DNA from: an uncultured Chloroflexia bacterium
Lineage (GTDB): Bacteria; Chloroflexota; UBA6077; JACCZL01
Assembly (NCBI GenBank): GCA_963765765.1
Contig: CAVXYC010000007.1
Span: 32,001 to 96,000 of the forward strand
DNA length: 64,000 nt
Direction of reading: 5' to 3'
Within the stretch, counting starts at the first letter, position 1, and each line of letters begins with the position of its first letter. A model generated the notes under the pieces. It was not told where the DNA came from, made no database searches, and worked only from the letters and a program-made list of their open reading frames with translations. Below are positions 1 to 64,000 of the stretch, piece by piece. The translations under genes and the position numbers were made by a program.

Positions 1-738
1 GCCATTACGTGGAACTTGATCACGTGGCACCTGGGACTTCCGTCCAGCTCCAGCCATGCGCTGGTCTTTAGCATCGTTGGTGCCGGCGTCGCCTCAGGCG
101 GTTGGAGGATCATCGATATTGATGGCGTGGAGAAGACGTTTCAAGGTCTCGTCTTTTCCCCCCTCCTGGGTTTCGGCGGCGCGTTTATTCTGATGCTCTT
201 CCTGCTGAACTTCTTTGCTAGGCACACGCCAGTCTTTGTGACTCGGTTCTTCGGTAAAGCCCAGCTTGTGTCTGCCGCGTATATGGCGTTCTCACACGGA
301 TCGAATGATGCCCAGAAGACGATGGGCGTTATTACGATGGCGCTGGCAGCTTACTACGGTTGGGAGGGCGCAGAATGGGCCGTTCCGACCTGGGTGATCA
401 TAGCGGCGGCCACGGCGATGGGGTTGGGCACCATGGTCGGTGGATGGCGAATCATCAAGACCATGGGGCTCAAAGTGGTGGAGCTTCGACCGATCCATGG
501 GTTCGCAGCGGAGACAGCCGCGGCCACGGTCATTGATATTGCCGGTCGGCTTGGCATCCCGGTGTCCACCACGCACACCATCAGCACCGCCATCATGGGT
601 GTGGGCGCCACCAAACGACTCTCGGCGGTGCGCTGGGGCGTAGCCTGCGACATCTTCATGGCCTGGGTGTTCACCATCCCCGCGTGCTTTATGCTGGCCT
701 GGGCAATCCAGTCAGTCCTCAAGCTGCTTGGATTCTAA
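1..738 (+). CDS. pit: Inorganic phosphate transporter, PiT family (5' end outside window)
   Basis: GLPSSSSHAL, HGSNDAQKTMG and GIPVSTTH PiT signature motifs; hydrophobic. Confidence 0.95.
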   Translation, partial: AITWNLITWHLGLPSSSSHALVFSIVGAGVASGGWRIIDIDGVEKTFQGLVFSPLLGFGGAFILMLFLLNFFARHTPVFVTRFFGKAQLVSAAYMAFSHGSNDAQKTMGVITMALAAYYGWEGAEWAVPTWVIIAAATAMGLGTMVGGWRIIKTMGLKVVELRPIHGFAAETAAATVIDIAGRLGIPVSTTHTISTAIMGVGATKRLSAVRWGVACDIFMAWVFTIPACFMLAWAIQSVLKLLGF

Positions 739-809
739 TCGAGACGACTTAGAGACACGCGAAACGCCCACGGGCGATCCACCCGAGTGGATGTCCACTT
801 AGCCTTCCA

Positions 810-960
810 CTAGCCCGGATTATTCACGGTATTGAGACCGCCTCGCAATAGACTTCTCGGACGCCGTCTGGTGCCGCTGTTGCGGAATGGGGCGGGGTGT
901 CGCACGGCGCGATTCGGGCGAGTTCGCCTATTGCGAACCCCGGTGAATAATCCGGGCTAG
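810..960. mobile_element. MITE-like element, possibly IS1380-family derived
   Basis: Perfect inverted repeat CTAG-CCCGGATTATTCAC (810-827) / GTGAATAATCCGGG-CTAG (943-960). CTAG on both sides is compatible with a 4-bp target duplication. Inner IR TCGCAATAG (843-851) / CTATTGCGA (928-936). No ORF. Family assignment is inference from the CCCGGATT ends. Confidence 0.7.
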
Positions 961-1166
961 AGGCCGCAAGCCGCCTGACGATCCTGATCCTGGTGCCCAA
1001 TGCGCTTTAAGCCAGCTGAAGCCGCTGTCCCTAGAGCGGCATCCTTTTGTCGATTCCGGTGCTTGCGCGGTGTCTAACGCAGGTCGCACCATTTCCTAAA
1101 TTCAAGAAATTGTCCTGATGCTGTTATGTAGCATGACATCAGATGAGAAGGATTGAGGAGGCCTGA

Positions 1167-1865
1167 GTGGCCAAGGTGCTCGTCGTGGACGACGAACCAA
1201 ATCTACTGCACACGCTGCGGTACAACTTGAAACAGTCTGGTTATGACGTGGTCATGGCGGCCACCGGTGATGAGGCCATTACCGTTGCCAGCCACGAGCG
1301 TCCAGATATCGTCATTCTGGACGTGATGCTGCCCGGGGTAGATGGATTCGAGGTCTGCCGCCGAATTCGTGCGGACTCCGCGGTACCGATTCTGATGCTG
1401 ACCGCGCGCACCGAGGAGATTGACCGAATTGTAGGACTCGAAGTGGGCGCGGACGACTACTTGACCAAACCGTTCTCCACGCGGGAGCTGCTTGCGCGAG
1501 TCAAAGCCATGCTGCGTCGACGCGAGATGATTCGGCGCGAGCTCACGGAGGCGCCGGCGGGTTCGGAGCGATTGGTGAGTGGTGACCTCGAGCTCGACGT
1601 GGCCGCCCACCGAGTGATGTTGGGAGATAGAAGTGTGGCACTCAAGCCGCGCGAATTTGAGCTTCTGACGTTCCTGATGAGGAATCGCGGACACCTCTTC
1701 TCAGCCGAGCAGCTTCTGGAACAAGTCTGGGGCTACATCGACACTAGTGATCCACGCACGGTTCCAGTACACATCCGCAGCTTGCGCGAGAAGATCGAGG
1801 AGCAGCCATCCCAGCCGCGACGAATTGAGACGGTCCGCGGCGTCGGATACCGATTCGTCGCGTGA
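1167..1865 (+). CDS. phoB: OmpR/PhoB-family response regulator
   Basis: VLVVDDE, LDVMLPG, GADDYLTKPF, C-terminal wHTH ETVRGVGY; context pit and phoR. Confidence 0.9.
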   Translation: MAKVLVVDDEPNLLHTLRYNLKQSGYDVVMAATGDEAITVASHERPDIVILDVMLPGVDGFEVCRRIRADSAVPILMLTARTEEIDRIVGLEVGADDYLTKPFSTRELLARVKAMLRRREMIRRELTEAPAGSERLVSGDLELDVAAHRVMLGDRSVALKPREFELLTFLMRNRGHLFSAEQLLEQVWGYIDTSDPRTVPVHIRSLREKIEEQPSQPRRIETVRGVGYRFVA

Positions 1866-3676
1866 ACGCTCCACGCGGCATGCAGTGGCGCATTGCCCTG
1901 AGCTATGTCACGCTGCTGGCGGTGGTCATGCTGGTGCTGGGCGCGTATCTCGTCCGATTTCTGCGCGAGCAGGAGTTCCGAAACCTCGAGGCGCAGCTCA
2001 CCCGGGAAGCCCAGGTCGTCGCCGCGGACGCGGTCTATCGCCTGGCAATGGGCGGCCCTGAGGCGCTCGATCCTTTCGCCAAGCAAATTGGGGACGTGAC
2101 CGAGCTGCGCGTCACGCTCATCGCACTTGACGGCCGGGTGCTCGGTGACTCCGATGTAGACCCCGCGCTGACCGAAAACCACGCGAGTCGGCCAGAATTC
2201 GTCGACGCGCTCCGGACAGGCCTCGGCGAAACGCAGCGTCACAGCGCCACGGTTGATCGCGACTTGCTGTATTTGGCTGTGCCCATGCGGGACGGAGATC
2301 GCTTGATGGGCGTGGCTCGCGTGGCACTGCCCAGCGTCATGCTTGAGGCGTCCATCAATCGCGTGGTGGTTGCCGTTGCCGCTGCCCTCTTTGCCGCGGC
2401 GTTGCTCGCCGTGGCGCTCGCTATGATCATCGCGCGAGCCATTGCGTTGCCGATTCAAGCTCTGACCGCCTCGGCCCATCGCCTCGCCCAGGGACTTCCC
2501 CACCGGCCATTGCCGGTTCACGCCGGTGGAGAGGTTGGTGAGCTAGCGGCAACCTTTAACGACATGGCTGAACGCGTTCGCGACAACGTGCGATCGATCG
2601 AGCAGCAGCGGGCTCAGCTGGCAGCCGTGCTGGCCAACATTCCGGATGGCGTCGTCATGCTGGATGACGAAGGCACGATCATGCTCATGAACTCAGCGGC
2701 CAAGCGCCTCCTTCACGTGAGTGGAAAGACGGTGGATGGACATACGCTCATTGAAATAACTCGTGACCATGAGCTGTCTGATCTCGGACTCAGCGCCATT
2801 CGACTCCATGCTCCCACCCGGCCGACACTTATTGAGCACGGGTCCGGTGAAGCTCGTCGCTCAATTCAGGCCGTCGGTGCACCGCTGCCCTCCGAGGCGT
2901 CGCCCAGTGCCGCCGCGCTGGTCGTCCTGCAGGACGTCACCGAGCTGCGACGCACCGAGATGATGCGGCGCGATTTCGTTGCGAACGTCTCGCATGAGCT
3001 CAGAACGCCCGTCGCCTCCGTCAAGGCCATGGTAGAAACGCTGGAAGAAGGTGCCCTCGCGGACCCTGGCGCCGCTCGCGATTTCCTGGCCCGTATCCAC
3101 GTGGAAGTGGATGACCTGACGCGATTGATCGAGGAGCTGCTCGAGCTGAGCCGCATTGAATCGGGCCGCGTTCAACTTTCCCGCGAGCCGCACGATCTTC
3201 GAAACACCGTTCGATCGGCTCTCCAGCGCCTTCAGGCACCCGCTGAACGACAGGGCGTGACCTTGACTCAGTCTGATCATGCCCAGCCGGCAATTGCTCT
3301 CATTGACGATGAACGAATTCAGCAGGTGTTGATGAACCTGATTCACAACGCGATCAAGGTGACCGAGCCCGGTGGCACAGTAAACGTCTCGATCATGGCT
3401 ACCGAGAATCGGGTCCAGGTCATCATTCGTGATAACGGCATAGGTATCGACCGGCAGGATCTCGGTCGGCTCTTTGAGCGGTTTTACAAAGTGGACAAAT
3501 CCCGCTCCAGCGGTGGGACAGGCCTAGGTCTGGCCATCGCGAAGCATCTCACACAAGCACACGGTGGACGCATCTGGGCCGAGTCCGCGGGACGCGGCCA
3601 GGGAGCTACGTTCACAGTGGAGCTTCCAGCGATGCGCTTGGCCCCTGCCAGGCGGAAGGCGGCCGCGGCATCGTAG
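1862..3676 (+). CDS. phoR: PhoR-like sensor histidine kinase (HAMP-PAS-HisKA-HATPase)
   Basis: DFVANVSHELRTP, NLIHNAIK, DNGIGI, FERFYKVDKSRS, GTGLGLAIAKH; GTGA overlap with regulator. Confidence 0.9.
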   Translation: MNAPRGMQWRIALSYVTLLAVVMLVLGAYLVRFLREQEFRNLEAQLTREAQVVAADAVYRLAMGGPEALDPFAKQIGDVTELRVTLIALDGRVLGDSDVDPALTENHASRPEFVDALRTGLGETQRHSATVDRDLLYLAVPMRDGDRLMGVARVALPSVMLEASINRVVVAVAAALFAAALLAVALAMIIARAIALPIQALTASAHRLAQGLPHRPLPVHAGGEVGELAATFNDMAERVRDNVRSIEQQRAQLAAVLANIPDGVVMLDDEGTIMLMNSAAKRLLHVSGKTVDGHTLIEITRDHELSDLGLSAIRLHAPTRPTLIEHGSGEARRSIQAVGAPLPSEASPSAAALVVLQDVTELRRTEMMRRDFVANVSHELRTPVASVKAMVETLEEGALADPGAARDFLARIHVEVDDLTRLIEELLELSRIESGRVQLSREPHDLRNTVRSALQRLQAPAERQGVTLTQSDHAQPAIALIDDERIQQVLMNLIHNAIKVTEPGGTVNVSIMATENRVQVIIRDNGIGIDRQDLGRLFERFYKVDKSRSSGGTGLGLAIAKHLTQAHGGRIWAESAGRGQGATFTVELPAMRLAPARRKAAAAS

Positions 3677-3899
3677 CATCGCCCTTAGCGTAGATTCGGG
3701 GACGACCCCACCTCAGCCCTCCCGCGCGGCAGGGAGGAGCCGGATTCTCCGTTTTCTAAGACACGAGAGGGCTCGGTTTCGCCGAGTCCTCCTCTGGATC
3801 TCGAATTCAGTGCATCGACACCAGCTTCTCGAACGCCGCCCTAACGTACTATCCGCCACGACCCCTGGGAGCGCTGTCCGGCCGCACGCTTCCGCGCCA

Positions 3900-3927
3900 A
3901 GTTCCGATAACCCCCATTATCGGCACC
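3900..3927 (+). repeat. dif/Xer-like palindromic site 1
   Basis: AGTTCCGATAA-CCCCCA-TTATCGGCACC; 11-6-11 architecture, repeated three more times in the island. Confidence 0.75.
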
Positions 3928-4022
3928 GGTGCCTGCCTAGGGGCTCAGCGAAAGACTGGGCAGATTGCTCGAGCGAGCTCACTCTGCGTTGTGGCACCAC
4001 GCGGGCGTACACTAGCGCCATC

Positions 4023-5047
4023 ATGATGCCACTCGGTCCGCCGGCACCCGTCGCCGCTTCCTGAGGGGTGGCCTGTCCGTGGCCGGCCTCGGTCTGCTGG
4101 CCGGCTGCGGGCTGCTCCCTCCCCAGGCCCCAACCTCCGAGCGGGTGCGCCTGATCGGGGTCCTCGGCGACGTGCCTGGCGGGCGTTGGGACGCGTTCTG
4201 GGATGGACTGCGGGAGCTGGGCTGGGTCGAGGGCCGGAACCTCGCCGTGGAGTCCCGCTGGGCCGAGGAGGAGACACCCAACGGTATCGGGCCCTCGCGA
4301 CCGAGCTCGTCGAGCGGAAGGTCGAGCTGATTGTAGTAGGGGCCTCGGTGGTGGCGGTCGCCGCCAAGCAGGCGACCGCCACCGTCCCACTCGTGGCGAT
4401 CCTGGTTAGCGGGGAGGCAATCGAGAGCGGGCTCGTCGACAACATCGCGCGGCCCGGCGGGAACATCACTGGGATTGCCGGCATAAGCGGGTCGCAACTG
4501 GAAGGCAAGCAGCTGCAACTCTTGAAGGAAGCGGTCCCGCACGCCTCCCGTGTAGCCGTGCTCCGCGGGCAATCCCGAGCCTTCTTCGAGCTCAGAGCGC
4601 CGCGTGCGGGCGCTCCAGGAGGCCGCGCCCGGCCTCGGGGTACACCTTCACGTCGTCGCCGCGCCGAACATCAGCGGCCTCGACGACGCGTTCGCGGCCA
4701 TGTCCACAGCCGGCGCTGATGCCCTCAAGATTCTCAACCACACCCAGTTCGGGACTGCGTTGGGACGCATCGCCGAGTTAGCGCGCCAGTATCGGCTGCC
4801 GGCTATCAGCGAATATCCGGACTTCGCTCGGGCGGGAGGCTTGCTGGCCTATGGCTTGAGTCGAGCCGAGATCTACCGGAGTGCAGCACCGTACGTGGAC
4901 AAAATCCTGCGAGGTGCCCGCCCTGGCGACCTGCCGATGGAGCGGCCGACGGACTTCGAGTTCGTGATTAACGTCGGGACAGCGCAGGCCCTCGGTCTGA
5001 CGATTCCTCAGCCGCTCCTTGCTGAAGCGACCGAGCTGATCCAGTGA
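4023..5047 (+). CDS. ABC transporter substrate-binding protein (ABC_sub_bind type), lipoprotein; frameshifted
   Basis: Pieces 4079-4330, 4186-4719, 4604-5047 join up: RRRFL..GLLAGC signal, GLRELGWVEGRNL, LVDNIARPGGNITG, GGLLAYG, YVDKILRGARPGDLPMERPT. Start approximate. Confidence 0.85.
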
Positions 5048-5152
5048 CCTCGTTCCAGTCCGGACTAACCGAGATCATCCATGAGGCGCATGCCTGATCC
5101 GCGCCGAAGCGGGCGGTATGGGCGTCGGGAAATGAGCTATCCACGCATCATT

Positions 5153-5180
5153 CGTTCCGATAACCCCCATTACCAGAACC
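5153..5180 (+). repeat. dif/Xer-like site 2
   Basis: CGTTCCGATAA-CCCCCA-TTACCAGAACC. Confidence 0.7.
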
Positions 5181-5233
5181 GCCGGATCCTGTAGCCCCTA
5201 TTACGAGACCAACTTGGCTGCAGCCCGTCATAG

Positions 5234-5872
5234 CTAAACGCGACAAAGCAGGGTCAACGACGCCAGAAGCAATTTGACTCGGCCCTGGATGTCATCTCGG
5301 ATCTCGCGTACCTGCTCGATTGGCAATCCTTCGGGATCGGCAATCTCCCAATCTTCGTAGCGCTTGAACGGGTACACCGGGCAGGCATCGCCGCACCCCA
5401 TCGTGACGATCACGTCGGCCACCTGGACGACTTCGTCCACCAATGGCTTCGGAAACTCGCGCGACAGGTCGAGCCCTACTTCAGACATAGCGCGGACCAC
5501 CACGGCATCGAGCTCCTCGGCGGGGGTGCTGCCAGCAGAATGCACACCCACGACTCCGTTGCTTAGATCGCGCAGAAAGGCCGCGGCCATCTGGGACCTA
5601 CCGGCGTTGCGGCTGCAGATGAACAGCACGTCGGCGCTTTCTTTCTCAAGAGGCTTCGCAAGACTTACGAGCGCTTTCAGCCGTTCGCGCGTGAAGCGGT
5701 AGACGAACATAGGGACGTAGTTCACGATCCGAACTTGTCCCAGGCATCTCTGGGACTCATAAGCACATTGTTCGATGGTCTCTTCCGAGAATGTCCCTCG
5801 AAATTCGTATGACAACCGCTCAATCTCCGCCTGGATCGCACGCTCGAGATGGAATTGGAACGGCTCGTTCAT
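5234..5872 (-). CDS. arsC: LMW-PTP-type arsenate reductase with N-terminal three-helix dimerisation domain
   Basis: CSRNAGRSQMA P-loop, TMGCGDACP, WEIADP; N-terminal extension like actinobacterial ArsC1'. Confidence 0.9.
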   Translation of the reverse strand: MNEPFQFHLERAIQAEIERLSYEFRGTFSEETIEQCAYESQRCLGQVRIVNYVPMFVYRFTRERLKALVSLAKPLEKESADVLFICSRNAGRSQMAAAFLRDLSNGVVGVHSAGSTPAEELDAVVVRAMSEVGLDLSREFPKPLVDEVVQVADVIVTMGCGDACPVYPFKRYEDWEIADPEGLPIEQVREIRDDIQGRVKLLLASLTLLCRV

Positions 5873-5926
5873 CGTTCCGTCCTCCCGCCGAGACACTTCG
5901 GCAAGCAGCCCTTCACTCCCATGGCA

Positions 5927-6351
5927 TCACTCCGACCCCAGAAACTCATCCGTGATCCGCTGGCGGATGGCATCGCGAACAGCGCGGTACATCTGCATCT
6001 GCTCCGCTTCGTTTCCCGTCGCTTTTGACGGATCCGGAAAGCTCCAGTGCAGTCGTCGCTTGGCGCCGAAAAACACGGGCAGGCCTCGTTGGCCTGATCG
6101 CACACCGTGATTACCGCGTCGAATGGCTGGTCGAGATAGCGGTCGAGTGTCTTGCTCTCCTGAGCGCTGATGTCGATATCCAGCTCGCCCATGGCCTTGA
6201 TGGCCAGCGGTCGCACGCGCGTGGCTTCCGTCCCCGCGGAATACACGTCAAACTGCTCCCCGCCGAGTCCTCGCAGGAGCCCCTCGGCCATCTGGGAGCG
6301 CGCCGAATTGTGGGTGCAGAGAAAGAGCACACGCTGTTTGGTACTCATCAT
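5927..6351 (-). CDS. arsC: LMW-PTP-type (thioredoxin-coupled) arsenate reductase; one frameshift near 6070
   Basis: [24 protein letters not shown], then in shifted frame [10 protein letters not shown]. Confidence 0.88.
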
Positions 6352-6383
6352 GGCTCACCTCCGTTCGTGACTCTGAACCGCGC

Positions 6384-7241
6384 CTATGCTGCGCGGATTG
6401 CATTGAGCTCATCGGTTCCTCCATTGCCTCGTCCGCCGTATGCGGCAGGAGCGATCTGATTCCGTACTGGTAGAGAGCTGCCCCCGCTACGGCCCCTAGA
6501 CATGGGCCCACAAGGTAGATCCAGAACCCGCCGCGGGGGCCAGGAATCGCGATGCTGCCAAATCCCACGGCCCAGGCGACCAGCCGGGGGCCAAGATCGC
6601 GGGCTGGATTCCATCCCGCCTGGGTGATGGGCGCAAAGAGGCAGATCAACAACGCCACTGTGAAGCCGATGAAGAACGGCACCATGCCCTCCGGCGTGAC
6701 GCGGTTCTTTGGATCCGTAAGGGCGAAGATCACCAACACCAGAATCGCCGTTCCGAATGCTTCCACAAGCATCGCCTCGAGCGGCGATGTCAACGCCTGG
6801 GCGTCGAGGCCCGTGCCGAAGATTGCTGGATTCGGGAAGTACTGGCCAAAGATCATCGCCGCGCGCTCGCTGCCTGGCGCTCCGCGGGTGAGCCCCTCCT
6901 TGGCCTCGAAACGCGCAAGGATACGGCCCCCAGACAACGAAAACAACCAGTCCGGCGGCGATGGCGCCCACGAACTGCGCGAGCCAGTACGGAAGCATCC
7001 GTCGGGCCGGGAAATCATCGCGACGGAATAGCGCAACTGCCAGCGTCACCGCCGGATTCAAATGAGCGCCCGAAAGCGTGGCTGAGCAATAGATCGCCAG
7101 GGACACGCCAAAGCCCCAGACAACGGCCACCTGCCACAACCCCTGGAGCGCTCCCGTGAGCACGGCCGTGGCCACGGAGCCGATCCCGAACAAAACCATC
7201 AGAAAGGTGCCCAGGCACTCGCCTGTCAGCGCGGCTCGCAT
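6384..7241 (-). CDS. MIP-family aquaglyceroporin (GlpF/AqpS-like); frameshifted
   Basis: SGAHLNPAVT and WNPARDLGPRL NPA motifs split over ORFs 6384-7241 and 6248-7036. Confidence 0.88.
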   Translation of the reverse strand: MRAALTGECLGTFLMVLFGIGSVATAVLTGALQGLWQVAVVWGFGVSLAIYCSATLSGAHLNPAVTLAVALFRRDDFPARRMLPYWLAQFVGAIAAGLVVFVVWGPYPCAFRGQGGAHPRSARQRARGDDLWPVLPESSNLRHGPRRPGVDIAARGDACGSIRNGDSGVGDLRPYGSKEPRHAGGHGAVLHRLHSGVVDLPLCAHHPGGMESSPRSWPPAGRLGRGIWQHRDSWPPRRVLDLPCGPMSRGRSGGSSLPVRNQIAPAAYGGRGNGGTDELNAIRAA

Positions 7242-7311
7242 AGCACCGACGCATCAATGGGTGTTGATATATGAGCCCGAAGAAAGCGGATGGCACTCAT
7301 TTGGTCTATAC

Positions 7312-7676
7312 CTACGAACAACCCGCCGGCCCGCACTCGGCCGTGCGGTCGCCAATCGTGGCTGGATCGAACAGCCCGGTCAGCTCCTGGTGGATCAGGG
7401 CGAGCCGGTCAGCGTCAACGCGGTAATAGATCCAGCGCTGATCCACTGGATCCCGTCGTCCTTGCACCAGGCCGGCATTGCGGAATTGGCGCAGGTGGTG
7501 GCTTATCAGATTCTGCGGCAGCTCGAGCTGTTCGGCCAGTTCACAGTTGCAGATTTCACCCGCCATAAGCGCGAGGAAAATACGGCGCCGCGTCGGATCG
7601 CTGATCAGCCGCAAGAACTCTGCGGAGGTCGGCGAAGCATCCGGCCGCTGGGTAGTGAGACGGGTAATTCAACCAT
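7312..7676 (-). CDS. arsR: ArsR/SmtB-family repressor (N-terminal frameshift)
   Basis: DPTRRRI, EICNCEL, ISHHLRQFRNAGLV, RWIYY; heads the ars operon. Confidence 0.88.
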
Positions 7677-7736
7677 TATTGATATTGTGCGCCGAATCAC
7701 AGCTAGAGTGCAAATCACCTGACCTTGACCGCTCTT

Positions 7737-7756
7737 ATATAGACATTCATCGATAT
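7737..7756. promoter_or_regulatory. Candidate ArsR operator
   Basis: Imperfect palindrome ATATAGA-CATTCA-TCGATAT in the AT-rich region upstream of arsR. Confidence 0.5.
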
Positions 7757-7797
7757 TATCCCCTTGAAGGCGGTATAATTTGACCAACAGGGACGCA

Positions 7798-8592
7798 TCA
7801 GCTACGCCATGCGACCTCTCTGATGACGTCTTCTACGCATCGGAGTTGTTCACGCAAACAATCGGGGACCGGCTCGTTCGGGGCAAGTCCCTCGCTGAAG
7901 GCTACGCCCAGCGTCACTATGGGCTTCATATCCACTTGGCCCCTGCTACCGAACTGAAACAGCAGTTCTGGTGTATTCAGCTTGAGCGGTCCTCCGGGAT
8001 GGACATACTCCCAGTCCGGGAGGATGGCGGCTCCATCGTGGCCGACAGCGAGGTTTTCAAGATCGATGACCGCCAGATTCAGATTCTTGTGCTTGTCGTC
8101 GATGTCCATCGAGTGAAGCTGGGCGAGTCGTTCTCGGCTGGGCAGGAAAGCATCCGCATCGGAAAACTCTTGATACGGCTGCAAGCTCTCGATGAATGCT
8201 TGTACGGCATCGGGAAGCAAGCGGACCGCGTACTTGCCGCATGTTCGTTGCAGGGCACCCTTCTTGTCCCGTTTCTCCCAATTACCTTTGTGGGACAGGA
8301 TTGGAAACGCTGTCCACTCGGGGGCAGATTCCCGCCTGCTCGAAATTTCGTAGACGATGTGATCCAGAGCGGATCGCATGTTGTGGACGGCATCGCCGGC
8401 GGCCAGAGCGATGTGATCGGGCAGTTCCTCCGAGAGCTTGATCCACACGCGCAATTTCCCCGGCTCACTCTCGGTATCCGGGATGATTTGGCAGGGTTCT
8501 CCTTGGATGAACTCGGTGGCTGCGGTTACCGCGTCCGTGAAGTGCTTGTATGCCCGATTGACCTTGAGTCGCCACGAAGGTACGGTGCTCAT
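7798..8592 (-). CDS. Hypothetical protein
   Basis: 264-aa ORF with GDAVHNMRSALDH and DIDDKHK motifs; globular, protein-like composition. Confidence 0.7.
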   Translation of the reverse strand: MSTVPSWRLKVNRAYKHFTDAVTAATEFIQGEPCQIIPDTESEPGKLRVWIKLSEELPDHIALAAGDAVHNMRSALDHIVYEISSRRESAPEWTAFPILSHKGNWEKRDKKGALQRTCGKYAVRLLPDAVQAFIESLQPYQEFSDADAFLPSRERLAQLHSMDIDDKHKNLNLAVIDLENLAVGHDGAAILPDWEYVHPGGPLKLNTPELLFQFGSRGQVDMKPIVTLGVAFSEGLAPNEPVPDCLREQLRCVEDVIREVAWRS

Positions 8593-8633
8593 GCTTTGAT
8601 GTGTCTCGCATCGTGAACGGGGTGGAGTTTGCG

Positions 8634-8918
8634 ATGTCCCAGCAAGTCATAGTGTATTCACAACCGGGTTGAATGTTCTGTAACAAGGTGAAAGAGTTTC
8701 TTCCCAACGAGGCGTGAATTACGTTGAACGAAACGTCGCGGAAGATGAGCAGGCGCTGGAAGAGCTGACGGCGCTTGGCTATATGACGACTCCGGTGGTG
8801 AAAAATCGACGACCACTTAGTGATCGGCTTCGATCGTGCTCGTCTCGAGGAATTGCTCGCTAAGAGGGCTTCCCTCGCTTTCTGTGGCGGTCGCGGTCGT
8901 GGTCGCGACAGATCGTAG
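8634..8918 (+). CDS. Glutaredoxin/NrdH-like redoxin with in-frame UGA (probable selenocysteine, UxxC); absent from ORF track
   Basis: GGAG RBS (8624-8627), then MSQQVIVYSQPG[TGA 8670-8672]MFCNKVKEFL..RGVNYVERNVAEDEQALEEL..LGYMTTPVV.IDDHLVIGFDRARLEELL. Two compensating homopolymer indels (~8702, ~8805). True stop may be near 8863. Confidence 0.8.
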
Positions 8919-8989
8919 TCTCCAAAACGGAAGCATCTAATTTCTCTGTCATCCAACTATCCGCGCCTGTCGAATACTTACTGTCCGCG

Positions 8990-9194
8990 CCGCCGTACGC
9001 GGCATACACTCGTCCGAAGTCGGGTCGGACTGGAATGTCGGGATGACTCCGTAGGCGACCAGTACCATGGCCCCTATAAGCCCAAAAGGCCATGGGCGTC
9101 CTTCCCGCAACCACTGCCACACCAGCCAGCCGCCGCCGATTTCCGCGAGGCCCGCCAGCGCGAAGAGCGCCAGGGCGCGGGCAATGTCAGGCAT
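8990..9194 (-). pseudogene. ynfA: YnfA/UPF0060 small membrane protein, 3'-truncated
   Basis: [23 protein letters not shown]...[10 protein letters not shown], then similarity stops. Confidence 0.75.
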
Positions 9195-9592
9195 GGTGGC
9201 CGAGCTGCTGCATGCGGTCCCAGGTGTCTTCCAGGCTCCAAACCTCTGATAAGCGCCCGTCCAGCACGCGGAAGATGAAGATTTCGTGCACTCGCTCCAT
9301 GCGCTTGCCCGTCGCAGGCTGGCCGATGAATGGTCCCCGCCTGGGTCCCCGAGCATGTGCAATGGGCCACGACCCGATCGCCTTCCACGATGAGTTCGAC
9401 GATGTCCTGACGCCAATCTGGAAACGCTTGAAGGAATTCGGTAAACGCGTCTCTGAAACGGTCTGCAAGCGCCGGCGCGCATAGTTCCTCGAGCACTTCG
9501 AATCGTCGCTCGTTCATTGCCTCCTGAACCAAGCGGCGGACAAGGGCCTTATTTGACTCGGTTTCCAACATCTCTCGCTCAGGAGTGTTCAT
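9187..9592 (-). CDS. SnoaL-like ester cyclase (NTF2 fold); frameshifted
   Basis: NKALVRR, AFPDW, IVEGDRV, SGT..G.F.GQPATGK. Confidence 0.8.
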
Positions 9593-9623
9593 GCGCCTAT
9601 TGTTGCCTATAGCTACTGTGGTT

Positions 9624-9651
9624 CGTTCCGATAACCCCCATTATCGCAACG
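9624..9651 (+). repeat. dif/Xer-like site 3
   Basis: CGTTCCGATAA-CCCCCA-TTATCGCAACG; shares 22 identical bp (TTCGTTCCGATAACCCCCATTA) with site 2. Confidence 0.75.
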
Positions 9652-9795
9652 TGTCGAGCGTGGGCGAGAGCTCGGCGTTCTTGCCTTGAGACCGTGAGCC
9701 AGATGAGCGGCGAGAGAGCCCACCCACGAGGCGCCTTGTTGGCGCGAAGTGGAGGGCCCTTCGTCGAGCTCGGTGGGGCTCGGGCGCGGTCGAGA

Positions 9796-10740
9796 TCAGG
9801 CCGAGAGGGCCTGGGCGGCGCTGCGGATCTTTCCGGGCCATCCCGCGTGATCTCTTCCACGAGCTTGACCACCTGCGGATGCTCCAGACCCGAGACCAGG
9901 AAGGTCCAGCGCCAAGCGTGCAGCGTCTTGGCGCTGATCTCCTGACGCTCGGACTCGGTGAACCCGCGCCCGGTCGCTGCCTTGTAGCGCGTCGATATTC
10001 AGGGCGATCTGCTGCTGCAGCAAGCCATCGATGGCACCACCCAGCTCGAGCACCTCGTCGATCGCTGCCTCGCGCTGCGCCAGCGGCATGTCCTCGACCA
10101 TCTCGGCGATGAGCATCGTGTCGATCTTGGCGTGCTGCGCCTCGTCCAGCCAGTGATGCCGCAGCAGGTCGCGGAACAGATCGTCGAGGTCGGTCTTGTT
10201 CCGGACATGCTCCGTGTAGTGGACCTGCACGAACCACTCGATGATGTTGATCAGGAGCAGCACCGCGAGGTCGGACTTGCTCCGGACCACCTCCGCGACC
10301 GCTTCGCGCCCGGGGATCAGCCCTGGGGTGGCGCCGAACTGCTCGGTGAACAGGTCGATCGAGCGACGGAACATCTCCTGGTGCTTCAGCTCCTCCTCCG
10401 AAAAGCGCAGGAGTGAGCGCTGTCGCACCTCGTCGCCGTAGGGATTCTGCAGAACTTCTTCGGTGACGGTAGGAACGATGAACTCCTCCACGAAGGCAAA
10501 GAGGTGGCAGTACGCGTTGCCCATGATCTGGTTCAGCATGCGCTTCTCATCGTCGTCGAGGCAGGCGATCGCGTCAACACCGCTGAGGCGGTCGGGCAAA
10601 AAGCGCTTCGAGAGATCGAAACGCCGACCGTTGAGGACCTCGTCTTCCTGCCAGGCAACCTTCTTCGAATTCTCGAGCACGTTCCCAAACGTGTAGTTGT
10701 GGGTGACCATCGGGGTCGGTGCCAGTGTGGTGGTTGTCAT
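9796..10740 (-). CDS. Ferritin-like diiron protein (AurF-like oxygenase family)
   Basis: FAFVEEFI, EELKH and HHWLDEAQH ExxH motifs; compensating frameshifts near C-terminus. Confidence 0.75.
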   Translation of the reverse strand: MTTTTLAPTPMVTHNYTFGNVLENSKKVAWQEDEVLNGRRFDLSKRFLPDRLSGVDAIACLDDDEKRMLNQIMGNAYCHLFAFVEEFIVPTVTEEVLQNPYGDEVRQRSLLRFSEEELKHQEMFRRSIDLFTEQFGATPGLIPGREAVAEVVRSKSDLAVLLLINIIEWFVQVHYTEHVRNKTDLDDLFRDLLRHHWLDEAQHAKIDTMLIAEMVEDMPLAQREAAIDEVLELGGAIDGLLQQQIALNIDALQGSDRARVHRVRASGDQRQDAARLALDLPGLGSGASAGGQARGRDHAGWPGKIRSAAQALSA

Positions 10741-11532
10741 GATGTGGATGTCCTTCCCTCGGGCCCGCGGCGCGGGACCGGAATGCGCTCGGTGGTCGTC
10801 ATGCCCTGTGCGATCGAATCGACGGCCGTGGTCGCCGATGAGTGGAGCCTCGCGGCGGGCGTCCAGGCCGTCGCGATGATTTCCTCCGGGATGAAGATCG
10901 GACGGTCCTGCCGGTCGCTCTCTTCGGTGGCGGCTCAACCGTTCGTCACCGTCACTCTAGGGAGCGTCCGTCTCTTACTCGTCCCCCGGCGCGTCCCCTA
11001 CCGTGTCCTTTGCGAGGAATTTCGAAATTGGTCTGGAATTCCTTGGTGAGGACCTTGACATCAAGTGGTTGCCATAGGGCCTGCTCCTTTCTGGCCAGTG
11101 GCCGGTCGCACGAGGTAGAGCCCGCCTTCCGGATTGGCGGCTGGTCGCGTACCTGACCGTGCGGCGCGCCCCGCGGTTCGGTTTTCCACGAGCCAACCCA
11201 GGGAACTCGCGTCCCCGGGGATTCCCTCCACGCGCGGCAAGCCAAGCAACTCCGTGGTCATGTCCGGGCGATCATCCGTCTCGTCGTCGGGCTCGCCCTG
11301 GTAGACGAACGGGACCCGCGATGGACGCAAAGGCGGCGCATGGCACACCGGAACGGCCATCTGGCCCGCGCGCTTCGACGCCGGCCCGCCACATCGGGCG
11401 CGGTTGGTGCGGCGCGGTCTCTCGGCGAGGCCCGAATCGACCGGCCGATGTGGCCCGAACGCGGCGACGAGCGTGCATCCATTTCGGGTCGGCGTCGTCT
11501 ACAGGAGCGAATCCGACCGAAAAGGAGCCACC

Positions 11533-12154
11533 ATGACCACACCGACGACCAGCCAGCCGACCAGAGAGTTGCAGATCGACTTCTTGTTCCTCGATCTCGA
11601 CACCTGCACCCGCTGCCGAGCCACCGATGCGACGTTGCTCGAGGCAATCGAGCGTACCCGCCCCGCTCTCGAGGCCGCCGGTGTGGTGGCCCGCGTGACC
11701 AAGACCCTCGTCTCGAACGAGGCGGCGGCACACGAGCTCGGATTCGTCAGCTCGCCCACGATCCGGTCGATGGCGTCGACATCGCCGACGAGCTGGTCGA
11801 GAGCGCCTGCGACACGTGCAGCGAGGCCTGTGGCTGTCCCGGTGGTGTCGACTCCAGGGACTGGGTCTACCGAGGCGAGCGGAGCACCGAGCCGCCGCTG
11901 GGTCTCATCGTCGAAGCGATCATGCGCCGAGCGCTCGGCGCCGACCCCGCCGGCTAACACACACCAGAGCCGGGACCCCGCCACGTGCCGACGAACCTCC
12001 GCCGGCTATTTCGCGGCTGCGGCGGCTGCCACACCGGCATCCGACTGTTGCCCACCGGGACGTCCAAGCCGACTGCTGCATGCCCGAGGACAAGGCCGCC
12101 TGTTGTGGCAGCGGGGCGGGGTCGTCATCCTGCGGCTGCGGCGCTGGGCACTGA
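11533..12154 (+). CDS. DUF2703-like Cys-rich thioredoxin-fold protein; frameshifted
   Basis: AAAGGAG RBS; IDFLFLDLDTCTRC, FVSSPTIRVDGVDI, ESACDTCSEACGC; C-terminal CC..CC..CGC tail. Confidence 0.75.
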
Positions 12155-12160
12155 AGTATC

Positions 12161-12806
12161 ATGAGTGCCATGATGGCCGCCCCCACGGAGCTGACTGATG
12201 CGCGCAACGAGGCGCTGCAGGCTATGCGCGCGCGACTGCGCGCATTCATTGAGCGCAGGGTCGGGGATCCCGATGTCGCCGAGGATCTCACGCAGGACGT
12301 GTTACTCCGCCTGCTGATGAACGACGACCGCCAGATCGAGAACCCCACAGCATGGCTCTACCGAGTCGCGCGAAATGCGATCATCGACCACTACCGCACT
12401 CGCCGCGACTGGCGTCCGCTTGAGGCCGATGCCCCGACCCCGCCGAGCCTGGCCGAGGACCCGTTTGCCGACGACTCGCAAGAGGCCAACGCGAGCTCGC
12501 GGGATGTCTGCGCTCGCTCGTGGACCAACTCGCCGAGCCCTACCGATCGGCGTTGATCGACGCTGACCTCACCGGACAGACCCAGGCCGAAGCCGCCCGA
12601 TCGGCGGGTGTGAGCGTCTCCGGGATGAAATCGCGGGTGCAACGTGGTCGCCGCTCGCTGCGCCAGCTCCTCACCGAGTGCTGCCGCGTGTACACCGGGC
12701 CCGCGGGCGGAATCAGGGGCTACGAACCGGCGCCGGCTGTGGAGAGTCGCCGCAGGGCGGGGGCGGCGTCCCGGGCCACTGCGGATGCGCGGGCACACCG
12801 CCGTGA
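12161..12806 (+). CDS. sigZ: ECF sigma factor, SigZ-like; frameshifted
   Basis: AEDLTQDV, AWLYRVARNAIIDHYR, SVSGMKSRVQRGR..L..CC. Confidence 0.8.
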
Positions 12807-13093
12807 GCCGAGGGAGCGCCGGCTAGGCCTTCCGGGGTCGAGCACGCCCGAGCGGCGGGATCGTCGGCGAGGCGTTCATCGAGCGCCGGGCGCACCGCCT
12901 GGGATCAAGTCGCGCCGGGGGCGGCTCGATTTGGAACGACTGGCAGCTTGCACCTTCCCAGCGTCGCGCGGTCAACGTGAGCTGCATCCGGAAGGCCATT
13001 CGCTCCTAGGCACCCGGCGTCGATCCGGACTGAGCATCAGGGCCATCGGGCGTGACCGCAACGCCCATCGACCCACCAGAGACTTTTGAAACA

Positions 13094-13121
13094 GGGTCCG
13101 ATAATCCCCATTCTCGGAACT
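13094..13121 (+). repeat. dif/Xer-like site 4
   Basis: GGGTCCGATAA-TCCCCA-TTCTCGGAACT. Confidence 0.7.
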
Positions 13122-13350
13122 ACCCGCCAATGATTCGATCTCGGAGTCGATCTTCGTTGGTTCCAGATGTGGCCCGCGACCGCGGTTATCGGAACCGATT
13201 TGGACCAGACTATAGGGCTTGACAACACCGCTCCTCCGCCGGCCGCCCTGTTCCAGCCACTCCGGAGCGGACCAGGTGCTGTCTCTCCAACGCCACCGTC
13301 ACCTGGAATGGGAGACACGTGGGATATCCCGGCATATCACCGGACAATAC

Positions 13351-13387
13351 GCAAAGCCCCTCCCGGAGTGATCCCGAGGGGCCTTGC
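13351..13387. terminator. Hairpin, possible terminator
   Basis: GCAAAGCCCCTCCCGGA-GTGA-TCCCGAGGGGCCTTGC imperfect stem. Confidence 0.45.
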
Positions 13388-13428
13388 TCGCTCTGGCGGC
13401 GCCTGCGAGGCTCTCGTTCACTACATAG

Positions 13429-13511
13429 GTTTAGTGCCGCGGAGTCAGGCGTTTAGCGTTTGTTCAACAAGCTCTTACTCTGCGTTAAACGGCATGTTAG
13501 GACCAACTCAC
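13429..13511 (+). promoter_or_regulatory. Candidate PHO box (11-bp periodic direct repeats) upstream of phoX
   Basis: GTTTAG (13429), GTTTAG (13451), GTTCAA (13462), TCTTAC (13473), GTTAAA (13484), TGTTAG (13495), ACTCAC (13506), all in one 11-bp phase. Confidence 0.5.
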
Positions 13512-13572
13512 CGTGCATCCATACCCTGGACAGGTCGGCATTCGACCGGCGTGTGAGGAGGGGTACCACAAT

Positions 13573-15520
13573 ATGTCCGGGAAGCAACAAAAGCCGGCAG
13601 CACTCGAGACAACGACGAACACCTTTCACGACATCATGGAGCGGCGGGTCAGCCGCCGCGGCATTCTGCGGGGCACCGCGGCATTGGCCGCCCTGGCGGT
13701 AACCGGGCCAGTCATCGGCAACGCTTCGTCCGCGTCGGCTCAGGGAAGTGTTCAACCGAGCATCGCCGCCCAGCTCGGCGGGCTCACATTCACGCCCGTT
13801 CCACTTGGCACCGCGGATGAGATCGTGACGCCGCCGGGATTCAGATCCAAGCCGCTCCTTCGCTGGGGTGACCCCATTCTCCCCAATGGCGCGGCGTTCG
13901 ATCCGTCGGCTGTGTCGGCGGCGGCGCAGGCTACGCAGTTCGGCTACAACAACGATTTCCTGATGTTCATGCCGCTGCCACAGGGCTCGAACACGCCGCA
14001 TCATGGTCTTCTCTGGGTAAATCACGAGTACACAAATCCGGAGCTGATGTTCGTGGGGTACGACAAGACCAACCCACAACCAAGTCAGGAGATTGTGGAT
14101 GCCGAGCTGGCTGCCCATGGTGGCTCTGTCGTGGAGATCGCCCGCGACGAGCGAGGAGAGTGGGGCATTCGGCAGAGCTCGATGTTGAACCGCCGCATCA
14201 CCGGCATAACGCCAGTCGGATTCACCGGGCCGGTTGCAGGCCACGAGTGGCTCAAGACTAGCGCTGACCCTACAGGTACAACGGCCATGGGCACGCTGAA
14301 CAACTGCGGAGGCGGGCTAGACTCCCTGGGGCACCATCTTGACCGCGGAAGAAAACTTCCATCAGTACTTCTCGAACGTGAGCAACCTGCCAGATACTGA
14401 CCCGCGCAAGGCCGTCCATACTCGCTATCGTCTGCCCGCTGCGGACTCGGAGCGGCACTGGGAGCAGGTCTACGATCGATTCGACGTGTCGAAGGAGCCC
14501 AACGAGCCGTTTCGCTACGGGTATATCGTCGAGATCGATCCCTACAATCCGAATTCAGCCGCACGTAAGCACACAGCGCTCGGCCGTTTCCTCCACGAGG
14601 CGGCTACCACGGTCATCGCGCCAAATGGGAAGGCTGTGGTCTACAGTGGCGATGACGAGCGCTTCGAGTCGGTCTACAAGTTCGTCAGCGCCGGCACGTA
14701 CGATCCGAACAATCGCGCCGCGAACATGAACTTGCTGACCGAGGGCACACTCTACGTGGCCCGCTTCAACGAGGATGGAACTGGCCAATGGCTTCCACTG
14801 GTTTACGGTGAAGGTCCACTGACGGAAGCTAACGGCTTCACGTCACAAGCAGACGTTCTCATCAAGACGCGCCTAGCGGCTGAGCTTGTCGGAGCCACCA
14901 AGATGGACCGACCAGAGGACATCGAGACGAACCCGGTCAATGGCAAGCTCTACATGGCGATGACCAACAATAACCTTCGTGGCCAGGAGGGGCGGCCCGC
15001 GCCTGACCGAGCCAACCCGCGCGCGGACAATCGCTGGGGCCACATCATTGAAGCCACCGAGTCCAACAACGATGCGTCGGCCACGACATTTATGTGGGAC
15101 ATCTTTATGCTCTGCGGCGAGAACACAAACGAGTCCACCTACTTCGCAGGCTACCCAAGGGAGCAGGTGAGCTCGATCAGCGCGCCGGACAACATCACCT
15201 TTGACGCGGCTGGGAACCTCTGGATTGCCACAGACGGGCAACCGTCCGCGATCAAGGCGAATGACGGAATCTACGCGGTTCCCACTTCCGGCCCAGAGCG
15301 CGGATTTGTACGGCAATTCATGTCCGGCGTCCTGGGCGCGGAAATGGCGAGCCTCGCGTTCAATCCTGACAGCACGGCGATCTTCGTATCCGTCCAACAT
15401 CCCGGTGAAGGCGGAACGCTAGAGGCGCCGGTGAGTTGGTGGCCCGATGGTGGCCAGCCGCCCCGTCCAAGCGTCGTGGTCGCCTGGTCCGAGACAGGAA
15501 AGCTGATCGGCGAAGCTTAG
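13573..15520 (+). CDS. phoX: PhoX-family alkaline phosphatase, Tat-exported; one frameshift near 14320
   Basis: SRRGIL Tat signal, QFGYNNDF, LWVNHEY, GTLNNCGGG, AEENF, ALGRFLHE, MDRPED, PDNITFD, VQHPGE. Confidence 0.92.
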
Positions 15521-15587
15521 CTTTCGAGCCCTCTCGTAATATCGACCAGCGGTGAATCGATTGAGGAGAAAGCGGTTGCCTGTGGTG

Positions 15588-15899
15588 CTACTTCCTCCAC
15601 CTCACCATCGGCGGCCCTTCGACGCGCGGGCGTATGAAGCCCATCACATCGCCGAGCCGCACGTGGCTCAGCGTGGGATGCTGAAAGTGTGCGTCCGGAT
15701 TGATCTCGTAGTGCTTGCGCACACCCACCCGTGTGGACGTGAGCATGCCCGCCTCCTCGAGGTCATGAAGGACGGTAATGACCCGGCGTTCGGAGAGTCC
15801 GAGCGCCGCCGTGATCTCCCGGCCAGTAGCGTCCGGCTCCGTCGCCAGGTAGAAAAGAACGTGACCGTGGCTGGTGAGCAATGTAAACTGAGCACCCAT
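15588..15899 (-). CDS. Small winged-helix (MarR/AsnC-like) DNA-binding protein
   Basis: FTLLTSHGHVL..LA..PD...REI...LGLSER.V...L.DL...G...R.G.R..Y. Confidence 0.75.
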   Translation of the reverse strand: MGAQFTLLTSHGHVLFYLATEPDATGREITAALGLSERRVITVLHDLEEAGMLTSTRVGVRKHYEINPDAHFQHPTLSHVRLGDVMGFIRPRVEGPPMVRWRK

Positions 15900-15983
15900 A
15901 CGTACGTCCGCTCCTGCGTCCGCTCCCGCGCACGTCTTGCCAGTAGCCTGATTCTACGCGCAGGTGCACATTGAAATGCACTA

Positions 15984-18179
15984 TTACGATGAGCGATCCG
16001 CCTCAACGATGCTCGTGGCGGCGGTCGACGCTGGCACTTCAGGGCGGTCGACCGGGGCGAGACCAGGCGGAGTCTCCGCCTGCTGACGAGACAAACCGGT
16101 GACTCTCAGGATCTCCGCTTCGTCCAGCGTCTCATGCTCCAGGAGTGCGACCACGAGCGCATCCAAAGCAGGGCGCCGAGAACGAAGCTGGTCCAGGGCT
16201 ATCTGATAGCAGTCATCAAGAATCAGCCGTACCTCCGTGTCCACCATGCGCGCGGTAGCCTCACTGAACGGCCGTGGGCCTGGCATGCCCCACATCTCCG
16301 ATTGGCCGAGATAGCCCTGGTCACGGGGAGCCAGCGTCACCGGACCAAGCCGCTCGCTCATGCCCCATCGCGTCACCATTGAACGTGCCAACGATGTGGC
16401 CACCTCCATGTCATTCTCGGCGCCGGTGGTACGGGTGCCGTAGACCAGCTCCTCCGCTGCGCGACCGCCGAGCGCTCCAACGATGCGGGCCCTGAGGTAC
16501 ACCTCATCGTAGTTGTGTCGGTCGTCCTCAGGACGCTGATACGTCACCCCCAGGGCTTGGCCACGCGGCGTTATAGTGACGCGGTTCACGGGATCGGCAC
16601 CCTTGACCACGAGTCCGAGCACCGTGTGTCCGCCCTCGTGGTAAGCAACCTTCTCCCGGTCGGCCGGGCTCAAGACGAGGTCTCGCGCCGGTCCCAGAAT
16701 CGCCTTCTCGAGGGCATCCATGAAGTCGCGCTGAAAAACGTACTCCGCATTGCGGCGGGCAGCGCCCAACGCGGCCTCATTAACGAGATTCCGCAGATCA
16801 GCGCCCACCAGACCCGGTGTTGCCTTTGCTAACGCCACCAAATCTACGTCTTTGGCGAGAGGAATAGAACGCGTGTGCACACGCAAGATCGCCTCGCGTC
16901 CTGCGCGATCTGGGGGATGGACGATGACACGACGATCGAATCGGCCCGGCCGAAGCAAGGCTGCGTCCAGCACATCGGGGCGGTTGGTCGCCGCCAGAAT
17001 GATGACGCCCTCGCGAGAGCTGAACCCGTCCATCTCCGTGAGGATCTGGTTGAGCGTCTGCTCCTGCTCAGAATGCGCGCCGCTCATGAAACCGCCGCCG
17101 CGCGACCGCCCTATGGCATCCAGCTCATCGATGAAGATAATTGCCGGAGCTGCCTCACGAGCCTGGCGGAACAGATCGCGCACGCGACTGGCGCCAACGC
17201 CCACAACCATTTCCACGAACTCCGATGCGCCCATACTGAAGAACGGTACTTCCGCTTCGCCTGCCACTGCGCGAGCTAACAGCGTCTTCCCAGTACCCGG
17301 CGGTCCAACAAGCAATACTCCCTTGGGCGCGACGCCGCCAAGGCGGGTGTACTTGAGCGGGTCCTTGAGGAAGTCAACGATCTCCACAAGCTCCCGCTCG
17401 GCTTCCTCGATCCCAGCCACATCCTGGAACGTGACTTTATCCTGGACCGTATTCTGGTCATAGCGCTTGGCACGGCTCTGGCCGAGACCCATGGCGCCGC
17501 CGAGGCCCGCGGACGCTCGCCGCGAGAGCCAGAGGAACGCCCCAATGAGCAGGATCGTGGGGCCAAAGCTCAGCAACAGGTTCATCCACCAGCTTCGCGG
17601 CTCTTCCAGCGGGCGGGCATTGATGACTACGCCGCCGTCAATCAGAAGGCGCTCCAGTCCTGGGTCCGCGAAGATAGGCAGGTGGGTGGTGAAATCCTTG
17701 TGGGCACCGCTGTCCTGAGCCTCCGTCGGGTTCTTCACCGCCTCACGGAATGTCCCCTGAATCGTGTCGCCGCGCGTGGTGACCTCGATCACGTTTCCGG
17801 CTTCCACCTGTTGCCGAAACAGCGTGTAGGGAATCTCGGGACGGTCGGCCTGGTCAGGAACAACGCGGGCAATGACAAAGTAGTTGAAAAGGAGAAGACC
17901 GAGAAAGAGCATCCAGGAGCGCCGGGCAGAGCTGCCCGGTGGTCGCTTGGAACGATCCCCCTGCTCAGTCGTGGTGCTCGTTGAGCCGCGCCGGAAGAAA
18001 TCAGTAATGGAGCGGCGGCGTTTCGCGGGCTCCGCGCTTCCACCTGGACCAGGTGGCGTGGATGATGCCGTCGTTGGCTCTGCCGGCCTTGGCCCGCCGC
18101 TGCCCGTAGCCGGCAAGGACCTATCCGCGGGCGGTGGCTGGCCGGAAGACTGGTTGTTCGATTCGATATTCACATTCAT
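15984..18179 (-). CDS. ftsH: ATP-dependent zinc metalloprotease FtsH
   Basis: Two TM segments, [30 protein letters not shown]. Confidence 0.97.
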
Positions 18180-18507
18180 GCTCCGAAAGGTGACTACTGC
18201 ACGGATCAGGCCGTCCGAAGAACGGTTTCGGCGGTCCCGTGAATCGATGTAAAGCCTTGTGATTTATCGATGTCGTGATACTAAGCTCATCATAACCCTG
18301 GTACGGGCGCACCCCTTGCATTTCCGACACGAGAGCAAGACGGGCAGCGCCGGCGAGGAATTTCAATACATCCATCGTCGACGTGCCTTCAACTCACGAT
18401 GCAAGTCGAAAGTCTTGGCGGCGAACTTTCCCACTCAACCGAGACTCCAATTCCCCAATCGGGTGATGGGACGGGCCAGGGAGAGCTGTGCTCGGGTGAA
18501 CATTCGG

Positions 18508-18807
18508 CTAGTCAAAGTCGAACAGATTGCCGAGCCAGCCACGGTTCCGCCGCTGGCCGAAGCGATCGTCATCATCTCGGTCGTCGTCAAAGGGATCGTA
18601 GTTCCGTCGATCCTGAAATCGCTCTCGTTGGGGATTTGGCGAATAGGGTGCGTATTGAGAAGGTTCGGAAAATGCGGCCTCTCGTTCAACGAGCTTATCG
18701 ACCTCACCGCGGTCCAGCCAGACTCCGCGACATTGAGGGCAATAGTCGACTTCCACCCCCTGCCGGTCAGTCATCATCAAGGTGACGTTACAACGCGGGC
18801 ATTGCAT
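18508..18807 (-). CDS. zf-TFIIB-like Zn-ribbon protein
   Basis: MQCPRC...VDYCPQCRGVWLDRGE...WLGNLFDFD; GGAG RBS. Confidence 0.85.
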   Translation of the reverse strand: MQCPRCNVTLMMTDRQGVEVDYCPQCRGVWLDRGEVDKLVEREAAFSEPSQYAPYSPNPQRERFQDRRNYDPFDDDRDDDDRFGQRRNRGWLGNLFDFD

Positions 18808-18925
18808 GCTTCGGTACTCCAGAAATTGAAGGTCAAGATGACACGGAACACGATGGGTCACAAGTGACACTTCCGTGCCTGTAAACGGTCAAGCAGTGAG
18901 CTTGAGACTTGGTCATCACGGGAAC

Positions 18926-18961
18926 AAAAAACCTCCAGCCGATTCAAGAATCAGCCGAAGG
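18926..18961 (-). terminator. Intrinsic terminator (riboswitch expression platform)
   Basis: Minus strand CCTTCGGCTGATT..AATCGGCTGGAGG followed by T6. Confidence 0.8.
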
Positions 18962-19082
18962 TCTTCCAAACCGTCTCCGCATCATGACCGTAGGCCCATA
19001 AGCGGATCTCGATCGACGCCACCGGGCCTACACCCTGTAGGCCGTGCTGACGGTGGCGTCCAATAGAGGTACTCCCCCTCGG
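18955..19082 (-). ncRNA. yybP-ykoY (Mn2+) riboswitch
   Basis: Minus strand CCGAGG-GGGAGTA-CC...CACCGTCAGCACGG-hairpin-CCGGTG...GG-AAGA-CCTTCGG; conserved GGGGAGUA, CGUCAnCAC and AAGACC elements. Confidence 0.8.
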
Positions 19083-19155
19083 ATACAAACATCGTATCAG
19101 CGGGCGGTACGGACGTCTACATTTTGTCTGTCTCCCCGGTGTACCGGCACACCGA

Positions 19156-19471
19156 TCAGTCTCTTAGCGTGACCTTGCCAACGTCGCCATTCACCTCGAG
19201 CATCTGGTCGTCGCGCACACAGGTCAGCACACCAGGGATGTTCACGACCGCCGCCTCAACGGTCTCCACCGTCACCGAGCTCAGCCATTCGCCGGGCGAT
19301 CTGTCCGTCGGAGATCACCTGGCGATACACGTCCGAGGTGACGACTCCGCCGCGCGGGACAGGGAAACCAAAGCGATGGAGTCGGCTGAGGTTCCAGCCC
19401 TTCCCGCCGAAACATTCTGGCCCGGCGATCCACGCCTGCTCATAACGAAGTACCGATTGCGGCACGGGCAT
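19156..19471 (-). pseudogene. Internally deleted PEP-synthase/rifampicin-phosphotransferase-like gene
   Basis: N-terminal GGKGWNLSRL..FGFPVPRG joined almost directly to C-terminal AVVNIPG...DQMLEVNGDVGKVTL*. Confidence 0.7.
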
Positions 19472-19559
19472 CCTTGAGAGAGTATGGCGGACCCGTCGGT
19501 GATATCCAATCGACGATACCGCCGCATGCAACGGTAGAGCCGCAGTCATCAAGATCCTT

Positions 19560-19647
19560 GAGCCGTGCACGTGAGTAAGCGGTTCCTCTCACGATATCTC
19601 CGTTCTAGTTGGGCGCGAGAGGAACCACTTACTCACGTGCACGGCTC
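19560..19647. repeat. REP-like 31-bp inverted repeat pair
   Basis: GAGCCGTGCACGTGAGTAAGCGGTTCCTCTC / GAGAGGAACCACTTACTCACGTGCACGGCTC (1 mismatch). Confidence 0.85.
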
Positions 19648-19690
19648 GGAGGAACTTATGAATGTGATCGGAGTCCAGAGTTGTTCGCGG

Positions 19691-19722
19691 GAGGAGCCGC
19701 ACCCTCACGGAGATGCGGCTCT
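19691..19722. repeat. REP-like unit, GAGGAACCGCACCCTCACGGGATGCGGCTCT family
   Basis: Close to copies at 36842-36954 and 55689-55722. Confidence 0.75.
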
Positions 19723-19835
19723 GATGCGGGTTGACGCCTGCAATCTGAATCAAGGAAGGCGAGAGAGAACCGGTTATCACTGCGGTCCCCATACATGGCG
19801 CTTCCTCTATAGTCATTGAGCATTTCTCTCTCAAC

Positions 19836-21686
19836 ATGGTCTCAGGAGCCGCGGAGCTAACTCAATTCAGATCTCGTAAAAGGCCGGATTTCACCGGATT
19901 TCGACGCTGGCCGCTCGCATATGCATTAGCCGCGTCAGTGGGAGCCTATCTCGCCTCCGCCGGCAATACATTCAGGCTAAACGGAATTGCAGCCTGGCTC
20001 GTAGCCATCAGCTGCTGGATCTATGCCTGGTGGCCTCGCGATCAGCAGTTGATCCAGCGTGGGGAAACCATCGCGAGCGGCCCGCGAAAATCGGTGCTCA
20101 TTCCACTTGCCGCCATCGTGCTCGTCGGCATCTTCGTTCGGTACTACCGGCTGGCGGAAACGCCCTATGAGCCTACCAGCGACCATGCCGAAAAGCTCCT
20201 CGATGTTCAGGACATCCTTGATGGGCAACGGCCGATCTTCTTCATTCGAAACACCGGTCGTGAGCCTGCGCAGTTCTATGTAATCGCGGGGATGGTTCGT
20301 TTTCTGGGCCTACCGCCGAACTTCGACACGATGAAGCTCGGCACGGCGGCCATCGATGTGCTCACCATTCCGGCCATCTATTTACTTGTCGCTGAGCTTG
20401 GTGGCCGAGGCGCCGGGCTCGCGGCCGCCCTGGCGTACAGCATCTCTGCCTGGCCCGTGGGCATCGCCCGCGCCGGATTGCGCTTTCCGTACGCACCCCT
20501 CCCCACGGCACTAGCGCTGTGGCTGCTGTTTCGATACCTCCGCCGTGGCGATCGGCGCGACGCCCTGCTCCTCGGTCTCACGCTAGGCGTTGGCCTTTAT
20601 GGGTACAGCCCATTTCGGGTGGTGCCGCCGCTATTGCCGTTAGCGTTTGGGGTGGCCTGGCTCCGCGACCCGACCTGGCGAGCGCGAGGATTGCAGCTTC
20701 TCTATGACGGACTGTTAATTGTCCTGACTGCTGTGGTGGTGTTCATCCCACTGGGGCGATACATGCTGGAGCAGCCGAATAACTTCTGGTATCGCGCGGC
20801 AAGTCGCGCGGTCGGAGATCAAGGCCTGGCGCCATCCGCAACAGACGTGATTTTCGATGGCCTTCGGGTCTTTTTGATAAACAATTGGAACGCGGCGCTG
20901 GCCTTCAACATTCGAGGCGATTCCACCTACGTGAATGCCGAGCGGTGGGCGCCGTTTCTGGACACGATCACGGGAGTGCTGTTCCTGATAGGCGCCGGGT
21001 TAGCCATCCGGGCAATAGTGGTTCACCACGATTGGCGCTGGTTGATTGTTCTCCTTTCGTTTCCGGTGCTCTTTCTCTCGTCCACACTGGCCCTCAGTTT
21101 CCCGATTGAGAATCCCAGCGTCAATCGAGCGGGGCCAGTGCTGCCTGTGACGTTCGCTCTCGTAGGCCTCGCCGTTGCCAGCGTCGCGCAGTGGGCATTC
21201 CGTCAGCGCGGGCTGAGTACACGCATCGTCGCTGCCGTGCTGCTCGTCGCTGGATTCGCGGTGGGGGCAGCCGAAAATTACGAGCGTTACTTTGTACGGT
21301 TTGACGCACAGTACAGGGACTTCGTGCTCGATGCCACAGAAGTAGCCCGAGCGGTGAAGGCCGAGATGGGCGATGATCTTCCACTGGATAGAGTCTACGT
21401 GGTGACCTGGCCGTACTGGTTTGACACGCGACTCATGGGGATCTCGCTTGGTGATATCCGCTGGGCTGCCAGGCACTCGATTGCATCAGCTCGCGAATTG
21501 CCAGGCTCGAGCCGCGGCGACATCATCGTGGTGCTCAATCACGAAGATCAGCGTGACTTGCAGGAGATCGCCGAGCGTTGGCCAAGCTCAACAGCCAAGC
21601 TCATTCCATCCGCCCACAAGGGTCGGGACTTTTTCGTGGTACGCATATCGGAACCGGAGTTGCGCTCAGCTCAATCCGGACCCTAA
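19836..21686 (+). CDS. GT-C membrane glycosyltransferase (GT39/PMT_2, ArnT-like)
   Basis: Polytopic; R.Y.L...P....DHAE, GREP, GLYGYSPFR. Confidence 0.75.
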   Translation: MVSGAAELTQFRSRKRPDFTGFRRWPLAYALAASVGAYLASAGNTFRLNGIAAWLVAISCWIYAWWPRDQQLIQRGETIASGPRKSVLIPLAAIVLVGIFVRYYRLAETPYEPTSDHAEKLLDVQDILDGQRPIFFIRNTGREPAQFYVIAGMVRFLGLPPNFDTMKLGTAAIDVLTIPAIYLLVAELGGRGAGLAAALAYSISAWPVGIARAGLRFPYAPLPTALALWLLFRYLRRGDRRDALLLGLTLGVGLYGYSPFRVVPPLLPLAFGVAWLRDPTWRARGLQLLYDGLLIVLTAVVVFIPLGRYMLEQPNNFWYRAASRAVGDQGLAPSATDVIFDGLRVFLINNWNAALAFNIRGDSTYVNAERWAPFLDTITGVLFLIGAGLAIRAIVVHHDWRWLIVLLSFPVLFLSSTLALSFPIENPSVNRAGPVLPVTFALVGLAVASVAQWAFRQRGLSTRIVAAVLLVAGFAVGAAENYERYFVRFDAQYRDFVLDATEVARAVKAEMGDDLPLDRVYVVTWPYWFDTRLMGISLGDIRWAARHSIASARELPGSSRGDIIVVLNHEDQRDLQEIAERWPSSTAKLIPSAHKGRDFFVVRISEPELRSAQSGP

Positions 21687-21761
21687 GCTGGCTCATCGTC
21701 CAGGGCATCGATCGCTGACTACACGTCAGCATGCCAGGCCGGGTGAAAGGCTGCACAGCCG

Positions 21762-23763
21762 ATGACCGCATCGCCGTTCCGCGTCACACGCCGTCAATTC
21801 GTCGCAGGGATTGGCGCTGCATCGCTCGGCCTGATCGCTGCTCCAAGGCTTCCCGCCGCAGCCGCCATTACGGATGAGGCGCAGGCGCCCATCAAGGTGC
21901 GAGTTGGACGACTGGTTCATTCCGGCCTTGCCTTTCGCGAGGGTACCTCTTTAGGGATGGCGATCCCTGCGCAGGGCGGCGGGAGCGCGACGCTGACCAA
22001 TACCGAGCGCGGTGGCCAATTTGTCTCGCAGCCACTAAAGCTCGAGTTTCCGGCCTCGCACGCCGGCGTCTACTGGGCGAGTGAGGGAGAGCTTCGCCAG
22101 CTCAACGTCGCTCTACGGTCGAGCCGCAATGGGACCGCTTGGTCAGCCTGGCAAGCGGCACCGGTGGACCACCACGGCCGTGAGGTCGCGGGTCGAGAGA
22201 CTTTTTCAGCGTTGCTTGGACTACGGAGCGCAGAGTGGGTGCAGTATCGACTTACTTTCGAGGACACCCCGGCGGCCGGCAGCATCTCGAGCGTTTCGAT
22301 TGCGTACCTCGACGCCGGCGTCACTCGCTCGTCGAGTGCGGACCTTCGCGCCTTCAATGCTAATCGGGGACCTTCCTCGCTGCTGGATCGAGTGATCACG
22401 CGCGAGCAATGGGGCGCCGACGAGTCCATTCGGTTCAGCGACGGCCAAGATCTCTGGCCGCAAGCGTACGTGACACCCAAGCTTCTGGTGGTCCACCACA
22501 CGGCCACGGACAACGAATACGCTGACCCGGCGGCGGAAGTGCGCGCGATCTATACCTATCACACGGTGGTGCAGGGATTTGGCGACATCGGCTACCACCT
22601 ATTGATCGACAATCGCGGGCAGGTTTACGAGGGCCGACGTGGCCGTGAGGTTGACCCGCTTCAGCCGAGCATGCGCGAGATCGTCAGCGCGAACGTCGTG
22701 GCCGGGCACACGCTCGGCTTCAACTACGGGTCTGCCGGAATTGCTCTGCTCGGAAACTTCGTGGATACCGAGCCCAGTGATGCGGCGATCAGCACGTTGA
22801 GCGAGGCACTGGCATTCGAGGCGCAACGCGCTGGCCTGGATCCCCTGGCACGCACCGACATGCAGCGCATGCGAGGCACCGACGGATCAAACGTATTCTG
22901 GCGTGACGATCTCGGCGTTGTCTCCGGACATAGAGACTGCATTGAAACTGAGTGCCCGGGAGACCACCTTTACGGCCAATTGCCCGAGCTACGCCAGGCA
23001 ACGGTGAACCGGCTGGGCGCGGCCGGTCCTTCGGCTCGACTCACTCGGGCCCCGGCTCTTCGCAATCTCTGGCCTGAAGATTTGGTATTCACGTGGGAAG
23101 CTCTCGACGGGGCCGCTGAGTTCAGCACACGTCTGGAAGGATTCAGGCTTTCGACTACTCCGGACTTGATTGTCCCACTCAGTGGCTACACGGAAGACGA
23201 GCGTGAGCTCTGGAGCGAATGGTCCACGTCGCGATCGCTCAGTGTACCGCTTCATCCGGACGCGGGCGGGGTCTATACGATGTTGATCCGCGCTCGGGAT
23301 GCGCGCGGGCGAGAAGGTCGTCTTTACACGCGCCGCGCCTATATCGTTGGACCTCACGTGTGGGCCGATAATGAAGATCAAGAGGCTACGCGTCGCGTTG
23401 GATCCTGGCAACGCGTGGCTCAGCCAATGCATTTCAACGGCCGCGGGTATGAGCAGGCGGACCTATCCCACGGGCCAGCGTGAATTCACCTGGATACTCC
23501 GCGCACCATTGACGGGCACCTACCGCGTGCAGGCTTGCTGGACCAGCGACGATTCCAGGGCTAGCAACGCTGAGTATCGAGCGAGCGTGAATGGGGTCGA
23601 GCAGCTTCGCGTCGCCGTGGACCAGAGCGAGCGCGGCGGAAACTGGGTGGATCTCGGCCAAATTTCGCTGGGTGAAGGTAACGTCTGCGAGGTAAGCCTA
23701 AACGGCGAGGCGGACGGTACGGTGTCGGCCGACGCAGTGCGTCTGAGCATGGTGAGCTCGTGA
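21762..23763 (+). CDS. Tat-exported N-acetylmuramoyl-L-alanine amidase (PGRP/amidase_2) with C-terminal carbohydrate-binding-like domain; frameshift near 23480
   Basis: TRRQF signal, TREQWGADE, VVHHTA, DIGYHLLID, GHRD..TECPG; C-terminal VDQSERGGNWVDLG..ADAVRL. Confidence 0.85.
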
Positions 23764-23789
23764 TTGGTACGCGTTGCCAGCACTAGAGC

Positions 23790-23832
23790 CAATGCTCCGC
23801 CGGACCAAGTGGCCGGGGTCAGCGGAGCATTG
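23790..23832 (+). terminator. Hairpin after amidase gene
   Basis: CAATGCTCCGC...GCGGAGCATTG. Confidence 0.5.
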
Positions 23833-23946
23833 CGGGTTATGGACAGTGACTCTGCCCTCACGCTTACTGACATGAGCTACCGGATCAACGTGTAGCCGTC
23901 CTCCCGCGCCTCATCCACTGATCAGGGACTTGGGCACACAGTTTGC

Positions 23947-24229
23947 CCCGGGGCATTGGCCGACATTTGTAAATACCGTATAAAGACGGCGGTAAAAGGA
24001 GCATCGATGGATACGGGAACAACAACGAAACGATGGACCGCTGGTGTATGCCAGCGCGTCGCGGCCCTCTCTACGACCGCGGCACTAAGCCTCATCATTG
24101 CCGCGTGCCAGCCCGGCCGCCCCGCCATCTCCCACCGCCCCGCCTGCCAAGCCCGCGGCCAGCCCCGCAGCGAGTCCCGCGGCCAGTCCCGCAGCGAGTC
24201 CGGTTGCACCGGCTGCGAGCCCCGCGGCA
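23947..24229 (+). repeat. Copy A of a ~260-280-bp inverted duplication (upstream region, RBS, signal peptide, linker)
   Basis: 141 bp (23973-24113) identical to the reverse complement of part of 27876-28132. Confidence 0.95.
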
Positions 24230-25039
24230 CCCGCGGCCTCTCCCGCCGCTTCACCGGCAGCTTCTCCGGCGGCCGGAGGTGCAGCGCCCCCTGTCGTTCA
24301 AATCGTCGCACGTGATTTCGCATTTGATGCTCCCGACACCATCGCTGCTGGTCTTACGACTATTGAGCTCAGAAACACTGGCAATGAGTCGCATCACGTA
24401 CAGATGCTGCGACTCAACGACACCGTGACGATCGAGCAATTCACAGCGGCGTTAGCTCAGGGCGAGGGGCCGGCCCTGGCTCTCGTGAGCCTTGACGGCG
24501 GAGTCGGGGCGTTAGGGAACGGCGGCTCCGGTGAGGTGATAGTAGATCTACGCCCAGGCACGTTTATGCTCGTTTGTTTCATCCCCAGCCCCGACGGAAT
24601 ACCGCACCTGGCAAAGGGCATGGTGAAACCAGTTCGCGTGGCGGCCGCGCCAGCGGTGGCAGTACCCGTGGCGGCACCCGCGGTTGCTGGCATCGTGACA
24701 ATGAAGGACTTTTCTTTCGACCTCCCTGCGAGGTTAGGCACAGGGCGGCAAACGTACCGTGTCGTGAACGAAGGCCCACAGCAGCCTCACGAAGCCAATA
24801 TCGTACGTCTGAGCGCCGGCAAAGTAGCCGCTGATGTCTCCAGTTTCTTCCAAGCACCCGCGGGACCACCGCCATTTACTCCTGAAGGTGGCATGCAAGG
24901 GCTCAGCGTGAATTCATCCGGCTTCATGGTGACGCAGTTCACGCCCGGCAACTACGCCGCGATCTGCCTCATTCCCGATCCGGCCAGCGGCAGGTCACAC
25001 TTGGAGCTTGGCATGATCAAGGAATTCACGGTTCAGTAA
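24007..25039 (+). CDS. Lipoprotein with PAAS linker and two cupredoxin-like domains; frameshift near 24113
   Basis: IIAAC lipobox; ESHH..CFIPSPDGIPHLAKGM and QPHE..CLIPDPASGRSHLELGM (H/C/H/M pattern). Confidence 0.75.
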
Positions 25040-25057
25040 CTCCCAAGACGGGAGAAC

Positions 25058-25156
25058 GCAGTGCCGATTCCCGTAGGGGTGCGGCTCTCCTAGAACACTT
25101 CGCGCTCAAGGAGTAAGGTCATCTAGGGCAACCGCACCCTCTGGGTATCTGCTCTG
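25058..25156. repeat. Degenerate REP-like inverted pair
   Basis: CCCGTAGGGGTGCGGCTCTCCTAGA / TCTAGGGCAACCGCACCCTCTGGG. Confidence 0.55.
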
Positions 25157-25224
25157 TGCTCTACCGCAACCCGAGGTAGAGTGCTCGCGTACCATAAATG
25201 CGAGACTCTTCTGAGGAGACGCTA

Positions 25225-25419
25225 GTGGCAATCAACCGAGGACTCTACCGTTCGCGTAGCAATCGCGTCATAGCAGGCGTTGCAGGTGCGTTGGCCGAGC
25301 GTTTCGGCTGGCCTGTCTGGATCGTGCGGCTCGTGTGGCTTCTATTGCTCCTGCCAGGCGGATTTCCGGGGCTGATCTCCTACTTGTTTTTCTGGATCGT
25401 CATACCGTCCGAATCGTAA
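25225..25419 (+). CDS. pspC: PspC-domain protein
   Basis: LYRSRSNRVIAGVAGALAERFG..VRL..Y...WIVIP. Confidence 0.85.
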   Translation: MAINRGLYRSRSNRVIAGVAGALAERFGWPVWIVRLVWLLLLLPGGFPGLISYLFFWIVIPSES

Positions 25420-26264
25420 GAACTCCGGCTTGCGTCCCGTTGGCTTGCTTGCGGAGTCTGCGCTCCCGTGCGATCGTGGGGCGGGACGTCCGCGCTTGCA
25501 GCAAGTCCATGACGGGCGCTTGCAACGGTGCCTGCCTCGGCCGCGATGCGGGTTCGCACGGAATCTTCCGTGCTCTGGAGCTCGATGCGTCGACTCAAGA
25601 GCGATAGCGAGAAATTGACGACGAAATACATGGATGTCGCGACGAATAGCGCCTGGATGGGTCCAGTCTCGAAACCACTGTAGAGAATCTTCGCCTTTTG
25701 TAAGAGCTCCGTCGTTCCGATTACGTACGTCAGCGACGTGTCCTTGATGAGCGTAATGAGCTGACTCACCTGGGGTGGCACCATGCGGCGCAGCGCTTGC
25801 GGCAAGACTACGAGCTGCATCATCTGGACGTAGCCGAGGCCGAGCGCGCGCGACGCTTCAAACTGCCCCTTGTCAATGGATACGATTCCGGCGCGAACGA
25901 TCTCTGCATTGATGGCGCTGGTGTAAATCGTGAGCGCAAGAATCGCTGCCACAATGGGGTCTTCCCAGCTCAGTCGCACACCGAGAATGGTGAAGCCTTT
26001 GGCTCCGCCAAAAAACATGAAGAAAATGATGAGGAGGACGGGCAAGGCGCGAATCGTCTCGATATAGAGCGACGCGGGCAGCCGAATTACGCGGAATCGA
26101 CTGAGACGCGCCATGGCCAGGAGCGTTCCAAAAATTAGACTGAGGATGATGGCGAAGAACGCGATGATCAGCGTCGTCTGAAATCCCGTCAGCAGGAAGA
26201 CCCATATCTCCCACTCCAGGAACGCCTTCCAGTAACGGTATTCGAAGAGTTTGGCGATATCCAC
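25380..26264 (-). CDS. Polar amino-acid ABC permease (GluD-like)
   Basis: YIETIRALP, AEIVRAGI.SIDKGQFEA..LG, LIKDTSL; C-terminal end uncertain. Confidence 0.9.
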   Translation of the reverse strand: MDIAKLFEYRYWKAFLEWEIWVFLLTGFQTTLIIAFFAIILSLIFGTLLAMARLSRFRVIRLPASLYIETIRALPVLLIIFFMFFGGAKGFTILGVRLSWEDPIVAAILALTIYTSAINAEIVRAGIVSIDKGQFEASRALGLGYVQMMQLVVLPQALRRMVPPQVSQLITLIKDTSLTYVIGTTELLQKAKILYSGFETGPIQALFVATSMYFVVNFSLSLLSRRIELQSTEDSVRTRIAAEAGTVASARHGLAASADVPPHDRTGAQTPQASQRDASRSSYDSDGMTIQKNK

Positions 26265-26265
26265 G

Positions 26266-26916
26266 TCAGGCGCCCCTGAAGCGGTTGAGTCGCGCTTCAA
26301 GCACGTTCACGCCGTGTGCTAATGGCACTGTGAGAACCAGATACAGGAGTGCAACAAGCGCGAACGTCTCAAATGTAGCGAAGGTCCGAGCGTTCACCAC
26401 CTGCCCCTGATACATCAGCTCCATGACGAGCACAGACGAAGCCACGCTCGTATTCTTGGTAGCCGCGATGGTCAAGTTGCCTATTGGCGGGACGGTGATG
26501 GCCAGCGCCTGTGGCAAGACGACGCGCTGCATCGTCTGCAAATATGAGAGTCCGAGCGAGCGAGCTGCCTCTATCTGCCCGCGGTTGATGGAGAGAATTC
26601 CCGCGCGAACGGCCTCAGCTACGAACGCCGATGTGTAAAAACCTAGTGCGAGAAGCGCGCCTGTGAACTCGGGGAGTCGGATGCCAAGAAATGGCAGTCC
26701 AAACACCCAGAAGAACATGTGCGCCAGAAGCGGTGTATTCCGTAGGAATTCGACATACGCCGCGCCAATGAAACGGATGGGCGGAGGACCACCGACCCGC
26801 AGCACCGCCACGAGCACACCGAGAACCAGCGCCAGTGCCACGCTCCCCACGGCGAGCTGCAGCGTAACTCGCAACCCATCCAGTAACAGCGGGAGACTAG
26901 CGAGAACTGGGCTCAA
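26266..26916 (-). CDS. Polar amino-acid ABC permease (GluC-like)
   Basis: YVEFLRNTPLL, AEAVRAGI..GQIEAARSLG, KNTS. Confidence 0.92.
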   Translation of the reverse strand: MSPVLASLPLLLDGLRVTLQLAVGSVALALVLGVLVAVLRVGGPPPIRFIGAAYVEFLRNTPLLAHMFFWVFGLPFLGIRLPEFTGALLALGFYTSAFVAEAVRAGILSINRGQIEAARSLGLSYLQTMQRVVLPQALAITVPPIGNLTIAATKNTSVASSVLVMELMYQGQVVNARTFATFETFALVALLYLVLTVPLAHGVNVLEARLNRFRGA

Positions 26917-26936
26917 TCAAGTGAACAATGGTTAGG

Positions 26937-27018
26937 GAGCAGTGGACAGCAGCGGGCGGTGCAACCTGGAACAGGAGCTCCGCCCCAGCTGCAGCCTACT
27001 ATTCACTGTCCACTGCTC
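26937..27018. repeat. Intergenic stem-loop between binding-protein and permease genes
   Basis: Perfect 13-bp IR GAGCAGTGGACAG / CTGTCCACTGCTC. Confidence 0.6.
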
Positions 27019-27027
27019 ACTTCGAAG

Positions 27028-28073
27028 CTAAATTGCCGCGTCCGCCGCGGTGCGACTGGGTGGGGCTGGCGTTTGGATGTATTTGCCAAGCCACTGTTTG
27101 TGGATCTCCGCCCAACGACCACTGTTCTTGAGCTGTGTCAGCGTCGCATTGATGAGGTCCACGAATTCAGGGTGGCCCTTGGCAATGCCAATCCCGTACG
27201 GCTCCTGGGTGAACGGCGGCGAAAGAAGCTTGGTGGACGGATCCTGCTCCGCGAGACCCAGAAGGATTACGTCGTCCGTGCTGATCGCGTCGGTGCGGCC
27301 CTGCTGCATGGCCAGGAGGCACTCACTGTAGACGTCGGCCTGTACGACAATCGCTTCGGGCGAGAATTTGGTGATGTTCGTCTCGCTTGTGGAGCCTTTG
27401 GCGGCACAAACGCGCTTGCCCGCGGTGTCCTGAATCCCGGTGATCTCGCTATTGCCCGGTACCAGAATCATCTGACCCGATTCGTAGTAGACGTCGGCGA
27501 AGTCGATTTGCGCCATTCGCTCTTTTGTGATGGTCATGGTGGAGACGACGATGTCGACCGTGCCCTCGGTGAGTGACGGAATACGAGCGGCGGAAGCCAT
27601 GCCGCGGAGATCGACCTTCTCAGGGTCACCGAGAACAACGCGGGCGATCTCCTTGGCGATGTCCACGTCGAAGCCCTCGATCTTGTTCGTCCGAGGGTTG
27701 AGGTATCCGAATAGCAGCACATCCTGCTTGACGCCAGCGCGCAGCACGCCGCGATCCTGGATCGCCCTCATAAAGCTGCCTGCCGGACTCGCAGCCGATG
27801 CAACCGGGCTTGCCGCGGGGCTCGCAGCCGATGCAACCGGGCTTGCCGCGGGGCTCGCGGCGGTGCAACCGGGCTTGCCGCGGGGCTCGCAGCCGGTGCA
27901 ACCGGACTCGCCGCGGGGCTGGCCGCGGGCTTGGTAGGCGGGGCGGTGGGAGATGGCGAGGCGGCCGGCTGGCACGCGGCAATGATGAGGCTTAGTGCCG
28001 CGGTCGTAGAGAGGGCCGCGACGCGCTGGCATACACCAGCGGTCCATCGTTTCGTTGTTGTTCCCGTATCCAT
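27028..28073 (-). CDS. Glutamate/polar amino-acid ABC substrate-binding lipoprotein (GluB-like); frameshift in PAAS linker
   Basis: GVKQD..FG, GFDVDIAK, TMTITKER, DAISTDD, EPYGIG. Confidence 0.9.
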
Positions 28074-28132
28074 CGATGCTCCTTTTACCGCCGTCTTTAT
28101 ACGGTATCTTCAAATGTCGGCCAATCCCCGGG
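27876..28132 (-). repeat. Copy B of the inverted duplication
   Basis: Reverse complement of 23947-24229; linker repeat number differs. Confidence 0.95.
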
Positions 28133-28358
28133 AAGTCCGACATCTGTGCCCGGACCGAAACGGTGAGGCCGCCCGACACGATCGGGGCGGACGAAGCCGC
28201 GAGCACGGGCTGCGCCACCAGCAGAACCTCCTCGATCGAACGATGTCCTAATGAGACAGCGTGCGCGGCATCACGTCGAATGAATAGCCGTGCAGATCGG
28301 TGGCGCGGTCTTAACACGGACCGAACCGTGCAAGCAATGGACCGGCCGACCGAGAGCA

Positions 28359-29123
28359 TCAGTGCCGCAGGATTTGCGAAAGAAACTGTCGGGTGCGCTC
28401 CTCGCGGGGATTGTTGAAGAACTCGGCGGTGCGGTTCTCCTCCACGACGGACCCTTCGGCCATGAAAACGACCCGGTCTGCGACCTCGCGGGCAAATCCC
28501 ATCTCATGCGTGACGATGAGCATCGTCATCCCCTGCGTGTGCGCCAGCTCGCGCATCACGTCCAGCACTTCTTTGATCATCTCGGGGTCCAACGCCGAGG
28601 TTGGCTCATCGAAGAGCATGATCTTGGGATTCATAGCCAGGCCTCGGGCAATGGCGACGCGCTGTTGCTGACCGCCTGAGAGCTGCGCCGGAAAGACATC
28701 CGCCTTTTCCGGGATGTCAACCCGCTCCAGGAGCTCGCGCCCCCGTTGGGCAGCCTTATCCTTGGGCATTTTCAATACATGGACGGGTGCCAGCGTCACA
28801 TTCTCCAGGACGGTGAGATGCGGGAAGAGATTGAATTGCTGGAAGACCATGCCGATTCGAGAGCGCAACGCGTTTACGTCGGCTTTTGGATCGCTAACTC
28901 GAATGCCGTCGACTGTAAGCTCTCCCTTATCGATCGGCTCGAGGCGATTGATGCAACGGATGAGCGTGCTTTTACCCGATCCGCTTGGCCCTGCAATCAC
29001 CACCTTCTCGCCCTCATCGATGCTCAGATTGATGTCCTGAAGCACGTGTAAGCGCCCAAACCACTTATTGACGTCCGCGAAGTCGATGATGCGCTTGGAG
29101 CCATCGGTCATCGGTGCACTCAT
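28359..29123 (-). CDS. Polar amino-acid ABC ATP-binding protein (GluA/GlnQ-like)
   Basis: [35 protein letters not shown]. Confidence 0.95.
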
Positions 29124-29364
29124 GGCGCGATGATACTGGAAGAATCACACCGTAGTAACTCATAGGGAAATGTTCTGGAAGTCGATGCGTTGGCTCACGA
29201 GGCAACCTTCTGGAACTGCGCGCTCACAGAGAATGCACCCGTCAGCGCTCGATCGTGGCGGCACGTTGATACCGCGCTCGCACCGTCGCAAGCATAGTCA
29301 TTGCACGCCTGGGGCCGTCCCGTTGGAGAAGAATTGTTCCGATGCAACGATTCTCCATACGAGA

Positions 29365-29724
29365 AGATGCGATCACGTCGTGGCACATCACCAACGGGCA
29401 GGTGCGCGGAATTGACGTCACGGGCATGGCTTTTCTAGGCGTTGCCAAGATTCCCGGCAACGTGTTCGCTGGCAACTGGAAGCTCGTGGTCTACATGGAC
29501 GATTGGGCCACGCAGGAGCAGCGCGACGCACTGATATGGAGCCGTACCGCGGCCCGCATGGTGAGCCCACCCGTCTGGTCGACAGCGTCTTCTCCACGAT
29601 CCCCGGCTCCCCCGGGTACGTCTCCAAAGCTTCAGGCAGCCGCGTAAACCTACCGGAGTTCGGGATGAACTGGGAGTACAACGGCAAAAACGCTATCCAG
29701 GGCCATTTCGACCTACATCCCTAA
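29365..29724 (+). pseudogene. DUF1326-like remnant (5' part missing, internal deletion)
   Basis: WHITNGQVRGIDVTG..IPGN..GNW...D..AT.EQRDAL joined to MEPYRGP.GEPT.L.DSVFSTIPGSPGY; precedes a DUF2182 gene. Confidence 0.65.
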
Positions 29725-29803
29725 CTCAATCCACCGATGATCTCCGCAGCCGGTTGAGGGGGCAAAGCCGCCGCGAGCACGCCTGCTCTCCGACCCGCGG
29801 TGG

Positions 29804-30522
29804 ATGGTGTGGCTTGTGGCCGCGGTTGCCTGGCTCGTGGCGCTGGGGTTGACCATCGTCGGTCCAGGGCTGGGTGATCACCGTGTGCTTGACGCCACTG
29901 GTGGTTTGAGCACCAGCGGCGTACTCGGCTTCCTCACAGGCTGGCAGGTCATGATCGCCGCGACGATGCTGCCAACCACGATCCCCATGGTCCAGTACTT
30001 CGGTCGGGCAAGCCTAGATCAGCCCAACGGTCGTTCTGCGCTATTCGTATTCCTGCTGGCGTACGTGCTGCTCTGGACGGCGTTCGGAATCACCGCGCTC
30101 ATGCTGGATTCCGGTCTGCACTGGCTTGCCTGGCAAACCCCATGGCTCGCCGAGCGAGGCTGGATCCTCGCGGGTGCGACCCTGATGCTCGCGGGAGCGT
30201 TTCAGTTCAGCCCAATCAAAGGCCGCTGCCTCCGAGAGTGTCGCCATCCGATGAGCTTCATGCTGCACTACTACCGTCACGGCTACCGGCCGGCGTTCGA
30301 GATCGGCATTCGCCAGGGCCTTCACTGCCTGGGCTGCTGCTGGGCGCTGATGCTGGTGATGTTCGGCGTGGGTGTCGACAATCTCGCCTGGATGGCCGCC
30401 ATCGGCTGGGATCATGCTGCTGGAAGACATCACGGATGGGACGTCGTCTGGTGCCTTACGTGGGCGGAGCGCTGATCTGCTGCGGTTTGTTGGTGCTTGT
30501 ACGGGGAGCGGTGACAAACTGA
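29804..30522 (+). CDS. DUF2182-like metal-binding membrane protein; C-terminal frameshift
   Basis: WQVMIAATMLP, FQFSPIK.RCL.ECR.P, CLGCCWALM. Confidence 0.85.
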
Positions 30523-30588
30523 AAAGGGCACGTCCGGCGCAGTTGTACAATCGTGTCCAGGATGCGCACCGCCTATAGAGCCAGATCA

Positions 30589-30696
30589 CATCGACGTAGT
30601 GGCGTCCCCTCACGGGGGCCACCTGGACATCCGGGATACATTCGGCGATAAGGATATTCAGGTGGCGCCCGTAAAGGGGACGCCACTACGTCGATG
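30589..30696. repeat. GTAG-type REP inverted pair
   Basis: CATCGACGTAGTGGCGTCCCCT..GCCACCTG / CAGGTGGC..AGGGGACGCCACTACGTCGATG. Confidence 0.85.
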
Positions 30697-30735
30697 CCAA
30701 TTTAGACCAGTACAGCCGCACGATCTCTGATCTCA

Positions 30736-32094
30736 TTGTTTGACCTGCTCATCTCCAACGGCGCCCTGGTCACACCGTCCGGCCGCGTTACGGCACAGAT
30801 CGGCATCCTGAACGGGCAGATCGCGGCAATCGGCTGCGATCTGGGCGAGGCCAACGAGAACGTCGACGCGAACGGGCTGATCGTTTTCCCCGGCCTCATC
30901 GATATTCACGTGCATTTCCGTGAGCCGGGCCACACTTATAAGGAAGACTTCGAGTCAGGAACGAGAGCCGCCGCGGTCGGTGGCGTGACAACCGTGCTGG
31001 ACATGCCCAACAACGCCACGGCGATCAGCACTGCCGAGCTGTTTCGGGCGAAGCGGGACGTGGTAGCTCCAAAAGCATTAGTTGACTTCGGACTCTACGG
31101 AATCATTCTCCAGGGAAACGCTGCTGAGCTGAAGCCAATGGCCCAGGAAGGCGCGATTGGGTTCAAGCTCTACATGGGCGAGACGACTGGCCACAATCCT
31201 TGTCCCGACGATGGTGCGATCTTCAACGCCTTTCGGATCGCCGCGACGCTCGGGGTGTTCGTCGGCATTCACGCCGAGAACAATCCGGTGATGCAGATCC
31301 TCAAGCGGGAGCTACGTGAAAGCGGGCGCACGGATCCCCGCGCTCATCTCGACTCGCGCCCGCCGTTCATCGAAGCGGAGGCGATCAGCCGCGCGGCTTA
31401 TCTTGCAGAGGCAGCCGGGAATAAGCTGCACGTACACCACCTCTCCACGCGTGATGGGTTGCAAGCGGCACTTTCGGCGCGCGCACGCGGCGTTCCACTG
31501 ACGATAGAGGCGCTGGTCGGCCATTTGCTCCTGGATGACACGGCCTACGACCGGCTTGGCAACCTGGTGGAGATCAATCCGCCCATCCGCGAGCGGGAGC
31601 ACGCCGAGGCGCTCTGGCAAGCGCTGGCTCGCGGCCAGATCGATTGCCTGGCGACAGATCATGCACCGCACGCCGCCGATGAGAAAGCCCGAGAAAACGT
31701 CTGGGAGTGTCCTGGCGGTTTCATCGGTGTGGAGACAATGCTGCCGTTGTTGCTTACACAAGTCGCATCCGGTCGCTTAACGATGGAGCAGCTCGTTTCC
31801 TTAGCCAGCGAGCGGCCAGCGAAGCTCATGGGGCTCTATCCCCGCAAGGGAACTCTGATTATTGGCGCTGATGCGGACATCGTCCTTGTTGATCCGGAGC
31901 AGCGCTGGACGCTAGATGCTTCGAGGCTGCATTCCAAGCACCCGATCTCGCCATTCGATGGCTGGGAGATTGTCGGCCGTCCGGTCGCTACGTATTTGCG
32001 CGGTCGATGCGTTGCGAGAGAGGGTGAGCCCGTGGGGGCGCCGGCTGGGCGCTATCTGACGCCAACGTACGGCTCGTCGACGCCTCCTATCTAA
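30736..32094 (+). CDS. Cyclic amidohydrolase (allantoinase/dihydroorotase family)
   Basis: PGLIDIHVHFREPG, GGVTTVLDMPN, HAEN, ATDHAPH. Confidence 0.9.
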   Translation: MFDLLISNGALVTPSGRVTAQIGILNGQIAAIGCDLGEANENVDANGLIVFPGLIDIHVHFREPGHTYKEDFESGTRAAAVGGVTTVLDMPNNATAISTAELFRAKRDVVAPKALVDFGLYGIILQGNAAELKPMAQEGAIGFKLYMGETTGHNPCPDDGAIFNAFRIAATLGVFVGIHAENNPVMQILKRELRESGRTDPRAHLDSRPPFIEAEAISRAAYLAEAAGNKLHVHHLSTRDGLQAALSARARGVPLTIEALVGHLLLDDTAYDRLGNLVEINPPIREREHAEALWQALARGQIDCLATDHAPHAADEKARENVWECPGGFIGVETMLPLLLTQVASGRLTMEQLVSLASERPAKLMGLYPRKGTLIIGADADIVLVDPEQRWTLDASRLHSKHPISPFDGWEIVGRPVATYLRGRCVAREGEPVGAPAGRYLTPTYGSSTPPI

Positions 32095-32219
32095 CGCACT
32101 TTGGACTGCGGCGGTCCTCGCCGGTTTCACACCGAGCGGAGCGATACTGAGAACGGCTTCCAGCCTCGCGAGAAAGCGGCGACGACCGCCGCGGTCCAGA
32201 GATTGTCGCGCCGACTCCG

Positions 32220-33101
32220 CTAGCTCGCCTTTTTGCGCCGAGTCTTCGGAGCCTCTGCCTTCTTGGCCTCGATCTCCTTGGCTGCAGCGTTCTTGACGGC
32301 TGCTGGCTTCTTGGCAGCAGCCGTCTTTGGCCCTTTGCCGCTTTTGGCCGCGGCAACGCTTGCCCGCAGCACGTCCATAAGATCGATGACGTTGGTTGGG
32401 ACCGGAGGCGCGTCCACCTTGGTCTTGCCCTTGTTCTTTGACTCGAGCATTGCCACGACCGCTTCGCGGTACTCGTCCGGATACTTCTCGGGCTCAAATG
32501 GCTCGCGCAGCTCTTCGATGAGATCCACGGCCATGCTCATCTCACGATCGGTCACCTTGACCTTGGTTAATCCCGCGGGCTTGGTGACATGCACCTCATC
32601 CGCTGAGTAGAGCGTCTCCAGCATTAGCGTATCGTCCATCACGCGAATTGTGCAGAGGCGCTCTTTGGTGCGCATGGTGACTTTGGCAAGGCCCATCATG
32701 CCCTGCTTCTCCAGAGCGGCAGCGAGGAGGGCATAGCCCTTGGTGCCGGACGTTTCGGGTTCGAGGACATACGCTTTCTCAAAGTAGACGGGATCCACCT
32801 CCGTAGAGCTCACCATGGACTGGATATCGATGGTGTGCTTGCTGGGGATGGGTAAGGACTCGAGATCCTCGTCAGTCACCACGAGGTACTGATCTTTGGT
32901 GACCTGATAGCCGCGAACGACCTCGTCCGACTCCACAGCGCGCTCGTGCACCGGGCACCAGCGAAGATTCTTCAGGCGACTGTGGCATTCAGAGTGAAGC
33001 GTATTGAACGAGATGTCCTTGGCCGAGGTAGCCGAGTACGCCTTCACCGGTATGTTGACCAGCCCGAAGCTGATGGCGCCGTTCCAGATTGATCGTGGCA
33101 T
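32220..33101 (-). CDS. ku: NHEJ Ku protein
   Basis: MPRSIWNGAISFGLVNIPVK, NVIDLMDVLRAS, Lys-rich tail. Confidence 0.95.
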   Translation of the reverse strand: MPRSIWNGAISFGLVNIPVKAYSATSAKDISFNTLHSECHSRLKNLRWCPVHERAVESDEVVRGYQVTKDQYLVVTDEDLESLPIPSKHTIDIQSMVSSTEVDPVYFEKAYVLEPETSGTKGYALLAAALEKQGMMGLAKVTMRTKERLCTIRVMDDTLMLETLYSADEVHVTKPAGLTKVKVTDREMSMAVDLIEELREPFEPEKYPDEYREAVVAMLESKNKGKTKVDAPPVPTNVIDLMDVLRASVAAAKSGKGPKTAAAKKPAAVKNAAAKEIEAKKAEAPKTRRKKAS

Positions 33102-33154
33102 ATCAGATCACTCCCACTTCCTGGACGAATAGTTTCGTCCGATTACGACTTGTC

Positions 33155-35881
33155 CTATGCCCCACTGAGGCGTGCATTGAGATCGACCTTCGATTCCATG
33201 ATGTCTGCCCACGAATTTCCGTTGGCCTGGAGATAATTCACCGCGGTGCGGACGGAGAATTGAGTTGGATACACATCACCGTCTTCGAGATCCGACCAGC
33301 GAATGGGCATGGAGACGGCGGCTTCGGCCATAGCGCGAGGGCAAAGCATTGACGCAAGCGTCTTCCCGCGCACATTCTGGTTGTAGTCAGCGAAGATCTT
33401 TCCACGACGCTTCTGTACGGCCCATTCCGTCGTGACAACGTCCGGATGCAGCGCGACGAGATGCTCGGACAGTGCTCGACAGACCGCGTGCGTCTCGTGA
33501 TAAGCCATGTTCCGCAGAATCGGGACGTATATGTGGAGGCCCGTCTTGCCGGTGGTCTTCACGTATGCCGGCAGCTTCATGCCGTCCAGGAGCTCCTTTA
33601 GCCAGAGAGCGACTTGACGAGCGCCCTGGAATCCGGCTTGATGGAGCTCGGGCTCCGCTCCCTTGGCCTCTTTCCCGGAGTACTGGTACGGATCGAGATC
33701 GAACACCAGGAAATCTGGATAGTTGAGCACAGATCGATCGACCGTCCGGTCGGACCCAGAAGCTTTGAGAGGGAGATGCGGGGCGTCGGGCCCGAGTGAA
33801 GCACGTGAATACCAGGGGTGAATCTCCAGCGTGCCCATTTGCGCCAGCCAGACCAGCGTCTGCAGGTTATTGCACATCAAGAAGTCGGCGTCGCCACCGC
33901 CGTGCTCGGTGTAGATTGTCACGGTCTCGACAAATGGCGGGAGTCCATGCTCCCAATGCCGCTGATAAAAATGCTGTCCGTCCAGTCCGTTGGGATACCG
34001 CACAAGAGTTATCGGCCGGTTCTTCAAGAATGGGAGTAACGAAGGCGCTACACTCACGAGATATTGGGCAAGGTCACGCTTCGTGATCGCTTTGGTCCGC
34101 CCGCGCGCCGGCCACAAGGCCTTATCCAGACTGCTGAGACCGATCTCATGCTCGCCGACGCGCACGGTGAGCGTCTGCTTGCTTCCCTTGAGCTGGTCCA
34201 GCACATCGGTCACGATCGAATCGAGCTGACCAGCGTTCTCGGATGAAGGCTTGGAGTCAGGCACGGAAACCGCGGGCTGAGGCCGGGTTGTGGAGGCCTC
34301 CAGATCATCGCGGAGCCGAAGGAACACGGGCGCTCGGAGAATGCCCTCGTTCGTGCGCTCAGCAAACTTGACTTCCGCGACGAGCTCCGGTCGCACCCAT
34401 CGCGGCGCACCCCGATCTTTCTTACTCCAACGACCCTTGAGTGGCACTGGCGCATCAAACGGAGATGAATCACTTCGGAGCGCCTCGAGCCGATCAGTAA
34501 TGGCGCGAAGTCTCTTGTCGTCAAACCCGCTGCCGACGTGTCCGACAAACCGCAGGACGCCATTCTTCTCCGTGGGCGTTCCGAGCAGCAACGAGCCGAG
34601 GGAGTCAGTGCGATGACCCAGGCCGGCAGTGTAGCCGCCAATCACGAACTCTTCGGTCTGTACGTGCTTCATCTTCAGCCAGCGGGTGGAACGCTTTCCC
34701 GCCTCGTACAGACTGTCCTTGCGTTTGGCCACCACCCCTTCAATCTCGAGCCCTAGCGTGGCCTGGAAAAGCGCTTCGCCGTCCTCTTCAACCCATTCCA
34801 CAGTGCGCACGCGCTCGGATGGCACCAGCATGAGATCCAGGAGCTGCTTACGATCCTCGAGTCTGGCGCCGCGAAGGTCATACCCATCGACGAAGAGCAG
34901 ATCGAACGCGTAGAAGCGCATGGCGGAGCCGTGGTTCTCATTGCCACGGTCTTGCCAGGCCTGAAACGATGGACGGCCTCGCTCGTCCAACACCAGGAGC
35001 TCGCCATCGAGCACCATATTCCAGGGCTGTCTTTTCAGCGCGTCGACCAACCAGTCGTACTCATGCGTGGAGTCTATGCCGCGGCGTGAGCTGAGCCGGA
35101 CCTTCCCATCCTGGACCTGGGCCAGCAAGCGAAGCCCGTCCAGTTTGGGCTCGAACAGCCAATCCGGGTGAGAGAATGCCCGCTCCGTAAGGCTGGGCAA
35201 CATTGGCTTCAGGTCCGCCGGAAGATCGCGCTTTCGTGTGCCGTTGATCAGACTTGGATCCGGAAGAATCGGTTCGGAAGTTCGGTTCAACGGCAAGATC
35301 CCTGACTTGATCTCCTCATTGGTGAGCCCGGTGAGGACTGACTCATCGTCATCCATGAGATCGCGGTGTGGGTTTGCCTCGGCATCATCTCGCTTGAGGA
35401 ATAGCCAGTCGCCCTTCTTCGTGCGGACCAGCGTCCAGACGCCGCGCAGCTTGCGGCCGTGAAGTCGGATCGTGAGCTTTCCGTCTTCAATGCCGCGGCG
35501 CATGGCTGACTCTGCCGTGGGGCGATTGAAACAGACCTCATCGTCGATCAGCGGGCCATAGACCCCGGCGTCCCAGACGATGACCTCGCCACCACCGTAC
35601 TCGCCCTTCGGGATGACGCCTTCGAAAGTGGCGTACTCCAGCGGGTGGTCCTCAGTCATGACGGCCAGACGCTTGACGGATGGGTCAAGCGAGGGCCCTT
35701 TAGGAATGGGCCAGGACTTGAGAACGCCGTCAACTTCTAGACGGAAGTCGTAATGAAGCGCACGGGCAGCATGCTTCTGGACCACAAACCGCAACGGTCC
35801 AGCGACGCCCTGTTGCGCCCGTTGACCACGTGGCTCAGCCGTGCGCTTGAAGTCGCGCTTTTGCGTATAGGTCTCAAGCAT
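33155..35881 (-). CDS. ligD: NHEJ DNA ligase D (phosphoesterase-ligase-polymerase)
   Basis: FVVQKHAARALHYDFRLE, EPKLDG, EGVVAK, FDLDP, KTTGKTGLH. Confidence 0.95.
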   Translation of the reverse strand: MLETYTQKRDFKRTAEPRGQRAQQGVAGPLRFVVQKHAARALHYDFRLEVDGVLKSWPIPKGPSLDPSVKRLAVMTEDHPLEYATFEGVIPKGEYGGGEVIVWDAGVYGPLIDDEVCFNRPTAESAMRRGIEDGKLTIRLHGRKLRGVWTLVRTKKGDWLFLKRDDAEANPHRDLMDDDESVLTGLTNEEIKSGILPLNRTSEPILPDPSLINGTRKRDLPADLKPMLPSLTERAFSHPDWLFEPKLDGLRLLAQVQDGKVRLSSRRGIDSTHEYDWLVDALKRQPWNMVLDGELLVLDERGRPSFQAWQDRGNENHGSAMRFYAFDLLFVDGYDLRGARLEDRKQLLDLMLVPSERVRTVEWVEEDGEALFQATLGLEIEGVVAKRKDSLYEAGKRSTRWLKMKHVQTEEFVIGGYTAGLGHRTDSLGSLLLGTPTEKNGVLRFVGHVGSGFDDKRLRAITDRLEALRSDSSPFDAPVPLKGRWSKKDRGAPRWVRPELVAEVKFAERTNEGILRAPVFLRLRDDLEASTTRPQPAVSVPDSKPSSENAGQLDSIVTDVLDQLKGSKQTLTVRVGEHEIGLSSLDKALWPARGRTKAITKRDLAQYLVSVAPSLLPFLKNRPITLVRYPNGLDGQHFYQRHWEHGLPPFVETVTIYTEHGGGDADFLMCNNLQTLVWLAQMGTLEIHPWYSRASLGPDAPHLPLKASGSDRTVDRSVLNYPDFLVFDLDPYQYSGKEAKGAEPELHQAGFQGARQVALWLKELLDGMKLPAYVKTTGKTGLHIYVPILRNMAYHETHAVCRALSEHLVALHPDVVTTEWAVQKRRGKIFADYNQNVRGKTLASMLCPRAMAEAAVSMPIRWSDLEDGDVYPTQFSVRTAVNYLQANGNSWADIMESKVDLNARLSGA

Positions 35882-36183
35882 TCGCCCGGCTACATGATCG
35901 CAGACGGATTGCCAAATTTAAATAGATTCAAAGAGTGGCTAAGAAATGCGACGCCAAGTTGCAATTTATGTGAATTATTTAACGCTATTTTCCAAATTAT
36001 GAGCAATATCGATTTGATATGTGCAAATTATGGAACAATCCGTGAAGATCCCGGCCCTACGTCTTGCATGCCGACCGAGGGCATTGCTAGGAGGGCGTGA
36101 CGCCATCCGGTCGATCTGCAACCGGACAATGATCGCTTCGTTCACGAATCGTTGGGCGCAAATCATGATTATTAGGATTGACC

Positions 36184-36840
36184 ATGAAACCACCTGCTCG
36201 CTCATTTAGCGCGCGCTGGCTTTTGACCGTGGCCGCGATGCTGGCCCTGGGCGCACTTGGATCACCGTTTGCCGCTAGATCGGCGGCGGCTCAGGCTGAT
36301 CGAGACCCTCGTGACTTCGCGCTTACAGAAGAAGAGGGCGGCGGCAAGGACGTCCTTCGCGCGAAGGACGAGGACTGTTCGGACGATAAATCGCGATGCT
36401 TGCACATCCGGTGGGAGCGCGACTACGAGACGGACGCGGCTGTTGGCCCACTCATCACGGTGAATAAGGTGTGGGTGGCGAAAGACGTCGATACCGCGAA
36501 GGCGATCTATCGCGACCAGGAGAATCTCCAGAAGGAAATGCCTGAGCGCGTCGAGCCGGCAAACGGCCCATTTCCATGGGAACAGCCGTTCAACAAGCCG
36601 GCGGCAGAGGAATACAGCGGTGCGCAAGCATGCGTGAAGGACCGCTGTGACAGTGGCGGCCGCATTGATCTCCACCAGCGCATGGTGTCACGCTCGAAAA
36701 ACGTCGTGTCCATGATCTACCTTTTCGGCCGCGAGCGGAACACTACACCAGAGCTGCTCGTCTACTTCACGGGCCGAGTCATGGACCGAGTCAACGGTTC
36801 TTCCCAGCCGAGCGCCTTAAGCCTGCCAGTAGGCATCTAA
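36184..36840 (+). CDS. Secreted hypothetical protein
   Basis: Signal peptide ending AAAQA; soluble domain with two Cys pairs. Confidence 0.7.
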   Translation: MKPPARSFSARWLLTVAAMLALGALGSPFAARSAAAQADRDPRDFALTEEEGGGKDVLRAKDEDCSDDKSRCLHIRWERDYETDAAVGPLITVNKVWVAKDVDTAKAIYRDQENLQKEMPERVEPANGPFPWEQPFNKPAAEEYSGAQACVKDRCDSGGRIDLHQRMVSRSKNVVSMIYLFGRERNTTPELLVYFTGRVMDRVNGSSQPSALSLPVGI

Positions 36841-36841
36841 G

Positions 36842-36954
36842 CGCAATAGCAGAGCCGCATCCCGTGAGGGTGCGGTTCCTTCAAAATTCCCGAACTCCGC
36901 TTGGGTGTTCGTGAGAGGAACCGCGCCCTCACGGGATGCGGCTCTGCTATTGCG
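36842..36954. repeat. REP-like 39-bp inverted pair between convergent genes
   Basis: CGCAATAGCAGAGCCGCATCCCGTGAGGGTGCGGTTCCT and its reverse complement (1 mismatch) at 36916-36954. Confidence 0.9.
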
Positions 36955-38340
36955 GGAAGTAGCGCTCGCGCTCTTCGCCGACGCGCTTCAGCATCTCGGC
37001 AGGCACATCGGCCATGGTGAAGCTTCCGGCGGGAGCATCCAGCGGCTTGGTGGCGTCGACGATCATCTTGGAGACGGTGCCCTTGCCAACGGCATACTCA
37101 TCGGCGGCGGGGTCTAGGACCACGGTTTTGACGCGCGGAATGATGAAGATATCGCGATCGGCCTTCACTCGCGTGGCGAGTGCGTAATCCATGTCGGCGG
37201 CATCAAAGATGTCGATATCGTCATCTACCACGATGACGTGCTTTACGAGGTCCTGGTGGGCGAACGCGGCGAACGCCGCTTTCTGCGCCTCGCCTTCGGC
37301 CGTCTTTCGGATTGAGATCCAGGCATGCATATTGGCCCCACTGCCGATCGGCATGTGGACGGCGGTCACGTTGGGCACCGATGCACGGACCGCCTGGAAC
37401 AGCGATGGCTCGCGGCCGAGCGCGCCGATAATCGGATGCTCAGGCGATTTCCCTGAGAGCACGTTCTGGTAAATCGCGTCGCGCCGATGGGTGATGGCGT
37501 TGACCTTGATCACGGGCAGCGGTCGGGTGATGCCATATTGACGCGTGAACTCCCCAAACGGTCCTTCGACGTGACGCTCCCCCGCGAGCACCTCTCCCTC
37601 GATCACGATCTCAGCCTCGGCCGGCACCTCAAGGTCGCTCGAGACGCAGCGAACCATCGGAATCGGCTCGCGAAGGAATCCACCGGCGAAGCGCATCTCG
37701 TCTTGGTCGAACCCGGTGCGGAACTGCGAGGCGATCAGTACCGCCGGATGCACTCCGATGACGATCGCGACAGGTAGCGATTCACCGCGTGCCTCGGCAG
37801 CTTCATAATGCGCCCGCATGTGTGTGGGCGCCATCCAGATGCCAAGCAGATCTCGCGCGTGCACGTGATTCCGCTGAATTCCCACGTTACGCACACCCGT
37901 CGCGGGATTGCGAGTGATGTGCACTCCTGCCGTGATGAAGCGTCCGCCGTCCTGCTCAGAGTTCTGACAGATCCCCAGCTTCTCGAGATCGATGTGTTCC
38001 CCACGGAGAACCACCTCCTGGCATGGAGCCTCCTGCACAAGCTCCGGATCGATCGGTCGATCGATCGCCTCGACGCCCCGCGGCAACAGCTCATTCAACT
38101 CCATGCCCATTGAGAGCGCGACGTTCTCGCGCCTGTGAAAAAAGTTCGCGAACACTCGGAGATTCGAGCCTTCCACGTTCTCGAACATCAGCAGGCATTT
38201 GCGATGTCCGGATCGAGTTGGGCGAAGCGGCTTACCGAGGCGAGCTCGTGGATGGGGCTCACGGAAGTCATGATGCGGCGGATTCGGCCGGCGGACTTAG
38301 GAGGGAGAGGGCGGTGCGGAGGAGGAGCTCACTGGGAATG
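36947..38340 (-). CDS. UbiD-family (prFMN-dependent) decarboxylase; N-terminal frameshift, start approximate
   Basis: DGGRFIT, RNVGIQR, EIVIEG, EGPFGEF, VVDDDID, KMIVDATKP. Confidence 0.9.
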
Positions 38341-38359
38341 ACCAGTTAAGAGTGAGGAG

Positions 38360-38809
38360 TTAAAAGTTAAGAACGTACTCATTTCCTTCCTCGACCAATC
38401 CCGACTCCCGTACCTTAGGATAGGTCGTGTCGGACGATGAAGCTGTCCGTGTTTTCGTCGAAACAAGGATTGAAGAGAGTATTCGAACCAGTTGATCCGT
38501 TTCGTCACGCAACCCGGCGATCTTGTCCGATGGGACGAGCTCCGCCTCATCGATTAAGCGCAACCAGTAACTGGACTCCCGCGCCTCCTTATGGGCGATT
38601 GACATTTTCGCGATGAAGTCGGCACGGCTTTGTGCAGCCTGAGCTTCATGAGCATTGGCACCGACAGACGTTGCAGATCTCAGGAGCTGCCTTCCAATGA
38701 CTCGACGGCCTATCCTTTATGAGCGATTTGTACAGCCTAATCACACGAACGGAATAGGCGACGCTTCGTTCGACGACGGAAGCTTCGGGGACCTATCGTC
38801 CTGCTCCAT
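38360..38809 (-). CDS. Four-helix-bundle protein (23S rRNA IVP-like); frameshifted
   Basis: QLLRSATSVGANAHEAQAAQSRADFIAKMSIAHKEARESSYWL; heptamer repeats on both flanks. Confidence 0.85.
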
Positions 38810-38812
38810 TCT

Positions 38813-39295
38813 TCATTCTTCACTCTTCACTGAAGCACTCGCCGCGGCTTCTAGTACCGACTCGATGATCTCCGGATACGCCGTACATCGACACAAGTTT
38901 CCGGAGAGATACTCTTTGATCTCATCAATGGTTGGTGACGGATTCTCTTTCAATAGGCAGACGGTCATCAGCATCATTCCGGGCGTGCAGTACGAGCACT
39001 GAAGACCGTCGCGCTCGAGAAAGGCTCGCTGGACAGGGTGGAGGGACTCGGGGGTTCCGAGGCCTTCAATCGTGAGAATGGACTTTCCGTCCGCTCGGGC
39101 GGCGAGGTAACTGCAGGAGCTTACAGGAACGTCATCGACGAGTACCGTGCAGGCGCCGCAAAGAGACATTCCGCAAGATTCGCGCGCGCCGAAGAGCTTC
39201 AGCTCGTCACGAACAACCTCGAGAAGCGTGCGCTGGCTATCAACCACGAGGTGATGCTGGCGGCCGTTTACGGTGATTTGGATTTGGTGCTTCAT
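38813..39295 (-). CDS. Mo-hydroxylase small 2x[2Fe-2S] subunit (CoxS/XdhC-like)
   Basis: CGMSLCGACTV, QCSYCTPG, GNLCRCT. Confidence 0.95.
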   Translation of the reverse strand: MKHQIQITVNGRQHHLVVDSQRTLLEVVRDELKLFGARESCGMSLCGACTVLVDDVPVSSCSYLAARADGKSILTIEGLGTPESLHPVQRAFLERDGLQCSYCTPGMMLMTVCLLKENPSPTIDEIKEYLSGNLCRCTAYPEIIESVLEAAASASVKSEE

Positions 39296-39328
39296 TGTTG
39301 AATGGATCCGGTGGGGGATGTCACTCTG

Positions 39329-39437
39329 CCCTCACCCCAACCATCTCCCAAGAGAGAGGGAGTCGCGACGAGGAGATCGATCGCCGAACATTTCGAAGCT
39401 GGCCCCCTTCTCCCTTTCGGAGAGGGCCGGGTGAGGG
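39329..39437. repeat. CCCTCACCC-type REP-like inverted pair
   Basis: CCCTCACCCCAACCATCTCCC..GAGAGGG / CCTTCTCCC..GGAGAGGGCCGGGTGAGGG; related half copy near 3706-3740. Confidence 0.65.
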
Positions 39438-39460
39438 GCCCGCGATCGCAACGACCACAA

Positions 39461-41785
39461 TCATTCCATTCCCTCCAGCACCTTTTCCGGCGTGATCGGG
39501 AGATGCGCCACCCGACTCCCGACAGCATTGGCAACCGCATTAGCGATTGCCGGAGCTATGGAAAAGATGGCGGATTCCCCGATGCCCTTGGCGCCAAATG
39601 GGCCGTCCGGGTGCGGACACTCGATGATGAGCGGCAGGGTGCGCTCCGGTAAATCAGCGAACGCTGGAATCTTGTAATCCACGAAGGACGGGTTGGCAAC
39701 CTGGCCGTCGCTCAGGATCATCTGCTCCATGAGCGCTGGCCCCATGCCCTGGAGGCTGGCGCCGGTGATTTGCGTTGCCGCGGAGGCCGGATTGATCGCC
39801 TTACCGGCATCCACCGCCGCTGCCAGGTCAATAACTCGGACTTTTCCGGTTTCAGTATCGACTTCCACTTCCACCGCCGTAGCACCGCACATCCAGTGAG
39901 CGGTCACGTTGTCCGATTGGCCCGTCTCGTGATCGGTGGCCGCATGATGCGTCTCGAAGGTTCCGCGGCCCACCACGGTGCCCGCGCGTGCGTTGAATCG
40001 ATTGAACATGAGCTGCGCGTGGGTCATTGCTTCATCAGGATTGGCGGAAGACCAGATACGTCCATCGCGGGCTTCGAGCTCATCGACGGGGCCACCTAGC
40101 AGCTCGGCGGCGAGCGGCCAGAGCTGCTCCCGAATCTCGATGGCCGCGAGCTGGACAGCACGACCCATGTGAAATGTGGTGCGGCTGCCAGCGGTGATGA
40201 GGTCATACGGCGTGGCATCCGTGTCTGGGTGAGTTACCGAACATGCATGGAGCGGCAACCCCAGCTCGTCAGCCACGATCTGGCTGAGCAGCGTATCCGA
40301 GCCCTGACCCATGTCCACGGCGCTGGTCAGAATCGTGAGGCTGCCGTCGGCGTGCATTTGCACCGTGGCAACGGATGCCGATGGTGTGATGACTGCCTTC
40401 AGCCCACAGGCAATGCCGCGACCGCGCTTCAAGTGTGGCTCCGCAGGCTGGACGAGAGCGCCACCGCGCATCTTCAGCGCGTCAGCCGCCTGCTCGATAC
40501 AACCGGCCACGTCCACGTAGGTCATGACCGACCCCGTCGCCTGCACATCCCCGTTCCGCAGAACGTTCTTGAGTCGGAACTCCACCGGGTCCCAGCCCAT
40601 CTCTTTGGCGATGATGTCCATCTGCGATTCATACGCCCAGCAAACCTGCATGATGCCGAAACCGCGAAACGCGCCGGCGGGTGGCTTGTTGGTGTAGACG
40701 CTGTAGGAGTCGATGCGCACGTTCGGGATGTCGTAGGGACCGGCGCTGGTGTAGCCCGACTTGTGCGTGACGCGCGGCCCGATGTCCGCGTATGCGCCGG
40801 TGTCCCAGAAGATCTGGCAATCGCGGGCCAGTATCTTGCCGTCCGCGCTCACGCCGGTGCGGAGCTTGGCCGTCAGTCCGTGCTTGGTGATCGTGAGGAA
40901 TTCTTCACGACGAGTCAGGCGGACCTTCACCGGTCGACCCGCGGCTTTGGCGAGAAGGGCGGCGATGGGCTCGTACTTCATGTAGAGCTTGCTGCCGAAT
41001 CCTGCACCCAGATACGGCACCATCACACGCACGTGTGACTCCGGCAGTTTGAACATGTTGGCCAGCATGATCCGGACGTACGAGGGACTTTGCGTGGCCG
41101 ACCAGATCTTGAGTCGGTCTGTGCCCGTCCACTGAGCGATGCTGCAATGGAACTCCAGATCACCATGCTGAGTCGCCGGATTAGAAAATGTATTCTCGAA
41201 GATGCGTGCCGACTGCTTGAAGCCCTCATCAAGGTCACCGCGCCGCAGCTTGTAATGGAAGCAGGCGTTGCTCGTGGCCGGGACGTCGTCGCCACCGATG
41301 ACTTCGATGAGATCGGCAAATGTGCGCGCCGGTATGAATCGCTCGTGAATCAGCGGGGCTTCCGTGGCCAGCGCGTCGTCTACGCTGAACACGGCCGGGA
41401 GCTCCTCGATCTCCACGTCGATGAGTCGGAGCGCCTCCTCAGCCGTATCACGGTCCACGGCGGCCACTGCCGCCAGCGGATCACCTGCGTACCGCACTCG
41501 ATCCACCGCCAGAGGCGCTTGATCCTTGAACGCCGGCCCCGTGAACGGATCGATCGGCATGTTCACCAGATCCGCGCCGGTCAGCACGGCGTAAACGCCC
41601 GGCAGTGCTCGCGCCCGCGACGCGTCCACGCGAATCACATTCCCGTGCGCAACGGCGCTACGCAAAAGCATGCCGTGCAGCATGCCCGGGAGCTCGATGT
41701 TGTCGGTAAACTCGATCTCACCGGTCAGCTTGCTAACCATCTCCACTCGATGCGTGTCGCGACCAACCACGTACGGCGTTGTCAT
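39461..41785 (-). CDS. Xanthine-dehydrogenase-family molybdopterin subunit
   Basis: GAGFGSK, AFRGFG, DMGQG, GSRTT, GAKGIGE. Confidence 0.95.
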   Translation of the reverse strand: MTTPYVVGRDTHRVEMVSKLTGEIEFTDNIELPGMLHGMLLRSAVAHGNVIRVDASRARALPGVYAVLTGADLVNMPIDPFTGPAFKDQAPLAVDRVRYAGDPLAAVAAVDRDTAEEALRLIDVEIEELPAVFSVDDALATEAPLIHERFIPARTFADLIEVIGGDDVPATSNACFHYKLRRGDLDEGFKQSARIFENTFSNPATQHGDLEFHCSIAQWTGTDRLKIWSATQSPSYVRIMLANMFKLPESHVRVMVPYLGAGFGSKLYMKYEPIAALLAKAAGRPVKVRLTRREEFLTITKHGLTAKLRTGVSADGKILARDCQIFWDTGAYADIGPRVTHKSGYTSAGPYDIPNVRIDSYSVYTNKPPAGAFRGFGIMQVCWAYESQMDIIAKEMGWDPVEFRLKNVLRNGDVQATGSVMTYVDVAGCIEQAADALKMRGGALVQPAEPHLKRGRGIACGLKAVITPSASVATVQMHADGSLTILTSAVDMGQGSDTLLSQIVADELGLPLHACSVTHPDTDATPYDLITAGSRTTFHMGRAVQLAAIEIREQLWPLAAELLGGPVDELEARDGRIWSSANPDEAMTHAQLMFNRFNARAGTVVGRGTFETHHAATDHETGQSDNVTAHWMCGATAVEVEVDTETGKVRVIDLAAAVDAGKAINPASAATQITGASLQGMGPALMEQMILSDGQVANPSFVDYKIPAFADLPERTLPLIIECPHPDGPFGAKGIGESAIFSIAPAIANAVANAVGSRVAHLPITPEKVLEGME

Positions 41786-42650
41786 ACGGCCACCCCCGCG
41801 CGGCGAGCCGCTTCACCGATAGCACGCTTCACAAAGACCCCCGTCACCTTGCGCTTGTACTCCTCGGAGCCGCGTACGTCGGCCAGAGGATCCGCTGCCG
41901 CCGCATACGCCGCGCCGACCTCGCCCAAAAGCTCCGGTGTGGGTAGCTGACCCATGAGCAGTGCTTCCGCCTCGGTCAGACGCAGCGGCCGCTCAGCAAC
42001 TGAGCCGGCCACGATACGCGCTTCGGCGATGCGATGCGCATCCACGCGGACCATGGCAGCGACGCCGACGGTCGGCCAATCAGTTGGCGTCAGCGAGCAG
42101 TACTTCAGATACGTTCCATGCCAACCAGGTTGAGGCGGGGGAACGATGATGGAGACGATCATCTCACCGGGCTCGAGTGCATTCTCATAGTGCCCGGTGA
42201 AGAAGTCTTCCACCGGCAGCTCACGAGAACCGCCCGACCCGCGAAGCTGCACCGAGGCGCCGAGCGCCACAAGGACAGGTGGAGGTCGAGATGCGGATCG
42301 GAGTGCGCTAGATGGCCGCCAAGGGTCGCGACGTTGCGCACGCGCACGTTGGCCACCTGCAGCAGCGCCTCGCGGAGGATTGTGAAGCGGTCGGCAACGA
42401 GCGATGACTGCTCGATTTGTCGAAGTGTCGCCGTGGCTCCGATAACTAGCGCGCCGTCTCGGTTCTCACATCCGCCGAGCTCGTCGATGTCGTTGACGCT
42501 CACCAGTACACCCGGACTGACGAGCCCCTGCTGCATGAGAATCAAAAGCATAGCCCCACCGGCGACGATCTGTGCGTCGTCGCCGTGCTCCTGGAGCAGG
42601 CCAATGGCCTCGGTCATCGTCCGAGGTTGAAAAAGATCAAAAGGTCGCAT
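41782..42650 (-). CDS. Mo-hydroxylase FAD-binding subunit (CoxM-like); frameshift near 42275
   Basis: AGGAML, IGATATL, RVRNVATLGG, DVRGSEEYK. Confidence 0.9.
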
Positions 42651-42872
42651 GGCTTCGTCAGGTTAGGGTCTGTGGTTTGGGGGAGTCAAGAAGATCCGGA
42701 GTCCGCCCGGTTGGACGTACGCCGGGCTGGGACCGGTGAGAGGCACGAGCTCCTCCAACCCCCTTGCCACATCTGGCGCGAAGACTTAGCATGGCGGACG
42801 GCCCGCTTGCCTGGAGACGCACCGCTGAATGACGTCCCCGGCTCAGGCTGTCTGGGAGAAGGGGAGTCCGTC

Positions 42873-43838
42873 ATGCCCGGTCTCGGTATCGTCTTTTCGC
42901 TGTTCTCGGCGGCGAGCTTCGGCATCAACGAAGCGATGACCCGGCGAGGCATGCAGGGAGCCTCCGCCTCTCAGGGTCTGTACATCACCGTCACGTTCGG
43001 TGTTCCGGCATTTCTTTTTGCGGCCGTCGTAACTGGGCAATTCGGCCAGGCTGGCGGCATCTCGCCGCTCGGGCTCGTATGGCTCGCCGCGGCAGGCGTC
43101 GTTCACTTTCTCGGTGGCAGGTACTGTAATTACCGTTCCATCGGCGCCATCGGTGCCAATCGCAGTCATCCCCTTCGCTCGACGGCGCTCCTGTATTCAG
43201 TATTTTTCGCCGTCGTCATACTGCATGAAGAGCTGACGCTCGGTCGGGCCCTTGGCGTGGTGCTCTTGACCACGGGCGCGCTGCTTATGGTGGACCGGAA
43301 ATCTGGGTCAAGTGCGCCCGGCGCGTCCGCCGCAACGGAAGCCGCTGCCTCGGGTGGAGTGGCGGTAGCGGTCGCGCCGGTCGAAGCGCCAAAGCGAACC
43401 ACGCTGAGCCTTGTTGAAGGCTACGGGTTCGGGTTGATGGCTGGTCTGATGTATGGCATCAGTCCGATCTTTATCAAGCTGGGCCTGGAGGGGAATAACA
43501 TCGGCTTATTCGGTGGCTTCGTCTCTTACCTGGCTGCGTCGGTTGTTCTGCTCTCCACTCTGCTGCGGCCTGGCCGAATGGCATATGTGCGCACTATGAA
43601 GCCTGAGCACGCACGCTGGTTCCTCGGAAGCGGGACGTTCGTCTTTCTCGCGCAGATGTTCCGATACCTGGCGCTGGGCATTGAATCGGTCACGCTCGTA
43701 TCGGCGCTTGGGCAGCTCAATGGCATATTTACTCTCGCGTTTTCCGCAACAGTAAATCGCCATCTCGAGAACTTCCGTCGCGAAACCATCATCGGCGTGA
43801 TCTTTTCCGTGATTGGCGGCATCGCCCTGGCGTTCTAG
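42873..43838 (+). CDS. DMT/EamA-family transporter
   Basis: About 10 TM segments in two repeats; start moved to ATG after GGGGAG. Confidence 0.8.
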   Translation: MPGLGIVFSLFSAASFGINEAMTRRGMQGASASQGLYITVTFGVPAFLFAAVVTGQFGQAGGISPLGLVWLAAAGVVHFLGGRYCNYRSIGAIGANRSHPLRSTALLYSVFFAVVILHEELTLGRALGVVLLTTGALLMVDRKSGSSAPGASAATEAAASGGVAVAVAPVEAPKRTTLSLVEGYGFGLMAGLMYGISPIFIKLGLEGNNIGLFGGFVSYLAASVVLLSTLLRPGRMAYVRTMKPEHARWFLGSGTFVFLAQMFRYLALGIESVTLVSALGQLNGIFTLAFSATVNRHLENFRRETIIGVIFSVIGGIALAF

Positions 43839-44006
43839 CGCCTGGATTTTCCGGTGGAAGTATCTTCTGGACTGTCCCACCGGAGCACTGTGATTCGATC
43901 GATACATCAGCTGCCTTTGCAATTGACGACTTCGAGAGATCAGGACCCGTAAGCTAGAGCAACACATCGCGGAATCTTCAGTTCGACGCATTCGTCGGAG
44001 GCCGTT

Positions 44007-44183
44007 ATGGATCCCAGGACCAGCCTCACTTCCGTTGGGTTTTCCACCGCCGCGGTCCGCGCGCTGCGCAAGCTCAAAAAGCGCTACGCGGCCGGCGAGA
44101 TGGGCGAAACGTTTGACGAAACCGAGCGTCGTCGCCTTCTCTTTTTGCGATGGCTCCTCGGAGAGAATCGCGTTCCAAGATAG
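44007..44183 (+). CDS. 58-aa small protein (below ORF-track cutoff)
   Basis: GGAGG RBS; MDPRTSLTSVGFSTAAVRALRKLKKRYAAGEMGETFDETERRRLLFLRWLLGENRVPR. Confidence 0.6.
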   Translation: MDPRTSLTSVGFSTAAVRALRKLKKRYAAGEMGETFDETERRRLLFLRWLLGENRVPR

Positions 44184-44259
44184 CGAACCGAGTTGAGCCA
44201 TGTCCGGGGCCGGGCCGACACGATGTCGGCGGTCCTGATTCATGCTGGCCCTAATCGAC

Positions 44260-44490
44260 ACGTCGCCCCGGACGTCGTTGCCCTGCCGTCCACCAGTGCG
44301 ATCTCTGTGCTGGTGCCACATATATCGAGGGTAATCACGTTTTGAAAGCCAGAGACGTCCGCGAGGCGTGCACCCGCGATGACGCCCGCGGCCGGTCCGG
44401 AAAGGATCGTTGTTACCGCTCGATCTGCCGCGCTTCCGAACGACGTGATCCCGCCGTTCGACTGCATAACGTAGCGCTGGCGTGGCGGTA
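44260..44490 (-). pseudogene. Hydantoinase/oxoprolinase A fragment
   Basis: MQSNGG...TILSGPAAGV.....VITLDICGTSTEIALV only. Confidence 0.75.
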
Positions 44491-44583
44491 GATCGCAAGC
44501 AAGCGGAGATCCCCATGCACCGCAATGTCGCCGAACCGCTGAGCCTCTCGGTGGAGGAAGCGGCGGTAGCGCGCCATCCAGGC

Positions 44584-44873
44584 CTATTCAGAAGTTGGAA
44601 TGACGCGCTCGTCAAGTCGCTCCTGATCGGCCTGTCGAGCATCATGCACCCACGCCGCGGCGGACTCCTGGGACTCCCAGTCCGGGGTAGACACGTCTCT
44701 CAGCGAGCCCGCCAATCGATGCGCGACCGACACGAGACGCATGCGCCGAAGTTTCTCTCCTCGGCAGCCTCCGCGAGGCATCTGCTCCGCTCCCTAGGTC
44801 CAACGACTGAATCGATGGCGTCCATAAGATCCTTCGGGAAGGTGATATGAGCGCGGGCGGTTTCACTTGACAT
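44584..44873 (-). CDS. Ribbon-helix-helix antitoxin-like protein; frameshifted, no toxin adjacent
   Basis: MSSETARAHITFPKDLMDAIDSVVGPRERSR..AEAAEEKLRR..LAGSL...PDWES..AAWV. Confidence 0.6.
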
Positions 44874-44966
44874 ATGCGTCTCGAAACATCACGTGGGATA
44901 AGGATATCTCACAGAAGTGGGACATCCTTATCCGGAAGCCTGCAACTGGCCCTGGCGTTCACATCG

Positions 44967-45968
44967 CTACAGCCCCAGCAGCGACTCCAGGTTCTGCCAG
45001 AGAATCTTGTCCTTCTCCTCCGGGGACACCGATTCCAGGCCCTGGAGCCAGGTGACGGGCGAGGGGTGCCAGGGGACAAACGGCCAGTCACTACCAAGCA
45101 CCACGCGGTCGGCGCCGACCTGGTCCAGCAGGAAGCGCAGGGCGGCTTCGTTGCCAACGACCGTGTCGTAGAAGAGCTGACGCTGGTAGGAGCTAGGAGC
45201 TCTTGGGATTGTACGTCGCTCGGCCAGAGTACCCTGCCAGCCGCGGTCAATCCGTCCCATAGCGTAACAAGCGGGACCTCCGCCGTGGGCAATGCAGGCT
45301 TTCAGATCAGGGCAGACTTCAAGGATGCCACCCAGGATGAGAACGGCCACGACGATGGCGTCTTCAACGATGACGCCAAGGCTGTTCGAGAGTCCGTGGG
45401 AGCCGGCCCGCTCCATCATGAAGTTGTGCTGCGGCTGCGGATGGAAGAAGAGCACCGCACCTAGCGACTCGGCAGCCTTGAACAATGGTAGAAAGCGAGG
45501 CTCGTCCCAGTTGGCGCCGTTCACGATGGTGTCTAGCTCGGCGCCCTTCAAGCCCAGCTCAGTGACGGCTCGCTCGAGCTCCTTGATCGCCGCGTCAACA
45601 TCCTGCACGGGCAGCGTGGCCAGTCCGGCAAAGCGCGTCGGATGCTGGCGCGTCATCTCCGCGATCTCGTCATTTACCTCGCGCGCCAGCGCGCTGCCCT
45701 GTGCCGAATCCAGGTGATATCCCATGAATGGCGTGTGAATCGACACGACCTGCATGTCGACGCCCAGCGCATCCATGTCCTGAATTCGCTCATCGGGCGT
45801 CAGACGCACCTTGGGCGAGGCGAAACCGGTGCGCTTGCCGTTGGTGCCGATAACTGTGCCAAGACCATCGCCAGGCTCCAGACGAAAGCCGTACCAATCA
45901 CGTTGTGCTTCCGCCGCCGACCATAACGATCGTGGTACCAGATGCGCGTGGATATCAATCGATTTCAT
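44967..45968 (-). CDS. Amidohydrolase-2 family (ACMSD-like decarboxylase)
   Basis: IDIHAH, FHP, AHGGG, LGSDWPF. Confidence 0.9.
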   Translation of the reverse strand: MKSIDIHAHLVPRSLWSAAEAQRDWYGFRLEPGDGLGTVIGTNGKRTGFASPKVRLTPDERIQDMDALGVDMQVVSIHTPFMGYHLDSAQGSALAREVNDEIAEMTRQHPTRFAGLATLPVQDVDAAIKELERAVTELGLKGAELDTIVNGANWDEPRFLPLFKAAESLGAVLFFHPQPQHNFMMERAGSHGLSNSLGVIVEDAIVVAVLILGGILEVCPDLKACIAHGGGPACYAMGRIDRGWQGTLAERRTIPRAPSSYQRQLFYDTVVGNEAALRFLLDQVGADRVVLGSDWPFVPWHPSPVTWLQGLESVSPEEKDKILWQNLESLLGL

Positions 45969-46088
45969 GGATGAAGCCCCCGTCATGTGCGTGCGCTGCG
46001 AGTAGCAATGTACCGCGTTCTACATCACGGTGGGTCAGAAATCGAACTACCTTATAGTGAGCAACGGATCACACCAGGAGCAGAAGGC

Positions 46089-46535
46089 ATGGACAACCTG
46101 GTGACCTGGCTGGCCCGCTGGGTGCACGTCTCATCCGCGGCGTTCTGGGTCGGCGGCTTCGCCGTTCTCGCATTGGTCATCGTTCCCTACCTCCGTCGCG
46201 CCCCGAGCGCGGCGGTAAACGACGTTGCCATTCGACTCGTGCGCGTGCTCTCCTTTTCGGGCCTCGTCACACTCTTGAGTGGTTTCACCCTGGTTCATGT
46301 GACGCGAGGATTTGGATCCATCCTGCGCGGAGAGTGGGGTGGCATCATCATCAGCGCGATCGTCCTCGCCATCGCCCTGGGAGCAATCGGCGACGCCGCA
46401 TTACGCCCGAGCCTGAGACGAGCCAAAGACGATCCGACTCAGTTTCAACGCGCCCAACGCCTGGCGATGCTGGGACTTGTGCTAAGCATCGTCACTATCG
46501 CACTGATGACCCGCGCAATATATGCCCGGTCGTAA
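46089..46535 (+). CDS. Four-TM membrane protein (CopD-like N-terminus)
   Basis: RWVHV.SAAFWVGG. Confidence 0.65.
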   Translation: MDNLVTWLARWVHVSSAAFWVGGFAVLALVIVPYLRRAPSAAVNDVAIRLVRVLSFSGLVTLLSGFTLVHVTRGFGSILRGEWGGIIISAIVLAIALGAIGDAALRPSLRRAKDDPTQFQRAQRLAMLGLVLSIVTIALMTRAIYARS

Positions 46536-46567
46536 TCACGCACCGGAGAACACTGGAGGATTTCTCA

Positions 46568-47728
46568 ATGGCTGACAACGCTCCAACCGCTCTCGATCTC
46601 ATGCGCGTGGACCAGGTGGGTAGTCTGCTCCGCCCGGATTCGCTCAAACAGGCATTCGACCAACGCCGCGAAGGTGCGATCACGGATGAGCAGCTACGAG
46701 AAGCGCAAGACAGCGCCATCCGTGAGGTCGTACGCAAGCAAGAATCGCTAAAGCTTCCGATCATCACGGACGGCGAGTTTCGGCGAGGAAATTTTCAGGA
46801 CAGCTTTGCCGAGTCAGTCACAGGCTACGCCGGTGCTCTGCGCTCCGTGGAGTACAAGGAATATCAGCACACCAACGTGCAAGCGCTGACTCGCCGTGAT
46901 GTTGACCATAGCCAGCCTGGTGCCCCGGTAGTGACTCGACGCGCCGCGGCCGAGCGGCTCAGCGTCGTTCGCAACTTCCCATTCGAGGAATACCGCTTCA
47001 CGAATCGGCTCACGTTTAAGCCGATCAAGGTGACGCTGGTCGGCCCAGACCGGATCTCTCAGCGCTTCGACTGGCAGCAATCCCAGGGCGTTTACGATGG
47101 CCTGGACGATTTTGCGCACCACGTCGCCGAGCTGGAGCATGAGATGGTGCACGATCTAGCATACGCGGGCTGCCGCTATATCCATATCGATGAGCCCGGC
47201 TACACCGCATACGTAGACGAGAAGTCGATAGCGGAGATGCGGGAACGAGGCGAAGACCCCGTCCGGAACCTGACACGCTCGATCGAAGCTGACAACGAAG
47301 TCATTGGACACTTCGATGGCATTACGTTTGGCATTCATCTCTGCCGTGGCAACGCCCGCAGCATGTGGCACCGCGAGGGTCACTATGACGCCATCGCGGA
47401 GCAGCTATTCAATGGACTAAAGGCGCAGCGGCTACTCCTGGAATACGACAGCGACCGCGCTGGGAGTTTTGCGCCACTGCGATTCGTGCCGAAGGGGAAA
47501 GTCGCGGTACTGGGCCTCATCACCACCAAGACGCCCCAGGTGGAGACGGTAGATGAGCTGAAACGCCGACTCGATGAGGCCGCGAATTACCTACCGCTGG
47601 AGCAGTTAGCGATTAGCCCTCAGTGCGGCTTTGCGTCAGGTATCGAGGGCAATCTACTGAGCGAAGACGATCAGTGGCGGAAGCTCGAAGTCATGCTGGA
47701 AACCGCGAGTCAGGTATGGGGTGCCTAA
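46568..47728 (+). CDS. Cobalamin-independent methionine synthase II-family (single-barrel MetE-like) protein
   Basis: VGSLLRP, TDGEFRR, HLCRGN, LEYD, SPQCGFAS. Confidence 0.9.
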   Translation: MADNAPTALDLMRVDQVGSLLRPDSLKQAFDQRREGAITDEQLREAQDSAIREVVRKQESLKLPIITDGEFRRGNFQDSFAESVTGYAGALRSVEYKEYQHTNVQALTRRDVDHSQPGAPVVTRRAAAERLSVVRNFPFEEYRFTNRLTFKPIKVTLVGPDRISQRFDWQQSQGVYDGLDDFAHHVAELEHEMVHDLAYAGCRYIHIDEPGYTAYVDEKSIAEMRERGEDPVRNLTRSIEADNEVIGHFDGITFGIHLCRGNARSMWHREGHYDAIAEQLFNGLKAQRLLLEYDSDRAGSFAPLRFVPKGKVAVLGLITTKTPQVETVDELKRRLDEAANYLPLEQLAISPQCGFASGIEGNLLSEDDQWRKLEVMLETASQVWGA

Positions 47729-47775
47729 CTAACGAGCGCGATGTATACGCTAGAGATCGGCTCGCGAACTTGAGC

Positions 47776-48939
47776 CTACTGCCCGGAGAAGAATAGTTTC
47801 TCGTACTTCTTCGTCCGCTCACCGATCTCCTTGAACTGCTCGGGCGTGTCAATGCGCGGAAGCAGCGCAACGCCATCGAGGTCCGCCTCGAATTCTTGAG
47901 CCTTTACGCCCTTGCGGATTGGTCCCTGACCCACTCCGGCTAACTCCTGCTGACCCTCTTCGGAGAGGCTCCACTCGAGCCAGAGCTTGGCGGCGTTTGG
48001 GTGCGGAGCATTCTTGATGAGCGACTGCGCGTTCTGACTGATCCCTACGCCATCAGCCAGCTTGACATACTTAATCGGCGCGCCCGATTGACGCTGCTTC
48101 ACGATGTCAGCTGTCACTCCCGACAGGTAGAGCAAGTATTCGCCCCGGGAAAGCCCCGCTAGAAGCGGTCCGGCCTGCGTGGCGAAGAACGGCTTCTGCT
48201 CAGCCAGCTTGTTGAGGAACTCATCGCCATACAGAATGTCGAGGCCTGCCATGATTGGGTTTCCGGGCCCGCTCCCACGGGGGTCATCCATGCAGATCTT
48301 TCCTCGCCACTTTGGATCGAGGATGTCGTTCCACACCTTCGGCTCCTGGTCCGGTGGCACGAGAGTGGTGTTGATGGTCAGAGACAGCAACCCGACCGTG
48401 CGGGAGTTGAGATAGTCCGTTGAGAACGCCAGCTCTGGACGAACGTCCCCGGCAAACTTCGATCGATAAGGCTCCACGTAGCCGGCCTCAGCCAGCTCGT
48501 TCTGGGTGCTGAAGCCTGAGATTATGATGTCCACAGAATAGGCACGGGCCTGTTGCTCGGCGAACACCTTCTCGCGACTCTCACGGCCACGCTGATCAAT
48601 GCCCTCGAGCTCGATGCCCGGGTACCGGCGCTGAAAGGCCGCTTTGAGAGGATCCCAGAGCTCCTTGGGCCCGACACCGTAGAGGACAAGTTTTCCTTCT
48701 GCCTTCGCCGCGTCGTAGTACTTTGCGCGGGCATCTGCCAATGGGTCCGCCGAATCAGCCTTGGCCGCCGGAGCGTCCGCCGGCTCTTGGGGCACTACCG
48801 CGGTGGCCGAGACCGAAGGCGCACTGGTCGGCTTCGCAGGTACCGGCGTTGGTGACGCAGCCATCGGTGGCGTACATCCAACCAGAGCGACAATCGAAAA
48901 TAGGCTCAAGCCGAGCCGCTGAGTGACAGACCTACGCAT
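47776..48939 (-). CDS. Extracellular solute-binding lipoprotein (Fe/thiamine-type ABC)
   Basis: LVGC lipobox, AKAEGKL, W.DILDPKWRG, APHPNAAKL. Confidence 0.85.
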   Translation of the reverse strand: MRRSVTQRLGLSLFSIVALVGCTPPMAASPTPVPAKPTSAPSVSATAVVPQEPADAPAAKADSADPLADARAKYYDAAKAEGKLVLYGVGPKELWDPLKAAFQRRYPGIELEGIDQRGRESREKVFAEQQARAYSVDIIISGFSTQNELAEAGYVEPYRSKFAGDVRPELAFSTDYLNSRTVGLLSLTINTTLVPPDQEPKVWNDILDPKWRGKICMDDPRGSGPGNPIMAGLDILYGDEFLNKLAEQKPFFATQAGPLLAGLSRGEYLLYLSGVTADIVKQRQSGAPIKYVKLADGVGISQNAQSLIKNAPHPNAAKLWLEWSLSEEGQQELAGVGQGPIRKGVKAQEFEADLDGVALLPRIDTPEQFKEIGERTKKYEKLFFSGQ

Positions 48940-49094
48940 CGGTATGCCTCCACGGCCGCAAAAAGCAGCCCACGTCATAACGCCCGAACGGTGGTTCGTC
49001 GCTAGTCACTGCAGAGTTTCATGCCAAGATTGAGTCCACTGTACCGCGAGCGCGGGCGCTTGGCGAGGCGGAGAGAAGACGAGCTAGGCCAGAT

Positions 49095-49754
49095 TCATGT
49101 CCGCTCGGGACGCTCTCCAGCGTGCTCCATGACCCGACGGGCCCAATCACGCCAAGGGTCAGAGAGCTGGGGTACCGTCAATAGCCGCCCGGCTTCAATT
49201 CGATCGTGAGAGAAGATTCGAAAAACGTCGCGAATTGTTAAGTCGTGCGCTGGTCGATAGATGACACGAATGGTGTCGCCGGCGGCTAGCTCACCTTCGG
49301 TCACGATGCGGAGATAAGCGCCAGGCCGAAGCGCATCAGTGAAGCGGCGCGGAAACAGTTTGTCGTCCATGCGTACGCCGAGCCGCCAGCATGGGACGCG
49401 CGGCTCTGAGACCTCGAGTACTGTCGTCCCCACGGCCCACCGCTCACCCACAAGGGCGTTTGTGACGTCAATCCCTTCGGTCGTCAGGTTCTCGCCGAAG
49501 TTACCTGCTTGGAGCTCGCGCCCGAGCTGCTGCGACCACCATTCCAGGTCTTCGCCGGCGTACGCGTACACAGCCTTATCTGGGCCGCCATGTGCTTCGC
49601 GATCAGCCTGATCGTCACCTTCGAGATTGACGCCGCGCACCACCACTGGCCCTGCTACAGGCTGCTTCCAGATCGCGCTCCTGGCGGGGTGGCCATTGAA
49701 GTCGAATTCACGAGAGCGGCCGACCTGCACAGAGCGTAGCGTCCCATAGTCCAT
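49095..49754 (-). CDS. MOSC-domain protein (YiiM-like)
   Basis: GDDQAD..HGGPDKA, FGENLT, PRVPCWRL. Confidence 0.9.
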   Translation of the reverse strand: MDYGTLRSVQVGRSREFDFNGHPARSAIWKQPVAGPVVVRGVNLEGDDQADREAHGGPDKAVYAYAGEDLEWWSQQLGRELQAGNFGENLTTEGIDVTNALVGERWAVGTTVLEVSEPRVPCWRLGVRMDDKLFPRRFTDALRPGAYLRIVTEGELAAGDTIRVIYRPAHDLTIRDVFRIFSHDRIEAGRLLTVPQLSDPWRDWARRVMEHAGERPERT

Positions 49755-50131
49755 TGCCTTGACCTGCTTCATTGGATGCGTCACCGACCAGAGCGCAAGC
49801 TGCGAAGGCAGCCGCCTCTCATTCACTGCTAGCGCGGAGCCCGGCCCGCACACTCCAGAATCGCAACTGCCTCTGAAAACGCTCTTGCGCCACGGGCTAT
49901 TCCGAATGCATCGGCAAGACAGGCCGGAAGCTCCTTCGACATGACACTGGATGGCAGGGATGCCGTGGAGATGTCAGAAAACCCTTGAAGTAAAGGTCGA
50001 TTAGGTTGGAGATGACACATCCACGGATAGCTGATCGGCGGTCGAGGAACGAGTCGGCTGGGCGCGATGCCAGTGGCGTTCATTTCTATTCACTTTTTCA
50101 CTCACTGACCCGCGGAAGTTGGCGCTCGGCG

Positions 50132-51070
50132 TTAGCCGCCTCTCACCAGCCCGGCTACCTCGTCGCGCTCCTCCGCGGTCAGTGTCCATTCTCCCGCCGC
50201 GGCGTTTTCAATGACCTGGGCTGGATTGCGCGCACCCACGATGACGCTGGAGACGATCGGGTGAGCCAGGAGCCAGGCGATGGCGAGCTGGCCCACCGTA
50301 CGGCCACGAGATTCGGCCCATGGTTTCAGCGCGTCCACGGCGTCCAACATCTGGCCTGTAAGCATGCGGGCAATGCGAGGATTGTCGGCTGCGCGAGTGC
50401 CGGGTTGGGGCGGCTCGCCGCGCTGATACTTGCCGGTGAGCACGCCGCTGCCCATGGGGCGGTATGGAACAATCCCGACACCTAGCGTCGCGCAAGCGTC
50501 CTCTAGATGTGGGTCATCCAGTCCGTCGACCACATTCCAGGCTGGCTGAATGACCGCCCATCGACTCAGGCCTAGCCGCTCCTGCACGCCCAGCGCCTGA
50601 GCCATCTGCCACGCTTGCCAGTTGGAGCAGCCCAGATACCGAACCTTGCCCTGATGCACCAGATCGTCAAATGCGCGCACGGACTCCTCGATCGGCGTCT
50701 CCCGATCGAATTGGTGAGCGTAGAAAAGGTCCAGATAGTCCGTGTTCATCCGCTTGAGCGACGCTTCGACACCGTCCATGATGTGTTTCCGCGAGAGACC
50801 TCGGTCGTTGGGCCCGTCTCCTACGCGTGAGGCGACCTTGCTTGCGATGACCATGTCATGCCGGTGCCCCGCCACGGCCTTGCCAACGAACTCCTCGGAC
50901 TTGCCATTGCCGTATCCGTCCGCCGAGTCGATGTGGTTGACTCCCAGCTGCATGGCCTGATGAATCACAGCAATGCTCACGGCCTCATCCGCCGTATTGC
51001 CAAACGTATTGCCGCCCAGGCCGATGGCTGAGACTTTGATCCCAGTCGTTCCGAGTTGTCGGTACTCCAT
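50132..51070 (-). CDS. Aldo/keto reductase
   Basis: DSADGYG..SEE, SLKRMNTDYLDL, GKVRYLGCSN. Confidence 0.95.
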   Translation of the reverse strand: MEYRQLGTTGIKVSAIGLGGNTFGNTADEAVSIAVIHQAMQLGVNHIDSADGYGNGKSEEFVGKAVAGHRHDMVIASKVASRVGDGPNDRGLSRKHIMDGVEASLKRMNTDYLDLFYAHQFDRETPIEESVRAFDDLVHQGKVRYLGCSNWQAWQMAQALGVQERLGLSRWAVIQPAWNVVDGLDDPHLEDACATLGVGIVPYRPMGSGVLTGKYQRGEPPQPGTRAADNPRIARMLTGQMLDAVDALKPWAESRGRTVGQLAIAWLLAHPIVSSVIVGARNPAQVIENAAAGEWTLTAEERDEVAGLVRGG

Positions 51071-51259
51071 GCTTCACCCCTCGCGGAGCGATTCTAGCAG
51101 CCCAATCACCGCGGCATGCTCCCGAACGGGACCGCTGACATCCCGTCGGAGGTCCCGGCATTCCGGGCCGAAGGGCGGCTTCGGTTGATGGACGGAGCAT
51201 GCGCGATTCGGGCGCATCGCCCGAATCTCTGGTCGCGATATCCCTGGTAGCATTGCCCC

Positions 51260-52532
51260 GTGACACATTCTCATGAGCATCTCGCCGAGCCACAGGGCGG
51301 CCGCCTGGGCGCGTTCGAGTCACGCGATTTCCGCCTCTACTGGGTCGCAACGCTGGTGCAGCAATCGGCCAACTGGATGCAAAACGTCGCCGTTGCCTGG
51401 CTGCTCCTGGAGATGACGAACTCGCCCATGTTGCTCGGGCTTAACTGGCTCTTCCAGTCCGTTCCGTTCATCTGCTCTTCGATGGTCGCCGGTGCCGTGG
51501 CCGACCGGATGAATCGTCGCAAGCTGCTCGATGATCACGCAAACCGGCTTGTGTATTGTCTCGTTCACACAAGCGGTGCTTGTGTCTCATGGGACTCATT
51601 CAGGTCTGGCAGGTGTACCTGCTCAGCGCGCTCAGCCTCACCTGCGCAGGTTTTGAGTCCGCTGCCCGACAGACCTTCATTCCCAGTCTCGTGCCCGCGC
51701 AGACACCTTGCCAGCGCCATTGCACTGCACACTAGCCTGCATCGAAGCACTTCCGTCATTGGACCGGTTCTCGGCGGGATTTGCCATCGCCGCTTTCGGC
51801 GTGGCTGGAGCGCTCTCGTGGAACACGCTCGGTTACGCGCTTCTCATCGGCTCGGTATTCTGGACGCGCGCCGAAGTCGCCGCCCGCATCCAGCCGAGGC
51901 TCGCTGTGGCAATCCATGGTGGACGGGTTCATGCACGTTCGCCAGCGGCCGATGCTCTGGGGGCTGCTCATGCTGCAGGCATCAGCCAGCCTTTTCGCCA
52001 GCTACACCGCCATGCTGCCGATCTATGCACGCGACATTTTGCAGATTGGCCCGGAGGGACTGGGTTGGCTGCATTCAATGATCGGCGCCGGCAGCATTGT
52101 CGGCATGGTGCTGTTCATCGCCTTTCAGCAACACGGCCTCCCGCGGACGCACGATTCTGATCGGAAGCTTCTTGTTTCCCGTGCTTCCTCATCGCGTTCG
52201 GCCTGTCGACCAACGTATGGCTCTCCATGGGCTTACTGTTTCTCGCCGGTGGAGTGGATTCGTTCGCCGGAACGGCTCGAAGTACGCTCAATCAGCTCGC
52301 CGTCGATGATCGCTACCGCGGCAGAGTCATGGCGCTTTCCTCGATCTCAAATCGGGGTCTCTCGCAACTGGGCAACGTGCCTTCCGGTATCGCGGCCAGC
52401 ATGATTGGAGCGCCAGCATCGCTGGTTCTCGGCAGCGTCATCGCAGCGGCCTACGTTCTCTGGGCAGCATTCCGAATTCCCGAGCTTAGCGGACGAGCGA
52501 GGCGCGACAGACAGCAGAGCCTGTGGCCGTGA
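51260..52532 (+). CDS. MFS transporter (MFS_3-like); several frameshifts
   Basis: RDFRLYW, WMQNVA..W, GAVADRMNRR, YRGRVMA across ORF pieces. Confidence 0.8.
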
Positions 52533-52582
52533 TGGATGCGATTCCGGTCTCGGTGCCCGAGCGGCGGTAGCGATCGCGTTCT

Positions 52583-52645
52583 TGGTGGTGTCGGGCATCT
52601 TGCCCGACAGTGTGCGGTCGTCGGGCAAGATGCCCGACACCACCA
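52583..52645. repeat. REP-like perfect 26-bp inverted pair
   Basis: TGGTGGTGTCGGGCATCTTGCCCGAC / GTCGGGCAAGATGCCCGACACCACCA. Confidence 0.9.
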
Positions 52646-52744
52646 GTTTGATAGTTGCAGCTTGATCGAATTCGGGCGCAATAGCTTGCTCATGGCCGGA
52701 CCGCGGGTGTTGAATGAACGTAACTCGGTGTGGAGCGTGTCGGC

Positions 52745-53149
52745 ATGTCCAAACTTCGGCACATCGCGTATCGCGCGGATGACGTGGAAGCGATGGCCCA
52801 GTTCTTCGTGGGCGGGTTCGAGATGGAGATCGTCCAGCGTCGGACCAATGGCGCCATCGATCTATCCGATGGGACGATGAACGTCACCATCCTCCCGGCA
52901 GCTATGCCACGCGGGGATGGGCTCCCGTCGAATCGCGGCATCGACCATCTTGGCTTTGTGGTGGAAGACGAGGACGCGGCGCGTGAGCGTCTTGTGGCTG
53001 CGGGAGGACACGAAATGGCCACTGTGGACCTCGGCGGGGCTGCTCATTACGAAGTCAAATTCCAGGGCCCTGAGGGCATCGTTGTGGATTTCGGCCATTG
53101 GGTTGGCGCGGCACCCATCGAGGAGCCTGCCGGCAGCGTCTCTCGCTAA
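52745..53149 (+). CDS. VOC/glyoxalase-family protein
   Basis: KLRHIA, LSDG.MN, GIDHLGF, YEVKF.GPEG..VD. Confidence 0.85.
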   Translation: MSKLRHIAYRADDVEAMAQFFVGGFEMEIVQRRTNGAIDLSDGTMNVTILPAAMPRGDGLPSNRGIDHLGFVVEDEDAARERLVAAGGHEMATVDLGGAAHYEVKFQGPEGIVVDFGHWVGAAPIEEPAGSVSR

Positions 53150-53198
53150 CGTTACCGACCCCAATCCAGCATCACGTCAACCGGTATCGGAGATCATC

Positions 53199-54281
53199 AT
53201 GACGCTCACACGATCCGACTTCATCGCTTCCCGAGATCAGCTCGATGAGTTCTACCAAGAGCTGCAAGCTCTGAGTCTCGGTGCGCTGTGGGCCAGCGCG
53301 GACTTGTCCAAGCTTCAGCATGTCAAAAAGGTAGAGCCGAAGCCGAAAGCGGTGCCGCACGTCTGGCGTTGGGACGATGTTCTTCCGCGGGCGCTCAAAG
53401 CCGCGGAGCTGGTGGGGACCCAGCAGGCTGAGCGGCGAGTGCTGCAGCTCAGGAACCCGGGCATTACGGAGCGGTCGGCCACCACCAACACGCTCTTCGC
53501 CGGAATCCAGATTGTCATGCCGGGCGAGGTTGCTCGCGCGCACCGGCACTCACTGGCTGCGCTGCGGTTCATCATCTCGAGCGAGGGTGGATACACCAAC
53601 GTCGAGGGTGAGCCCATCCCAATGCGGCCGGGCGACCTCGTGCTCACACCGAACTGGACCTGGCACGATCATGCCAACGATACTTCCCAGCCGATGATCT
53701 GGATGGATGGTCTGGATGCGCCGCTGGTGATGATGATGGAGGCGGCGTTCCAGGAAGAGTATCCGGACGAGCGTCAACCGCTCTCACGCGACGCCGGTCA
53801 TTCACAAACACAGTTCGGCGCCGGTGGGCTGCGCCCGGCGGGTGCCCCGCCTGAGCGGCGTCACTCGCCACTCATGCACTTCCCATGGAGCGAGACGCGG
53901 CCGGCGCTGGAGCGTTTCGCCGCATCCACGGAAGCCAGCGTGCATGATGGCGCGATCATGCAGTACACGAACCCCATGGACGGCGGACCGGTGATGCCGA
54001 CGCTGGATTGCTACGTCCAGATGTTGCGGCCGGGTGAGCGCACCATGGCGCACCGCCACACGTCGAGCGCCATCTACCACGTGATCGAGGGGCAGGGGCG
54101 GTCAATTGTCGGTGGCCAGAGCCTGGAATGGACGGAGAGAGACATCTTCTGCGTGCCCAATTGGACGGAGCATGAGCACGAGAACACCTCCGCCACGGAA
54201 CCGGCATTCCTGTTCAGCTTCACCGACATCCCGGTGCTGCGAGCGATGGACTTGCTGCGCGAAGAATCAGTGGAGAGCTAA
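53199..54281 (+). CDS. Gentisate 1,2-dioxygenase-like bicupin
   Basis: ERRVL.L.NPG, PGEVARAHRH..ALRF, TPNWTWHDH, HRHTSS.IYHV.EG. Confidence 0.9.
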   Translation: MTLTRSDFIASRDQLDEFYQELQALSLGALWASADLSKLQHVKKVEPKPKAVPHVWRWDDVLPRALKAAELVGTQQAERRVLQLRNPGITERSATTNTLFAGIQIVMPGEVARAHRHSLAALRFIISSEGGYTNVEGEPIPMRPGDLVLTPNWTWHDHANDTSQPMIWMDGLDAPLVMMMEAAFQEEYPDERQPLSRDAGHSQTQFGAGGLRPAGAPPERRHSPLMHFPWSETRPALERFAASTEASVHDGAIMQYTNPMDGGPVMPTLDCYVQMLRPGERTMAHRHTSSAIYHVIEGQGRSIVGGQSLEWTERDIFCVPNWTEHEHENTSATEPAFLFSFTDIPVLRAMDLLREESVES

Positions 54282-54360
54282 CCGCGTCTTTCGCGTCGTT
54301 GTTCGGCGCGTCACCGTTTCGACCACCGAAGCTCAGCCAGGCGTTTGATATTCTCCCTCC

Positions 54361-55641
54361 GTGGAGAATCAACAGCGCCATATCGCCGTACTCGGCGCGG
54401 GCGCGCTTGGCCTGGCCGCGGCGCGCCGACTTACTCGGGCCGGTATCCGGGTCACGATGATCGAACGAGAATCATTGCCTGGTGGACTGGCGGCCGGGTT
54501 TCGAGTGGGTCCGTCCTGGTTGGAAAAGTTCTACCACCATATCTTTGGTACCGATACACGCATCATCGAGCTGATCGATGAGCTGGGTCTCGGCGGCGAT
54601 ATGCACTGGGGAAGCTCACCCACGTCCATGCTGCGTGATGGCCAGACCTATCCGCTCGATGGGCCGATCCCAGTTCTGAAATTCACGCCACTATCGATGC
54701 TATCGCGCCTTCGTCTTGGCGCAGGTATCGCGGCGCTCAAGCTGCTTCCAAATCCCAAAGCGTTCGAGCGCGAGACCGCGGCACATTGGATCCGTAAATG
54801 GATGGGTTCGCAGGTCTACGAAGTCGTCTGGGAGCCACTTCTTCGCGGAAAGTTCGGCGACTACGCGGAGACAGTATCGATGCCCTGGTTCTGGGCTCGC
54901 ATCTATTGTCGAACGCCAAAACTCGGCTATCTTCGCGGCGGTTTCCAGCGGCTGTACGAAGCGATGGCGGATGAGATTCGGTCCTCTGGATCGGAGATAC
55001 AGCTCGAGACGTCAGTCCGCTGCATCGAGCGAGCGGAGAACGGCGTCAGGGTGGAGACGGATCGCGGCGAGAACACCTATGACGCCGTGCTCTGCACCCT
55101 TCCGACACGGATGTTCATCCAGTTAAGCGAGGGCCTTCCGGATAGTTACCGATCCCGATATGAGTCCGCGATCGATCACTACTCCGCTCACTGTCTGGTT
55201 CTGGAGCTCGATCGGCAGCTTCAGTCGAGCTACTGGCTGAATATCAATGATCCGGGCTATCCGTTCCTGGCACTCGTCGAGCACACCAATATCATGCCGA
55301 CGGCTGATTACGGCGACTCGCACCTCATTTATCTTGGAAACTATCTGCCTCCAGATCACGAGCTGTTTTCGCTCTCGGGTGAAGAGATCTTCGATCGCTA
55401 CCTGCCGCACATCCAGCGCATCAACGCCAGTTTCGATCGCTCGTGGGTAAAGAACGTCCATTCATTCTCGGCGCACTACGCGCAGCCCATCGTACGCGTC
55501 GGATATCCGTCGCTCCTTGCTCCCCACCGCACGCCTCTGAAGGATGTGTGGCTGGCCAACATGGGACACGTGTATCCGCAGGACCGCGGACAGAATTATT
55601 CGCTGGCGCTGGGCGAGCGTGTTGCCGGGATGATGCTGTAG
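54361..55641 (+). CDS. FAD-dependent oxidoreductase (amine oxidase/protoporphyrinogen oxidase-like)
   Basis: GAGALGLAAA, GGLA, LEKFYHH, YPQDRG.N. Confidence 0.88.
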   Translation: MENQQRHIAVLGAGALGLAAARRLTRAGIRVTMIERESLPGGLAAGFRVGPSWLEKFYHHIFGTDTRIIELIDELGLGGDMHWGSSPTSMLRDGQTYPLDGPIPVLKFTPLSMLSRLRLGAGIAALKLLPNPKAFERETAAHWIRKWMGSQVYEVVWEPLLRGKFGDYAETVSMPWFWARIYCRTPKLGYLRGGFQRLYEAMADEIRSSGSEIQLETSVRCIERAENGVRVETDRGENTYDAVLCTLPTRMFIQLSEGLPDSYRSRYESAIDHYSAHCLVLELDRQLQSSYWLNINDPGYPFLALVEHTNIMPTADYGDSHLIYLGNYLPPDHELFSLSGEEIFDRYLPHIQRINASFDRSWVKNVHSFSAHYAQPIVRVGYPSLLAPHRTPLKDVWLANMGHVYPQDRGQNYSLALGERVAGMML

Positions 55642-55688
55642 GGCGGCGGGTGCGGCCCAGGTTGGTTCCTCCAGCGATCACGTCGCCG

Positions 55689-55722
55689 GAGGAACCGCAC
55701 CCTTACGGCATGCGGCTCTGCT
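55689..55722. repeat. REP-like unit (GAGGAACCGC family)
   Basis: GAGGAACCGCACCCTTACGGCATGCGGCTCTGCT. Confidence 0.7.
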
Positions 55723-55734
55723 GGTGGCTAGCCG

Positions 55735-55941
55735 CTACGCGGTGGCTGACACTGTTGATTCGAAACCGCATGTGCGGTGCGTCGCATCGCAGAATGGCTT
55801 CTTGCTGCTCTGACCACAGCGACAGAGCACTATACGCTCCGACTCAAGCTTAAACTCGTTTCCTTCAGCGTCCAGCAGTGTGATCGGTCCCTCAATAATC
55901 AGTGGACCATTGGGCCTGACGTTCACTTTTACGTCCGCCAT
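55735..55941 (-). CDS. CDGSH iron-sulfur domain protein
   Basis: NGPL..G...LCRCGQSSKKPFCDATH. Confidence 0.9.
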   Translation of the reverse strand: MADVKVNVRPNGPLIIEGPITLLDAEGNEFKLESERIVLCRCGQSSKKPFCDATHRTCGFESTVSATA

Positions 55942-56144
55942 CGATTGTGCCTCCAGAGCAATTTACCGGTGCGCGGGAAGCCGCGGGCGGCCGAAACGCG
56001 CATCGCGCTATTCTACCGGTATGTCGGCCGGCCAGATGACTATCAGTGCCGCGAGCCCGACCGCTGGACGAGATCCCGGGCAAGGCCGTACCCTTGGCAA
56101 GCCCCACTCTGGCCAGACATTCCCCGACCAAGGACCACTTCGCT

Positions 56145-57420
56145 GTCTGTAAGCCCTGCTCGTCCGCCGCTGCGTGTGCCCTTTTTCTATGGTTGGGTCA
56201 TTGTCGCGGTCTGCTTCGTGTCGGCATGCTTGTCCGGCGCTACTTCTCAGCTCTTCATGGCCGTCATGGTGGTACCCATGTCCGAGGAGATGGGTTGGAC
56301 CCGCACGGAGGCTTCCTTTGCGCTAACACTGGGCGTGCTGGTGACCGCGATCCTTTCGCCGCTGTTGGGTCGACTCGCGGATCGGCACGGGCCGCGAGTT
56401 CTGCTCCCGATCGCCTCGGTGGTTGTCGCGGCCGGCTTCCTGGGTCTGGCAATGCTGCAGAACCTCTGGCAGTACTACGCCAGCTACGCCATCGGCCGTG
56501 GCGTATCCCAAGCTTCGCTCAGCGGCGTCGTCTCCAACACGGCCGTCACCAACTGGTTCCGCCGCTATCGTGGCCGGGCAGTGGGTATTTACGGCATCGC
56601 ATTCCCAGTCTCCAACACATTCATGGTGCCGCTGGCTCAGCTCGTCATGCTCGGCTATGGCTGGCGTGCCGTGTTCGTCGGCATGAGCGTGCTCACCGTC
56701 CTCCTGGTGATACCAACCTTCTGGCTCTTGAGGAAGCGACCGGAGGACGTTGGGCTCCTTCCGGACGGCGAGCCACCCCGAGCAGACCAATCCACCACAC
56801 CCCAACATTTCTCCTCGGACCACGATTTCACCCTGCATGAAGCCATGCATACGAGGACGTTCTGGTTCCTTGTCGTGGGACAGTTCATCGCCGTGCTCAT
56901 CAGCGGCTCAGCTTCATTTCACCTGTTCCAGCACTATGCCGACGCGGGCATCTCGGCGGCGATGATCGGGTTCGCCATCGGAGGCTACGCGCTCAGCAAC
57001 GGTCTCTCCATGGGGCTCTGGGGCGCCCTGGCAGATCGTATCTCGGAGCGCATCCTTGGCATGGTCTCCTCCCTGATAGGTGGTCTCATCATCCTTGCGG
57101 TCATGTTCAACACCAATGAGCTGGTGGCTCTCCTGCTTGCGGCTTCGTACGGTTTAGCCGTGCGAGGCGAAGGGGCGGTGTACTACCTGATCATCGCCCG
57201 CTACTTCGGACGAGGCTCGTTTGGTACGATCAGCGGCACGCTGCTTCCCATCGGCTATGTTGGACTGGGAATTGGTCCACCGCTGGGATCGCTGATGCAC
57301 GACGCAACTGGCTCGTATGCCACCTTCCTGGGATCGCTGGTGGTGTGCCACGTGCTTGGCACACTGGCGCTGTTCTTCGCCCGTGCGCCCAAGTTGCCGG
57401 CGCGAATGCTCGTAGCGTGA
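56145..57420 (+). CDS. MFS transporter (OFA-like); start approximate
   Basis: FFYGWVIV, GRLADRHGPR, NWFRRYRGRA, PEDVGL.PDG. Confidence 0.88.
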
Positions 57421-57514
57421 TGTCCTTATGCGCTGCAAAGGTTCAAAGGATCTGGTTGCTCGGATTTCGGGCGGTTACTATCCTTAGCACTCTTCCGATG
57501 ATCAGGAACCACTT

Positions 57515-58303
57515 GTGAAAGACGCGCGGCAGTCGCTGGAGTGGCTGCGTACACCACTGAATTCCGTTCTAGGCATGATTCAGCATCGATGGGTTCGCGC
57601 GTTGTTGCACCCCAGCGAGCTGGATGCGGCCGGCCGATTCGAGCGCACTGTCAATCGAATCAAATATGGAATGCCGGATCGCTACGGCCATCTAAGCCAG
57701 ACGATCAAGCGTCGTCGTGCGCGTCGCCTCCTGGAAATTGGCGTATGGGACGCCGTGCACAGCACCTGGATGATCGAGGCGGCGCTCAAGCAGCACCGAC
57801 CTGGAGAGATCGCCTATTTCGGATTCGATCTCTTTGAGCATGCGGATGAAAGCACAATTGACCGCGAGATCTCGAAGGCCGCGCCAAGCCTGCAGCACGT
57901 CCGATCCGTGCTGCAGCGATTCGTGGATCAGGGTGTCACGGTCCACCTCTTTAGGGGCGACAGCACGGTGATTCTTCCCAAGCTTGCACCCGTGCTTCCG
58001 CGAATGGACTTTGTGTTCATTGACGGCGGCCACTCTGAGGAGACAGTGCGGAGCGATTGGACATCGGTCGCTCAATGCATCGGCCCCGAGTCAGTAGTCA
58101 TTTTCGATGACTACGTGGATCCACGTTCAGCGATAGAAAGCGGCGTCGGCGTCAACACTGTGGTCAACGGTCTGGACCCGAGTCAATACAAACGTCGCCT
58201 GCTCCAACCCCGCGATAAATTTCCGAAGCCGTGGGGGACCCTCCGCATCGCGTTCGCCGAGATCCGGCAGCGGACCTCGGCGGCGATGCATCCCGCGTCC
58301 TGA
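57515..58303 (+). CDS. Class I SAM-dependent methyltransferase (Methyltransf_24-like)
   Basis: LLEIGV, YFGFDLF, GDS, DFVFIDGGH, FDDY. Confidence 0.85.
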   Translation: MKDARQSLEWLRTPLNSVLGMIQHRWVRALLHPSELDAAGRFERTVNRIKYGMPDRYGHLSQTIKRRRARRLLEIGVWDAVHSTWMIEAALKQHRPGEIAYFGFDLFEHADESTIDREISKAAPSLQHVRSVLQRFVDQGVTVHLFRGDSTVILPKLAPVLPRMDFVFIDGGHSEETVRSDWTSVAQCIGPESVVIFDDYVDPRSAIESGVGVNTVVNGLDPSQYKRRLLQPRDKFPKPWGTLRIAFAEIRQRTSAAMHPAS

Positions 58304-58415
58304 GCAGAAAGCCCTTTCGTCCATAGCAGCGGCTCAAATGCGGTTGTGCCGGAATTGATACCGCCTGGGCCTTGCTCACAATCGCTGCTGAGGCGTAAGA
58401 TGCGCCCGACGTGAA

Positions 58416-58446
58416 ATATTAAGAATACTCAGGAAATTCTTAATAT
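58416..58446. promoter_or_regulatory. Perfect AT-rich palindrome, candidate operator
   Basis: ATATTAAGAAT-N9-ATTCTTAATAT ending 33 bp before the GT87 start. Confidence 0.65.
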
Positions 58447-58479
58447 AGGCCCGTCGCCGTCTCATTCTGTCACTGCATC

Positions 58480-60066
58480 ATGGACCGTTTGCGCGACCGA
58501 TCTTCAACGTTCCGGCTGGTACTCGCGCTCGTCGTAGGCCCATGGCTCTGCCTGGCCTTCAAATCGCCCGCGCTGTACTGGACGGGTGAGCCGCTGCCAT
58601 TCGCGCGCATACGCGAGTCAGCCTGGCGCATCGGGTTCTTGAGCGACACGATGTTTCTCTTCAGTTTGTTGATCATTGGCTACATCCTGCTTGTCTGGCT
58701 GGTCGAGTCAGGCCATGATGATCTGCCCGTCTCCCTCGTCATTGCTGTCTCAGGGCTCACCGGCCTGGCCGCGATGTTCACGTATGCCATGTTCGCGGAG
58801 GACGTGAATTTTCTTCTCGGAAATCTCTGGACGTTCTCGATCGCGGGGGAGAATCCCTACGAAACGAGCATTGCCGAGATCCCCAACAACCCATTCCGCG
58901 CGTTCACCACCTGGTCGACGCTCGAGTTTCTTTACGGCCCAGCGGTACTCCTGCCGGGGTCCTTGCTTATACATCTCACCGGATTCAGCGTGCTGAATGG
59001 CGTATTCGCTATGAAAATCACCATGCTGTTGGTCTTCTGGCTGGCGGGCGCCACGGTGTATCTCATCGGCCGAGACCTTCGATTCCGTAAGCCCGTGGGA
59101 CTGGCCGCGCTGCTGCTCTGGAATCCGCTCATCCTGGCGGAGAGTGTGATGACGCCCCATCTCGACCTCGCCATGGCCGCTCTTGTGCTCCTTGGCGCAC
59201 TTGCCTGGATGCATCGACGCGAAGCTACCGCCATGCTCTTACTGGGCCTTTCCGTGGGCGTAAAGCTCGTGACCGCGCTGATCATTCCGATCGCACTCCT
59301 GGGAATTGCGCTCAGCTTGCGACAGCGTCGCTGGAAGGGCGCACGATCCACCACGGTGATACTCGTCATTCTAGGCGTGTTGACGGCGGCGCTCTGGCCC
59401 GACGTTTGGGAACCATTGCTCGAGAACGGCGTTCGGAAGGAGCTTGACTTCGACACGGTTGGCGCTCTCCTGCCTCCCCTGGTCGCAACAATCCAGGCAT
59501 TTGGTCCTGGCTGGGTCCATCCCGACGAGGACCCCTGGGAGGTGGCGCAAATTTGGAGATGGTCTATCTTCATTCCGTTCTGGATCGCGGCCGTCGCATG
59601 CTCCGGCTGGATCGCCTGGCGCATGAGCCATCGACTTCCCGCGGCGCTCTTCCTTCCGCTGGCCACGGTTTTGCTGGGATACCACATGCTTTTCACCATG
59701 GTAGTTCTGCCGTGGCATTTCATCACTGCGATCTGCCTGAGCCTGGCCTCAGGGACCCGCGTGGGCCGCTTCTCGGCAGCGATGATCACCGTGAGCGGCC
59801 TTCTCTACCACTTGAACGACCGCTGGGTCTGGTTCGTCTTTGAGGATCAGTACGTGGCCAGAACTCTGGTGATGGTCACCACGCTGCTCACCGGGCCGGC
59901 ATTGGCGTTGTGCTTGATGTTGGCGCATACCTGGGTTCAGGCGCGGTCCGCCGGACGCCATCATGGAAGGTGGAGGTCAGAAAAGGAAGTGGTCCCACAA
60001 GGCCATGGGAAATTACGCATTGAAGCGCCCGTCTTGAGCGTCGGCGTGCTCGCGGCTAGTGATTGA
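58480..60066 (+). CDS. GT-C glycosyltransferase (GT87/MptB-like)
   Basis: GENPY, YGP, WNPL...E...H.D, VK; polytopic. Confidence 0.75.
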   Translation: MDRLRDRSSTFRLVLALVVGPWLCLAFKSPALYWTGEPLPFARIRESAWRIGFLSDTMFLFSLLIIGYILLVWLVESGHDDLPVSLVIAVSGLTGLAAMFTYAMFAEDVNFLLGNLWTFSIAGENPYETSIAEIPNNPFRAFTTWSTLEFLYGPAVLLPGSLLIHLTGFSVLNGVFAMKITMLLVFWLAGATVYLIGRDLRFRKPVGLAALLLWNPLILAESVMTPHLDLAMAALVLLGALAWMHRREATAMLLLGLSVGVKLVTALIIPIALLGIALSLRQRRWKGARSTTVILVILGVLTAALWPDVWEPLLENGVRKELDFDTVGALLPPLVATIQAFGPGWVHPDEDPWEVAQIWRWSIFIPFWIAAVACSGWIAWRMSHRLPAALFLPLATVLLGYHMLFTMVVLPWHFITAICLSLASGTRVGRFSAAMITVSGLLYHLNDRWVWFVFEDQYVARTLVMVTTLLTGPALALCLMLAHTWVQARSAGRHHGRWRSEKEVVPQGHGKLRIEAPVLSVGVLAASD

Positions 60067-60104
60067 ATTGTTGGTGAACGGAATCGTCGGCATCGGAGGC
60101 AGTC

Positions 60105-60587
60105 ATGAAGACATCACTGATCGGGGCGCTTGGCGCCGGCATTGCGATACTCGGCCTTGTGACGAGTGCCGGGGCACAAGAAGGCTGTGGCGGTGCTGCC
60201 GAAGGCGTGGATCTCGCCGTGCAGAGCGCACGCCTGCGACAGCGCGATGAGGGCTGGGTCGTTCTATACACGGTAAGCAACCGTGGGCGAATGACGAGCA
60301 CTTCGTACAACGTGTCTTTGACGATCGATGGGGCTGAGCTCAGCACTGAGGACGAGTATCTCATTGGGTTGGAGCCCGGTCACCGGCGCCGCTGGGAGCT
60401 ACCACTTCCGGAGGAGGCGCCATCACCAGACGGACATGACCTAGTGGTGCACATCTCTACTGCGACGAAAGACTCCGCCGCGGGGCCCAGCTATATCGAC
60501 CAGTGCGCACTCAACGATGAGCTTCCCGTGCCCATGCCCGCTCCAAGACGAACGATCTCCGAGGATTCCACCACGGATGAGTCCTGA
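60105..60587 (+). CDS. Secreted CARDB/Ig-like protein
   Basis: Signal peptide; DLAV...V.NRG.....YNV.L.IDG....GLEPG. Confidence 0.6.
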   Translation: MKTSLIGALGAGIAILGLVTSAGAQEGCGGAAEGVDLAVQSARLRQRDEGWVVLYTVSNRGRMTSTSYNVSLTIDGAELSTEDEYLIGLEPGHRRRWELPLPEEAPSPDGHDLVVHISTATKDSAAGPSYIDQCALNDELPVPMPAPRRTISEDSTTDES

Positions 60588-61728
60588 CCATCGCTCGGAC
60601 AGGGCACGACTTGCGCATCTCCCTCGGTGCGCCTTTCAGAAAGCTTCGCGGCTGATGACCACGGCCGTGCTTGGTGCATTCCTCATGGTTCCCCAAAGCG
60701 CTCACGCGGATGCGTGTGGCTCCGCATCACCCTGGCCGCCGCCATTCGCGTTTCCGAATCTCGACCAGACTGAACCATCTGGACGTGTCGCACCAAGCGA
60801 AGTCAGGGTTGCACCAGAGGCTGCGGGTTTCACCTACCGCGTTAACGGTCAGGCAGAGACGGTGCACGGGATGGGTTACAACCCGCGGCTGGCCTCCCTA
60901 CCTCTGAATGAGCGTCGAGCCGTGCTCGAGCGCGATTTTGCAGCCATGCGAAGTATTGGCGTCAACACGGTGTTCGGCTGGGACCCGGCCGAGTTCGATG
61001 GATTGCTCCTTGACGTCGCTGACGATTATGGACTGGGCGTGGCGGTGCCGTATGACATCGACTTCACGGCTAACCTGAGTGACCCCTCTGCGCAAGCCAC
61101 GGCGCGGTCGCATGTCCTCTCACTTGTGGAGCGCTACCGTCAGCATCCGGCGCTTCGCATGTGGGCCGTGGGCAACGAGGTGCTTCAGCGAACCGTGCCG
61201 CCCTTCTGGTGCTCGCCAGAGTCGTTCGATGATGCCAGCGTCGCGCGGGCGCGCTCGCTGGCCAGATTTGTCGTCGAGCTCACTGATGCCGTACACGAGT
61301 TGGACCCGTTCCATCCCGTGCTCTACCGAGAATCGGAAGATGCCTACACTTCCTGGCTCACTGAAGCCTGGGCTGAGACGCCGACTGCTCGTCCCTGGCT
61401 TATCTACGGCGTCAATGCGTACACGGCCAGACTCGGGGAGATCATTGACAGTCTTCCCAGTCGTGGAATCGACGGTGCCGTGCTTGTCTCGGAATTCGCG
61501 CCCTGGGAAGGTGAGCGGGGTGCCAGGTCTCTGGGATTACGGGAGCTTTGGGCTCAGATCCAATCGCGTGAGCGAGGAGTCATCGGCGCTGCGGTCTACG
61601 TTTGGTACGCCGAAGGTCCTGAAGTCATCGACCAGCGCTTTGGCCTAGTAGATGCGGGTGCAAGGCCGGTAGATGACGCGGTTGAAACGATCGCGCAGCT
61701 CTTCGGAGGCGAGGGGGTCGGGAGATGA
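60577..61728 (+). CDS. Clan GH-A glycoside hydrolase (GH2/GH5-like TIM barrel)
   Basis: GMGYNP, IGVNT, HPALRMWAVGNE, VSEF. Confidence 0.75.
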   Translation: MSPDHRSDRARLAHLPRCAFQKASRLMTTAVLGAFLMVPQSAHADACGSASPWPPPFAFPNLDQTEPSGRVAPSEVRVAPEAAGFTYRVNGQAETVHGMGYNPRLASLPLNERRAVLERDFAAMRSIGVNTVFGWDPAEFDGLLLDVADDYGLGVAVPYDIDFTANLSDPSAQATARSHVLSLVERYRQHPALRMWAVGNEVLQRTVPPFWCSPESFDDASVARARSLARFVVELTDAVHELDPFHPVLYRESEDAYTSWLTEAWAETPTARPWLIYGVNAYTARLGEIIDSLPSRGIDGAVLVSEFAPWEGERGARSLGLRELWAQIQSRERGVIGAAVYVWYAEGPEVIDQRFGLVDAGARPVDDAVETIAQLFGGEGVGR

Positions 61729-63257
61729 GCGTACGTCTGCATTCCGTGCGGTCCGCCCTGGCCGTACTTTTGACGATCTGCCTGCTTGCATCGCCAGATC
61801 AGGGCTCCGCGCAGTTCTTTCCCGATGCCGAGCCGACCAATAGTCAGATTACTTTTGGATGCGATCCAGGTCCGGTCGAGCCATTGGAGCATGCCGATCC
61901 CCCCGTGCCGCCCAGGCGAAGTGTGGCGGTCGATCTTCCGCCCACTCCGATGAGGCTCACCGTCCCGAGCGGCTCTTCCGCTCGTACGATTGCCGGAACT
62001 GGGTTCAACTTGGAGCATACCCTCTGGAGCTGCAGGCAATTTCGCCGCATCATGGGAGCCTGGTTACTCCAGCCCTTCGAACCAGAAGTGGCTCGAGTGG
62101 ACACTGGGCAGCTTCCACTGGCGCCTGAAGACTTAAGTGCCGATCAGCTCAACTGGCAGATCTATCAGTCGATCATGGACGACCCAAAGTATCAGCCGAG
62201 CTGGGAGATGCTTCGGCGGCTGAACAGCGAAAACGTTCGGCTTATGCTCGGAGTCTGGGGCGCACCCGGTGCGTTCACCGACGACGGCACCCGCCGTGGA
62301 CGGCTCTTGCCTGAGTACGTGGAGCAGTACGCTGAGTACTACGAGGCGGTGGTTGACTATCTGGTGAACCGCCAGTCTATACAGGTCTGGTCGGCTACGG
62401 TCATGAACGAGCCCGACGGAGGCGACGGTACCTTGATCGACCCCGACCTCTTCATGGAGGTCGCGGCGGAGCTGGGCCCACGCCTTGCGCGATACGGCGT
62501 GGGACTCTATGGGCCCGATACGGCATCAGCAACCAACGCCATGCCATACGTGGATCTGCTGCTCAATGAGCCGTCAACGGCAGCCTACTTCAACGCGATC
62601 GGAACGCACGAATACTTCTCAGAGCACGGCCTCTCAGATCTTGTCAGCCTGCTCCGATCGAGTGGCTCATCATTGCCCGTCTACGTCACCGAGTACACCA
62701 GCTTCATGTTTGGCGCGATGGACCGGGGGCAAGAAGCCTCTGATGAAGTGGGACACTTATTGGACAGTCTGAGCACCTACATTTCTGTCATGAATGCCGG
62801 TGCCGATGCCGCGCTCTACTGGGATGCCGTGGACTACTACCAGGCGGGACACGCCGCCATCACCCGGTGGGGGCTCCTGGAAGGCCCAGACTCCGGCTTT
62901 GAACCGCGCAAGCGCTACTTTGGATTCCGTCAGGTGCTGCCGTATCTCCAGGCCGGAGCGCGCCTCTTGCCGCTACGTCTTACTGGCGGCCACCCGGCAT
63001 CGGCAATGGCGGTCTTGAATCGGGACGAGTCCATTGATGACATCATGATCGCGCTGGTGAATCGCGGCGGACCAGTCACGCTGGATGTGCAATTCGAGGC
63101 AACCGCTCCGCAAACCATGGATGTGTACGTGACCGACGAGGATCGCGACGACGAGCGCATCGGTCGGGTGCTCACGCGCGGTTCGGTGGCCTCCGTGTAC
63201 CTGCCCGCGGAGTCTCTTGTCACGCTTGTGACGGGGCCCGCCCCGCTGGAGGATTGA
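61725..63257 (+). CDS. Clan GH-A glycoside hydrolase (GH30-like) with C-terminal beta-sandwich
   Basis: Signal peptide, MNEPD, GPD, THEY, VTEY, LPAESLVT. Confidence 0.75.
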   Translation: MSVRLHSVRSALAVLLTICLLASPDQGSAQFFPDAEPTNSQITFGCDPGPVEPLEHADPPVPPRRSVAVDLPPTPMRLTVPSGSSARTIAGTGFNLEHTLWSCRQFRRIMGAWLLQPFEPEVARVDTGQLPLAPEDLSADQLNWQIYQSIMDDPKYQPSWEMLRRLNSENVRLMLGVWGAPGAFTDDGTRRGRLLPEYVEQYAEYYEAVVDYLVNRQSIQVWSATVMNEPDGGDGTLIDPDLFMEVAAELGPRLARYGVGLYGPDTASATNAMPYVDLLLNEPSTAAYFNAIGTHEYFSEHGLSDLVSLLRSSGSSLPVYVTEYTSFMFGAMDRGQEASDEVGHLLDSLSTYISVMNAGADAALYWDAVDYYQAGHAAITRWGLLEGPDSGFEPRKRYFGFRQVLPYLQAGARLLPLRLTGGHPASAMAVLNRDESIDDIMIALVNRGGPVTLDVQFEATAPQTMDVYVTDEDRDDERIGRVLTRGSVASVYLPAESLVTLVTGPAPLED

Positions 63258-63278
63258 CCTCAGACAAGGTGGGGCTTG

Positions 63279-63662
63279 CTAAGTCAGAAGCGGCACATCG
63301 TACGCCGCGAATGCGCGGTCAGATGACACAAGAGTCAATCCTTCGACGAGCGCCTGAGCAATCAGAAGTCGATCAAAAGGGTCACCGTGATGTCGCGGAA
63401 GCCACGCCGCGTGCGCGGCGTGGCGTGCCGTTATCGGAAGCTCGGTAAAGCCATTTGCCTCGATGGCGCCTAGTACGTCTGTTTCGCCGAGGTCCAGTCT
63501 CCCAGCGGCACTCTTGACAGAGACTTCCCAAACGGTGGCCGCGCTTATGTGGACGATCGAGTCTGTGTCGGCAATGCAATCTCGCGCCGAGATGCTGAGA
63601 TTCGCATCATCATTGAGCCACCATAAATAGGCATGCGTGTCGAGGAGAATTCTCAGAGTCAT
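63279..63662 (-). CDS. vapC: PIN-domain toxin VapC
   Basis: LLDTH..LW, WE, HHGDPFDRLLIAQA. Confidence 0.95.
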   Translation of the reverse strand: MTLRILLDTHAYLWWLNDDANLSISARDCIADTDSIVHISAATVWEVSVKSAAGRLDLGETDVLGAIEANGFTELPITARHAAHAAWLPRHHGDPFDRLLIAQALVEGLTLVSSDRAFAAYDVPLLT

Positions 63663-63886
63663 TCGCTGAACGCGCGCTCGAATTCACTATCCAGAGGGGC
63701 GTCAAAGTCAGGGTGAATTCGAATCTGGCCCTTATACATACCGGGACGCCGAGCCAGAGCTTTCATCGGAACGATTCTCGCGACTGGCCGGCCGTTCCGT
63801 GCAATCACGATCTCTTCGCCACGCTCGACCCGTTCGAGCAGCCGTGAGAGCTGCGTTTTGGCTTCGTGCACATTTACCGAGTCCAT
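63659..63886 (-). CDS. Phd/YefM-family antitoxin
   Basis: VNVHEAKTQLSRLL..VE.GEEIVIAR.G.PVA. Confidence 0.95.
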   Translation of the reverse strand: MDSVNVHEAKTQLSRLLERVERGEEIVIARNGRPVARIVPMKALARRPGMYKGQIRIHPDFDAPLDSEFERAFSE

Positions 63887-63894
63887 ACAAGCGA

Positions 63895-63921
63895 GCTTAG
63901 CATACTTAGCTAGACTTAGTC
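63895..63921. promoter_or_regulatory. Candidate TA operator
   Basis: Three CTTAG direct repeats (63896, 63905, 63915) just upstream of the antitoxin. Confidence 0.5.
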
Positions 63922-64000
63922 ATACCGATCTCCAGCGATCATAAAGATCCGATAACAGTCGCTCCGCCTGAAACCGTTTCGCTTGATGTGCTCAAGCCTA

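Follow-up and report, generated by a model that had tools for sequence, protein, structure and literature searches.

Four short palindromic sites divide the gene island between a phoR-like gene and phoX of a soil bacterium into three modules, and they are probably the core (att) sites at which a simple tyrosine recombinase, Cre-like and of the IntA type, recombines DNA. The sites belong to a family of about 45 in the genome, and the island is one of approximately a dozen arrays that they form. We infer that recombination built these arrays, that their modules can still move, and what kind of enzyme acts on them.

Sequences compared

The genome was assembled from a metagenome (91.84% complete, 6.85% contamination) and contains many frameshifts. 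Its contigs are labelled C1, C7, C10, C20, C23, C27, C29 and C30, and G001 denotes a genome of the same genus. The window is the whole 64-kb stretch of DNA that was analysed, and positions without a contig label refer to it. Public read runs gave contigs of 150-460 nt only, and in these fragmentary data no product of recombination was detected. In total, 85 site-bearing loci in 59 flank families were compared.

Sites and modules of the island

The features of the island are listed below; sites were read from the sequence, the leader from comparison of cassettes, and the modules and the genes of the modules and left flank were assigned by Pfam.

1167-1865, plus strand: left flank, phoB-like response regulator
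1862-3676, plus strand: left flank, phoR-like histidine kinase
3900-3927, plus strand: site 1, aGT-TCCGATAA-CCCCCA-TTATCGGC-acc, 224 bp past the phoR stop
3928-3995, plus strand: conserved leader of ~68 bp, directly right of site 1
3928-5152, plus strand: module 1, 1225 bp, with a single, frameshift-split ABC_sub_bind (PF04392) gene at 4186-5047
5153-5180, plus strand: site 2, cGT-TCCGATAA-CCCCCA-TTACCAGA-acc
5181-9623, minus strand: module 2, 4443 bp
5234-5896 and 5869-6351, minus strand: module 2, two LMWPc (ArsC-type) phosphatases
6248-7241: module 2, MIP channel, frameshifted
within 8949-9482: module 2, YnfA piece
9074-9592: module 2, SnoaL
9624-9651, plus strand: site 3, cGT-TCCGATAA-CCCCCA-TTATCGCA-acg
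9652-13093, mixed strands: module 3, 3442 bp
9796-10938, minus strand: module 3, AurF-like di-iron protein
11404-11957, plus strand: module 3, DUF2703, frameshifted
12161-13089, plus strand: module 3, ECF-type sigma factor, frameshifted
13094-13121, plus strand: site 4 (terminal), gGG-TCCGATAA-TCCCCA-TTCTCGGA-act, 5 bp past the sigma-factor stop
13160-13198, plus strand: long element, GGTTCCAGAT-N17-TTATCGGAACC
13513-15520, plus strand: right flank, phoX alkaline phosphatase, with a frameshift near 14339-14400

The common form of the four sites is GT-TCCGATAA-YCCCCA-TTNYCNNA, in one orientation, with the C-rich spacer on the plus strand. An earlier reading of this DNA, made from the sequence only, had reported four 28-bp sites at 3900, 5153, 9624 and 13094, and their sequences and shared orientation are exactly as quoted there. 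A search of the window with TCCGATAANNNNNNTTNYCR, allowing at most one mismatch, gave 7 matches where 0.15 were expected (0 of 100 shuffles reached 7), and these are the four sites, three of which are also read on the reverse strand. No further copy was found in the window by this search; the statement that there is no full copy elsewhere is true of the window and does not extend to the genome.

The three blocks have the reported lengths, and the Pfam assignments above bear out that their cargo is unrelated. Module 1 belongs to cassette family A and is 88-91% identical to cassettes at C1:192519, C20:550709, C27:48704 and C7:229. Its ~68-bp leader is common to ABC_sub_bind cassettes of both gene orientations, matching by 88-94% over positions 1-68 between cassettes whose genes point in opposite directions, and this right flank is shared at 5 sites. 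Module 2 also holds open reading frames without a family, and only its LMWPc/MIP part has DNA matches in relatives (68-72%), in differing contexts. Several island genes and the flanking phoX are split by frameshifts, which looks like indel error of the assembly and not like decay of the island.

Beyond site 4, the long element consists of two site-like half-sites whose separation exceeds that in a site by about one helical turn, and it is followed by a TTGACA-like box. Together with site 4 it makes up a composite unit of ~135 bp which closes the array. The genome has six full copies of the long element, three of them 62-76 bp beyond a terminal site, and eight composite units were aligned, seven from this genome and one from a metagenome locus (L120).

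Distribution of sites and breakpoints

Genome-wide, 36 sites with a six-base spacer were curated, and about 9 more have a spacer of 5 or 7 bases, lengths that may be due to homopolymer error. By the analysis's own gene calls, 34 of the 36 are intergenic. Nearly all sites stand in same-orientation arrays: neighbouring pairs within 12 kb are direct in 20 of 20 cases, and orientation flips between arrays on the same contig. The spacer CCCCCA occurs in 14 of the 36 sites. Among the genes that sites delimit are phosphofructokinase, cydAB (cytochrome bd oxidase), arsenic genes, an ECF sigma factor and many solute-binding proteins. PF04392 genes, of which the genome has dozens and many of which lack a site, are neighbours of at least 18 of the 36 sites, and because roughly half of the sites are next to this family, part of their spread could reflect gene duplication and not site-specific integration.

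Breakpoints had been predicted to fall at the sites, and they do so in paralogous cassettes and in one metagenome contig. Homology among the 1.2-kb ABC-binding-protein cassettes ends exactly at sites: in five cassettes the right flank is common from the arm onward and the left flanks are unrelated, and in five others the left flank is common up to the arm and the right sides differ. A boundary predicted from cassette homology, C27:47295, proved to hold a site with a 7-base spacer. The metagenome contig L058 (92% identical) tracks C27 through the site at 45975, diverges at the right end of that site into a foreign module of ~0.9 kb and resumes at C27:88419, so that the 42 kb from one site to another are replaced. 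In G001 island and sites are both absent. Orthologs of the left flank (74% identical) and of phoX (84%) are present there, the contig carrying phoR and the one carrying phoX overlap at their ends and do not contain the island, and the whole genome has no site at up to one mismatch. For a second array, on C23, gene order in G001 differs altogether, so this comparison carries no information. At the same threshold this genome has 24 sites, and each of the 400 genomes of the phylum that were compared has 0-2.

Match to attA and recombinase genes

Published work on IntA of Rhizobium etli gives attA, TCCGATAAGCATTACTTATCGGA, as a 23-bp sequence that is required for IntA recombination, both integration and excision, in vivo (PMC4928290). 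The 8-bp inverted arms of the present site family, TCCGATAA and TTATCGGA, are identical to those of attA; 15 of the 16 arm bases match in sites 1, 3 and 4, 14 of 16 in site 2, and all 16 in eight sites elsewhere in this genome. The sites here are 22 bp long (8-6-8), compared with 23 bp for attA, which we read as 8-7-8. On plasmid p42a, attA lies ~110 bp upstream of intA.

In other organisms the site is also found beside recombinase genes. A tyrosine recombinase lies within 2.4 kb in 9 of the 59 flank families and is IntA-like in three of these. One of the three is from Limimaricola variabilis, which has a site with a 6-bp spacer ~30 bp upstream of its IntA-like gene, and a Paracoccus plasmid has GCCGATAA-N7-TTATCGGC, with a 7-bp spacer, ~40 bp upstream of a homolog (38% identical). 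In Poribacteria, a perfect site with a 6-bp spacer precedes a gene for a ~304-aa recombinase by 100-230 bp in 6 of 8 loci, and among solved structures the closest to this enzyme is Cre (E 1e-9). In one Poribacteria genome (G415) the Cre-like integrase heads a run of nine sites, five of which directly follow a small gene, mostly without annotation. The same site also adjoins IntA/Cre-like recombinase genes on metagenome contigs. In gut contigs, a run of T comes after one copy of the site.

The window encodes no recombinase, as had been noted earlier, and no intact IntA-like recombinase was found in the assembly, where neither IntA nor the Poribacteria integrase had a tblastn hit below E 0.1. 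With a profile built from five IntA-like proteins, only generic Xer-like genes and two truncated IntA-like remnants (C10:131817-132285 and C20:611815-612135) were recovered. With completeness at 91.84%, the assembly may have missed an intact copy. The Xer-type genes of the genome are a XerD-like gene on C29 and a Xer-like gene on C30, the latter at the end of a small array (sites C30:97297 and C30:95085) and starting ~220 bp from the perfect site C30:95085. Its ortholog in G001 is 87% identical and has no site in the ~290 bp of contig upstream, and because of this site-less ortholog the C30 gene appears to be part of the inherited chromosome, a cassette having landed next to it. None of six recombinases tested is an integron integrase (IntI): against TIGR02249 (cut-off 265) they give 44-94 bits where listed at all, and every recombinase tested is far below the cut-offs of TIGR02249 and NF011946.

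Alternative explanations

The sequence-only reading had labelled the sites dif-like, to be used by a Xer recombinase of the host, for which the C29 and C30 genes would be the candidates, and had the modules mobilised by Xer. The inner ATAA-N6-TTAT and the 6-bp spacer fit the architecture of dif, the C30 gene does have a perfect site upstream at the end of a small array, and single-recombinase Xer systems with a site beside the gene exist (XerS, XerH). We nevertheless regard this as unlikely: the arms equal those of attA, a site that does not belong to the Xer type, no XerD-type arm is present, the neighbouring recombinases in other phyla are IntA/Cre-like, and there are ~45 copies where one is expected. 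The C30 gene's ortholog lacks a site, sites are missing from G001 and nearly so from the 400 genomes of the phylum, and none of 20 relatives has a counterpart of C23:407793, the sole heterotypic dif-like sequence in the genome. A location at the terminus finds no backing in GC skew, which has no sign switch in the window. That reading is partly supported, in that unrelated modules are bounded by directly repeated sites that are best read as tyrosine-recombinase sites with homotypic arms serving one recombinase; the sites are probably of IntA/lox type and not dif/Xer.

A REP- or MITE-like palindromic repeat, spread by transposition or along with duplication of the ABC_sub_bind family and without a role in moving modules, would also be short, intergenic, multi-copy and lineage-specific; the composite unit recurs 7 times, half or more of the curated sites adjoin PF04392 genes, and the genome has three matches to Y1 transposases (PF01797). 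However, none of the three is beside an array, the cargo between sites is unrelated (phosphofructokinase, cydAB and arsenic genes, for example), and the 16 arm bases match a proven recombinase site. Neighbouring pairs are all direct, yet orientation flips between arrays of one contig, a combination that a replication-strand bias does not fit, and we think such a repeat quite improbable. Least credible, and in our view very improbable, is that the sites serve as protein operators of a single regulon or form an RNA hairpin with a terminator or stabiliser role. The palindrome lies in intergenic DNA, in other genomes it is often just upstream of the recombinase gene, where autoregulation is possible, and the run of T in gut contigs would suit a hairpin. 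Against this, two converging genes end on either side of site 2 (the ABC gene with its stop at 5047, the LMWPc gene on the minus strand with its stop at 5234), site 4 is only just past a stop codon, and no Rfam family matches the sites at E up to 0.1. A single regulon is further contradicted by functionally unrelated cargo and by site orientation that is independent of gene direction, genes of cassette families A and B being opposite relative to the spacer.

Proposed mechanism

If the sites are att sites of an IntA-type recombinase, one monomer would bind each of the two 8-bp inverted arms, TCCGATAA and TTATCGGA, which are often extended to GTTCCGATAA, and homotypic arms imply a single recombinase. 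The asymmetric 6-bp crossover region between the arms (YCCCCA) would give the site its direction. A circle with one site could then integrate at any matching site and leave the insert between two direct copies; as integration always leaves direct copies, repeated integration would build a stack with all sites in one direction, and a module would be freed again, as a circle, when two direct sites recombine. Spacers other than CCCCCA, found in 22 of the 36 sites, would hinder full strand exchange between such sites. An active enzyme would have to be encoded in the unassembled 8% of the genome or on a plasmid, or else be a different recombinase; failing that, the arrays are fossils.

The type of site is already known, and we have not found the array architecture in print. 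To our knowledge, no well-understood system other than integrons stacks single genes behind a recombinase, and the origin of integron cassettes is debated. Here ~45 copies of a much simpler site, for which Rhizobium has a proven recombinase, mark off ordinary genes of metabolism and regulation. If the arrays were built by recombination, any chromosomal stretch between two sites could become a mobile cassette, which would be a testable model for cassette origin. The IntA system is likewise extended from a two-site device for plasmid cointegration to a widespread pair of site and recombinase, the 16-base arm sequence can serve as a search key for such arrays, and the natural lox-like sites, which come with many different spacers, may find use in genome engineering.

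Taken jointly, the observations allow a broader reading, which we advance tentatively and consider somewhat doubtful. There may be a second, integron-independent route to cassette arrays, in which an IntA/Cre-like recombinase and a 22-bp lox-like site, its 16 arm bases conserved across Alphaproteobacteria, Poribacteria, this soil bacterium and gut phages, serially capture circular modules into chromosomal stacks. A dedicated composite end (terminal site plus split half-site element) would close the stacks, the Poribacteria recombinase gene would head its stack like an integron platform, and in gut phages the same site would drive inversion of tail fibres.

Comparison with known systems

The closest system is IntA of R. 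etli CFN42 with attA/attD on p42a/p42d (Hernandez-Tamayo et al. 2013, 2016), which has the same arms, likewise homotypic around a short asymmetric central region, and a simple, bidirectional enzyme for integration and excision. In R. etli two sites, one per plasmid, mediate plasmid cointegration, the spacer is 7 bp and intA is near attA, whereas here ~45 chromosomal sites, known from sequence, surround modules in arrays of one orientation, the spacer is 6 bp and the assembly has no intact IntA-like gene.

Phage P1 Cre/loxP, like other simple tyrosine recombinases that use palindromic sites, follows the same logic, with two inverted arms and an asymmetric spacer that sets direction, and as in our proposal recombination between direct repeats excises DNA and integration generates such repeats. 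The loxP site is 13-8-13, is single-copy and serves plasmid-prophage maintenance, and we know of no natural lox arrays that carry cargo.

Integrons (IntI, attI, attC) are also stacks of modules split by recombinase sites in one orientation, with some paralogous cassettes, and in the Poribacteria genome a recombinase gene likewise heads an array of small genes each followed by a site. An attC site is an imperfect, folded palindrome that has paired R and L boxes and a length of roughly 57-141 bp, whereas the sites here are 22-28 bp, double-strand-type palindromes with, by inspection, a single arm pair. A module of the present arrays may contain several genes, pointing either way, and no attI or Pc promoter was identified.

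With Xer/dif, the Acinetobacter pdif modules and IMEXs, the arrays share the inner ATAA-N6-TTAT in an 11-6-11 site, the 6-bp spacer and modules that recombinase sites delimit, with a recombinase that would act in trans. They differ in having homotypic arms in place of heterotypic XerC/XerD arms and a site that is multi-copy and not conserved in relatives. In Acinetobacter pdif modules the sites alternate in (inverted) orientation, in contrast to the direct repeats that all 20 neighbouring pairs form here.

The site array in the window

Direct reading of the sequence placed four 28-bp palindromes exactly where the sequence-only reading had put them, with starts at 3900, 5153, 9624 and 13094. 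Its claim that the window holds no further copy also stands, as a degenerate pattern at up to 1 mismatch matches only these 4 places in 64 kb, against an expectation of 0.15; that count was reached in 0 of 100 shuffles. The same reading was right that the sites share one orientation (C-rich spacer on the + strand in 4 of 4), that blocks of 1225, 4443 and 3442 bp separate successive sites, and that the three blocks carry unrelated cargo, their gene content being upheld by Pfam. The island so bounded lies between phoB-phoR on one side and phoX on the other; site 2 falls between convergent genes and site 4 starts 5 bp past a stop codon.

Table. Features of the window
3900, + strand: site 1
Block 1, 1225 bp: ABC_sub_bind (Pfam)
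5153, + strand: site 2
Block 2, 4443 bp: two LMWPc phosphatases, MIP channel, YnfA, SnoaL (Pfam)
9624, + strand: site 3
Block 3, 3442 bp: AurF-like protein, DUF2703, ECF-type sigma factor (Pfam)
13094, + strand: site 4
13160-13198: long element GGTTCCAGAT-N17-TTATCGGAACC, sixty-odd bases beyond site 4
4604-4719, 6248-7241, 11404-11957, 12520-12556, 14339-14400: frame-split positions

Several genes of the window (ABC_sub_bind, MIP, DUF2703, the sigma factor and phoX) are split between frames. We read these breaks as assembly indels and not decay because many genes are frameshifted, phoX included, and homopolymer indel error of a long-read assembly is the likely cause. Recombinase genes outside the window are, genome-wide, likewise broken into overlapping frames.

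The site family in the genome

The assembly comprises 6.49 Mb in 33 contigs (C-numbers below) and is 91.84% complete; the window occupies C7:32001-96000. A scan beyond the window, as the sequence-only reading had suggested, found the pattern recurring genome-wide: at up to 3 mismatches the palindrome occurs 43 times, versus 12 for the reversed control. Curation of 66 loose matches, in which up to 4 mismatches were allowed, kept 36 sites whose spacer has 6 bases and dropped 30, the latter mostly lying within genes and having spacers that are not C-rich; C27:51249, with 4 mismatches, was retained on the ground that its flank matches that of another site. About 9 additional sites have a 5- or 7-base spacer, which may also reflect homopolymer errors, because the spacer is a run of C. 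By our own rough gene calls, which span just 78% of the assembly, 34 of the 36 curated sites are intergenic. They are clustered on the contigs, and the direction is the same in 20/20 neighbouring pairs no more than 12 kb apart and varies between arrays of one contig. The spacer is CCCCCA in 14 of the 36 and TCCCCA in 4, and the remainder fall into minor groups, YCCGCC among them. Some TCCGATAA sites are double sites, because a palindrome of a second type, TTCCTGTAA-N6-TTCYCGGRA, stands 7-10 bp upstream of them.

Table. Site clusters and associated sequences in the assembly (contig coordinates)
C7:229-3978: site cluster
C23:452366-458934: site cluster, nine sites in 6.5 kb
C27:45975-51270 and C27:84343-88201: site clusters
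C1:183142-193702: site cluster
C32: site cluster
C23:455222-455244, C23:456164-456187, also left of C32:227973: second palindrome type
C23:407793-407820: GTTACCGATAA-ACCCCG-TTATGACCAAG, dif-like and heterotypic, the one such sequence whose left arm resembles that of the site
C17:123-131k, C1:2-12k, C1:275-281k, C6:37-38k, C23:67k, others: ABC_sub_bind copies
C10:131817-132285 and C20:611815-612135: IntA-like remnants with the family motif RDRALLLLG-AGA-RRSE

The long element beyond site 4 is a pair of site-like half-sites whose separation exceeds that within a site by about one helical turn; a TTGACA-like box follows it. Six full copies are present in the genome, 3 of them 62-76 bp past a terminal site. 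Eight composite units, one of them at L120, a locus from a metagenome, can be aligned across about 135 bp, and in oriented coordinates the unit stands at the same end of every array having one; we would guess at an accessory or regulatory binding site. Other arrays terminate in the variant site TCCGATAA-YCCGCC-TTCCCAGA.

Identity of the site

The tyrosine recombinase IntA of Rhizobium etli needs a 23-bp att in which a divergent centre separates two palindromic arms, attA being TCCGATAAGCATTACTTATCGGA, and performs integration and excision in vivo (PMC4928290). The sites studied here have the same 8+8 arm bases as attA. The R. etli plasmid p42a carries the site about 110 bp upstream of intA, and IntA homologs are found in 1768 plasmid records. 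An IntA-like gene of Limimaricola variabilis is preceded by the site at about 30 bp, and upstream of a plasmid-borne Paracoccus homolog with 38% identity GCCGATAA-N7-TTATCGGC stands at about 40 bp; within roughly 600-700 bp upstream of the Afipia, Vibrio and Pseudonocardia plasmid homologs (64%, 29% and 31% identical) there is no such site. When 85 site-bearing loci were grouped into flank families, 9 of 59 families had a tyrosine recombinase within 2.4 kb. The site is best read as a core site of the lox type, belonging to a simple family of recombinases that act as a single enzyme, and not as dif, because its arms equal those of attA and site and gene are found paired in many places.

The dif/Xer label of the sequence-only reading does not fit the copy number of the sites, their conservation or the type of their arms. 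A scan of the genome for ATAA-N6-TTATG gave two candidates, and the better one, at C23:407793, was rejected as a true dif, being present in 0/20 relatives and lying where the GC skew of C23 has no maximum. A transcription-factor operator or RNA hairpin is ruled out by the placement and orientation of the sites, because site direction is independent of gene direction and sites 2 and 4 lie at convergent gene ends or after a stop codon; Rfam has no match to the site. A REP/RAYT repeat was likewise dismissed: the genome has three Y1 transposase matches, none near an array.

Modules and homology breaks

Some modules between sites consist of a single gene (phosphofructokinase, SnoaL-like proteins, many ABC_sub_bind genes) and others of a small operon (cydAB; an Rce1-like protein with a response regulator and a GAF-LuxR protein); larger stretches also occur. 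About 10 are 1.2-kb ABC_sub_bind cassettes of two families, A being 88-94% identical with the gene running with the spacer, and B 81-88% identical with the gene running against it. A 68-bp leader immediately right of the site is common to both. ABC_sub_bind (PF04392) solute-binding genes have expanded to dozens of copies in this genome, many of which share 83-91% DNA identity; sites flank some of them only.

Five cassettes are alike from the right arm onward with unrelated DNA to the left; in five others the likeness ends at the left arm, and the DNA to the right is different. A further boundary, missing from the list of sites, was expected near C27:47296 from the homology of the cassettes, and a site with a 7-base spacer was found at C27:47295. 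A breakpoint at a site was seen once in a metagenome contig (L058) 92% identical to this genome, which tracks C27:45650-45997 through the site at 45975, departs at the right end of that site, continues with about 0.9 kb of a foreign module, and rejoins at C27:88419-89285; the 42 kb lying between two sites of the genome are thereby swapped out. Compared with five relatives, the island matches only in its LMWPc/MIP part, at 68-72% and elsewhere in their genomes.

Distribution among relatives

At up to 1 mismatch there are 24 sites in the genome studied and 0-2 in each of 400 genomes sampled across the phylum, with any match at all in 12 of the 400. Species-representative genomes gave 13 single matches with the spacer forced to NNCCCA, a pattern that misses arrays with other spacers. 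A genome-wide pattern scan of the same-genus genome G001 found no site, nor did G006, counted among the relatives, have a match; no conclusion draws on G006. The site is lineage-specific.

In G001 the contigs bearing phoR and phoX both end in a 36-base sequence, differing by one base, that is part of a long hairpin:

L014:1-110 and L006:2860-2970 (contigs C471 and C244): hairpin of the phoR-phoX spacer, perfect, arms of about 55 bp

This hairpin is a repeat distinct from the site, and both contigs stop there. If the two contigs join, the arrangement is consistent with phoR, about 1 kb and phoX, without the island. The sequence-only reading had proposed testing relatives for phoR, a single site and phoX; the site was not seen in the sequence of either contig. 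The genes flanking the C23 array lie on different G001 contigs with other neighbours.

Recombinases of the genome

The tyrosine recombinases, which the sequence-only reading had proposed to list, amount to 22 PF00589 matches, the best Xer-like gene (XerD model, 268 bits) being on C29. On C30 a frameshifted Xer-like gene, its start about 220 bp away from a perfect site, forms the end of an array of two sites; it was downgraded as the cognate enzyme on account of its 87% ortholog in G001, which has no site upstream in a genome without any. Phage-type integrases at C20:548503 and C1:184026 lie within 1-2 kb of sites, yet are ordinary arm-type enzymes, one of them adjoining a tRNA-like sequence. 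Neither tblastn nor a local profile of five IntA-like proteins found an intact IntA-like gene in the 91.84%-complete assembly. The profile detected two truncated remnants that share 89% identity and have no site upstream. The cognate enzyme is therefore unassembled, lost, or replaced by another recombinase.

Site and recombinase pairs elsewhere

At least one perfect-arm site occurs in 12 of 31 Poribacteria genomes (controls 0), and in 6 of 8 fetched loci the site is followed, after 100-230 bp, by a gene for a recombinase of about 304 aa. Six genomes (G435, G436, G438, G439, G442 and G445; loci L135-L139 and L141) have one perfect site each, often with a TTAACC-like spacer. Such a lone site next to its enzyme resembles XerS/difSL, and the pair may serve to resolve dimers.

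Table. Loci outside the genome studied
G415:C47:12082-13023: Cre-like tyrosine recombinase gene of a Candidatus Poribacteria MAG; array region C47:12082-40261 (L123, L127, L128)
L071:749-1688 versus L073:9114-10053; also L068, L091, L099, L108, L121: inversion in human-gut contigs

The enzyme heading the G415 array has Cre as its nearest solved structure (E 1e-9). Nine sites follow the gene, with perfect or near-perfect arms and differing spacers, 5 of them 5-16 bp past a small gene on the plus strand; Pfam assigns no family to 7 of the 10 cargo ORFs. The layout resembles an integron, and the variable spacers would bar ordinary double-strand exchange among these sites.

Human-gut contigs carry two inverted copies of GCCGATAA-TGGGTA-TTATCGGA, 918 bp apart, within a tail-fibre-like reading frame in which the site translates as ...PIMGIIGSF.... 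The segment between the copies is inverted in some contigs with collinear flanks, and the pair looks like a phage tail-fibre inversion switch on the same site type. No recombinase was present in the stored parts of these contigs, and Pfam named none of the ORFs.

Origin of the arrays and comparison with known systems

Integration and excision at the sites are the most likely origin of the arrays. A circle bearing one site would insert at a matching chromosomal site and end up between two direct copies, repeated insertion would build a stack of modules, and recombination between direct copies would set a module free. Such a process would give uniform orientation within arrays, breakpoints at the sites, one cassette family in many arrays and a private, recent expansion in this genome. 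The sequence facts and the link to IntA are observed; the history of the arrays and their present activity are inferred.

Public reads from 11 soil and rhizosphere runs were considered (shares no greater than 0.27), and four soil runs (X1-X4) were assembled over the window. They gave only contigs of 150-460 nt, some identical to the window and too fragmentary for junctions; one from X2, at 3844-3997, crosses site 1, and no joint at any site was found among them. The open-access literature searched does not describe gene modules bounded by arrays of this site, nor the composite end or an integrase-headed array as in G415.

The site type and enzyme family are not new: in R. etli a pair of such sites brings about plasmid cointegration. 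The arms match those of the IntA att site, whereas R. etli attA is 23 bp long, the main class here has a 6-base spacer, and no intact recombinase of this kind was found in the assembly. The arrays differ from integrons in having neither IntI nor an attC-like site, and from pdif modules in the orientation of their sites.
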